Origin: an uncultured Clostridia bacterium
GTDB lineage: Bacteria > Bacillota > Clostridia > Oscillospirales > Acutalibacteraceae
NCBI GenBank assembly: GCA_945926705.1
Contig: CAMEMA010000001.1
Location: 1 to 33,091 of the forward strand
Reading direction: 5' to 3'
DNA length: 33,091 bases
In this document: positions 1-33,091 of the stretch, in pieces
Numbering within the stretch: the first letter of the stretch is position 1
Layout: every line of letters begins with the position of its first letter
Translations under genes and position numbers: made by a program
Notes under the pieces: generated by a model
Told to the model about the DNA's origin: nothing
Seen by the model: only the letters and a program-made list of their open reading frames with translations
The model's database searches: none

Positions 1-240
1 TGCTTCTTCGGGTATGAATTTCGGCTCGGTAGTCATTATGGTTTTGCCGGCTGCCGACTGCGGCAGCTCATCTATTGCACGTTCTTTCTTGAAATCGCTG
101 TCAATATTCGGGATAACAAGCGTTTCCATGAATTTTTTTATAAACGTTGATTTCCCTGTGCGAACAGGTCCTACAACGCCTATGTATATGTCACCGCCGG
201 TTCTTTCGGATATATCCTTGTAAATATTACGTTCTTCCAC
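1..240 (-). CDS. spoIVA: Stage IV sporulation protein A (SpoIVA), N-terminal 80 codons; the gene continues past the left window edge
   Basis: Reverse-complement translation from GTG at 240 gives VEERNIYKDISERTGGDIYIGVVGPVRTGKSTFIKKFMETLVIPNI...ELPQSAAGKTIMTTEPKFIPEEA. This matches the conserved SpoIVA N-terminus, including the Walker A GxxGxxRTGKST and the ELPQSAAGKTIMTTEPKF block. AGGA lies 7 nt upstream of the GTG. The + strand ORF 14..223 in the track is its antisense shadow. Confidence 0.85.
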   Translation of the reverse strand, partial: MEERNIYKDISERTGGDIYIGVVGPVRTGKSTFIKKFMETLVIPNIDSDFKKERAIDELPQSAAGKTIMTTEPKFIPEEA

Positions 241-289
241 TTTTTTTCCTGCCGAAATATAAGAAATTATTTAGGGTATTGAGTGTTTT

Positions 290-1828
290 TTATTTTTTTA
301 TTGGAATAAGCAGCATTCTTTTTTGTAACGGATTTGTTTCCGATATATCATTTTCTTGCTTAATTGCATTTACACATGTGTGATATTTTCTTGCGATATC
401 CCAAAGAGTTTCACCATTTTCTGTGTAATATACCACAAGTGAAGCATCACCTTTTTCTATTGGTTGAGCGGTTTCATCGGTTTTTGCGCTAATTACCATT
501 TTTCTTTTTTGAGGAATGTATATTGCTCCGAAAATATCAAAATCAATTTTTAAATCTATTGTATTCGAGTTTGGAATACTGTGCCCAATTGATGTAATAA
601 CGGCATGGGCTTCGAATTTTGAATCAGTAGGAATCTCCTCTGATGAATTTGGATGATTAAATTCAATAATTCTTTCTATGTAAAAAGGAACTTTATCGGA
701 ATCCAGAGCAAGAATACAAATATTTACTTTACCTTTAAATATATTTTTTCCTTCGGTCACTGTTGGAGTGAGTGAATAAGAGTCGCTCCAAATATCTGTT
801 ATTTCGGAAATATTGTTTCCCGATAGACGGATAGAATCTTTGTGGCTTATATTATTTGAAAATGTTCCGAAAAGTTTTTTAAAATTCATTTCTGAAATTT
901 CGGTATTCAACTCGTAGTCTGTTGAATAAACGTCAGAAACAATTCCTATTTCTTTATCTTCGTATGCCATAACTGTTGCTGAAATTTTAATATCTGTGGA
1001 TATTGTTGATTTTTCTCCTTCTGAACGAATTTGTTCGTCGTGACTTAAAACTTCTCCTGTTATTACAAATTTTCCATTCTCATCTGAACCCGGCACATCT
1101 ACGATTTGACTTATAGGAATTGTAAATTCCGCTCGTTCGGTTTTTCCGGAAGAAATATCTCCTATGTAAAGAACTTTTATAAGTGCGTGTCCTTTGACAA
1201 CAATCTTGTTTGGCATAGTTTTGTAGTCGTTAAATATTAAATCTACATCTGAACGTATTATCATTTCCGGGTTAGCCATATTTTCATTAAATTCCAAAAC
1301 TTCGTTGACCGAAAATTGTTGTTGACCAAGACTCGTTAGAGTGCTGCATTGAGTATTTTCAATTTTTTGTTCTATATCTTTTCCGCTTATGGAAGAAGTA
1401 ATTTCTTTAATTGATTTTGTATAAATCTTTGCGCAGATTGAAAGTGCGCCGTGTATATCTATTTTTCTTGGGCTTACTGCTCTACAATTTATATATTCTG
1501 TACGTGCATGAGTAAGTGCAATAGCATTTTCGGGAGTACTCTTTATATCTATAGAAGCCGAAAACGGGACAGAATTTTCACAGCATCGAATATTCATATT
1601 TTCAGAACTCAAATAAATAACTCTTATATTGGCGATACCTTCAATATTAAGTCTGTCTCCGGAAATGTTTCTCACAGTTATGTTTGGACATACTTGACAC
1701 TTTAATATTCTCTGAATGTCAGGGCAATAATCCGGAAGAGAAAAGTCTATGTCCAGCGGTATTTCATGACAACCTTCAAATTCCGGATTTCTGATTGATA
1801 TACTTTCACTATGTACGTCGTAATTCAT
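290..1828 (-). CDS. SipL/SpoVID-like spore coat morphogenetic protein (DUF3794/SPOCS repeats plus C-terminal LysM)
   Basis: 512 aa. The N-terminus (LPDYCPDIQRILKC..V..NISGDRLNIEGIANIRVIYL) is typical of DUF3794. The C-terminal ~45 aa (VVYYTENGETLWDIARKYHTCVNAIKQENDI...LLIP) is a LysM domain. Strong RBS AAGGAGAGG. It ends 50 bp upstream of spoIVA on the same strand. Confidence 0.65.
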   Translation of the reverse strand: MNYDVHSESISIRNPEFEGCHEIPLDIDFSLPDYCPDIQRILKCQVCPNITVRNISGDRLNIEGIANIRVIYLSSENMNIRCCENSVPFSASIDIKSTPENAIALTHARTEYINCRAVSPRKIDIHGALSICAKIYTKSIKEITSSISGKDIEQKIENTQCSTLTSLGQQQFSVNEVLEFNENMANPEMIIRSDVDLIFNDYKTMPNKIVVKGHALIKVLYIGDISSGKTERAEFTIPISQIVDVPGSDENGKFVITGEVLSHDEQIRSEGEKSTISTDIKISATVMAYEDKEIGIVSDVYSTDYELNTEISEMNFKKLFGTFSNNISHKDSIRLSGNNISEITDIWSDSYSLTPTVTEGKNIFKGKVNICILALDSDKVPFYIERIIEFNHPNSSEEIPTDSKFEAHAVITSIGHSIPNSNTIDLKIDFDIFGAIYIPQKRKMVISAKTDETAQPIEKGDASLVVYYTENGETLWDIARKYHTCVNAIKQENDISETNPLQKRMLLIPIKK

Positions 1829-1915
1829 TTTGACCTCTCCTTGTTTTGCATATTGATGAATTTGGTTTGGTAGTAAAATTTATTCATAAGAATCGACTTT
1901 TATTACCCTATATTT

Positions 1916-2671
1916 TTATTGATTGCACATTTGTTTTCCTTGACTGTCCATTGAATAATTTTCCTTGTAGATTATTTCGGATATAGGGATTATTTTGTAT
2001 CCTTCATCTTTTATGGCGTCGATTATTCTGGGAAGTGCTTCGGGAGTATTTTTTGCTCCGTTGTGCATGAGTATTATTGAACCGGGTTTAATTTTGCTTT
2101 TTATCCGTTTTACCATATCATCTGGAGTCGGGTCTTTCCAATCGAGACTGTCTACGTCCCATTGAATGCAGTGCATTTTAAGTTCGTTGGTGCTTTCTAC
2201 GACACAATTATTGTAATCTCCGTAAGGTGGTCTGAATAATATTGGTCTGGGTGCTCCTGCAGCTTCTATTTTTTTGTTGCAGTCTTCTATTTGAGCAAGA
2301 ACTTTTTCTTTTTCGAGTTTTGGAAGATGAGGGTGAGTATCGGAATGATTTCCTACGTCGTGTCCGGCATCAAAAATTGCTTTTACGGACTCAGGGTATT
2401 TTTCAGCCCAAAACCCAACTAAAAAGAAGGTAGCTTTGACCTCTTTGGAAGCTAATATATCAATTAATGTTTGAGTCTGTTCGTTACCCCATGCGGCATC
2501 AAATGAAATACTTACTACTTTATCTTGTCGATCGACACAATAAATAGGAAGCTTGCGTTCTTTTGCCATGAATACATTGCTTTGAAGTGAAACTACACAT
2601 GAAACTACTGCGGTAATTATACATCCTACTATAATCATGAGTCTTTTTCGATTGATTATAAAAACTTTCAT
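1916..2671 (-). CDS. Polysaccharide deacetylase (NodB homology domain), sporulation PdaB-like, with an N-terminal TM anchor
   Basis: 251 aa. Motifs SFDAAWG, ATFFLVG, HDVGNHSDTHPHL and RPPYG are typical of CE4 deacetylases. N-terminal hydrophobic segment. RBS AAGGGGGA. Confidence 0.75.
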   Translation of the reverse strand: MKVFIINRKRLMIIVGCIITAVVSCVVSLQSNVFMAKERKLPIYCVDRQDKVVSISFDAAWGNEQTQTLIDILASKEVKATFFLVGFWAEKYPESVKAIFDAGHDVGNHSDTHPHLPKLEKEKVLAQIEDCNKKIEAAGAPRPILFRPPYGDYNNCVVESTNELKMHCIQWDVDSLDWKDPTPDDMVKRIKSKIKPGSIILMHNGAKNTPEALPRIIDAIKDEGYKIIPISEIIYKENYSMDSQGKQMCNQ

Positions 2672-2699
2672 ATTAAAAAATCCCCCTTACATAATTATT

Positions 2700-2727
2700 A
2701 TGTATGAGAGATTTATTTTAGAATATT
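2700..2727 (-). promoter_or_regulatory. Candidate mother-cell (sigma-E-like) promoter for the PdaB-like gene
   Basis: The minus strand reads TAATATT-N13-CATACAT about 25 nt upstream of the RBS. This resembles the Bacillus/Clostridium sigma-E consensus (kmATATT ... CATACA-T). By-eye match only. Confidence 0.35.
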
Positions 2728-3011
2728 AATTTAATTTAAAAAATTTTGTTTATAGTCTGAAAATAGCTGTTTTAATTGCATTTTTTACAATTTTTTTAAT
2801 TATTTCTTTGGTTTTGAGGTTTGCTTTGTTATCTCTTAATTTATTCTTTAATAAAGCATACATCTGATTTGTTTAGTGGTTTGTCCTACGGCAGTTTATT
2901 CCAAATTACTTTCGCTTAACTTATTTATCGAGCTGATAAAAAATATTAAATTGAGATGATAAATTTATTATTTTTTAGTAAATTCAGTGTTTTCATTTTA
3001 AACATTTACTT

Positions 3012-3048
3012 AAAAAATTTTTGCGGTCGGAATAATTCCCAACCGCAA
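3012..3048 (-). terminator. Probable intrinsic terminator of the 141-aa gene
   Basis: Hairpin ttgcggtcgg-aataattc-ccaaccgcaa with one mismatch, followed on the minus strand by AAATTTTTT. Confidence 0.45.
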
Positions 3049-3076
3049 TATGATTTCATATTAATTATTTATATGC

Positions 3077-3098
3077 GCCGATATTATATCGGCTTTTT
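3077..3098 (+). terminator. Orphan plus-strand intrinsic terminator
   Basis: Perfect palindrome gccgatat-t-atatcggc followed by TTTTT on the + strand only. No annotated + strand gene lies upstream of it. Confidence 0.45.
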
Positions 3099-3149
3099 GT
3101 TACAAGGATAAAGTAAGTCAATCTATCTTTGTAATTGTTTTTCCCCTTC

Positions 3150-3575
3150 TTAGTTCGACTTGGTATCCGCTGCCGGGGCACCACCTGCTGCCGGGGCACC
3201 ACCTGCTGCCGGGGCACCACCTGCTTGTTTACCTTCTGCCTTTTTTCCTTTAAACATTCCGGTTATTTTATCACTATAGTGATAGGCTCCAGCACCTGCT
3301 GCCGCTGTTACTGCTACTGCTCCCAATGCATATATAATTTGTTTCATTCTTGGACTTAATGCAATTCCTGCGCCGCCGGCTACATTTAATTCACCATCGT
3401 CCATTTTTTCAACTTTAACTCCGGAAGACATTAAAGACTCAAGTTTTGTTAATTCTTCCGGTGTGAGCTCGATGCCTTGTTTCTTAAGCTCATCTAATTG
3501 TTCTTGTGTAATATGTGTTACTTCGGGTTTAGCTCCTTCGGCAGGTACTGCCGGTGTAATTTTGTTGTTTTCCAT
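3150..3575 (-). CDS. Hypothetical 141-aa protein: helical acidic N-region ending in VAGG, a Gly/Ala-rich hydrophobic segment, and a C-terminal (GGAPAA)x3 tail
   Basis: The ORF track starts it at TTG 3584, but AAAGGAG sits 9 nt before the ATG at 3575, so I take 3575 as the start. A single predicted TM-like stretch is IIYALGAVAVTAAAGAGAY. I recognise no family. Confidence 0.7.
   Translation of the reverse strand: MENNKITPAVPAEGAKPEVTHITQEQLDELKKQGIELTPEELTKLESLMSSGVKVEKMDDGELNVAGGAGIALSPRMKQIIYALGAVAVTAAAGAGAYHYSDKITGMFKGKKAEGKQAGGAPAAGGAPAAGGAPAADTKSN
3170..3223. repeat. Three perfect tandem copies of an 18-bp GC-rich unit (gctgccggggcaccacct)
   Basis: Read directly at 3170-3187, 3188-3205 and 3206-3223. 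It encodes GGAPAA x3 at the C-terminus of the 141-aa protein and contrasts strongly with the surrounding AT-rich DNA. Confidence 0.95.
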
Positions 3576-3636
3576 TGTAGACAACTCCTTTTAAAATAAT
3601 TTAAGATTATATATAAAAATCATACAATCTAGGATA

Positions 3637-3664
3637 ATAATAACATATTATTTTATAATGTCAA
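3637..3664 (-). promoter_or_regulatory. Sigma-A-type promoter of the 141-aa gene
   Basis: The minus strand reads TTGACA-16 nt-TATTAT, about 50 nt upstream of the RBS. Confidence 0.5.
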
Positions 3665-3691
3665 TACCAAAATATTATTTTTTACATATTT

Positions 3692-6346
3692 TTAAAAATC
3701 TTTTTTGTATACAGCTATCTTTCTATTACCGAGATATTTTTCCAGTTCTGAAATCGCAAGTGGGGTGAGAGATAAACCCCATACTATTGCCCACTGTGAT
3801 AAAGTTAGAGATTCAGTTTTGAAAAATTGAGTTAAGCAAGGTACTGTAGCAGTTATTATTTCCAAAATTATACATAATAATACTGAAAATATTAATTTGG
3901 GATTGCTTAAAAATCCGGTTATAAAAAGAGATTTTTGACTTTGAACATTAAAAGCATGAATAAGTTGGCTGAGCCCTAAAGTAATGAATGCCATTGTCTG
4001 ACCGATTATGGGATGTGAAGGGTCGATATCAAAGAAAGCTCTTCCGATACTGTAAGAGAGTAGTCCTACCGCCGCTATAAAACATCCCTCTATAATTATG
4101 TTGTATCCCAAACCATCCGCAAAGAGATTTTTTTTTGGAGATATCGGAGGACGTTTCATTATATTTTTGTCTACAGGGTCCATTCCAAGTGCTAAAGCGG
4201 GAAATGCATCTGTTACAAGATTTATCCATAAAAGATGTATTGCGAGAAGCGGGGGAGGGACTTTCATTAAAAATCCAAGTAAAACCACCATAACTTCTCC
4301 TATATTTGTGGATATAAGAAAATGGATAGTTTTCTTTATATTTTCAAACATACCTCGACCTTGTCGCACCGCTTCTACAATTGTTGCAAAGTTATCATCG
4401 GTTATTATCATGTCAGAAGCTGATTTTGCTGCGTCGGTTCCTGATTTCCCCATGGCACAGCCTATGTCTGCTGCTTTTAAAGCTGGAGCATCATTTACTC
4501 CATCACCTGTCATAGAGACTATGTGACCGTTTTTTTGAAAAGCTTTTACTATTCTGACTTTATGTTCGGGAGAAACTCTTGCAAATACCGAACACGAATT
4601 TACTTGTAATGCAAGTTCTTCATCTGTCATACAGTTAAGTTCGGCTCCTGTCAGAGCTTTGCTTTTATCGTCGGATATTTTAAGTTCTTTGGCTATGGCT
4701 TTTGCGGTTTCCACATGATCTCCGGTAATCATTACAGGCTTTATTCCTGCGTTTTTACACTCATTAACTGCGGCTTTTGCTTCCGGACGTGGAGGATCGA
4801 TGATTCCAACTAAACCGCAGAAAATCAAATTGTTCTCAATTTTAGTTTCTTCTGGAACAGAATTTTCATCTTTGTATGCAATGGCAATAACTCTTAAAGC
4901 TTTAGAAGCCATTTGGAAATTGTTTTTACTTATTTCTTTTATAATATCATCGGTAATAGGCATTACTTTTTCTCCGCAAAGGAATCTCCCGCACGCTTTT
5001 ATTAAAATTTCCGGGGCACCTTTTGTTACAACTTTAAATGTATTTTTATGAGAAAATACAACGCTCATTAACTTTCTTTTTGAATCAAAAGGTATTTCAA
5101 ATATTTTGTTGTAATCTTTTTTCAAGCTTTTATTTTTGATTCCGCAATTCACTGAAGCCATAAGCAGAGCATTTTCAGTAGGTTCACCCTGGGCAATTGT
5201 TTCGCTGCGGTTTCTCGAAAGTACAGAATTATTGCATAGAGCACCTAATGTAAATAACTCTTTTGCAAAATCACTTTTTAGATTTTCTTCTCCGTTTATG
5301 CTTCTTATTTCTGCAACAGTCATTTTGTTAAGTGTTAAAGTGCCGGTTTTATCTGAACATATCACACTGGCATGACCTAAAGTTTCCACTGCGGGTAAAT
5401 TTCTCACAATTGTATTTCTTTTTGCCATTATGCGGACACCGTTTGCAAGAACTATCGTAACCACAGCAGGAAGTCCTTCCGGTATAGCTGCTACAGCTAA
5501 ACTTATCGAAATCATGAACATTTCAAAAAAGTCGGTATGCTGAAGAATACCTAAAATGAAAACCGCTATACTTACAATCATTATTCCTATCGCAACTATT
5601 TTTCCTGTGACTGAAAGTCTTTGTTGAAGTGGGGTTTGTACTTGTTTTTCGGCGTTAATTAATTTTGAAACTTTTCCGACTTCAGTATTTTCTCCTATTT
5701 CTGTGACAATAGCTTTTGCGTGACCTCTATCTATTATAGAACCACAAAAGAGCATGTTTTTCCTGTCTGCAACTGGAGTATCGTGGTTTAAAATTTCGTT
5801 TTCATCTTTTTCTGTTGCAAAAGATTCTCCTGTCATGGCAGATTCTTCTGCAGCAAGATTTGTGGATTCAATTATTCTTGCATCGGCGCAAACTAAATCT
5901 CCGGTTTTAAGTATTAATATGTCTCCGGGAACGACATCTTGAGAAGCAATTCTTATTATTTTGCCATCTCGCAAAACTTTTGTAAGAGGGGTGGCTAATT
6001 TTTTTAATGATTCTATTTCTTTTTCGGCTCGATTTTCCTGAATTACCCCTATGATTGCATTTATAATTACTATTCCCAATATTATGATTGTATCTATATA
6101 GTCGGATTTATGCCCTATAAACGAAGTGACAAATGAAATGCATGCCGCAATGATTAAAATTATTACCATAAAATCTGAAAATTGAGCAGAGAGTTTTCTT
6201 AAGAAGCTTCTTTTTTCTTCCTTTGATAATATATTTTTTCCATATTTTATTTCTCTTTTTTTAACTTCGGCTCTTGAAAGACCTTTTTCTGAATCGGAAC
6301 CAAATTTTTTAACTGTTTGTTTTGCGGATATAGTGTGCCAGTCCAT
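3692..6346 (-). CDS. Calcium-translocating P-type ATPase (P2A, SERCA/PMCA-like; YloB/LMCA1-like)
   Basis: 884 aa. Motifs: phosphorylation site CSDKTGTLT, M4 motif IPEGLPAVVTIVLA (the Ca-pump type), hinge TGDGVNDAPALK, TGES actuator motif. About 10 TM segments. Confidence 0.85.
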   Translation of the reverse strand: MDWHTISAKQTVKKFGSDSEKGLSRAEVKKREIKYGKNILSKEEKRSFLRKLSAQFSDFMVIILIIAACISFVTSFIGHKSDYIDTIIILGIVIINAIIGVIQENRAEKEIESLKKLATPLTKVLRDGKIIRIASQDVVPGDILILKTGDLVCADARIIESTNLAAEESAMTGESFATEKDENEILNHDTPVADRKNMLFCGSIIDRGHAKAIVTEIGENTEVGKVSKLINAEKQVQTPLQQRLSVTGKIVAIGIMIVSIAVFILGILQHTDFFEMFMISISLAVAAIPEGLPAVVTIVLANGVRIMAKRNTIVRNLPAVETLGHASVICSDKTGTLTLNKMTVAEIRSINGEENLKSDFAKELFTLGALCNNSVLSRNRSETIAQGEPTENALLMASVNCGIKNKSLKKDYNKIFEIPFDSKRKLMSVVFSHKNTFKVVTKGAPEILIKACGRFLCGEKVMPITDDIIKEISKNNFQMASKALRVIAIAYKDENSVPEETKIENNLIFCGLVGIIDPPRPEAKAAVNECKNAGIKPVMITGDHVETAKAIAKELKISDDKSKALTGAELNCMTDEELALQVNSCSVFARVSPEHKVRIVKAFQKNGHIVSMTGDGVNDAPALKAADIGCAMGKSGTDAAKSASDMIITDDNFATIVEAVRQGRGMFENIKKTIHFLISTNIGEVMVVLLGFLMKVPPPLLAIHLLWINLVTDAFPALALGMDPVDKNIMKRPPISPKKNLFADGLGYNIIIEGCFIAAVGLLSYSIGRAFFDIDPSHPIIGQTMAFITLGLSQLIHAFNVQSQKSLFITGFLSNPKLIFSVLLCIILEIITATVPCLTQFFKTESLTLSQWAIVWGLSLTPLAISELEKYLGNRKIAVYKKDF

Positions 6347-6499
6347 AATATTTCACCAAGCGTCCTTTCTGTTTAATAGCTTTTTCTTTACGATAATAAA
6401 ATATATAATTAAAATCGGACATATATTACTTTTGGGTATTTAAAAATATAATGGATTGTGGTATTATATATTTATAAAAATAAGGTTGGAGGAATTATA

Positions 6500-6637
6500 A
6501 TGAAACACATAAAAACCATAAATACTGCCGATTTGAAAAAAAGCGCTTCTTATGGCGGATGCGGTGAGTGTCAAGCTTCCTGTCAGACAGCTTCAAAAGT
6601 TGATAATACAGTAAGTAATCAAAAATGTGAAAAATAG
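6500..6637 (+). CDS. scfA: SCIFF-family radical-SAM-modified peptide precursor (45 aa), atypical four-Cys variant
   Basis: Not in the ORF track because it is under 60 aa. RBS GGAGG lies 7 nt upstream of the ATG. Translation: MKHIKTINTADLKKSASYGGCGECQASCQTASKVDNTVSNQKCEK. The leader MKHIKT.NT..LK, the GGCGECQ.SCQ core, the exact 45-aa length and the adjacent SPASM maturase all fit SCIFF. Confidence 0.85.
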   Translation: MKHIKTINTADLKKSASYGGCGECQASCQTASKVDNTVSNQKCEK

Positions 6638-6665
6638 AAAAAGGAAAATAAAACATTGTTTTGAG

Positions 6666-6698
6666 TTATCTTTCGGTTAATGCCGGAAGATAATTTTT
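6666..6698 (+). terminator. Intrinsic terminator/attenuator between the SCIFF peptide gene and its maturase gene
   Basis: 11-bp stem ttatctttcgg / ccggaagataa (one G-U pair), 6-nt loop, then TTTTT. Confidence 0.6.
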
Positions 6699-6740
6699 AC
6701 TAAAAATAATTTAAAACATTAACGGAAGGCAGAAAATTTA

Positions 6741-8093
6741 ATGATACACAAGTTTAAATGGGACGATATTAATTTTGTTATTGATACAAACAGCGGTGCA
6801 GTACATTCAGTTGACCAGATAACTTACGATATGCTGGATTTTTTAAATGGAAATTTCTTTGATTATACCGAAGACTATTTAGTTAAAAAGTTAGATAAAA
6901 AGTATTCCGAAAATGATATACGAGAAGCATATTCTGAAATTTTGGAACTTTTTAAAAATGAAAAACTTTTTTCGAAAGATTCTTATGAAGATTTGGCAAA
7001 AGAAGAAAAATTGCGTTCGCCGATAAAATCAATATGCCTTAATGTTGCACATGATTGTAATTTGAGATGTTCGTATTGTTTTGCATCCGAAGGAGATTTT
7101 GGATGTGGAAGAGAGCTTATGCCTTTGGAAACTGCAAAAAAATCTGTTGATTTTATAATTGAAAATTCCGGAGGAATAAAAAATCTTGAAATGGATTTTT
7201 TTGGTGGAGAACCTCTTATGAACTGGAACGTTGTAAAAGAAACTGTGAAATATGCGAGGAGTTTGGAAAAGAAGTATAATAAAAATTTCAGATTTACTCT
7301 TACAACAAACGGAATTTTGCTGGACGATGAAAAAATTAATTTTATAAATGAAGAAATATATGATGTAGTTCTTTCGCTTGATGGAAGAAAGGAAATAAAT
7401 GATAAATACAGAATTACTAAGACTAAAAATGGTTCTTATGATATAGTAGTTCCAAAGTTTCAAAAATTAATTTCTCTTCGTGGAAATAAAAGTTATTATG
7501 TTAGAGGAACGTATACAAAAGATAATCTGGATTTTACTAAAGATGTTAAGCATCTTTATAATTTGGGATTTAAAAATATATCTATGGAACCGGTTTTGTG
7601 CGATAAAAAATTTAAATCATCTGTAAATGAAGAAGATATCAGCCGAGTTTTAAATGAGTACGAAAATTTATGCCGAGAATTGATAAAAATGAAAAAATCC
7701 GGTCAAGAGATAAATTTCTTTAATTTCAATATTGATTTTGATAAAGGGCCATGCGTTTTAAAGCGTCTTAAAGGTTGTGGATGCGGAAACGATTACGTTG
7801 CAATTACTCCTAACGGAGATATATTCTCATGCCGCCCTAATATAAACGCAGATGCGTTGAAAATCCGCAATGTAAACGCCGGTACATTTGATGATAATAT
7901 AAAGAAAAAATTTCTCAACACAAGTATTTATAATAAAGAAAAATGTAAAAATTGTTGGGTTAAGTTTTATTGTAGCGGAGGGTGTGCGGCGAAAAATTAT
8001 CAGCATTGCGGAAATATAATGACCCCGTTTTATGTTAACTGTGAAATGCAAAAAAAGAAAATTGAATGCGCAGTAGCTCTTAAGTTTTCATAA
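6741..8093 (+). CDS. scfB: SCIFF radical SAM/SPASM maturase
   Basis: 450 aa. The N-terminus MIHKFKW..INFVIDTNSGAVHSVDQITYDMLDFL is typical of the peptide-binding region. Radical SAM motif CNLRCSYCF. C-terminal SPASM cysteines are present: GCGCGNDYVAITPNGDIFSC and CKNCWVKFYCSGGC. It lies immediately downstream of the SCIFF peptide. Confidence 0.85.
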   Translation: MIHKFKWDDINFVIDTNSGAVHSVDQITYDMLDFLNGNFFDYTEDYLVKKLDKKYSENDIREAYSEILELFKNEKLFSKDSYEDLAKEEKLRSPIKSICLNVAHDCNLRCSYCFASEGDFGCGRELMPLETAKKSVDFIIENSGGIKNLEMDFFGGEPLMNWNVVKETVKYARSLEKKYNKNFRFTLTTNGILLDDEKINFINEEIYDVVLSLDGRKEINDKYRITKTKNGSYDIVVPKFQKLISLRGNKSYYVRGTYTKDNLDFTKDVKHLYNLGFKNISMEPVLCDKKFKSSVNEEDISRVLNEYENLCRELIKMKKSGQEINFFNFNIDFDKGPCVLKRLKGCGCGNDYVAITPNGDIFSCRPNINADALKIRNVNAGTFDDNIKKKFLNTSIYNKEKCKNCWVKFYCSGGCAAKNYQHCGNIMTPFYVNCEMQKKKIECAVALKFS

Positions 8094-8190
8094 TTATTAT
8101 TGTAATTACATATATTACGAGGTTATACATCACTGATAAAGTTTTAGATTTGTAAAAATTGATTTATCACAATTAATATATAAAATAAAA

Positions 8191-8219
8191 ACACCTTCAC
8201 CTTGTTACAGTGAGGGTGT
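8191..8219. terminator. Hairpin terminator shared by scfB (+) and the small membrane protein gene (-)
   Basis: acaccttcac-cttgttaca-gtgagggtgt with one mismatch. T-rich runs follow on both strands (TTTTATTTT on the minus strand). Confidence 0.55.
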
Positions 8220-8234
8220 AAAATTTTAAATTTT

Positions 8235-8396
8235 TTAATTTATGCTTGTTTCTAAGTAATCTTCAAGCTCTTTCTCTTCTCTTTTTTTTCTCTTGTCTAT
8301 GATTACAAACATTGCTATTGCCAGAGACATTAGGGTAACCAAAGATGCTATTATTCCCCAAAACATTCCTATTCCGGTTCGATTTCTTTCATTCAT
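8235..8396 (-). CDS. Small single-pass membrane protein (53 aa), unannotated
   Basis: Below the ORF-track cut-off. RBS AGGGAG lies 9 nt before the ATG. Translation: MNERNRTGIGMFWGIIASLVTLMSLAIAMFVIIDKRKKREEKELEDYLETSIN, one TM helix plus a charged tail. It lies 83 bp downstream of the second P-type ATPase on the same strand and is followed by a terminator. Confidence 0.6.
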   Translation of the reverse strand: MNERNRTGIGMFWGIIASLVTLMSLAIAMFVIIDKRKKREEKELEDYLETSIN

Positions 8397-8478
8397 TAAT
8401 TATTTCTCCCTTCAATCTTTTTCGCTTTTAATGATAGACTTTAATCCATATTAAGTCAAGGATGTCAGTGAATTATTA

Positions 8479-10827
8479 TTATTTTTTTATATATTTTTCA
8501 AAATTTATTTTAGATAAGCTGTCATAGATTATTTTAGAAATTAGGGTAATAACTACTAAAATTGATACATTCACAAAATTGAAAGGTTCTAATTTGAGAA
8601 GTAGATTGAAATAAGAAACTCCTATGAAAAGAAGTGCAATTACGCTATAAAATAAAATTTTTCTTAAATTGTTAAACGGAACGGATATATTGTAAATAAG
8701 CATAATTCCTATTATTCCCGTTGAAACTACTGTTAAAGTCGAATATCTTTCCATAGGTATATCAAAAAGCATATATATTCCTACGCACACCATAATACAA
8801 CATATAACAGCAAGGGCTGCAGGTATTGATTTTTTTACGATATTTGTGAACAGGTTGCCTTTTATTTTTTCACGGTTAGGCTCGAGTGCCAGCACGAACG
8901 ACGGTATTCCGATTGTCACCGCACTTATAAGGGTCATTTGGATTGGAATGAACGGGTATGGTGCAGGAATCATAAAGAAAAGTATTGCCAATAAAAAAGA
9001 ATATATTGTCTTAGTTAAAAACAACGAAGCAGAACGCTGAATATTATTGATTGCTTTACGTCCCTCAGCAACGGCTTTAGGCATCGAAGCGAAATCTGAA
9101 TTAAGCAAAACTAAATGAGAGACATTTCTTGCAATATCACTTCCGCCGGCCATTGCAACGCTGCAATCCGCCTCTTTCATTGCGAGAACATCATTAACTC
9201 CGTCGCCGACCATAGCAACGGTATGACCATCTTCTTTTAGAGATTTTATTATAAGTTGCTTTTGATGAGGAGTGACTCTTCCGAAAACAGTATATTTTGT
9301 TGCAGCATTTCTAACATCTTCATCTGTCTCTAAAGTTGTGGCATCTACAAAAGAATGTGCATTTTTTAAATTTACTCTTTCCGCTATTTTCGAAACCGTT
9401 AAAGGATTATCCCCCGAAATTACTTTTATGTCAACACCTTGTTTTTTAAAGAAATTCAAAGTTTTTTCGGCATTAAATCTTATTCTGTCTTTTATGAGAA
9501 TAAGCGCCATTGCTTGAGTTGCCTTCGGTACTTTTGAATTTTCGAAAGAGTATTGTGAATGAGCCAATACCAAAACGCGGAAGTTTTCTGAATAAGTTTT
9601 TATCTGTTCTGAAAATTTTTCTGAGTTGTTCGGAAATATAAATTCAGATGCACCCAATAAAAATGAACCTTCCGTTTCGAACTCTGCTCCCGACCATTTT
9701 CTTTCCGAAGAGAAAGGAATAATTTGTTTATAAGATGTAATGGATTTGTCAGCCGGAAATATTCTTTTTACTGCTTTAAAAGTTTCGTTGTTGTCGTTCA
9801 GAACGCTGGTGAGCATGACTAAAGCTTTTCTTATATCTTTTTCAGAAAATCCGTTTTGTGGTATAACTTTTTCAACATCGAAAGTTCCTTCGGTTATTGT
9901 TCCTGTTTTATCAAGGCACATGGTGTCAACACGTGCAAGGGTTTCTATACAATAAATGTCTTGAACAAGGACTTTATGTTTTGCAAGTTTGAAAACTCCT
10001 ACTGCAAGGACTGAACTTGTGAGCAAAACCAGTCCTTCCGGTATCATTCCGGTCAGTGCGGCGGTAGTGTTAACTATTGCCGACGCAAAATCGTATTTGG
10101 AAGTTGTAAATTGTCTGTAAAATAGGAGTGCCCCTATGGGAATTATCGCAATTGAAATAATTTTTATTATTTTATTAAGAGTTGTCATTATTTCTGACTT
10201 GGTTTTTTTTATATATTTAGAGCCTTTTAATAATTTGGAAGCATAATTATCTTTCCCGACATGTTCAACTTTTGCGGTGCATTTTCCGCTCACAAGATAA
10301 CTGCCCGAAAGCAGCATGTCTCCGGGTTTTTTGAGAATTAAATCAGGTTCGCCTGTAAGCAACGATTCATTAACCTCACAGCTTCCTTCCAATATTATAG
10401 AATCTGCAATTACTTGGTTTCCGCTTTCGAAAAATATGATATCGTCAAGGACTATTTTTTCTACTTTTGTTTTGCCTTTCTTGCCTTCGCGTATGACTTT
10501 CGCACTGTTAGCAGCTATTAAATTGAGCTTGTCCACGGTCCTTTTTGCTCGAATTTCCTGAGCTATTCCTATTATGGAATTGCATATTACAACACCCATA
10601 AACATAAGATTTCGATAAGACCCAACGCACAAAATGGCAATTGCCAAAGCTATATTTATTAAATTGAAAAGAGTTAAAAGATTATCTTTTATTATATCTA
10701 AATTAGACTTGGTCGAAACCGATTTATCAATGTTAGAAAGATCATCTTTTATTCTTTCTTTGACTTCCTGTTTTGTAAGTCCGAAATTACATTTTGGGTT
10801 GTATCTTTTAATTTCAGAAGACTCCAT
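8479..10827 (-). CDS. Cation-translocating P-type ATPase (E1-E2, HAD-IC type), ion specificity not assignable
   Basis: 782 aa. Motifs CLDKTGTITEG, TGEPD, MIPEGLVLLTSSVLAVG and VGDGVNDVLAMKEADCSVAM. The M4 motif differs from the Ca-pump signature of the first ATPase. Confidence 0.8.
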   Translation of the reverse strand: MESSEIKRYNPKCNFGLTKQEVKERIKDDLSNIDKSVSTKSNLDIIKDNLLTLFNLINIALAIAILCVGSYRNLMFMGVVICNSIIGIAQEIRAKRTVDKLNLIAANSAKVIREGKKGKTKVEKIVLDDIIFFESGNQVIADSIILEGSCEVNESLLTGEPDLILKKPGDMLLSGSYLVSGKCTAKVEHVGKDNYASKLLKGSKYIKKTKSEIMTTLNKIIKIISIAIIPIGALLFYRQFTTSKYDFASAIVNTTAALTGMIPEGLVLLTSSVLAVGVFKLAKHKVLVQDIYCIETLARVDTMCLDKTGTITEGTFDVEKVIPQNGFSEKDIRKALVMLTSVLNDNNETFKAVKRIFPADKSITSYKQIIPFSSERKWSGAEFETEGSFLLGASEFIFPNNSEKFSEQIKTYSENFRVLVLAHSQYSFENSKVPKATQAMALILIKDRIRFNAEKTLNFFKKQGVDIKVISGDNPLTVSKIAERVNLKNAHSFVDATTLETDEDVRNAATKYTVFGRVTPHQKQLIIKSLKEDGHTVAMVGDGVNDVLAMKEADCSVAMAGGSDIARNVSHLVLLNSDFASMPKAVAEGRKAINNIQRSASLFLTKTIYSFLLAILFFMIPAPYPFIPIQMTLISAVTIGIPSFVLALEPNREKIKGNLFTNIVKKSIPAALAVICCIMVCVGIYMLFDIPMERYSTLTVVSTGIIGIMLIYNISVPFNNLRKILFYSVIALLFIGVSYFNLLLKLEPFNFVNVSILVVITLISKIIYDSLSKINFEKYIKK

Positions 10828-10913
10828 TCTTGTTTATACCCTCCGTACAATTACTACCATTATTATAAATAAATATTATTTTAAGTCAAATATGAAAAGA
10901 GGAGAGAATAATT

Positions 10914-11210
10914 ATGGTTTGTAGGATAGTAGATATGAAAAACAAAGAGGTTATAAATGTGAAAGACGGATGTAGAATAGGCTGTGTGAACGATGTGGAG
11001 GTTGATATGAATTGTGCCAAGCTTGTATCGATAGTAGTTTATGGCCGTTTAAAGTGTTTCGGTATTTTCGGAAGGGAAGATGATATTGTGATAAAATGGG
11101 AAAATATAGAAGTAGTCGGAGAAGACACAGTTTTAGTAAAATACCACCCTCAATCCAGACGAAGAAAAAAAATTGGGTTGTTTCCTTCAATTTTTAAAGG
11201 GTGGAAATAA
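10914..11210 (+). CDS. YlmC/YmxH-family sporulation protein (PRC-barrel)
   Basis: 98 aa. The blocks VINVKDGCRIGCVNDVEVDMNCAKLVSIVVYGR and DDIVIKWENIEVVGEDTVLV match the YlmC/YmxH pattern. RBS GGAGAG. Confidence 0.7.
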   Translation: MVCRIVDMKNKEVINVKDGCRIGCVNDVEVDMNCAKLVSIVVYGRLKCFGIFGREDDIVIKWENIEVVGEDTVLVKYHPQSRRRKKIGLFPSIFKGWK

Positions 11211-11246
11211 ATTTTAATATTTTATTTTAAAAATATAAACGTGTGT

Positions 11247-11906
11247 TTACCACATCATCATAAAATGAAAAATACTTCCGGCAAGCACAAAAACATGCCA
11301 TACAGAATGCACATAACGCATTTTTTTGCCCATTACGTACAGTATTGCTCCTAATGTATAAAAGATACCACCGATTATCAAATACAAGGCTTGTAATGAA
11401 TCTAAGCTTTCAAAGGCTGGTTTTGCAATAAATAGTACGCTCCATCCCATAATAATGTAGCAGGCTAGTGATATTTTTGAAAATTTATTTACGTCTATGG
11501 CGTTTATTATTATTCCGGCCAGAGCGGTTATCCATATTCCGATAAGTATGTTTATTGCGACAGGTTTACGGATATATATAGTACACAGCGGAGTATATGT
11601 ACCGGCAATTAAGAGAAAAATGGAGCAGTGGTCTAATTTTCTAAAAATCCCCTTTAACTTTCCGGGTTTTAAAGCATGATAAATTGTTGAAACAGAATAT
11701 AAAATAAATAATGTTGCACAATACACAGCAATATAGAATAAACAATTTCCGGAATATTTTTTTGAAAGAGACGGATAAGTAAGTAAGGAAAAAATAATTC
11801 CTATACCATGAGTTACCGAATTCATTATTTCCTCTGATATGGTGTAATCGGGAAGATTTAATTTGTTGTGAGACTGCAGTTTGGTTGTTTCTTTTTTTTC
11901 ATTCAT
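11247..11906 (-). CDS. Hemolysin III / PAQR-family membrane protein
   Basis: 219 aa, 7 TM segments. Motifs EEIMNSVTHGIG, KLDHCSIFLLIAGTYTP and HVFVLAGSIFHF. RBS GGAGG. Confidence 0.8.
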   Translation of the reverse strand: MNEKKETTKLQSHNKLNLPDYTISEEIMNSVTHGIGIIFSLLTYPSLSKKYSGNCLFYIAVYCATLFILYSVSTIYHALKPGKLKGIFRKLDHCSIFLLIAGTYTPLCTIYIRKPVAINILIGIWITALAGIIINAIDVNKFSKISLACYIIMGWSVLFIAKPAFESLDSLQALYLIIGGIFYTLGAILYVMGKKMRYVHSVWHVFVLAGSIFHFMMMW

Positions 11907-11984
11907 GTTAATTTAGCCTCCGAAATTTTTTGGAGATTATTATATCATATTTTTGGTAATTGTAAAATCTAAATTGTTTGTGTA

Positions 11985-12013
11985 TTGACACTTTAAAAAA
12001 ATTAAAATACAAT
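11985..12013 (+). promoter_or_regulatory. Sigma-A promoter of the 500-aa gene
   Basis: TTGACA-17 nt-TACAAT, about 40 nt upstream of the ATG at 12053. Confidence 0.55.
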
Positions 12014-12052
12014 AAACGTTAGTTTAAAGTGTAAAGAAGGAAGTATAAAGTA

Positions 12053-13555
12053 ATGAAATTGTCAAGTAAAAGCTTTTTTATTAAATCTGTATCTACAGCT
12101 TTGTCCGCATTTACTATATTTTCTGTTCCATCGGTTGCTGAGTGTTCTAAAGGCAATAATTCAAATAAAGAAACAAATACCGAATCAAATACGAATATTC
12201 AATTGCCCGGTTTTGAATCCTTAATTAAAAGCAGAAACGCAAATGCACATAATACATCGGATAGTTTGCCGGAAGTAAAAAAAGAATCTTCCAATAATTC
12301 TTCAGAGAGCAAAAGTGTTAAAAAAGGTTCTTCAGAAGTGTCCGGTGATTCTTCATCGTCGAAAAGTTCTGGTATGAGTCTCCCTAGTATATTTGAAATT
12401 TCTAAAAAATCAACAAGTAGTAAAACTACTGCGTCGGCACATCAAAGTGATAAGCCTAAGTCCGGTTCTTCGGTTAGTTTATTTATACCCAGGCATCCTG
12501 AGTATGCTGATTGGCAGAAATTGGCACGTGCAAAAAAATTGTACGAAAAAGCTCAGAGCGAAGCTAAAAGAGCACAGGAGCATTTGAGTAAAACAGAAAA
12601 AGATTTTGAAATGATGGAAGCTTCAGTAAGGTTAGCCAGAGAAAATAGAAATAAAGCGGAAGATGAGCAAGTAAATGCAGAAAAGAAAGCTATGGTTGCC
12701 GCTATGACAGAGCAAGAGACATTAATTAGAAAAGAAAGCGCAAAAAGTCAAGTGGAGAAAGCCAAACGCAATTTGGAAGAAATGAAGAAAACTGTTAAAG
12801 AACAGGAACTTAAGTTAAAAGAAATAGAGAAATCCCTGGAACCTAAGACTTCAATTTTAACGTATTCTCAAAGAAAGCTGGAACAGGATAGAAAAGCTTT
12901 AATATCGGATAGTGAAAAAGAGCTTGATGAGGTTAGAGAAATATCCGAAAAATTGCGTCAGTCTGAAATTAATAAATGTAAAGCCAATAATATGGCTAGA
13001 CATATGGTTATGTTACAGGGAAACAATATGATTGCTTCTCTAGATAGTAGCCACTCAGAACAATGTGTACCGAATTTAATTTTAGGATTATGGGATCACA
13101 AAAAAATATTCAAAAGTGCAGATGTTGAAATAATGATGGCTAATCGCTTTTTTGAACCTTACTTTATTATGAAAAAGTTTATTTCTCCGTTTAATGTTTT
13201 CAGAATAAGCTTTGACGAAAGACGTTCTGTTTGTACTTTCGTCGATGGTGCAACCCATATTGTAAAAAAGAAAGATATTTCTATTCCGATTGAAAGAATG
13301 ATTGAAAGGCTTTTCATAAGCGGTCATATATCTTGTATAAATTGCAGTGAAGATATAGGAACAACAAACGGTAAAGTAGTATTCGTGAATTTTTCTTCTA
13401 AAGACCCGGATAGCAAGAACATTTTATTGAATAATGGAAGTTTTGTTTCGCTAAGTTCTATAATAAAAAATATTAGAAGCATTGAAATTTTAGTATCTGG
13501 AAGCGATTTAAGAATAAAGTCTATCGAAGACCTAGAAGCATTTTTTATGAAATAA
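12053..13555 (+). CDS. Hypothetical secreted protein: signal peptide, Ser/Asn-rich linker, ~170-aa coiled coil, unrecognised ~180-aa C-terminal domain
   Basis: 500 aa. The N-terminal hydrophobic h-region is ALSAFTIFSVPSVA. Low-complexity SSESKS/SSSSKSS stretches follow. A heptad-rich, K/E-rich middle runs from AKKLYEKAQSEAKRAQEHL to SEKLRQSEINK. RBS AAGGAAG. Confidence 0.6.
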   Translation: MKLSSKSFFIKSVSTALSAFTIFSVPSVAECSKGNNSNKETNTESNTNIQLPGFESLIKSRNANAHNTSDSLPEVKKESSNNSSESKSVKKGSSEVSGDSSSSKSSGMSLPSIFEISKKSTSSKTTASAHQSDKPKSGSSVSLFIPRHPEYADWQKLARAKKLYEKAQSEAKRAQEHLSKTEKDFEMMEASVRLARENRNKAEDEQVNAEKKAMVAAMTEQETLIRKESAKSQVEKAKRNLEEMKKTVKEQELKLKEIEKSLEPKTSILTYSQRKLEQDRKALISDSEKELDEVREISEKLRQSEINKCKANNMARHMVMLQGNNMIASLDSSHSEQCVPNLILGLWDHKKIFKSADVEIMMANRFFEPYFIMKKFISPFNVFRISFDERRSVCTFVDGATHIVKKKDISIPIERMIERLFISGHISCINCSEDIGTTNGKVVFVNFSSKDPDSKNILLNNGSFVSLSSIIKNIRSIEILVSGSDLRIKSIEDLEAFFMK

Positions 13556-13600
13556 TACTTTTTAACTTAATTGTTTTATAAAATTGATATTTATTATTAT

Positions 13601-13636
13601 AAAAACCCCCGGTATTTCCGGGGGTAAAGTTTTTTG
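13601..13636. terminator. Bidirectional intrinsic terminator
   Basis: Stem cccccgg-tattt-ccggggg flanked by an A-run upstream and a T-run downstream. On the minus strand the hairpin is followed directly by TTTTTAT. Confidence 0.7.
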
Positions 13637-13954
13637 CTACAATTCAAGAATACAATAATAATGATTTTATGATAACAATTTTTCCAACCTTCTGTGTTTA
13701 TTAGGATAAAATCACTTTCCTCTTTACTGGTATCAATAACTTTACAATAGTATTCTGCAAATAAATTGTATTGTTTCAATTTGAAGTCATTCGTGCTGGT
13801 TTTTTCAAGTTTAATTTTAGATGAAGGAGATGAAAGATTGTTAAGAAGCTGTTGTGTGCTTTTAAAAATCGTTGTGATAGATTAATTTTTTTTAAATGTT
13901 ATTTAGTAAATAAAATTGGTTGTTAAATTTAGTCTTAAAACAAGCTTTTACAAT

Positions 13955-13962
13955 CATACAAT
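13955..13962 (+). promoter_or_regulatory. Sigma-E-like -10 element upstream of cwlD
   Basis: CATACAAT lies about 20 nt upstream of the start codon and just upstream of the RBS GGGAGG. The -35 region matches poorly. Confidence 0.3.
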
Positions 13963-13983
13963 TGAGTGTAGGGAGGAATTATA

Positions 13984-14720
13984 TTGCGTAAAATTAAATT
14001 TTTCAATTATATTAAAAATAATATTTTAAGTACTGTTACTTTTTCGATGGGTATAGCTGTTGTTTTATCACTTTTATTTGTCTCTTATGTAAAGATAAGT
14101 GCTCATATAGCGTCCCAGAAAGAAGCCGGAAACAATTCATCTAAAGTTGTTATACTAGACGCCGGGCACGGAGGAGAAGATGGTGGAGCAGTAGGAGTTG
14201 ATGGAATCGTTGAAAAAGATATAAATCTCGCAATTACATTGAGGCATCCGGTTATAAAGTCATAATGACAAGAGATAAAGATATTGCAATTTATGATGAT
14301 AGTGCTGAAAGTTTAAGAAGCAAGAAGCGCTCCGACTTGCATAACAGAGCAAAGATAATAAGCGAAAATGAAAATGAAAATAATATATTTGTTAGCATAC
14401 ACCAGAACAAATTTCCGGATTCTAAGTATTCCGGTACCCAAATATTCTATTCTAAAAATGATGCTAGGAGTCAAACGTTAGCTTGTGGGATAAAGGATTC
14501 CGTTGTGGGACTTATTCAACCCGACAATACCCGAGAAATTAAACCGGCTGATAAGAGAATTTTTTTACTTGATAAATCGAGAATACCGGCTGTAGTTGTT
14601 GAGTGCGGTTTTTTATCTAATGAAGAGGAAGCTTCTAAATTGATAAAAAATGAATATCAGAGTCAAATGGCTTTTTGTATATACTGCGGAATTATTAATT
14701 ATTACTTAAACAATACTTGA
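13984..14720 (+). pseudogene. cwlD: Germination-specific N-acetylmuramoyl-L-alanine amidase CwlD, interrupted by a frameshift
   Basis: Two ORFs, 13984..14265 (frame 1) and 14265..14720 (frame 3), together make one Amidase_3/CwlD protein. The first carries the TM anchor, ILDAGHGGEDGGAVG and EKDINLAITL. The second carries (EASGYKV)IMTRDKD, VSIHQN and VVECGFLSNEEE. The frames overlap only in 14214..14262. Confidence 0.8.
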
Positions 14721-14774
14721 TGATAAATGAATATTAGGTTATAATTTAATTGAGTTTTTTAAGGGATGTAATTT

Positions 14775-15167
14775 ATGAAAAAGTTTAAGAATATACTAAT
14801 ATCAATTTTGTTTATATTTTTTGCAGCGCTTTTTTCAGTAAATGCTCAAGAATTTAAGGAATTTGAAATGAATTCTGAAATATGTGCTTCTATTCCGCAT
14901 GAAGTCGATTTACACAATTTTTGTTTTAAGAGAGTTTCAATTATTGCGAAGTATGTTAGAATAGTATACAACCAAAAAGTTATTTTTCAAGATATTAAAA
15001 GTAATTTAACAGAAAAAATGAACGATGAATTTGAAGGCGGAATTTTATCTACTGAACAGTATTATCTTAGCAGTTTTTCCGGTTGGAAAGAATATATAAA
15101 CACCTCGAAATCCCTAATGAATATTTACAAAACAGTAATGAAATTTAAAGCGAGAAGAAAAATATGA
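14775..15167 (+). CDS. Hypothetical exported protein (signal peptide), translationally coupled to radA
   Basis: 130 aa. N-terminal signal MKKFKNILISILFIFFAALFSVNAQE. RBS AAGGGA. Its stop overlaps the radA start (ATGA). Confidence 0.55.
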   Translation: MKKFKNILISILFIFFAALFSVNAQEFKEFEMNSEICASIPHEVDLHNFCFKRVSIIAKYVRIVYNQKVIFQDIKSNLTEKMNDEFEGGILSTEQYYLSSFSGWKEYINTSKSLMNIYKTVMKFKARRKI

Positions 15168-16537
15168 GTAAAGTAAAAAGTGTATATGTTTGCTCCGAAT
15201 GTGGATATGAATCTGCAAAATGGAATGGGATATGTCCGTCGTGTGGTCAAGGAAATACTATGGATGAAGAAATTCGCGAGACAAATTTAAAAAATAAAAA
15301 TTCAGCTGTAAAATTTAATAGTTCTCATATAAGCGAAGTATCAATGAGTAGTATAGACATAAATGAGGAAACGAGATATCATACAGGTTTTAATGAACTG
15401 GACAGAGTTTTTGGAGGAGGTATTGTCAAGGGTTCTTTATCTCTTCTTGGGGGTACGCCGGGTATAGGAAAGTCTACACTTTTGCTTCAAATATGTAATT
15501 ACTTGGATAAAAATCTTAAAATTTTGTACGTATCGGGCGAAGAGTCTAAACGTCAGATAAAAATGCGTGCTTCTAGGTTAGGAGTTCATAACGATAATCT
15601 TTTTATAATGACCGAAACAGATATAAATTTGATTTCCGCAGAGATAGAATACACTCATCCCGATATAGTTATAATAGATTCAATTCAAACCATGACTAAT
15701 CAGAATTCTACTTCTTTCCCCGGTAGTATTTCCCAAGTTAAAGAGTGTGCAAATACGTTTTTAAAGCTTTCAAAAACTTTAGATATTACTGTAATGGTGA
15801 TAGGTCACGTAAATAAAGACGGAGCGATTGCAGGGCCGAAGGTTTTAGAACACATGGTCGATGCGGTATTTTATTTTGAAGGAGATAATCAAACATCTTA
15901 TCGCATCTTACGTGCCGTTAAAAATAGGCATGGCTCAACAAATGAAATAGGTGTTTTTCGAATGGAGAATGAAGGGCTTAGCGAAGTGGAAAACCCTTCG
16001 GAAATGATGCTTGCGGGTAAACCTGAAGGTGTATCGGGAATATGTGTCGCATGTGTTATGGAAGGTTCTCGGCCTATTTTAACTGAAGTTCAAGGGCTCG
16101 TAACATCAACAAGTTTTGGAAATCCTCGTAGGATGTCCACTGGTTTTGATTACAATCGAATGTCGCTTATTTTAGCTGTTTTGGAAAAACGTGCAGGATA
16201 CTTTTTTTCTTCTATGGATGCATATATTAATGTTGTTGGCGGTCTTAAGCTTGATGAACCCGCTGCGGATCTTTCGGTAGCATTAGCTTTGGTTTCGAGT
16301 CTTAAAGATAAAGCTGTTGCCGATGATGTTGTTGCATTTGGAGAAATAGGTCTAGCAGGAGAAATTAGAGCTGTTCCGAATTGCGAAATGAGAATAAGAG
16401 AAGCTCAAAGGCTTGGATTTAAAAAGTGTGTTATTCCTTACTATAATTTTAAGTCAATAAAAAGTATAAGTAACTACGAGATAGAAATTATTGGTGCAAA
16501 AAATATAAGAACTGCTGTTTTAGAAGCAATAAATTGA
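15164..16537 (+). CDS. radA: DNA repair protein RadA/Sms
   Basis: 457 aa. Zinc finger CSECGYESAKWNGICPSCG, Walker A GGTPGIGKST, KNR(H)GSTNE motif, and a C-terminal Lon-like domain. Confidence 0.9.
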   Translation: MSKVKSVYVCSECGYESAKWNGICPSCGQGNTMDEEIRETNLKNKNSAVKFNSSHISEVSMSSIDINEETRYHTGFNELDRVFGGGIVKGSLSLLGGTPGIGKSTLLLQICNYLDKNLKILYVSGEESKRQIKMRASRLGVHNDNLFIMTETDINLISAEIEYTHPDIVIIDSIQTMTNQNSTSFPGSISQVKECANTFLKLSKTLDITVMVIGHVNKDGAIAGPKVLEHMVDAVFYFEGDNQTSYRILRAVKNRHGSTNEIGVFRMENEGLSEVENPSEMMLAGKPEGVSGICVACVMEGSRPILTEVQGLVTSTSFGNPRRMSTGFDYNRMSLILAVLEKRAGYFFSSMDAYINVVGGLKLDEPAADLSVALALVSSLKDKAVADDVVAFGEIGLAGEIRAVPNCEMRIREAQRLGFKKCVIPYYNFKSIKSISNYEIEIIGAKNIRTAVLEAIN

Positions 16538-16573
16538 AAAATTAGAAAAAGAAAAAGAAGATGATGATTAATA

Positions 16574-19500
16574 TCAAATTATTTTTGAAAAGCTTTCATT
16601 AAGATAAAAAGAATATATTATAAGTTCTTTTACCTTGATTCCTGAAATTTTTTCAAGAGCATATTTATACAGATTGAGTTGTGTGGAATATTTTTTATAT
16701 AAATCTTCGATATTTTCAGTTTTATCAGTTTTATAATCGACTATTACGTATTTTTCGTTTTCTTGAAAAGCGCAGTCCAAAGCTCCTTGCATAAAGATAA
16801 AATTGTCTGAATTTTTTTCAGATAAAGCATGTTTATTTAACAGTTCGGGATGGATTTTTACAGAAAATCTTTTTTCTCGTACTGTTTTTTTGCTTTGCAT
16901 TATTCTTTTTGCAAGCGGAGAATTTATAAATTTTTGAATTTTTCTTATATTTAAACTTTCCGATTCTTGAACGGTTAAAAATCCTTCTGATAAAAGACGA
17001 TGAACTTCTGATTTTGCTCCATTTATCATTGCATTTTTTAAGTTTGAAAAACACATAAATTTGTGCAGAGCAGTACCTTTTTGTGCAGCAGTAAAATTTT
17101 TTTCCGTAGCAAAAGATGGTATGGAGCTTGCTGTATATTGTTCCCAATCGCCGCTTTGAGTAATCATGGAAGCTGATATTTTGAGCGGCAAATTTACAAA
17201 TTCTTTATAAGGATAGACAAAGTCAAATCTTTTATTTATAATTTTTTCCCATTCCGGGTCGAAATTCTCAGATGGATTTTTTTCTTCTCTGTATTCTTCA
17301 TAATTCTCTGTGTTATTTGTAGATTCAAGTTCGGGAGAAATCAAATTGATATCCCAGTTCAAATATTTTGAGGTTTTTTCTGAGATATATTCATTTAAAT
17401 TCATAACATTGCAAAGTTTATTTCTGAGTGTGCTTTGGCATATGCACAAAATTATCCAAGACGCAAAAGAACTTGAATTTTTTACTTCAATTGGTGAGAT
17501 AAAGTTATTATTTTGAGTTAATATTAAACTTTTTTCAATTATTTTGATGGGTTCTTTTATGGAAGCTATTAAAAAAAGTTTTTGCTTTGCTCTGGTTAAA
17601 GCAACATAAAAAATGCGCATTTCTTCAGAAATATCTTCATTTTGGTTTTGAGAAAATACAGTTTTTCTCATTAAATTATCAAATTGTAAAGTTCCTTCGT
17701 CGTTTTTTAGTTTCATGGCGAGACCAAATTCTGAATTAATAATTACTTTATTTTTATCAAAATTAAATTTTTTCCCACATCCCGCTACTATGCACACCGG
17801 AAATTCAAGACCTTTTGATTTGTGAATACTCATTATTTTGACTGTATTTTCATATTCAGAAGATATTGAAGCAGATTCCAAATCGGATTTTTTTTGTTTT
17901 ATATTTTCTATGTAATCTAAAAATCCCGATAATCCTTTGTGATACTGATTTTCGAATTTTTCTGCATATTGGACTAAAAGTTCAAGATTTGATTTTTTAA
18001 TCTCTCCTTTTGGTTTTGCAAGACATAGAGCCGGGTAATCGGTATCTTGATATATGAATTCAATTAATTCTCCGCAAGGAACTGTGCAAGACATTTTTCT
18101 CCAGTAATTTATTTTTTCTAAAAAATCCGTACATTTTTTAATTCCGTTTTCGGATGATTTTTTTACTGCAAAATAAAATAAATTATTTCTTTCAGATTTT
18201 CGAATTTCACTGAGTTCATCTATACTAAATCCAAATATTGGACTTATCATTGCGGATATCAGCGGTATATCTTGAACTGGATTGTTTATTGTTTGGAGGA
18301 TTGAAATTATATTGGAAATTTCAGAGGTATCGAGAAATTTTTCTTTGGTTTCCGACCAAGCCGGTATACCTTGTTCTAAAAGTCTTGAAGCGTAAATGTG
18401 GGCATGAGCGCTTGAACTTCGCATGAGTATACAAAAATCAGAATAGGTTATGGGTCTTTCGGTTCCATTTTCCATTACCTTATATTTTTTATGAATCATT
18501 TCTGTAATTTTTTCTGCAATAAAATCGGCTTCAAGAATATCTGAATTTTCCTGAGATTTAGAGGTATCTATTATTGAAAAATTTATATCACATTCATCGT
18601 TTTGAATTTCTTCTTTGCATAGACCCGGAACTAGTTTTTCTTCGTCATTGTACTTTATTTCTCCGACTTCCTCAGACATAATGTTTTCAAAAATAAAATT
18701 TATACTGTTTATAATTTTTGGGTTGCTTCTGAAATTTTTCCCCAAAATTATTTTAGCCGGATAATTGTTTTCTTCTTTGGAATAAAGTTGATAATCTCTT
18801 TTTTTTCTTAAGAATATTTGAGGTTTAGAATGTCTAAATTTATATATGCTTTGTTTAACGTCGCCCACACAAAACATTTTATTGTTATTGTTTATGAGTT
18901 TAAATATGGTATTTTGAATTTCGTTTATGTCCTGATACTCATCTACCATTATTTCTTCGTATCTGTTTGAAATTTCCAAAGCTATATCGCTTGGTTTTAT
19001 TTCGCCTGAATCGTCGATATCTTTTGAAAGAAGTTTTATGGTCCAGTGTTCTAAATCGCTATAGTCGGCAATATTTTTAATGGTTTTGAGGTAAGAAATT
19101 TCCTCGCAGAAATAGTTTGTAACTTCAAAAAGAGTCTTTGTTACGATTTTAAATTTTTCCAATGCGTTTATTGTTCCAATTTCAGAAAATATAAAGTATT
19201 TTTTAATATTTTCAATTAGATTTTTAGCGTATTTTCGTTTTTCAGATATTATATTTTTCTCAAAATCGCAGTCTTTACATCTTAATGGTTTAAGTTTAGA
19301 AAATGAAAACTGAGTAATTTTCTCTGAAATTTTATCCCAACTTTCAATGTTTAATGATTCCATAATTGAATTTACTTCTGATAAATCTTTTTCAATAGCT
19401 TCACCGTAAGATTTTTGTATATTCTCGTTTTTTAGAGAAATATTTTTTATTTGAAAAAGTGTTTTTTGAATTTCTGTAAATGATTTTTTTGCAAAATTGA

Positions 19501-20143
19501 TAGCAATTTTTCCCCACGGAGAATTTTTTACAGATGTGATATTTTCATACATTTTACAAATATTATTCATCCATTTTTCAGGGAAAGGTAAAGAACGTGT
19601 AAAATCGTATATTTGTTCAATTACAAGAGATAAAGAGTTGTCGTTTTTTTCATTTCCAAAAAGATTTGCGGTATATATAAAATCGGGATTTTGAAATTCA
19701 TAAAAATCATTTAGAGTTTTTTCCATTGCTTTATTTTTTATAATGGAAATTTCACTTTCTTCAGCGATTCTAAATTTTGGAGATATTCCGAGTTTATAAA
19801 AATTTTCCCGTATGATGCTTGCGCAAAAGCTGTGAATTGTACCCAGCGAAGCACATTTTAACATTATTTGTTGATTGCTAAGATGAGAATTTTGTGGATT
19901 TTTGCTTATCATTTCAGAAAGTCTTACTGATATGCGACTTTTCATTTCTTGTGCGGCAGCTTTTGTGAAAGTAACTATTAGAAATTTATCTATATCTATT
20001 GGATTTTCCGAGTCCGTTATTTGTTTTATGACTCTTTCTACAAGTACAGAAGTTTTTCCCGAACCCGCCGCTGCTGATACCAGTATACTTCCGCTTGTGG
20101 AATTTATAGCGTTTTCTTGCTCCGGTGTCCATTTGTTGCTCAT
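16574..20143 (-). CDS. addA: ATP-dependent helicase/nuclease AddA
   Basis: 1189 aa. UvrD-type helicase motifs (AAAGSGKTSVL, VDEYQD, TIHKSKGLEF) and a C-terminal RecB nuclease motif (GALDCAF..VIVDYKTD). It starts 4 nt after the addB stop. Confidence 0.9.
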   Translation of the reverse strand: MSNKWTPEQENAINSTSGSILVSAAAGSGKTSVLVERVIKQITDSENPIDIDKFLIVTFTKAAAQEMKSRISVRLSEMISKNPQNSHLSNQQIMLKCASLGTIHSFCASIIRENFYKLGISPKFRIAEESEISIIKNKAMEKTLNDFYEFQNPDFIYTANLFGNEKNDNSLSLVIEQIYDFTRSLPFPEKWMNNICKMYENITSVKNSPWGKIAINFAKKSFTEIQKTLFQIKNISLKNENIQKSYGEAIEKDLSEVNSIMESLNIESWDKISEKITQFSFSKLKPLRCKDCDFEKNIISEKRKYAKNLIENIKKYFIFSEIGTINALEKFKIVTKTLFEVTNYFCEEISYLKTIKNIADYSDLEHWTIKLLSKDIDDSGEIKPSDIALEISNRYEEIMVDEYQDINEIQNTIFKLINNNNKMFCVGDVKQSIYKFRHSKPQIFLRKKRDYQLYSKEENNYPAKIILGKNFRSNPKIINSINFIFENIMSEEVGEIKYNDEEKLVPGLCKEEIQNDECDINFSIIDTSKSQENSDILEADFIAEKITEMIHKKYKVMENGTERPITYSDFCILMRSSSAHAHIYASRLLEQGIPAWSETKEKFLDTSEISNIISILQTINNPVQDIPLISAMISPIFGFSIDELSEIRKSERNNLFYFAVKKSSENGIKKCTDFLEKINYWRKMSCTVPCGELIEFIYQDTDYPALCLAKPKGEIKKSNLELLVQYAEKFENQYHKGLSGFLDYIENIKQKKSDLESASISSEYENTVKIMSIHKSKGLEFPVCIVAGCGKKFNFDKNKVIINSEFGLAMKLKNDEGTLQFDNLMRKTVFSQNQNEDISEEMRIFYVALTRAKQKLFLIASIKEPIKIIEKSLILTQNNNFISPIEVKNSSSFASWIILCICQSTLRNKLCNVMNLNEYISEKTSKYLNWDINLISPELESTNNTENYEEYREEKNPSENFDPEWEKIINKRFDFVYPYKEFVNLPLKISASMITQSGDWEQYTASSIPSFATEKNFTAAQKGTALHKFMCFSNLKNAMINGAKSEVHRLLSEGFLTVQESESLNIRKIQKFINSPLAKRIMQSKKTVREKRFSVKIHPELLNKHALSEKNSDNFIFMQGALDCAFQENEKYVIVDYKTDKTENIEDLYKKYSTQLNLYKYALEKISGIKVKELIIYSFYLNESFSKII

Positions 20144-20147
20144 ATTT

Positions 20148-23100
20148 TTAATTTTCCTTTTCGATTATTTTTTCTAAAGCTTTTTTGTTTGTCATATTTG
20201 TAGGTATTTCATTAAATATCCCTTTTTCGTAGCAACATATTGGAAAGTAGCAGCACTTTTCACATGCAGTGTATCCTTTTGAAATCGGTCTTGCTGATAC
20301 TTTCCCGTTTTGTAGATTGCTCACCATTTCGGTTATTAGTTTTTGAGAGTAATCTGATATTAGACGCAGTTCTTTGGAATTTATTGTAGATTGTGATTTT
20401 TTTATTTCTCCATTTTTAATTTCAGCAGGTATAAAAATTCCTTTTCCGTCTTTTTCCATTCCCAAAATTGATTCGGTATCGTCTAAAATCAAGCCGTTCA
20501 TGCATAATTTTTCAAAAATTTTAATTGTTTCCGTTTGATGGGATTCTGTTTCTATTGCATCTATAACTGGTTTTAAAGCGGTAAAATATAACATACCTGC
20601 CGGAATTATTTTACCGTATTTTTTTTCACCGTTTTTTTTGAGAGCTGTTAAATATATAAGCATTTGCATGTTTAGACCGAATAAAATATCTGATAATTTA
20701 AATTCTTTTACACCTGTTTTGTAATCAACGATTCTTACATAAGTTCCTTTTTGAGATTTCATAATGTCCACACGGTCAATTTTACCTTCGATAGTAATAA
20801 CTGTTCCGTTTGGCATATTTATTTTTAACGGAGGTATTTCTCCTTTTTCTGCTATTTGCAGTTCAAGGTCTGAAAGCGCAAAAGAGCTTTGTTCAAACTC
20901 TTTTACAAAATATTTTGCGAGAAAAATAAGAGAGGAATTTAATTTTTTTATGCCGTGTAAAAATCTCTGAGGTTTACCATCTATTCCGCCCAAATTTTTT
21001 TCTATGTAATGTTTGGTAATTGATTCTATTTCAGATTTAATTTCTTCTTCCGGAGCGGATACAATTGCGTGATTTGGATATTTTTTAAATAATTTTTCTA
21101 AAGAATAGTGTATTATATTTCCGTATTCGATTGCTCCAAACGAAGCTTTTTTTAAAGGCTTTGCTTCCAATGCGTATTGGCAAAAATAACTAAATCGACA
21201 ATTATAATATTTTTCTATTTGAGATGCAGAAAGCTTAATTTGTTTTCCGAAAAAATTTTCTGCTCTTTCGGGATTTTCAAAATCAAGAGGTTTGTTTAAA
21301 AATATTTTTTCCAAAGCTTTATATTTTTCTCTATATGCTCCATCTTGTACGTAGTATTTTTTAAGTTCATTTGAAAATGACGAGTTTTTTCCAAAGTTTG
21401 TGGCCAGTATTTCAAAAGACGGTTTTTGTTTCCAAATTTTTTCTTTAGGACCTGAACTATAGCGGTTCATTATTTTTATTTTGGGGAAAATTTGTATTAT
21501 CTCTTTTATAATTTCAGACGGAATATTTCCTTTACCGGAAAAGTTTGATGAGGGCCAACTTACAAATAATTTTTCAGAAGCATTTGAAATTGCCATATAG
21601 GCGAGAAATCTTTCTTGAATTAAAAAAGTTTTTGCACTGTCTGTAATTTCAACTCCTAAAGAAGCCATTAGATTTATTTCAGATTCTGTGAATACAGCTA
21701 AAGAATCGGGAGTTTTGGGAAATTCCCCATTAACTGCACCTATTAAAAATACAGTTTTTACGCTTGAAAGACGTACTGTATCGGCTTGACCTATAACAAC
21801 ACTATCTAGACTTTGGGGAATAGTAGAAACTGTAACAGAACTCGAAACCGAACGAAGTACGTCTGCATATTTTTTGACTGAGATTTTTGTATTTTGAAAT
21901 ATCTCAGAAATTTTACTTAAAATATTCATTGCGCAATCCCAAGCGCCGGATTCACATTGAGCTTCTGTTGACTTATTGGCTTTAGCCAGGTTTTTACATA
22001 GATTTTTTAAATTTTCCGCTGCATTTACATCTAAAAGAAGTTCATAAATAGATTTTGATATTTTATCTGCGGTTGTACGTTTTGTCTTGTCGTAAAAATT
22101 TTTAAGAGGGTATATTATTTTCTTACGGAGTTCATTAATATTTTCGAGTTCGTTTTTGCTTTCTTCATTCCATGTTCTTTCAAATCCTTTGGGGTGCATT
22201 GTGAAGTCCTCAAACCACGAATTACCTGTTATATTCCAAAGAAAAATATAGTTTTCAACTATAGATATTTCTTCTGTTGATAAATTTACAAGACCTGATT
22301 TTAAAAATCTGAAAATTTCCTGTGAATCAAATTCCGAAGCAACGGTATCAAGCGCTGAAAATATCAGATTCATAATACTTTTATGAAAAATTGTATTGGG
22401 AGAATTTAGAAAATATGGTATATCGTATTTTTTAAAAGTGCTTTTTAAAATACTTTTGTAATTTTCCATATTTCTTACGATTACAGCAAAATCTTTAAAT
22501 CTGCAATTTTCAGTCATAACTGATTTTGCTATGTTTCTTGCTACATATTCACATTCTTCTGATTGGTTCAAAGCGTTGTATATTTCGATATTTTGAGGAA
22601 CTATTTTACTTGAAGATTTTCCAGGACAGAACATATTTTCTTGTAAAATTAAAAGGTCTTTTTTATTGAATTTTGAATTTTTTTGTAAAATTATAGGTTC
22701 GGAAATTTCAACAGAAGTTGAGCGTGCATCTTTTTGAATTTTTTTTATTGTTTGATAAACGTTGAAGAATAAATTTTTTTCATCGTAATTTTGAATAGAA
22801 GCATCAAAGCAAAATGCCATGTATATATTTTTAGCTTGACGGAGTATTATTTTTAATATGCTGCTTTGCTGGGGTGTAAAACTGCTGAACTCATCGAAGA
22901 ATATATCATATTCTTTAAAAATATTATTTTTTATTATAACATCTTCGAGTTTATTTAAGTTGTCTAAAGAGTCTTCAAATTTATTTTTTGTAAGTTCTTC
23001 ATAGGAATTGATTATTATTTTTATTTCGGATATTTTTTGTTTAAGAGTATCATTATAATCGAGCTGTTGAATTTTATTTAATTGTTCAAAATTTATTTTG

Positions 23101-23486
23101 TGAGTTTTGAACTCTTCCATTGTATGTAGCATTAGCTCTGCCACAGCCGAATCGGCATAATTTTTTTTATATAGACTCAAATTTTTTCGAGCTCGTTCCA
23201 GCGCACAGTTCATAGTTACTATTTTTGTTGTATCTTCCGGTGCAGGCAATGCCGGAATTTCTAATTTTGTAGACACAAAATCGTATAGCCTTGAAAAACT
23301 CAAAACTTCAGTTTTGTTAAAATCATTATTTCCCAAAATTTTAAGCATTTTTTTTTCGTTTTCGAAAGAGCTTTGTTCGGGAACGATAAGTATTGTTTTT
23401 TTACCTGATTTAATTTTATTTTTTATCATATCTGTTATGATTTTTGATTTTCCCGTTCCACATTTTCCAAGAATAAATTGAAGCAA
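20148..23486 (-). CDS. addB: ATP-dependent helicase/nuclease AddB
   Basis: 1112 aa. N-terminal GKCGTGKS. C-terminal nuclease (VDYKTG) bracketed by Fe-S cysteines (CRFSYFC ... CEKCCYFPIC). TTG start 8 nt after GGGAGG. Confidence 0.9.
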   Translation of the reverse strand: MLQFILGKCGTGKSKIITDMIKNKIKSGKKTILIVPEQSSFENEKKMLKILGNNDFNKTEVLSFSRLYDFVSTKLEIPALPAPEDTTKIVTMNCALERARKNLSLYKKNYADSAVAELMLHTMEEFKTHKINFEQLNKIQQLDYNDTLKQKISEIKIIINSYEELTKNKFEDSLDNLNKLEDVIIKNNIFKEYDIFFDEFSSFTPQQSSILKIILRQAKNIYMAFCFDASIQNYDEKNLFFNVYQTIKKIQKDARSTSVEISEPIILQKNSKFNKKDLLILQENMFCPGKSSSKIVPQNIEIYNALNQSEECEYVARNIAKSVMTENCRFKDFAVIVRNMENYKSILKSTFKKYDIPYFLNSPNTIFHKSIMNLIFSALDTVASEFDSQEIFRFLKSGLVNLSTEEISIVENYIFLWNITGNSWFEDFTMHPKGFERTWNEESKNELENINELRKKIIYPLKNFYDKTKRTTADKISKSIYELLLDVNAAENLKNLCKNLAKANKSTEAQCESGAWDCAMNILSKISEIFQNTKISVKKYADVLRSVSSSVTVSTIPQSLDSVVIGQADTVRLSSVKTVFLIGAVNGEFPKTPDSLAVFTESEINLMASLGVEITDSAKTFLIQERFLAYMAISNASEKLFVSWPSSNFSGKGNIPSEIIKEIIQIFPKIKIMNRYSSGPKEKIWKQKPSFEILATNFGKNSSFSNELKKYYVQDGAYREKYKALEKIFLNKPLDFENPERAENFFGKQIKLSASQIEKYYNCRFSYFCQYALEAKPLKKASFGAIEYGNIIHYSLEKLFKKYPNHAIVSAPEEEIKSEIESITKHYIEKNLGGIDGKPQRFLHGIKKLNSSLIFLAKYFVKEFEQSSFALSDLELQIAEKGEIPPLKINMPNGTVITIEGKIDRVDIMKSQKGTYVRIVDYKTGVKEFKLSDILFGLNMQMLIYLTALKKNGEKKYGKIIPAGMLYFTALKPVIDAIETESHQTETIKIFEKLCMNGLILDDTESILGMEKDGKGIFIPAEIKNGEIKKSQSTINSKELRLISDYSQKLITEMVSNLQNGKVSARPISKGYTACEKCCYFPICCYEKGIFNEIPTNMTNKKALEKIIEKEN

Positions 23487-23573
23487 TTTGTTGTCCTCCC
23501 GAAATTCGTATAAAAATTCAACATATATAATATATTAAAAATGATTGTTTATCAAAATTAACTTTATTTTTAG

Positions 23574-23602
23574 TTGACATATTTAATTATAAAGGATATA
23601 CT
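23574..23602 (+). promoter_or_regulatory. Sigma-A promoter of tRNA-Pro
   Basis: TTGACA-17 nt-TATACT, ending 19 nt upstream of the mature tRNA 5' end. Confidence 0.55.
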
Positions 23603-23621
23603 AAGATTGTATCGACTGTAT

Positions 23622-23697
23622 CGAGGTGTAGCTCAGATGGTAGAGTGCTTGGTTTGGGACCAAGATGCCGCAGGTTCGAGTCCTGTCACCTCGACCA
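23622..23697 (+). tRNA. tRNA-Pro (anticodon UGG), CCA encoded
   Basis: Acceptor stem CGAGGTG/CACCTCG, D-arm GCTCAGATGGTAGAGT, anticodon stem-loop CTTGG-TTTGGGA-CCAAG, T-arm GCAGGTTCGAGTCCTGT, then ACCA. 76 nt. Confidence 0.9.
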
Positions 23698-23727
23698 TTT
23701 TTTATTTTATATAAAAGGGTTTTGTTA

Positions 23728-24660
23728 ATGAAGTTTAAAAAATTGTTTTTAGTTTGTATTGTTGGTTGTATTTTAGGAGTTGGACTCTTATTTTTTTATC
23801 ATAAATTTGACGAAAATTGTCCTAAGCTGTCGATTATAGTCCCTGTTTACAATTCCGAAAAATATCTTTCGAAATGTATGGACAGTTTGATATCACAGAC
23901 TTTTGACGATACGGAAATAATATGCATTAATGATGGTTCCAAAGATGGTTCTTTAAACATTTTAAAAGAGTATGCTGCAAAAGATTCTCGTGTTAAAATA
24001 ATAGATCAGTCAAACCAAGGAGTTTCCGCTACCAGAAATAACGGTATATTCGCTGCGAGAGGGAAGTACATAACTTTTGTTGATTCTGATGATTGGCTGG
24101 ATGAATATGCATATAAATCGTGTATGGATGTAGTTCTTAAAGAGAATCCTGAAGTATTCTTTTTCGGATATAGAACGGATGCATCTTCCAAAGCTTCTCC
24201 TTGCATAGATGAATCTTCAATCAGATTTCATGGACGGGATAATATTATAAACGCTTACAAAGAAACACATCCTGCTGTTTGGGATAAGATATTTGACAGA
24301 AAGTTTATTCTGCGAAATGATTTGTTATTTAAAGAAGATATGAGTTATGCGGAAGACCATGTATTTAATTTGATGGCTTTTGCAAAAGCGGATAAAATCA
24401 TAGGCGTTCCGAATCAATTTTACTATTATCGTGAAGATAATCAATCCTCGTTAGTACATGTAATAAACAGTACGAAAAGATTGGAAAATGAAATCAAAGC
24501 AAATAAATATTTGATATCTTATTTCAGAGATTTGGGAATACATGATTTCGATTTGGAGTTTTCAAGACAGATGGGTTTAATTTTTAATCATATAAATAAT
24601 GAAGTTAACGATGAAACCTTGAAAGCTAAATATGCAAAAGAAGTATTCAAAGCTTGTTAG
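23728..24660 (+). CDS. Family 2 glycosyltransferase with an N-terminal TM anchor
   Basis: The motifs LSIIVPVYNSEKYL..C..SL..QT, INDGSKDGS and FVDSDDW are GT-A/GT2 signatures. I place the start at the ATG at 23728, because the track's 23665 start would overlap the tRNA. Confidence 0.8.
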   Translation: MKFKKLFLVCIVGCILGVGLLFFYHKFDENCPKLSIIVPVYNSEKYLSKCMDSLISQTFDDTEIICINDGSKDGSLNILKEYAAKDSRVKIIDQSNQGVSATRNNGIFAARGKYITFVDSDDWLDEYAYKSCMDVVLKENPEVFFFGYRTDASSKASPCIDESSIRFHGRDNIINAYKETHPAVWDKIFDRKFILRNDLLFKEDMSYAEDHVFNLMAFAKADKIIGVPNQFYYYREDNQSSLVHVINSTKRLENEIKANKYLISYFRDLGIHDFDLEFSRQMGLIFNHINNEVNDETLKAKYAKEVFKAC

Positions 24661-24688
24661 TTTTTAAAAACATAAAAATGCAGTAGAA

Positions 24689-24714
24689 AGCTCGCCAAGC
24701 GGCGAGCTGTTTTT
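24689..24714 (+). terminator. Intrinsic terminator of the GT2 gene
   Basis: agctcgcc-aagc-ggcgagct followed by GTTTTTG. Confidence 0.8.
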
Positions 24715-24783
24715 GAGTAAAAATATCAAAATAATTTCCAATTTATATATACGATAGGAAATGTTTATGTGTTGATTTGATTA

Positions 24784-25065
24784 TTAAAGTTCTTTAAGTT
24801 GCCATCCGCCTTGTGAGATAAGTTCTATGTTTTTAAGTTCTATGGATTCCCATGGCTCATATTCTGCCTGTTCAAAATTCCATAAAGCATCATATAAGTT
24901 TGGTGGACGTTTTTTATATGCTCCTTTTGCTTTTGGATGGTTGAGTATTATTTTTTTTGTTTTTTCAAAGTTTTCTTTTGGTATGAGACGTATATCGGTT
25001 TGATAACTTCCAACTTTAATGCTATAATATTTCTCATTTTCTTTGTAAAGTAATTTGTCGATCAA
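24784..25065 (-). CDS. Hypothetical 93-aa protein with a doubtful start (TTG, no Shine-Dalgarno)
   Basis: The open frame has no ATG anywhere. The only start candidates are TTG at 25065 and ATT at 25074. It lies 88 nt downstream of a consensus promoter (module A). I recognise no family. Confidence 0.4.
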   Translation of the reverse strand: MIDKLLYKENEKYYSIKVGSYQTDIRLIPKENFEKTKKIILNHPKAKGAYKKRPPNLYDALWNFEQAEYEPWESIELKNIELISQGGWQLKEL

Positions 25066-25132
25066 TGTTTTAATTTAGTTATTTTTGAAGTTAATTTGTA
25101 AATTTACAATTCTTATTTCTATTTTTTACATA

Positions 25133-25181
25133 GTATTTCAAAATACATTACTATTATATATATAATTATATATAATGTCAA
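25133..25181 (-). promoter_or_regulatory. Promoter-operator module A: TTGACA-17-TATAAT plus a near-palindrome GTATTTTGAAATAC at about +1
   Basis: On the minus strand the -35 is at 25181..25176, the -10 at 25158..25153 and the palindrome at 25146..25133. The wider module 25133..25209 is nearly identical to 25930..26008. Confidence 0.65.
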
Positions 25182-25288
25182 GTACTTTTTATAAAAATAA
25201 TATAAAATTAATTATTTAATAATTTTTTGCAAGAAAAACCATTTTATTATTTGTTTTTACATTGTTTAATATTTTTAAATATAATTAA

Positions 25289-25897
25289 TTAACGGTTAAA
25301 CCATGCTTTTGCTGTTCCGCGTAGGTCAATTCTTTTTAGTAACAGGTTTGTTAGAGGTTTTCCAAGTTTAAGTTTTTTGATTTTATCTTTAGTATCCCCA
25401 GTAATTTTTACATAATCGATATTTAAAAGATCTTTCATTGCGGTTTCTAGCTTTTGGAGATTGTATTTTAGTTCTTCTTTCATTAGTTCTTTTTTGTCTG
25501 CGTTTAGTTTTTTATTTTTGTCTATTATTTTTTCAATATCTATTTGAAAGGAAGAAATGCCGTTAATTGGACATGTGTATTCTCTTGAGAAAGGTTTACC
25601 TGATTTTGCTGTTACAATTTTCTTTATTCTATCAATTAACAGTGGTTTTAGGTCGTCGCTAATATTAAGTTGTTTTATGTTCTTTATAACTTCTGGACCA
25701 ACGGTGACATAATCGATGCCGCCGAAAAGAAGAGTTCGCACTTCGTCTATTATTTGGCTTTGATGTTCTTTTAGTTCATCTTTCGCTTGTTTTTTTTCTT
25801 TTTCGTCTAGTGTTTTGTCGTTTTGTATTTCGGTTAATACATCGTTTATAAATGAATTATTAAAAGTATTAAAATTATTAAATGGATTATTATTCAT
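25289..25897 (-). CDS. Hypothetical 202-aa protein with an Asn-rich N-terminus and two tandem ~66-aa repeats
   Basis: I take the ATG at 25897 (AGGA 10 nt upstream) over the track's GTG at 25906. The internal repeat is visible by eye: KK..K(D/E)ELK...LL..IDYV...G....IK.L.....L..LL..RI....TAK. I recognise no family. Confidence 0.6.
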   Translation of the reverse strand: MNNNPFNNFNTFNNSFINDVLTEIQNDKTLDEKEKKQAKDELKEHQSQIIDEVRTLLFGGIDYVTVGPEVIKNIKQLNISDDLKPLLIDRIKKIVTAKSGKPFSREYTCPINGISSFQIDIEKIIDKNKKLNADKKELMKEELKYNLQKLETAMKDLLNIDYVKITGDTKDKIKKLKLGKPLTNLLLKRIDLRGTAKAWFNR

Positions 25898-25929
25898 TAA
25901 AATCACATCCTGTTCTTAAAATTTTGTTT

Positions 25930-25980
25930 GTATTTCGAAATACATTACTATTATATATATATATATATATATAAAGTCAA
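25930..25980 (-). promoter_or_regulatory. Promoter-operator module B: TTGACT-19-TATAAT plus the perfect palindrome GTATTTCGAAATAC at about +1
   Basis: On the minus strand the -35 is at 25980..25975, the -10 at 25955..25950 and the palindrome at 25943..25930. The spacer is occupied by (TA)11. Confidence 0.6.
25952..25973. repeat. (TA)11 dinucleotide microsatellite inside the promoter spacer
   Basis: Counted directly: 11 uninterrupted TA units. The paralogous module A has an interrupted tract that is 2 nt shorter. Confidence 0.95.
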
Positions 25981-26028
25981 GTACTTTTTATAAAAATAAT
26001 ATAAAATTTTTAATTTTTAAAATAAAAT

Positions 26029-26056
26029 CACCCACATTTCAAAAGAAACATGGGTG
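26029..26056 (-). terminator. Intrinsic terminator of the 101-aa gene
   Basis: cacccaCAtttc-aaaa-gaaaCAtgggtg, followed on the minus strand by ATTTTATTTT. Confidence 0.55.
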
Positions 26057-26069
26057 GTAAATCTTTACT

Positions 26070-26375
26070 TTATTCTACTTCATCATCTAAATCATCAATA
26101 TATCCATCAAATTGGTCTAGAGTTTTCAGATAAGAATAAGCAGTGTTTACATTTAAAGACGAGTTGTAATCCGTATTGAAGTATTTAGTATGTATAAAAA
26201 TATTCATTGATTGATGATTTTCCAAAGCTGATTTTTCTTCAAGTCTTTTTGATTTTGCGGTGTAAGAGGCTAATTCTATAATGCTTGAATGATTTGTGAT
26301 ATTGTTTACGCTTACGATTCGATGATAATTTACAGTTATTCCATTTTCGAGTGTAATTGATTTTATTAATGCCAT
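26070..26375 (-). CDS. Hypothetical 101-aa protein with an acidic C-terminus
   Basis: I take the ATG at 26375 (strong RBS AAGGAGAAATTAAGA-ATG) over the track's 26426 start. Sequence: MALIKSITLENGITVNYHRIVSV...AYSYLKTLDQFDGYIDDLDDEVE. It resembles small proteins I associate with Firmicutes phage and prophage regions, but I cannot name a family. Confidence 0.6.
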   Translation of the reverse strand: MALIKSITLENGITVNYHRIVSVNNITNHSSIIELASYTAKSKRLEEKSALENHQSMNIFIHTKYFNTDYNSSLNVNTAYSYLKTLDQFDGYIDDLDDEVE

Positions 26376-26613
26376 TCTTAATTTCTCCTTTTTTAAAACA
26401 TTAAATATAGTATTGCTGTGCTTCAATTAAAATGTTACTTGCGTCTAAATTTAATTTTCACCTTCCTTAATAAAACAACTTTATTCAATTATCCGACGAA
26501 AAAGATTAAAATTTGCATTTAAAACGTAAATTATCAAAATAATTTTTAATAAAATAAAAGAGCATAAATACATTTGTCTTAATGCATCTGCTCTATAATT
26601 TTTTTATATGATT

Positions 26614-26949
26614 TTAAATATATTTCATAAGTTCATTGTAATTATGTTCTTTTGTCATTTTTGTGATTATGCACCAGTCAACTATTGACCATATTCCACA
26701 TCCACCAAAGGTCAAAAGTTTAACGACACCAAGTCCTATCTGACCAAGCATAAATCTGTCTATTCCTAAATACCCCAAAAATATTGAAATAATAAGTAAA
26801 GTTGTGGGGTCTTTGTAATTAAGACTTTGAATTACTGAATACTTATATTCAGGAATACTTTCAAGCTTTTCTCTAATGGTTGAAATCTTGTCTGTTGGGA
26901 AAAACTTACTGTTCATAGCAATAAATTGATCTATTTTTTGTGAATCCAT
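26614..26949 (-). CDS. TM2-domain membrane protein
   Basis: The block LLIISIFLGYLGIDRFMLGQIGLGVVKLLTFGGCGIWSIVDW is the TM2 pattern (G.G.DRFYLG...G..KL.T.GG.GIW...D). I take the ATG at 26949, 8 nt after GGAGG; the track's 26964 start is a TTG inside the RBS. Confidence 0.75.
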   Translation of the reverse strand: MDSQKIDQFIAMNSKFFPTDKISTIREKLESIPEYKYSVIQSLNYKDPTTLLIISIFLGYLGIDRFMLGQIGLGVVKLLTFGGCGIWSIVDWCIITKMTKEHNYNELMKYI

Positions 26950-26982
26950 GTCTAATTCCTCCAATTTTTTAGTTTTTGTTTT

Positions 26983-27011
26983 ATTTTATCATTTATAAAT
27001 AAAAAAGTCAA
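26983..27011 (-). promoter_or_regulatory. Sigma-A promoter of the TM2-domain gene
   Basis: The minus strand reads TTGACT-17 nt-TAAAAT. Confidence 0.5.
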
Positions 27012-27131
27012 CTATAATTTATAAAAACTAATAGAATAATAACAAATAGGGATAAAAATATTTTAAATGGTATATAAATTGAAAAGTAAAAAATAATACT
27101 TAAGATAATTTTATTAATTTAGGAGGAAAAA

Positions 27132-27596
27132 ATGATAAAATTGAAATCTCTTATTGTGAATCTCTTAATTACATTGGGTGGAGGGTCTTTAATTGCATTT
27201 TTAACTAAAGATTCTATGGATATTTACGTTAATATTCAGCAACCACCGCTTTCACCGCCGGGAGTAATTTTCCCTATAGTTTGGACTTTTTTATATTTTA
27301 TAATGGCAATTTCGGCATATATGATAACCGAATCGAAATCAACAATAAAAAAGAAAGCATTGACCATTTATGGAATACAATTATTCTTGAATTTTATTTG
27401 GCCTTTAATATTTTTCAATGCGAGAATGTTTTTACCTGCTTTCTTGATTTTAATAGCTCTTTGGATTATGGTTTTATGGATGATAGGAATATTTTACAGA
27501 ATAAATCCGCGCGCTGCTTTTCTTCAAATACCTTATGCATTGTGGTTAACTTTCGCAGCTTATCTAAATCTCGGAGTATGGGTTCTGAATATGTAA
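27132..27596 (+). CDS. tspO: TspO/MBR family tryptophan-rich sensory protein
   Basis: 154 aa, 5 TM segments. Motifs PPLSPPGVIFPIVWTFLYFIMAISAY, LFLNFIWPLIFF and PYALWLTFAAYLN. RBS AGGAGG. Confidence 0.85.
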   Translation: MIKLKSLIVNLLITLGGGSLIAFLTKDSMDIYVNIQQPPLSPPGVIFPIVWTFLYFIMAISAYMITESKSTIKKKALTIYGIQLFLNFIWPLIFFNARMFLPAFLILIALWIMVLWMIGIFYRINPRAAFLQIPYALWLTFAAYLNLGVWVLNM

Positions 27597-27601
27597 GATT
27601 T

Positions 27602-28054
27602 TTATTCCCATCCTATTTCTCCGAAATAAAAGTTATTAAAATAGTTTTCAATAGATGTTTTTCTGTCAGGTATTATATTTTCCGGAAGTTTTTTTATGTT
27701 AAACCATTTTAATTCGGAGCATTTTTCGGGTTCGGAGATTTTAGGCTCTCCTTGCCATTGAGATGTACAGAAATAAACATAACAATATACGTTTGAATCT
27801 ATATTGTTGTAGTAAAATCCGGCGAATTTCAGATATTTATCAGATATATTTATTCCTACTTCTTCTTTTGTTTCTCTAATGACTGCTTGCGAAAGCGATT
27901 CATTTTTTTCGGCATGACCACTTGATGCCGTGTCCCAAAAGCCATCTCTGAACCCTGTATTTTTTCTTTTCTGAAGAAGTATTTCGGTTTCATTTTTATG
28001 ATTTCTTGTAAGTATAAGAAACACAGCTGTAGGAGTTTTAAATCTTTCTTTCAT
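27602..28054 (-). CDS. NUDIX hydrolase
   Basis: Nudix box GHAEKNESLSQAVIRETKEEVGI. I prefer the ATG at 28054 (GAAAGGAA 10 nt upstream). The alternative start at 28081 has no RBS. Confidence 0.8.
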   Translation of the reverse strand: MKERFKTPTAVFLILTRNHKNETEILLQKRKNTGFRDGFWDTASSGHAEKNESLSQAVIRETKEEVGINISDKYLKFAGFYYNNIDSNVYCYVYFCTSQWQGEPKISEPEKCSELKWFNIKKLPENIIPDRKTSIENYFNNFYFGEIGWE

Positions 28055-28222
28055 GTCTATAAAATTCCTTTCAATTTGCATTTATGAGTAATGACCAATT
28101 TTCCGAAAATATTATAGCACAGTTTAAAGACGATTCAAAGTTTGATTGAACAAAAAGAGCTTATCGTATATAATCATATACCGTAAAGTTATATGTCAAA
28201 CGGAAAGTTGGAATGATTTATT

Positions 28223-30313
28223 ATGATAAATGTCCCTAAAATGTATGGAAGTCAAGTTTTTAATGATGAAGAGATGAAAAAAAGACTTCCTTCGGAAATT
28301 TACGAAAAATTAAGAAAATCTATTGATGAAAATCTTGCTGTGGATAGGCAAACAGGCGAGTTTGTTGCAAGAGCCATGAAGGATTGGGCTCTTGAAAAAG
28401 GTGCTACACATTTTACCCACTGGTTTCAGCCTTTAACGGAAATCACTGCTGAAAAACATGACAGTTTTCTAAGCTTTAGCGAAGATGGAACAGTAAAAAT
28501 GGATTTTTCCATAAAAGATCTTTTTAAAGGTGAATCTGACGCTTCCAGTTTACCTTCCGGAGGTCTGAGGGCAACATTTGAAGCTAGGGGATATACTTCG
28601 TGGGACCCCACTTCTTATGCTTTTGTAAAAAATCACTCACTTTATATTCCTACATTCTTTTGTTCTTACAGCGGGGAAGTGCTTGACGAAAAAACACCGC
28701 TTTTGAAATCTATGTATGCTCTTAACATACAATGGTTAAGAATTTTGAGAATTTTAGGAAACAATAAAGTCAAAAAAGTTACTCCATGTATGGGAGCGGA
28801 ACAAGAATATTTTCTTATAGATAAAGAAATGTATAAAAAACGTAAGGATATAATATTTTGTGGAAGAACTCTTTTTGGTTCCAAACCGGTAAAAGCACAA
28901 GATTTATCTGATCATTATTTTGCGGCGTTAAGACCAAGAGTGGCCGCATTTATGCAGGATTTGGATCAAGAATTGTGGAAATTGGGTGTACCGTCTAAGA
29001 CTAAGCATAATGAAGTAGCTCCGGCACAGCACGAAGTTGCACAAATATACACATATTCAAATTTGGCTGCAGACCAGAATCACATAATAATGGAAACTTT
29101 AAAATTAGTTGCTGAGCGGCATAATTTAGTTTGTCTTCTTCACGAAAAACCTTTTGAATTCATTAATGGAAGCGGGAAACACAATAATTGGTCTCTTTCT
29201 TCAGATGATGGAAAAAACCTCCTCGATCCGGGAGATTCTCCGCGTGAAAATATACAATTTTTAATTTTTTTATGTGCGATGATTAAAGCTGTAGATGAGT
29301 ACTCTGATTTGTTGAGAATATCTATATCTTCACCTAGTAATGATTGTAGACTGGGAGGTCAAGAGGCTCCTCCGGCAATTGTTTCGGTCTATTTGGGAGA
29401 AGAAATTACAGATATTTTAAAATCAATTGAAAATGGAGAAATTTATACCAAACCCATTAAAAATAACTTTGAAATTGGTCTCAATGTATTTCCTAAATTT
29501 TTTAAAGATACTTCAGACAGAAACAGAACTTCACCGTTTGCTTTTACAGGAAATAAATTTGAATTCAGAATGGCCGGATCCAGTCAATCAGTTGCATCTC
29601 CTAATATGATTTTAAATACAATTATGGCTCAATCCATCAAAGAGTTTGCAGACGAACTTGAAAAAACCGAAAATCCTTCATCCAAATTGAATGAACTTCT
29701 TATATCCACTATAAAAAAACATAAAAAAATAATATTCAATGGTGATAGTTATTCAAAACAATGGGAAGATGAAGCCAAAGAGAGGGGGCTGTGTCATTTT
29801 AAAACAACAGTCGAAGCTTTGGAACATTCATTGGATGAAAAAAACATTAAATTATTTGAAACACATGGAGTTTTATCGCGTCGAGAAATGGAGTCGCGAT
29901 ACGGAATACATTTAGAAAATTACTCGACTGTAATACATATCGAGGCTAAAACTTTGGTAAGTATGGTTAAAAGTGAAATTCTTCCGTCTGTTTCAAGATA
30001 TGTAAAAAATATTGCGGAAACAATATCGGTTAAAAAGAGTCTTGGAAATGATTTTTTATGTGATTATGAATCTGACATATTTAAAAAGTTTTCGGAAATT
30101 TCGTCAAAACTTTACAGTGATGTTGAAAAACTTTCCGTTTTGGATAGTGAAGTGAGTTCCATAGCAGACGTTTGTGAGCGTGCTCGCAGATACAGAGATT
30201 TTATAATAAGCTTGATGAAAGAAATACGTTCATCAATAGATTTCATAGAATCATATATACCAAAAAAATTCTGGCCGTATCCAACTTATGAAGATATTTT
30301 ATTTAGCGTTTAA
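28223..30313 (+). CDS. glnN: Type III glutamine synthetase
   Basis: 696 aa. The N-terminus (YGSQVFNDEEMKKRLPSEIYEKL), the blocks HFTHWFQPLT, GAEQEYFLID, NEVAPAQHE, HEKPF..INGSGKHNNWS and TSPFAFTGNKFEFR, and the overall length are typical of GSIII. Confidence 0.85.
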   Translation: MINVPKMYGSQVFNDEEMKKRLPSEIYEKLRKSIDENLAVDRQTGEFVARAMKDWALEKGATHFTHWFQPLTEITAEKHDSFLSFSEDGTVKMDFSIKDLFKGESDASSLPSGGLRATFEARGYTSWDPTSYAFVKNHSLYIPTFFCSYSGEVLDEKTPLLKSMYALNIQWLRILRILGNNKVKKVTPCMGAEQEYFLIDKEMYKKRKDIIFCGRTLFGSKPVKAQDLSDHYFAALRPRVAAFMQDLDQELWKLGVPSKTKHNEVAPAQHEVAQIYTYSNLAADQNHIIMETLKLVAERHNLVCLLHEKPFEFINGSGKHNNWSLSSDDGKNLLDPGDSPRENIQFLIFLCAMIKAVDEYSDLLRISISSPSNDCRLGGQEAPPAIVSVYLGEEITDILKSIENGEIYTKPIKNNFEIGLNVFPKFFKDTSDRNRTSPFAFTGNKFEFRMAGSSQSVASPNMILNTIMAQSIKEFADELEKTENPSSKLNELLISTIKKHKKIIFNGDSYSKQWEDEAKERGLCHFKTTVEALEHSLDEKNIKLFETHGVLSRREMESRYGIHLENYSTVIHIEAKTLVSMVKSEILPSVSRYVKNIAETISVKKSLGNDFLCDYESDIFKKFSEISSKLYSDVEKLSVLDSEVSSIADVCERARRYRDFIISLMKEIRSSIDFIESYIPKKFWPYPTYEDILFSV

Positions 30314-30475
30314 AAAAATTTATGTGATTGTTAGCGTAACCTAAAATACATAAAGAACTTTGGAACACAAGTGGGTAGTTTGCCTATACTTACATAATTA
30401 ACCGTATGGAGCAAAAAGTTCTTAATTCTATACATTAGTTAGATAATTAAACTACGTCACGATAAAACCGTAAAG

Positions 30476-31429
30476 TTATACGATATCGGTATATTTTTCT
30501 ATAAAATTGCATATTGTTTTCCAGTATAGGTCAGGGTTGACTGTCGAAGACTGCACATGTGCCGCATTTTTAACGATTAATTTCTCCTTTTCGCATGTTA
30601 TTGAATCGTAAATTTCGTCTGCCATCTTGGTAGGAACAAATTTATCTTCCGCTCCGTGTATTATTAGGATTGGAATTTTACATTTTTTCACTTGCTTTAC
30701 CGCATCAGCATCTTTGAGAGAATATCCTGCCTTTATTTTTGTTATAAAAGACATAAAATTTAAGAAAGGGAAAGAGGGAAGAAACAAGAATTTTCCAAGT
30801 TGATAGCCCAACTCACTCCAAGCAGATGAATATGCGCAATCTGATATGACAGCTTTTACATTTCCCGGTATTTTTTCTCCTGCGGTCATTAAAACGGTAG
30901 AAGCTCCCATTGAACCGCCATAAAGAACTATTGATGCATCTGGATTTTCTCCTATTATTCTGTTTATATATTTTATAATATCGAGTCTGTCATGCCATCC
31001 CATTCCAATGTATTCACCTTCACTTTTTCCATGACCTCTTGCATCCGGAATTAGTAAATTGAATCCCATATTATAAAAATTCATTGCATTTTCACTTTGT
31101 TTAAAAGCATTTCCGTTGTAACCGTGACATATAATCGCCCACTTGTTTGAATTTGTTCTGCTTCTTATAACATAATAACTCAATTTCAAATTATCAAAAG
31201 AATATATGAATTCGCAATGAGTACTGGATTTGAACCAACGTTCTGAAAGTTTTTTTGATTCGTTAACATTATTTTTGGCAGTCATAGGAGTGGCTTTTAG
31301 AAATGCGGATTTATCGGTATGTGAATTTATAGCGAGTTTGTATAGATAATTACCTACAAAAAGTCCGATAAGAAATATGATAACTAGGGTGGTTATAGAT
31401 ATAATCAATAATATTTCTGCAATTTTCAT
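30476..31429 (-). CDS. Alpha/beta hydrolase (membrane-anchored serine hydrolase)
   Basis: 317 aa. N-terminal TM segment. HGYNG oxyanion region, nucleophile elbow GGSMGAS, and a C-terminal IIHGAEDKFVP ... H. Confidence 0.75.
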   Translation of the reverse strand: MKIAEILLIISITTLVIIFLIGLFVGNYLYKLAINSHTDKSAFLKATPMTAKNNVNESKKLSERWFKSSTHCEFIYSFDNLKLSYYVIRSRTNSNKWAIICHGYNGNAFKQSENAMNFYNMGFNLLIPDARGHGKSEGEYIGMGWHDRLDIIKYINRIIGENPDASIVLYGGSMGASTVLMTAGEKIPGNVKAVISDCAYSSAWSELGYQLGKFLFLPSFPFLNFMSFITKIKAGYSLKDADAVKQVKKCKIPILIIHGAEDKFVPTKMADEIYDSITCEKEKLIVKNAAHVQSSTVNPDLYWKTICNFIEKYTDIV

Positions 31430-31549
31430 CTAATTAAATAACCTCCCTTGTTTATAATTTTTATATATAGTATACTACACCGAATTTTATATAATGTCAA
31501 TATAAAACTATTTTTAATTATTTATATTTTATAAAAGGGGTATTGAATA

Positions 31550-32380
31550 GTGGTATTTTCTAGTCAAACAATGAATATCAATTTTAAAGATGCAGTTTGT
31601 TATCTTACTTTTAAGAATTTTGAAAAACATTCATTTATTAAGCATGCGTTCTCCACACGTGTGGGCGGAGTCAGTAAGAATGAATTCAAATCAATGAATT
31701 TAAGCTTTTCTCGTGGAGACATTGAAGAATCGGTGACAGAAAATTATAAAATATTTTGTAATGCTCTAAATTTTGATATGAACAAACTTGTTCGTTCACG
31801 GCAAGTACATGGAAATTTCATAAAAAAAATCACATCCAATGATGTGAAAAATAAAAAATTTAAAGAGCTTGTATATGATTCTTCAGACGGATTCATAACT
31901 GATATTCCGGGAGTTGTTTTGACTACATCTCACGCAGATTGTATGCCGATATTTATGTTAGATAAATATCGAAAAGTAGTAGGATTGGCTCATGCAGGCT
32001 GGAGAGGAACTGTTGCGAAAATTGCTGTAAAATTGGCGGAAACTTTTGTAAATGAATATGGTTCTTCTAAAACGGATTTATTTTGTGCAATTGGTCCGGG
32101 TATAAGTAAGTGTTGTTTTGAAGTTTCAAAATCTGTTTTATCTGAGTTTGAAAATCTGAAGATAGAAAATTTTTACAGTAAATCCAAAAATAATACTGAC
32201 AAAGCTTACATTGATATCGCAGAGGTTAATAAAAAATTACTTTTGAATTTTGGAATTGATGAGCGCAATATTTTTAAGTCTGATATTTGCAGCAGTTGTA
32301 ATAAAGATTTATTGTTTTCTCACAGAGCTACTCAAGGACGCCGAGGAAATAATTTGGCTTTTATTTCAATTTTGAATTAA
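31550..32380 (+). CDS. pgeF: Peptidoglycan editing factor PgeF (YfiH/DUF152, laccase-domain protein)
   Basis: Motifs RQVHG, SHADCMPIF, GLAHAGWRGT and CCFEV....F. The start is uncertain: GTG at 31550 lies 9 nt after AAGGGG, while ATG at 31571 has no RBS. Confidence 0.8.
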   Translation: MVFSSQTMNINFKDAVCYLTFKNFEKHSFIKHAFSTRVGGVSKNEFKSMNLSFSRGDIEESVTENYKIFCNALNFDMNKLVRSRQVHGNFIKKITSNDVKNKKFKELVYDSSDGFITDIPGVVLTTSHADCMPIFMLDKYRKVVGLAHAGWRGTVAKIAVKLAETFVNEYGSSKTDLFCAIGPGISKCCFEVSKSVLSEFENLKIENFYSKSKNNTDKAYIDIAEVNKKLLLNFGIDERNIFKSDICSSCNKDLLFSHRATQGRRGNNLAFISILN

Positions 32381-32450
32381 GTTTAAACAGGATATTTTTA
32401 TTATTTCAAGTTTAGTGTTAAAACTCGTGTATGATTTCAATTTACTTGAA

Positions 32451-33091
32451 TTATAAGTATTCTTCACGGAATAAGTTAAATGTTTGAGATAAATTAAGTT
32501 TTCCATACCCCCATTGAGGATTGGGATATTGTCTGTTTTTGTCTCTTGAGCTTCCTCTTATTAAGACTGTTCGTAGACGATTTCCTGTCATTGTAGGGGA
32601 ATTTCCTTCAACTAGTGCCCATTGAAACATCAGTGCCGAAGCTCCACATGCAATTGCGGCAGATACACTTGTACCCGTCATGCTTCCGACTCCTATAGGA
32701 TAAAATCCCGATATATTTACACCTGGTGCAACAAAATCCGGTGAAATTTTGGAACTTACCGTAGGACCCCAAGAACTGTTTATATATAAGCTGTTTTCTT
32801 TAGAATTATAAGCTCCCACGCTGAGCGCTCCTTGAGATGTGGATGGTATTACTACAGTATAGTTAGGTGTAGGGGAGGTAAATTCCACATTTTGGCTTAT
32901 AAATCCAGTCATGGGCAGCCAAGCGTGGTATTCTCCGCTTATGATTACATCTCCATGTAAATTGATTTCCCAAGTTCCGGGAACAGCGTCTGTCACCTGC
33001 ACTACTGCAAATCTGCTTTCATTTTGATGATATAGCATTGTTACGGTAGATTTTTCAAAGATTAACTTTCTTTCATACGTTGTACCCACAT
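32451..33091 (-). CDS. Subtilisin-like S8 serine peptidase, C-terminal part, probably a Csp-type germination protease; the gene continues past the right window edge
   Basis: Catalytic Ser motif GTSVSAAIACGASALMFQW. It is preceded by a beta-rich insert (GTWEINLHGDVIISGEYHAWLP) and followed by YPNPQWGYGKLNL, a layout I associate with clostridial CspB/CspC. The leading M in the track is an internal GTG codon. Confidence 0.6.
   Translation of the reverse strand, partial: VGTTYERKLIFEKSTVTMLYHQNESRFAVVQVTDAVPGTWEINLHGDVIISGEYHAWLPMTGFISQNVEFTSPTPNYTVVIPSTSQGALSVGAYNSKENSLYINSSWGPTVSSKISPDFVAPGVNISGFYPIGVGSMTGTSVSAAIACGASALMFQWALVEGNSPTMTGNRLRTVLIRGSSRDKNRQYPNPQWGYGKLNLSQTFNLFREEYL

What the first reader, a model, noticed from the sequence alone, without database searches (positions are those of the whole stretch)
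6500..8093. SCIFF peptide with only four of its six defining cysteines, next to an apparently intact maturase
**Seen.** An unannotated 45-codon ORF with a strong RBS encodes MKHIKTINTADLKKSASYGGCGECQASCQTASKVDNTVSNQKCEK.

- Its length, leader and GGCGECQ.SCQ core are those of SCIFF (six cysteines in forty-five residues).
- A SPASM radical-SAM gene follows directly, with CNLRCSYCF and the CX2CX5CX3C motif intact.
- Cysteines occur only at positions 21, 24, 28 and 43. The positions where the family has Cys32 and Cys36 are Ser (TCA) and Asn (AAT). Thr37 is retained.

**Established.** The SCIFF family is named for six cysteines that, as I recall, are essentially invariant, and its biological role is still unknown. 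As I recall the in-vitro work on the homologous maturases Tte1186 and CteB, the single thioether they install runs from Cys32 to Thr37.

**Inference.** This natural variant lacks the reported donor cysteine. Either the locus is decaying, or the maturase installs a different cross-link or none, which would bear on what SCIFF actually does.
Basis: partly seen in the sequence, partly recalled or inferred. Interest (0 to 1): 0.8.

Follow-up and report, generated by a model that had tools for sequence, protein, structure and literature searches.

The report
Conserved four-cysteine SCIFF peptide subfamily
The four-cysteine SCIFF peptide is real and belongs to a strongly conserved gut-bacterial subfamily that lacks the cysteine (and one threonine) shown experimentally to form the family's cross-link, so it is a natural test of what SCIFF peptides need, although this contig's own maturase carries an odd private lesion.

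Summary
**Observation:** confirmed. scfA (6500-6637) encodes the stated 45-aa peptide, with Cys only at 21, 24, 28 and 43. scfB (6741-8093) follows.

**Not a sequencing error and not clade-level decay:**
- About 33 peptide clusters and 11 verified scfA-scfB loci share the core CGECQ[AV]SCQTASKVDNTV.NQ.CE.
- Core pN is 0.004 against pS 0.72.
- Their ScfBs form one clade. dN/dS is 0.04-0.15 and all ten Fe-S ligand Cys are kept.
- Six otherwise near-invariant ScfB residues are replaced clade-wide: R144I, N206D, V284L, H326N, F365L, N416K.

**Family-wide:** Cys32 and Cys36 are the "soft" cysteines. They are lost singly or together in several independent lineages that keep an intact maturase. Cys21, 24, 28 and 43 were never lost. 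Such forms are a minority: 0 of 70 in a metagenome sample.

**This clade:** it also lost Thr34, the acceptor in the E. coli work, and gained Thr30. My leading but untested model is a cross-link moved one register upstream, Cys28 to Thr30.

this contig's ScfB has a private 12-codon patch (7833-7868) directly after an auxiliary-cluster ligand. It destroys residues that are 96-100% conserved in homologues. It may be a real inactivation or an assembly artefact.

**Verdict:** a new variant of a known kind, of moderate interest.

The parts
6439..6467 (+). Promoter-like site (TTTAAA, 17 nt spacer, TG-TATTAT) upstream of scfA, in the 153-bp divergent intergenic region shared with the Ca-type ATPase gene
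   Evidence: Consensus scan only. The number of promoter-like sites in the region is not above the shuffled expectation, so this is weak evidence.
6488..6492 (+). Ribosome-binding site GGAGG, 7 nt before the scfA ATG
   Evidence: Read directly from the sequence.
6500..6637 (+). scfA: 45-aa SCIFF precursor. Leader is residues 1-19 or 20. Core is C21-G-E-C24-Q-A-S-C28-Q-T30-A-S32-K-V34-D35-N36-T37-V-S-N40-Q-K-C43-E-K.
   Evidence: TIGR03973 scores 65.2 against a cut-off of 50. Across 9 loci the core has pN 0.004 and pS 0.72.
6664..6698 (+). Terminator- or attenuator-like hairpin (14-bp stem, 4-nt loop) running into a U tract, between scfA and scfB
   Evidence: Centroid energy -17.2 kcal/mol; the -20.1 kcal/mol minimum-free-energy fold extends the stem with flanking pairs; z -3.5 for the 107-nt intergenic stretch. 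It is not picked up by the simple terminator scan. It is positionally conserved, with compensatory stem changes, in variant and canonical loci.
6741..8093 (+). scfB: radical SAM/SPASM SCIFF maturase, 450 aa, with an N-terminal peptide-recognition (RRE) region, a radical SAM barrel and a SPASM domain
   Evidence: TIGR03974 scores 617.7 against 425. It aligns full length with CteB. All 10 cluster ligands are present. Outside the patch, dN/dS is 0.04-0.07 against L001 and L002.
7056..7079 (+). Radical SAM cluster motif C106-NLR-C110-SY-C113, equivalent to CteB C104/C108/C111
   Evidence: CteB ligand numbering is taken from PMC10177961.
7833..7868 (+). Private aberrant patch in scfB, codons 365-376 (RPNINADALKIR). 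It lies immediately after the auxiliary-cluster-1 ligand Cys364 (CteB C362). It replaces H363, Q364, V366, G367 and G374 (CteB numbering).
   Evidence: Sixteen of 36 nt differ from L004, the fetched locus nearest to it, with no frameshift. All 120 listed homologues have CHQ[LFVM][VI]..., nearly all followed by G, and every close relative shown continues F.MGN. The patch holds the only deviations from positions that are at least 95% conserved. The clustering has P about 3e-9 and costs 26 bits. The exact protein is known from one contig only.
7944..7985 (+). SPASM motif C402-x2-C405-x5-C411-x3-C415, equivalent to CteB C400/C403/C409 (auxiliary cluster 2) and C413 (auxiliary cluster 1)
3692..6346 (-). 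Context only: a divergently transcribed Ca2+-type P-type ATPase. It is syntenic with scfAB in most loci of the four-Cys clade and in none of the canonical loci fetched.
   Evidence: TIGR01517 scores 535.9 against 507. The DKTGT motif scan and gene tables support the synteny.

Best explanation
**What it is.** The window carries a two-gene scfA-scfB cassette. It belongs to a monophyletic, selectively maintained four-cysteine subfamily of SCIFF found in uncultured gut Clostridia (MAGs labelled Ruminococcaceae, Eubacteriales or Clostridia).

**Shown by homology.**
- scfA is translated from a strong ribosome-binding site.
- A hairpin after scfA probably lets peptide transcripts exceed maturase transcripts.
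- ScfB is a CteB/Tte1186-type radical SAM/SPASM enzyme with all three Fe-S clusters ligated as in CteB.

**Inferred.**
- ScfB binds the conserved leader through its N-terminal peptide-recognition (RRE) region.
- It holds a core cysteine thiolate on the open iron of auxiliary cluster 1.
- It abstracts a side-chain hydrogen with 5'-deoxyadenosyl radical and closes a thioether.
- Cys32, Cys36 and Thr34 are gone, so the donor and acceptor must differ from those of CteA and Tte1186a.

**Leading candidate ring.** Cys28 to Thr30 (S-C-gamma).
- The clade-specific S30T change recreates a Cys-x-Thr motif, like the reported Cys32-Lys-Thr34, one CX3 register upstream.
- The enzyme has replaced six otherwise near-invariant residues clade-wide. 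This fits a re-tuned substrate pocket.
- Alternative rings are Cys43-Asn40 (an NxxC motif), Cys43-Thr37 and Cys28-Asp35.

**This contig.** ScfB additionally carries a private 12-codon lesion beside the auxiliary-cluster-1 ligand. It may have recently inactivated the enzyme, or it may be an assembly artefact.

**Sub-probabilities.**

| Claim | Probability |
|---|---|
| Functional conserved subfamily | about 0.9 |
| A cross-link different from Cys32-Thr34/37 is installed | about 0.55 |
| Specifically Cys28-Thr30 | about 0.3 |
For: - **Clade.** About 33 peptide clusters carry an invariant CQTASKVDNTV-type core with variable leaders. Eleven scfA-scfB pairs were verified by sequence.
- **Selection on the core.** Core pS is 0.72 and pN 0.004, against leader pN 0.12. 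Residues S32, N36, T30, V34 and D35 are each encoded by 2-4 synonymous codons across species.
- **Selection on ScfB.** Its ScfBs form one NJ split of 69 sequences. dN/dS is 0.04-0.15. All ligand Cys are kept.
- **Re-tuned enzyme.** R144I, N206D, V284L, H326N, F365L and N416K are changed in both L001 (90% identical) and the deep-branching L067 (62% identical to the window ScfB); all but F365L are also majority changes across the 68 clade sequences, at positions conserved in 97% or more of 88 canonical ScfBs. ScfBs that partner other Cys-depleted SCIFFs keep the canonical residues.
- **Chemistry from the literature.** The donor Cys/Sec binds auxiliary cluster 1 (PMC10177961). The link is Cys32-Thr37 in vitro and Cys32-Thr34 S-C-gamma in E. 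coli (PMC8326336 and PMC8172795).
- **Thr30 and Thr34.** Thr34 is invariant in 230 canonical clusters. Thr30 is present only in this clade.
- **Operon layout.** The intergenic hairpin is conserved with compensatory changes.
Against: - There is no chemical evidence for any cross-link in this clade.
- The S30T / C32S / T34V co-change is a single evolutionary event, so the covariation has n = 1.
- Other four-Cys lineages (P0241/L065, P0086/L066) have intact maturases but no Cys-x-Thr motif. The register-shift idea is therefore not a general rule.
- I could not map the clade-specific ScfB substitutions onto 3-D coordinates. Their position in the substrate pocket is inferred only from sequence proximity to ligands.
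- The window's own ScfB has lost H363, Q364, G367 and G374 next to the cluster that binds the donor Cys. This particular copy may therefore be inactive.
- A second, canonical scfA elsewhere in these genomes was not excluded.
Confidence: 0.6

Rival explanations
1. The thioether reported for CteA and Tte1186a is not what matters for the family. The essential part of a SCIFF is the invariant Cys21/Cys24/Cys28/Cys43 scaffold (CX2CX3C...C), for example as a metal or Fe-S ligand set or as the site of still-unseen modifications. Cys32 and Cys36 are accessory. In this clade ScfB would either modify a universal residue or act as a chaperone, and no 'replacement' ring exists.
For: - Cys21, 24, 28 and 43, with Q29, K33, Q41 and E44, are invariant in the 37-sequence alignment that mixes clade and canonical peptides; the four Cys were never substituted in any of the 78 distinct cores read, apart from 3 truncation or duplication artefacts.
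- Cys32 alone, Cys36 alone, or both are lost in independent lineages with intact ScfB.
- Only one of six Cys is used in all published assays, and the reviews call the active form an open question.
- Cys21 ligates auxiliary cluster 1 in the CteB crystal structure.
Against: - The window clade's ScfB shows replacement of near-invariant residues that the other Cys-depleted lineages do not show. This suggests the enzyme-core interface did change.
- The whole core from residue 29 to 41, not only the four Cys, is frozen in the clade. That is expected for an enzyme substrate or a shaped product.
- No metal-binding evidence exists.
Confidence: 0.25
2. Simple decay in this strain: the cassette in this contig is recently non-functional. 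The ScfB lesion at 7833-7868 is a real mutation cluster that disables the auxiliary cluster 1 environment, and scfA merely has not yet degraded.
For: - The patch removes H363, Q364, G367 and G374, which are 99-100% conserved in 156 homologues (V366, 96% conserved, is also replaced). It sits next to the ligand of the cluster that binds the donor Cys.
- It costs 26 bits against the family HMM, and the clustering has P about 3e-9.
- Decay does happen in the family. L028 pairs a frameshifted scfB with a degenerate four-Cys core.
Against: - The patch is in frame, with no stop codon.
- The rest of the gene has dN/dS 0.04-0.07.
- scfA is identical to that of three other species.
- The patch is seen on a single MAG contig only, so an assembly or consensus artefact is equally possible.
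- This rival explains the maturase oddity, not the four-Cys state, which is clade-wide and selected.
Confidence: 0.15
3. Sequencing or assembly error at codons 32 and 36: the peptide is really a six-Cys SCIFF.
For: None found.
Against: - Ser32 and Asn36 recur in independent assemblies from NCBI, ENA, JGI and Logan.
- They are encoded by different synonymous codons: TCA/TCC/TCT and AAC/AAT.
Confidence: 0.01

Closest known systems
SCIFF / thermocellin system: CteA-CteB of Clostridium thermocellum and Tte1186a-Tte1186 of Caldanaerobacter (TIGR03973 + TIGR03974; PDB 5WGG)
   Same: - The peptide has the same 45-aa length and the same leader (MKHIKT.N..LKK).
- It keeps the CGECQ.SC start of the core and the NQ.CE end.
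- The adjacent maturase aligns full length with CteB (E 1.6e-147) and has identical cluster ligands.
- The scfA-hairpin-scfB layout is the same.
   Different: - The core lacks Cys32 (the donor), Cys36 and Thr34 (the acceptor in E. coli). It has Thr30, Val34, Asp35 and Asn36 instead.
- ScfB has R144I, N206D, V284L, H326N, F365L and N416K at positions that are near-invariant elsewhere.
- The cassette lies next to a Ca-type P-type ATPase.
- The window copy also has the 365-376 lesion.
Other Cys-depleted SCIFFs found here: five-Cys forms such as P0507 (C32S), P0478 (C36S); four-Cys forms P0241/P0418 (S32, S36) and P0086 (Q32, N36)
   Same: They lack the same 'soft' cysteines, pass the SCIFF HMM cut-off, and have an intact adjacent ScfB.
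   Different: - They arose independently.
- They keep Ser30 and Thr34.
- Their ScfBs keep the canonical near-invariant residues.
- Only the window clade shows the Thr34-to-Thr30 switch together with a re-tuned enzyme.
Freyrasin PapA-PapB (NF047865) and QhpD: Cys-to-Asp/Glu beta/gamma thioethers at CX3D motifs
   Same: The maturases are homologous (PapB model 255 bits, QhpD model 260 bits, both below cut-off). The clade core has gained an Asp (D35).
   Different: There is no CX3D motif: Asp35 is 7 residues from Cys28 and 8 from Cys43. The enzyme is ScfB-type by score.
NxxcA-NxxcB of Streptococcus: Cys to Asn C-beta thioether in an NxxC motif
   Same: N40-Q-K-C43 is an NxxC motif. It is retained in this clade and in nearly all SCIFFs.
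   Different: The maturase is not NxxcB-type. No Asn-Cys link has been reported for any SCIFF. This is a resemblance only, recalled from the review read.

Membership tests
SCIFF precursor (TIGR03973 / PF13165) | Profile score above the curated cut-off | tested here: met
   65.2 bits against cut-off 50 (NCBIfam) and 65.2 against 27 (Pfam). A canonical peptide scores 85.9.
SCIFF precursor (TIGR03973 / PF13165) | About 45 residues, with a conserved MKHIKT... leader and a GG-CGEC junction | tested here: met
   45 aa; MKHIKTINTADLKKSASYGGCGEC.
SCIFF precursor (TIGR03973 / PF13165) | Six cysteines, at positions 21, 24, 28, 32, 36 and 43 | tested here: not met
   Only 21, 24, 28 and 43 are Cys; Ser32 and Asn36 replace the others. 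The same holds clade-wide.
SCIFF precursor (TIGR03973 / PF13165) | Encoded immediately upstream of a TIGR03974 maturase | tested here: met
   scfB starts 103 nt downstream. The same arrangement is seen in 11 clade loci.
ScfB maturase (TIGR03974) | Profile score above cut-off, and not the 'not_ScfB' exception model | tested here: met
   617.7 against 425. NF040492 scores 553.9, below its cut-off of 855.
ScfB maturase (TIGR03974) | CX3CX2C radical SAM motif plus the seven SPASM cysteines (CteB C344/362/413 and C400/403/409/432) | tested here: met
   All ten are present in the alignment to CteB. Ligand list is from PMC10177961.
ScfB maturase (TIGR03974) | Conserved HQ[FL]VG...G stretch after the auxiliary-cluster-1 ligand Cys362 | tested here: not met
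   The window has RPNIN...R. In 156 homologues H363 and G374 are 100% conserved, Q364 and G367 99%, and V366 96%. The feature is met in all other clade members.
Ranthipeptide (radical non-alpha thioether RiPP) | A Cys S to C-beta or C-gamma thioether installed by the radical SAM enzyme | not testable with these tools
   Needs MS/MS or NMR of the modified peptide. The published donor (Cys32) and the published E. coli acceptor (Thr34) are absent.
Freyrasin-type (PapA/PapB) | Repeated CX3D motifs in the core, and a maturase above the PapB cut-off | tested here: not met
   There is no CX3D in the core. NF047865 scores 255, below its cut-off of 340.

The most novel reading that the evidence does not exclude
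The thioether mapped in vitro and in E. coli (Cys32-Thr37 or Cys32-Thr34) is not the conserved chemistry of SCIFF peptides. The indispensable unit would be the Cys21/24/28/43 scaffold. The window clade would be a lineage in which peptide and maturase co-evolved to install a ring at a new site (Cys28-Thr30 or one involving Cys43). That would give a natural, minimal SCIFF in which to find what the family does, possibly linked to the syntenic Ca-type ATPase.
Probability: 0.3. Interest if true: 0.75.

Novelty: new variant of a known kind. Interest (0 to 1): 0.55.

Why it matters
SCIFF is one of the most widespread ribosomal peptide systems in Clostridia. Its function is unknown and only one of its six cysteines has an assigned role. 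Published assignments of the ring disagree: Thr37 in vitro, Thr34 in E. coli.

**What natural variation says.**
- Four cysteines (21, 24, 28, 43) are never lost.
- The experimentally used donor Cys32 and its neighbour Cys36 are dispensable in several lineages.
- Thr34, not Thr37, is the conserved threonine.

**What this clade offers.**
- It is the cleanest case. Cys32, Thr34 and Cys36 have all been replaced, the core is frozen by selection, and the enzyme is visibly re-tuned.
- It gives a direct experiment (co-expression plus MS/MS of a four-Cys pair) that would show whether ScfB enzymes can move their ring.
- It also gives a set of six enzyme positions to test as specificity determinants.

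**Annotation.** These peptides are auto-named 'six-cysteine' although they have four or five cysteines.

Tried and rejected
- **'Cys32 and Cys36 are always lost together'.** I first inferred this from the first 270 peptides. I rejected it after a third homologue search found many five-Cys forms lacking only Cys32 or only Cys36.
- **P0423 as a Cys32-less form.** I briefly took this very abundant peptide, which includes a cultured isolate, for a Cys32-less form. Its sequence is canonical. The truly abundant Cys32-less forms are P0507, P0432, P0441 and P0425.
- **Frameshift, inversion or complement as the origin of the scfB patch.** Rejected. The alignment is in frame with no indel, and by eye the patch is not the reverse complement or complement of the ancestral stretch.
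- **Ectopic donor for the patch.** No match of 12 nt or more was found in the window or in the 75 loci fetched up to that point. A quasi-palindrome template switch is not supported, because the ancestral stretch is not a quasi-palindrome.
- **Convergent ScfB changes in independent Cys-depleted lineages.** Only H326 changes recur (N in L065, S in the decaying L028). The others keep canonical residues. No general rule emerged.
- **Simple terminator scan.** It did not call the intergenic hairpin. Folding and comparative data did.
- **Primary papers.** Hudson 2019, Grove 2017 and Bruender 2016 are not held. Their results are cited through two reviews and PMC10177961.
- **Literature search for the core motif.** It returned nothing.
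- **3-D mapping of the clade-specific ScfB residues.** Not attempted, because the structure tools return no coordinates.
Full report
**1.
- An ORF at 6500-6637 (+), preceded by GGAGG at 6488-6492, encodes MKHIKTINTADLKKSASYGGCGECQASCQTASKVDNTVSNQKCEK.
- Cysteines are at 21, 24, 28 and 43 only. Codon 32 is TCA and codon 36 is AAT.
- The peptide passes the curated SCIFF models: TIGR03973 65.2 bits against 50, and PF13165 65.2 against 27.
- The next gene (6741-8093, 450 aa) passes the SCIFF-maturase model TIGR03974 (617.7 against 425). It does not reach the 'not_ScfB' exception model (553.9 against 855).
- It aligns over its whole length with the crystallised CteB (5WGG, E 1.6e-147).
- The window is a whole 33,091-bp MAG contig with 31.6% G+C.

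**2. The four-Cys state is a clade character under selection.**
- A homologue search returned about 33 clusters (90% identity) whose leaders differ. Their core is essentially CGECQ[AV]SCQTASKVDNTV.NQ.CE.
- Eleven scfA-scfB pairs were read directly: the window, L001-3, L005-9, L067/68 and L069.
- Across nine of these, synonymous sites of the core are saturated (pS 0.72) while pN is 0.004. The leader has pN 0.12.
- Ser32 is encoded by TCA, TCC or TCT. Asn36 is AAC or AAT. Thr30 uses all four codons.
- This excludes sequencing error. It also excludes decay as the reason for the missing cysteines.
- All clade members found are uncultured gut MAGs labelled Ruminococcaceae, Eubacteriales or Clostridia.

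**3. The maturase co-evolved with the peptide.**
- The 69 ScfBs that are 62-94% identical to the window's form one split in an NJ tree.
- They keep all ten Fe-S ligand cysteines.
- They have dN/dS of 0.04-0.15.
- Six positions are replaced in both L001 and the deep-branching L067: R144I, N206D, V284L, H326N, F365L and N416K. All but F365L are also majority changes across the 68 clade sequences, where 88 canonical ScfBs are 97-100% conserved.
- Later additions in part of the clade are E349D, R438K, A309C and P361S (CteB numbering).
- N416 lies three residues after the auxiliary-cluster-1 ligand C413. F365 lies three residues after ligand C362.
- I could not map these positions in 3-D.

**4. This contig's own scfB has a private lesion.**
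- Codons 365-376 (7833-7868) read RPNINADALKIR. The 94%-identical P0121 reads HQLVGEDEFKMG, and all 120 listed homologues read HQ[LFVM][VI] at the first four of these positions, nearly all followed by G; every close relative shown continues F.MGN.
- The change is 16 substitutions in 36 nt relative to L004, in frame.
- It accounts for 10 of the 27 amino-acid differences from P0121 (P about 3e-9). It costs 26 bits against a family HMM.
- It contains the only deviations of this protein from positions that are at least 95% conserved: H363R, Q364P, V366I, G367N and G374R.
- It directly follows Cys364 (CteB C362), a ligand of auxiliary cluster 1. Selenium EXAFS shows that this cluster binds the cross-linking cysteine (PMC10177961).
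- The exact protein is on record from this one contig only. No cluster-mate has the patch.
- No donor sequence was found.
- A real mutation cluster and an assembly artefact cannot be told apart without reads.
- 'Apparently intact maturase' is therefore true for the clade and doubtful for this copy.

**5. Family-wide survey.**
- Across 378 SCIFF-like peptides read there are 78 distinct cores.

| Cysteine pattern | Distinct cores | Notes |
|---|---|---|
| All six Cys | 38 | Canonical |
| Lacking only Cys32 | 13 | For example CQSASKTSC[SAG]VANQKC. P0507 is indexed in 460 blocks, on contigs up to 727 kb |
| Lacking only Cys36 | 5 | |
| Lacking both | 19 | 13 belong to the window clade |

- The independent double-loss lineages are P0241/P0418 (S32, S36), P0086 (Q32, N36), P0465, P0468, P0487 and P0419 (= L028).
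- Cys21, 24, 28 and 43 are never substituted. The three apparent exceptions are truncations or an internal duplication.
- L065 and L066 (four-Cys) and L072, L073 and L075 (five-Cys) have intact ScfBs with all ligands and canonical near-invariant residues.
- L028 has a frameshifted scfB and a degenerate core, so it is a true case of decay.
- My sampling was steered towards variants.
  - In the best 80 metagenome scfB loci, all 70 readable peptides have six Cys.
  - The window clade is 62 of at least 7,973 ScfB clusters, under 1%.
- Cys-depleted SCIFFs are therefore a recurrent minority. All of them pass TIGR03973 (61-77 bits) and are named 'six-cysteine' by annotation pipelines.

**6. What is known about the ring.**
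- In vitro, Tte1186 and CteB link Cys32 to Thr37.
- In E. coli co-expression, CteB links Cys32 to Thr34 through C-gamma. The discrepancy is unresolved.
- Only one of the six Cys is used (reviews PMC8326336 and PMC8172795).
- In my survey Thr34 is invariant in 230 canonical clusters, whereas position 37 is Gly in 27 of them. In Cys32-less forms it is Ser, Ala or Gly. This favours Thr34 as the physiological acceptor.
- The window clade lacks Cys32, Thr34 and Cys36, so both partners of the E. coli-defined ring are gone.
- It uniquely has Thr30 where all others have Ser30.
- No paper in the searchable library mentions this core.

**7. Most likely mechanism.**
- *Shown:* the family membership of both genes, the ligand set, the selection on both genes and the operon layout.
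- *Inferred:* the RRE region of ScfB binds the leader. A core Cys thiolate binds the open iron of auxiliary cluster 1. The 5'-deoxyadenosyl radical abstracts a side-chain hydrogen, and a thioether forms.
- With Cys32 absent, the donor must be Cys28 or Cys43 (or Cys21 or Cys24).
- The S30T change recreates a Cys-x-Thr motif, as in Cys32-Lys-Thr34, one four-residue register upstream. Cys28-Thr30 is therefore my leading candidate, at about 0.3.
- Cys43-Asn40 (NxxC), Cys43-Thr37 and Cys28-Asp35 are alternatives.
- The main rival is that the four invariant Cys are what matters and no replacement ring exists (0.25).
- For this contig specifically, recent inactivation of ScfB is possible (0.15).

**8. 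Anatomy and context.**
- A weak promoter-like site lies at 6439-6467.
- A hairpin with 14 bp in the stem at 6664-6695 (centroid -17.2 kcal/mol; the -20.1 kcal/mol minimum-free-energy fold extends it; z -3.5 for the 107-nt intergenic stretch) runs into a U tract between scfA and scfB. It is positionally conserved, with compensatory changes, in both variant and canonical loci. This fits attenuation that lets precursor exceed enzyme.
- A Ca-type P-type ATPase (3692-6346, minus strand) is divergently adjacent in the window and in nine fetched clade loci (L001-3, L005, L007-9, L067/68), and absent from L006 and L069. It is adjacent in none of the 59 other fetched loci, nearly all canonical.
- This may be lineage synteny only.

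**9. Verdict.**
- The 'decay' reading is rejected for the four-Cys state.
- The 'different cross-link or none' reading is open and now sharpened.
- This is a new variant of a known kind: an uncharacterised, selectively maintained SCIFF subfamily with a re-tuned maturase.
- Interest is moderate (0.55). It is not unique in lacking Cys32, but it is the clearest natural test of what SCIFF chemistry requires.

Noticed in passing
window 7833-7868 (scfB codons 365-376): A private in-frame cluster of 16 substitutions in 36 nt. It replaces the universally conserved HQ[LF]VG...G stretch next to the auxiliary-cluster-1 ligand. It is absent from all homologues, including the 94%-identical ones, and no donor sequence was found.
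   Followed up: yes
window 3692-6346 (-) and 8479-10827 (-); L001-3, L005, L007-9, L067/68: A Ca2+-type P-type ATPase is divergently adjacent to scfA in the window and in nine fetched four-Cys clade loci (absent from L006 and L069). It is adjacent in none of the 59 other loci fetched, nearly all of them canonical. A second P-type ATPase lies downstream of scfB in the window, and probably in L001 and L004, where a second or downstream DKTGT motif was found.
   Followed up: partly
L028:312-1826: Another four-Cys SCIFF (CKSSCQSATKTEPDTANQKCEK). Its scfB is split by a frameshift into a 95-aa ORF and a 366-aa ORF. This is a genuine example of decay and contrasts with the window clade.
   Followed up: partly
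L069:2501-2737 (P0007); L065:3001-3279 (P0241); P0416, P0417: These are SCIFF precursors with duplicated modules. P0007 has two variant cores in one 78-aa peptide. P0241, P0416 and P0417 are tandem fusions of two complete leader-plus-core units.
   Followed up: no
window 6664-6698; intergenic regions of L001-L009, L011, L016, L019, L025, L056, L066: A hairpin with a U tract between scfA and scfB is conserved in position, with compensatory stem changes, across variant and canonical SCIFF operons. It is probably an attenuator that sets the peptide-to-enzyme ratio.
   Followed up: partly
SCIFF peptides P0001-P0120 and P0241-P0527: In canonical six-Cys SCIFFs Thr34 is invariant. Position 37, the in-vitro acceptor, is Gly in about 12% of clusters. 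In Cys32-less forms it is Ser, Ala or Gly. This favours Thr34 as the physiological acceptor.
   Followed up: partly
window scfB residue 348 (GCGCG; CteB Ser346), nt 7782-7784: Most ScfBs of the four-Cys clade have an extra cysteine two residues after the auxiliary-cluster-1 ligand C344. Deep-branching clade members have Phe, Leu or Ile there, and canonical enzymes have Ser or Ala.
   Followed up: no
P0011, P0014, P0021, P0023, P0029, P0031, P0040, P0043: Some clade peptides end in CEC or CECCK. This adds one or two C-terminal cysteines next to Cys43.
   Followed up: no

What the first reader, a model, noticed from the sequence alone, without database searches (positions are those of the whole stretch)
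25133..26008. Duplicated ~78-bp promoter plus palindromic-operator module driving two unrelated orphan genes
**Seen.** 25133..25209 and 25930..26008 are near-identical, differing mainly in the TA tract and a few substitutions.

- Read on the minus strand, each gives an AT-rich upstream element, a -35 (TTGACA or TTGACT), TATAAT, six nucleotides, and then a 14-bp palindrome.
- The palindrome is GTATTTCGAAATAC, perfect in copy B, and GTATTTTGAAATAC with one mismatch in copy A. It sits at the predicted transcription start.
- Downstream the 5' UTRs and the genes (93 aa and 202 aa) are unrelated.

**Inference.** This is a portable regulatory cassette under a common dimeric repressor, binding across +1. 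No transcription factor gene is present in this window, so the regulator acts in trans. The half-site TTTCGAA is one mismatch from a Spo0A box (TGTCGAA), which may be coincidental.
Basis: partly seen in the sequence, partly recalled or inferred. Interest (0 to 1): 0.65.

Follow-up and report, generated by a model that had tools for sequence, protein, structure and literature searches.

The report
Multi-copy promoter cassette before orphan genes
The two near-identical 85-bp stretches are copies of a strong promoter ending in a small palindrome, a cassette that recurs many times in pig-gut metagenomes in front of different small, fast-evolving genes of unknown function.

Summary
Module A (25133-25217) and module B (25930-26016) are 80/87 identical. 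On the minus strand each reads: AT-rich upstream element, TTGACA/TTGACT, TA-tract spacer (17 vs 19 nt), TATAAT, AGTAAT, then GTATTT(T/C)GAAATAC.

The module is not a private duplication. In Logan contigs of pig-gut metagenomes its upstream/-35 part has 7-16 times the depth of the islet's single-copy contigs. Module B's leader, conserved up to the ATG, is followed by at least six different N-termini. One 1283-nt contig carries a module at both ends. In diverged copies the spacer and discriminator change, but TATAAT, six nucleotides and the palindrome stay.

The TA tract differs between strains at the same locus (15, 17 or 19 nt). The 202-aa gene shows 31 non-synonymous to 1 synonymous changes between alleles. 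The "93-aa gene" is a 101-aa gene that lost its ribosome-binding site and ATG here.

Best reading: a portable promoter cassette family, resembling the PeSL cassettes of T4-type phages, with a shared cis-site at +1. That site is most likely an operator; a weak 5' RNA hairpin is the main rival. No regulator was found.

The parts
25133..25217 (-). Module A. AT-rich upstream element 25182-25217, -35 TTGACA 25181-25176, 17-nt interrupted TA spacer, -10 TATAAT 25158-25153, discriminator AGTAAT 25152-25147, palindrome GTATTTTGAAATAC 25146-25133. Predicted start at G 25146.
   Evidence: It is the only 12/12 promoter match in 23000-28000.
25930..26016 (-). Module B. Upstream element 25981-26016, -35 TTGACT 25980-25975, 19-nt (TA)n spacer, -10 TATAAT 25955-25950, AGTAAT 25949-25944, perfect palindrome GTATTTCGAAATAC 25943-25930. 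Predicted start at G 25943.
25898..25929 (-). B-type leader with Shine-Dalgarno AGGA (25911-25908). In pig-gut metagenomes it is conserved up to the ATG in front of other ORFs.
   Evidence: contigs match 25895-25937 with 0-2 mismatches, then diverge at the ATG. L030 carries a diverged copy.
25289..25897 (-). 202-aa orphan gene driven by module B. It evolves fast between strains.
   Evidence: searches found no homologue beyond near-identical copies and one 74-aa fragment. One search gives 31:1 and 19:2 non-synonymous to synonymous codon changes. In X1/L022 it is frameshifted.
25066..25132 (-). A-type leader, single-copy in the metagenomes. A private 33-bp deletion between 25068 and 25069 removed the Shine-Dalgarno, the ATG and 8 codons.
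24784..25065 (-). 93-aa ORF, the 5'-truncated remnant of a 101-aa orphan gene (P0002) downstream of module A.
24689..24708 (.). GC-rich hairpin. It is a bidirectional terminator ending both the glycosyltransferase gene and the minus-strand islet transcripts.
26029..26056 (-). Terminator of the upstream 101-aa gene (26070-26375), directly in front of module B.
25218..25238 (-). Upstream extension of the A-type module (TTTTTCTTGCAAAAAATTATT...). In other copies it is the T-tail of a terminator hairpin ACCACC..GGTGGT. That hairpin is missing in the window.
   Evidence: loose ends behind 25238 in X1 and X6, and pieces reaching 25232-25238 in X1, X3 and X6

Best explanation
The two stretches are members of a multi-copy family of portable promoter cassettes carried by this uncultured pig-gut spore-forming Firmicute, or by mobile DNA living with it.

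**What a cassette contains**
- The tail of the preceding gene's terminator.
- A near-consensus AT-rich upstream element.
- A consensus sigma-A promoter whose -35/-10 spacer is a TA tract.
- Exactly six nucleotides after the -10, the 14-bp palindrome GTATTTCGAAATAC, which begins at the predicted transcription start.
- In the B type, a conserved leader with its ribosome-binding site running up to the ATG.

**How it is proposed to work**
- Cassettes stand in tandem in front of small, unrelated or rapidly diverging orphan genes, so each gene is its own transcription unit.
- Recombination between cassette copies swaps or deletes the genes between them. This explains why similarity begins and ends at cassette edges.
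- Slippage of the TA tract changes the spacer in 2-bp steps (15/17/19 nt) and so tunes or switches each promoter separately.
- The palindrome is a shared cis-site. Most likely it is the operator of a trans-encoded dimeric repressor that blocks initiation at all cassettes together.

**Shown:** the anatomy, the multi-copy and multi-context occurrence, the fixed -10-to-palindrome distance, the TA-length polymorphism and the fast evolution of the 202-aa cargo gene.

**Inferred:** promoter activity, the start site, the repressor, recombination as the shuffling mechanism, and that the copies lie in one genome.
For: **Anatomy:**

**Copy number.** At 93% likeness or better, the summed depth of Logan contigs over 25181-25208 is well above the islet's single-copy contigs in the same runs:
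- X1: 38 against 5.1-5.8
- X3: 92 against 5.5
- X5: 46 against 6.4-6.8
- X6: about 60 against 4.5

The signal comes from 31-47-nt unitigs of depth 10-28, as expected for a branching repeat.

**Different cargo.**
- Contigs match the B leader 25895-25937 with 0-2 mismatches, then diverge at the ATG into MSKKQSNEATT, MPKKSSKEDKE, MPETQNDKKLQ, MPKNNNTTSLR, MATRKQIIN and MIVNPIKNF.
- X10 has the leader at depth 23 but lacks the 202-aa gene.

**Arrays.**
- The window itself has module, gene, module, gene at 797-bp spacing.
- A 1283-nt X3 contig has a module at each end.
- Other copies sit directly behind a terminator hairpin.

**Constraint on the palindrome.** The full set of variants is:
- TTGACA/17/TATAAT/AGTAAT
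- TTGACT/19 or 15/TATAAT/AGTAAT
- TTGATT/17/TATAAT/TATGTT
- TTGACA/15/TATAAT/TGTATT
- TTGATA/17/TATAAT/GTACTT

All are followed by GTATTTCGAAATAC.

**Recombination.** L001 shares the stretch from the -35 of B to the 3' end of the glycosyltransferase gene at 99% identity. Its flanks and its upstream element differ, and the junction lies just upstream of the -35.

**TA-tract polymorphism at the same locus.** A is 17 nt (window, L001) or 15 nt (L020). B is 19 nt (window, L001) or 15 nt (L022).

**RNA hairpin is weak:** -1.3 and -1.8 kcal/mol.

**Published precedent.** PeSL cassettes are composed of an AT-rich region, a consensus promoter, a stem-loop (sometimes just downstream of the -10), and a Shine-Dalgarno plus start codon. 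About 50 occur per genome, before ORFans, and they mediate shuffling (PMC2839356; PMC4122927).
Against:
- Exact-pattern scans of GTDB representative genomes, JGI metagenomes and IMG/VR, and BLAST against phages and plasmids, found no further copy. The family is therefore narrow. The genome and metagenome patterns required AGTAAT and would have missed the diverged copies.
- The other cargo ORFs are known only by about ten codons. Some (MIVNPIKNF; L030) are diverged relatives of the 202-aa gene, so 'unrelated cargo' is proven only for the A/B pair.
- Spanning contigs were found by mapping to the leader plus palindrome, which biases towards copies that keep the palindrome.
- One copy (X10) has GTGTTTAAAATAC, which has one arm mismatch and a centre shorter by one base. 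That should hurt a dimeric repressor but keeps an RNA stem through a G-U pair.
- No regulator gene is in the window.
- The only RNA evidence is one low-depth metatranscriptome contig over 25737-25912. It stops short of the predicted start.
- L001 is a 3.6-kb metagenome contig with a ParA/glycosyltransferase hybrid ORF and could be a mis-assembly.
Confidence: 0.5

Rival explanations
1. The palindrome acts in the RNA. Transcripts start at its first G, and GUAUU-NNNN-AAUAC folds into a 5'-terminal hairpin that slows 5'-end-dependent decay or affects translation. No repressor is involved.
For: - The palindrome begins 7 nt after the -10, where initiation is expected, and that distance is invariant.
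- Window copy A's C-to-T change falls in the loop.
- The degenerate X10 copy GTGTTTAAAATAC keeps five pairs through a G-U pair with a 3-nt loop, although its DNA symmetry is broken.
- The A/B similarity ends at the 3' edge of the stem.
Against: - The hairpin is very weak: -1.3 and -1.8 kcal/mol, five A-U-rich pairs, folded in only about two thirds of the ensemble even in isolation.
- In the 54- and 87-nt leaders the total fold is no better than shuffled sequence, with z +0.26 and +0.43.
- No true compensatory double change was seen.
- Stabilising 5' stem-loops known to me (aprE, ermC, ompA leaders; from memory) are considerably stronger.
Confidence: 0.22
2. This is the conserved upstream region of one fast-evolving paralogous gene family. 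The B-type promoter and leader are kept because the genes behind them descend from one ancestor. Copy A arose when a piece of that region was recombined in front of the 101-aa gene. The palindrome has no dedicated regulator, and the promoter is simply strong and constitutive.
For: - The B leader is conserved up to the ATG.
- At least two other cargo starts (MIVNPIKNF, and L030's decayed copy) are diverged relatives of the 202-aa gene.
- The 202-aa gene diverges almost only by amino-acid changes, so paralogues could quickly look unrelated.
Against: - The upstream/-35 part is 2 to 16 times more abundant than the B leader in the same runs: X1 38 against 25, X3 92 against 4. So other leader types exist.
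- Copy A shows the promoter-palindrome unit joined to a different leader and an unrelated gene.
- The palindrome and its spacing are better kept than the neighbouring spacer and discriminator.
Confidence: 0.15
3. This is a local accident. A recent tandem duplication or insertion copied a promoter inside a decaying islet, with no function beyond that.
For: - Both downstream genes show decay in one strain or another. The window has the 33-bp start deletion, and X1/L022 has a frameshift in the 202-aa gene.
- Only two copies occur in the 33-kb window.
Against: - There is multi-copy depth, several upstream and downstream contexts, and diverged but architecture-preserving copies in ten independent runs.
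Confidence: 0.05
4. The palindrome is the core site of a site-specific recombinase that inserts or excises gene cassettes, in the manner of an integron.
For: - The A/B similarity ends at the palindrome edge.
- There are arrays of module-gene units.
Against: - Other breakpoints lie elsewhere: at the ATG for B-type copies, at the -35 in L001, and inside the terminator upstream of A.
- A 14-bp dyad is too short for known tyrosine or serine recombinase sites (from memory).
- No recombinase gene is in the window.
Confidence: 0.04

Closest known systems
PeSL (promoter-early stem-loop) mobile regulatory cassettes of T4-type phages (Arbiol et al. 2010, PMC2839356; Comeau et al. 2014, PMC4122927)
   Same: - Both are repeated intergenic cassettes made of an AT-rich upstream region and a consensus sigma-70-type promoter.
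- Both have a dyad or stem-loop that in one PeSL subclass lies just downstream of the -10.
- Both include the Shine-Dalgarno and start codon of the next gene.
- Both stand in arrays before small ORFan genes in variable regions.
- In both, similarity breakpoints at cassette edges imply gene shuffling by recombination between copies.
   Different: - There is no sequence relationship.
- The host is a Gram-positive spore former, and the copies seen in context are chromosomal, between a glycosyltransferase gene and TM2/TspO genes, not in a T4-like phage.
- The dyad here is a weak AT-rich 14-mer that cannot be a terminator. Termination is provided by a separate hairpin upstream.
- The spacer is a length-variable TA tract, which is not a PeSL feature.
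Global repressor regulons of mobile elements: IncP-1 KorA/KorB operators, and stoperators of Cluster A mycobacteriophages
   Same: A short perfect palindrome recurs at a fixed position in many promoters of one genetic element, allowing one repressor to control many transcription units.
   Different: - In those systems the repressor is known and encoded on the element. Here no regulator is known.
- It is not shown that the copies belong to one replicon.
- The comparison rests on my own knowledge of those systems and was not tested here.
Phase-variable promoters with a dinucleotide repeat in the -35/-10 spacer: Haemophilus influenzae hifA/hifB (TA)9-11 (reviewed in PMC2651432)
   Same: A TA tract fills the spacer, and its length changes in 2-bp steps between strains (15/17/19 nt). 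Only one length gives optimal spacing.
   Different: - Switching within a population and its effect on expression were not observed here.
- The tract is part of a multi-copy cassette, not a single fimbrial locus.
- Copy A's tract is interrupted, which would stabilise it.
5'-terminal stem-loops that stabilise mRNA (Bacillus subtilis aprE and ermC leaders, E. coli ompA leader; from memory)
   Same: The dyad starts at the predicted +1, so it would form the extreme 5' end of the transcript.
   Different: The predicted stability is only -1.3 to -1.8 kcal/mol, far weaker than those examples.

Membership tests
PeSL mobile regulatory cassettes (T4-type phages) | [quoted passage not shown] | tested here: met
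   TTGACA/17/TATAAT scores 12 of 12. The upstream tract is ATATTATTTTTATAAAAAGTAC.
PeSL mobile regulatory cassettes (T4-type phages) | Stable, usually G/C-rich stem-loop within the cassette that terminates upstream transcription | tested here: not met
   The dyad folds at only -1.3 and -1.8 kcal/mol and has no T-run. A separate terminator hairpin precedes module B and other A-type copies.
PeSL mobile regulatory cassettes (T4-type phages) | Tens of copies per genome, mostly before ORFans in hyperplastic regions | tested here: inconclusive
   Metagenome contigs show 7-16 times single-copy depth and at least six cargo N-termini.
PeSL mobile regulatory cassettes (T4-type phages) | Resident in a T4-type phage genome | tested here: not met
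   The flanks are chromosomal: addB, tRNA-Pro, a glycosyltransferase gene, TspO, NUDIX. There is no hit in IMG/VR or INPHARED phages by DNA or protein.
PeSL mobile regulatory cassettes (T4-type phages) | Recombination between copies creates indels and replacements | tested here: inconclusive
   L001 has a junction next to the -35. The cassette junction upstream of A lies inside a terminator. L001 may be a mis-assembly.
Repressor operator shared by a regulon | Dyad-symmetric site at a fixed position relative to the core promoter | tested here: met
   The 14-bp dyad lies exactly 6 nt after TATAAT in all nine sequenced or reconstructed copies.
Repressor operator shared by a regulon | Site recurs at several promoters of different genes | tested here: met
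   Window copies A and B drive unrelated genes. Further copies occur before other ORFs in metagenomes. Whether they share one genome is not shown.
Repressor operator shared by a regulon | A cognate DNA-binding protein exists and binding changes expression | not testable with these tools
   No transcription factor is in the window. The organism is uncultured.
Phase-variable promoter with a repeat in the spacer | Simple repeat between -35 and -10 whose length differs between strains in whole repeat units | tested here: met
   B is 19 nt (window, L001) or 15 nt (L022). A is 17 nt (window, L001) or 15 nt (L020). All tracts are shorter than the assembler's 31-mer.
Phase-variable promoter with a repeat in the spacer | Reversible switching within a population, with an expression effect | not testable with these tools
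   The read-laying tool refuses the TA tract. Only contigs were available, not raw reads.
Spo0A box (TGNCGAA) | Match to the 7-mer, including the conserved G at position 2 | tested here: not met
   B reads TTTCGAA and A reads TTTTGAA. The consensus is quoted from memory.
5'-terminal stabilising stem-loop | Stable hairpin at the first nucleotides of the transcript | tested here: inconclusive
   The position fits. Stability is marginal at -1.3 and -1.8 kcal/mol. The 5' end is not mapped.

The most novel reading that the evidence does not exclude
A bacterial counterpart of the phage PeSL system. A gut Firmicute, or a plasmid or phage it carries, keeps a dozen or more interchangeable expression cassettes. 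Each has a repressor-controlled consensus promoter and its own slippage-prone TA spacer. Together they drive a shuffling set of small orphan genes under strong diversifying selection. This would amount to a contingency-gene 'card deck' for an arms race with phages or competitors: switched gene by gene through TA slippage, and as a block through the shared operator.
Probability: 0.2. Interest if true: 0.75.

Novelty: new variant of a known kind. Interest (0 to 1): 0.5.

Why it matters
Repeated promoter cassettes that move orphan genes around have been worked out only for T4-type phages, and shared operators mainly for plasmids and temperate phages.

A similar arrangement in an uncultured gut spore former would point to a general way in which bacteria or their mobile DNA keep and re-deal small accessory genes. 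Here it comes with strain-variable TA spacers and a cargo gene whose alleles differ almost only by amino-acid changes.

It also gives a practical handle. The conserved cassette can be used as a probe to fish out a whole set of rapidly evolving unknown genes from gut metagenomes. The palindrome can serve as bait for the unknown regulator.

Tried and rejected

**Searches that found nothing relevant**
- Exact-pattern scans with AGTAATGTATTTY(R)GAAATAC in GTDB representative genomes and JGI metagenomes gave only chance hits without promoter context. In hindsight the AGTAAT anchor was too strict, since diverged copies have other discriminators.
- IMG/VR was scanned with four patterns. There were 0 hits except three unrelated phage promoters that share only the upstream-element/-35 20-mer.
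- BLAST of the module against phages and plasmids found nothing.
- Rfam gave no credible family.
- The full-text search for ATTTCGAAAT returned only primers and unrelated sequences.

**Function of the cargo proteins**
- Pfam, PHROGs, PADLOC, PDB sequences, tblastn against phages, an exhaustive HMMER search and two AlphaFold models (pLDDT 60 and 39) gave nothing usable.
- The models were too poor to run fold search.

**Other leads**
- Relatives of the neighbouring glycosyltransferase at 84%, 75% and 54% identity carry different downstream genes and no module.
- I considered matches to CodY, cre/CcpA, TnrA, CRP/FNR and Spo0A sites from memory. None fits the half-site spacing.
- Two one-mismatch palindromes at 21407 and 21889 lie inside addB without promoter context and are treated as chance.
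Full report
**1. The observation**

Reading 24300-26700 on the minus strand, the repeat finder and pairwise alignments all confirm two near-identical stretches, 25133-25217 (A) and 25930-26016 (B). They are 80 of 87 columns identical.

Each stretch has the following parts:
- an AT-rich tract, ...ATATTATTTTTATAAAAAGTAC
- a -35 hexamer: TTGACA in A (25181-25176), TTGACT in B (25980-25975)
- a TA-tract spacer: 17 nt and interrupted in A, 19 nt and almost pure (TA)n in B
- TATAAT: 25158-25153 in A, 25955-25950 in B
- AGTAAT
- a 14-bp dyad: GTATTTTGAAATAC in A (25146-25133), GTATTTCGAAATAC in B (25943-25930)

Copy A is the only 12/12 promoter match in the 5 kb scanned. The dyad pattern and the upstream 18-mer occur far more often than in shuffled sequence. 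Similarity stops immediately after the dyad. From memory of the Estrem/Gourse UP-element consensus, the tract at -57 to -47 (ATATTATTTTT) matches the distal subsite fully. I did not test this.

**2. The setting**

The window is a whole 33-kb contig of a low-GC (32%) spore-forming Firmicute from pig gut. It carries SipL, a SCIFF system, cwlD, addAB and type III glutamine synthetase.

The modules lie in an islet of minus-strand small genes between a glycosyltransferase gene (which follows tRNA-Pro) and a TM2/TspO/NUDIX group. The order on the minus strand is:
- the 101-aa gene at 26070-26375 and its terminator at 26056-26029
- module B, its leader with AGGA, and the 202-aa gene
- no terminator
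- module A and a 67-nt leader
- the 93-aa ORF
- the bidirectional terminator at 24689-24708

No transcription factor is recognisable anywhere in the window.

**3. The downstream genes**

Both genes are true orphans. A search of 5.8 billion proteins and an exhaustive HMMER search returned only themselves, a 95%-identical 101-aa form, an N-terminal fragment and one 74-aa weak hit.

*The 93-aa ORF is damaged.*
- Strain contigs L020, X1 and X3 have 33 more bp that carry GGAGAG, the ATG and eight codons.
- The window and L001 share the deletion.

*The 202-aa gene is frameshifted in X1/L022*.

*Its intact alleles differ almost only by amino-acid changes.*
- The X5 allele differs from the window by 31 non-synonymous and 1 synonymous codon changes.
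- The X2 allele differs by 19 and 2.
- Neither allele has stop codons.

That is well beyond the roughly 4:1 ratio expected without selection.

*The neighbouring gene is stable.* The glycosyltransferase gene is identical over 834 nt between the window and L020, while the adjacent orphan gene has 6 changes in 282 nt.

Structure predictions were too poor to use.

**4. Is the module found elsewhere?**

Exact-pattern scans of GTDB representatives, JGI metagenomes and IMG/VR, and BLAST against phage and plasmid collections, found nothing related. The AGTAAT-anchored pattern would have missed diverged copies.

(a) *Copy number of the upstream/-35 part.* At 93% likeness or better, the summed depth over 25181-25208 exceeds the single-copy contigs of the same islet:

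| Run | Depth over 25181-25208 | Single-copy contigs |
|---|---|---|
| X1 | 38 | 5.1-5.8 |
| X3 | 92 | 5.5 |
| X5 | 46 | 6.4-6.8 |
| X6 | about 60 | 4.5 |

The signal comes from many 31-47-nt unitigs of depth 10-28.

(b) *The two leaders behave differently.*
- The A-type leader is single-copy.
- The B-type leader (25895-25937) is multi-copy: depth 25 in X1, and 23 in X10, where the 202-aa gene is absent.
- Contigs matching the B leader with 0-2 mismatches diverge exactly at the ATG into MSKKQSNEATT, MPKKSSKEDKE, MPETQNDKKLQ, MPKNNNTTSLR, MATRKQIIN and MIVNPIKNF.
- MIVNPIKNF and the decayed contig L030 are diverged relatives of the 202-aa gene. The others cannot be judged from ten codons.

(c) *Upstream contexts differ.* Several A-type copies sit directly behind a terminator hairpin, ACCACC-N6-GGTGGT. 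Its T-tail is the TTTTTCTTGC that the window retains at 25229-25238.

(d) *Arrays exist.* A 1283-nt X3 contig begins and ends in a module.

(e) *Core variants.* Contigs spanning a whole module gave diverged cores:
- TTGATT/17/TATAAT/TATGTT (X3)
- TTGACA/15/TATAAT/TGTATT (X4)
- TTGATA/17/TATAAT/GTACTT, with a non-TA spacer (X16)
- TTGACT/16/TATAAT/GTTACT (X10)

In all of them the dyad starts six nucleotides after TATAAT. It is intact in X3, X4 and X16. In X10 it is degenerate (GTGTTTAAAATAC).

Caveats:
- Depths are sums over a metagenome.
- Short AT-rich matches at 80-88% likeness are partly spurious, so I relied on pieces with two or fewer mismatches.
- Spanning contigs were selected by similarity to the leader plus dyad.

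**5. L001**

An NCBI metagenome contig (3589 nt) holds the same two genes with the same private features: the 33-bp deletion, spacers of 19 and 17 nt, and the T in A's dyad. It is 99% identical from the -35 of B to 176 nt inside the glycosyltransferase gene.

Its flanks are different:
- On one side there is a QueH-GNAT gene with its terminator.
- On the other there is a ParA N-terminus fused in frame to the glycosyltransferase C-terminus, followed by a Fic gene.

Upstream of the -35 its sequence is only loosely similar to the module. Either this is a recombinant with the junction at the cassette, in a plasmid-like setting, or it is a mis-assembly.

**6. TA tract**

At the same locus the spacer is 19 nt (window, L001) or 15 nt (L022) for B, and 17 nt (window, L001) or 15 nt (L020) for A. 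All tracts are shorter than the assembler's 31-mer, so the lengths should be reliable.

This is the pattern described for the (TA)9-11 hifA/hifB promoter of Haemophilus influenzae (PMC2651432). L020's copy A also has the perfect dyad, so the window's T is a recent CG-to-TG change.

**7. What the dyad does**

As RNA it gives only a five-pair A-U-rich hairpin of -1.3 (A) or -1.8 (B) kcal/mol, and the whole leaders fold no better than shuffles. Rfam has nothing.

The fixed distance from the -10 and the better conservation than the spacer and discriminator argue for function at or near +1.
- A dimeric repressor that occludes initiation is the simplest reading. It fits the precedent of shared operators on mobile elements.
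- The X10 variant, which has a G-U-compatible arm change and a centre one base shorter, is the single observation that favours an RNA stem.

I put the operator at about 0.4-0.5, the RNA hairpin at about 0.2, and no specific role at about 0.2.

Known sites I recalled (CodY, cre, TnrA, CRP/FNR, Spo0A) do not fit the half-site spacing. The Spo0A resemblance fails at the conserved G.

**8. Comparison with known systems**

The closest described system is the PeSL cassette of T4-type phages. It has:
- an AT-rich region, a consensus promoter and a stem-loop, in one subclass just downstream of the -10
- the Shine-Dalgarno and start codon of the next gene
- about 50 copies per genome, before ORFans
- a role in mediating shuffling (PMC2839356; PMC4122927)

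The present module works like that in layout and apparent evolutionary behaviour, but it is not a member:
- It has no sequence relationship to PeSLs.
- It is not in a phage.
- Its dyad is no terminator.

It adds a slippage-prone spacer.

**9. Verdict**

The 'portable cassette' idea is supported and extended. The repressor remains an inference. This is a new variant of a known kind and moderately interesting. The main gap is that the copies have not been placed on one genome.

Noticed in passing
window 25289-25897: Alleles of the 202-aa orphan gene in other pig-gut runs differ from the window almost only by amino-acid changes: 31 non-synonymous to 1 synonymous codons in X5, and 19 to 2 in X2. 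One in-frame 3-nt deletion is present and there are no stop codons. This is a signature of diversifying selection.
   Followed up: partly
window 25068/25069: A private 33-bp deletion, shared with L001, removes the Shine-Dalgarno, the ATG and eight codons of the 101-aa gene behind module A. Strains in X1 and X3 are intact.
   Followed up: yes
window 25790 (A8 run in the 202-aa gene); L022 1198-1787: In X1/L022 one A of a homopolymer run is missing, splitting the 202-aa gene into 41-aa and 145-aa ORFs. This could be decay or a second slippage switch.
   Followed up: no
L001 2417-2800: A 127-aa ORF fuses 72 residues of a ParA-type ATPase N-terminus in frame to the last 55 residues of the window's glycosyltransferase, next to a Fic-domain gene. 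It is either a real recombinant on plasmid-like DNA or an assembly chimera.
   Followed up: partly
window 23827-24660 versus 24784-25184: Between the window and strain contig L020 the glycosyltransferase gene is identical over 834 nt. The adjoining orphan gene and module carry 6 substitutions, a 33-bp indel, a TA-length change and a dyad change. Divergence steps up sharply at the islet border.
   Followed up: partly
L023 3184-3834: A relative with an 84%-identical glycosyltransferase has the same bidirectional terminator but a different 75-aa gene and no module behind it. Upstream it has RusA and a ParE/Phd pair. The site is therefore a variable spot across related lineages.
   Followed up: partly
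L027 and L029 (IMG/VR), minus strand: Two related viral contigs share the exact 20-mer TTTTTATAAAAAGTACTTGA as the upstream element plus -35 of a promoter. The -10 of that promoter is embedded in a different dyad (GGTTATAATGAATATATAACC). L028, which is unrelated, has the same 20-mer before another promoter.
   Followed up: no
window 21407-21420 and 21889-21902: Two one-mismatch copies of the dyad lie inside the addB coding region, without promoter context. They are probably chance.
   Followed up: no
window 25737-25912: One metatranscriptome run labelled biofilm (X22) holds a 176-nt contig, 4 mismatches, depth 2, covering the start of the 202-aa gene and 15 nt of its leader. This is weak evidence that the gene is transcribed.
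   Followed up: partly
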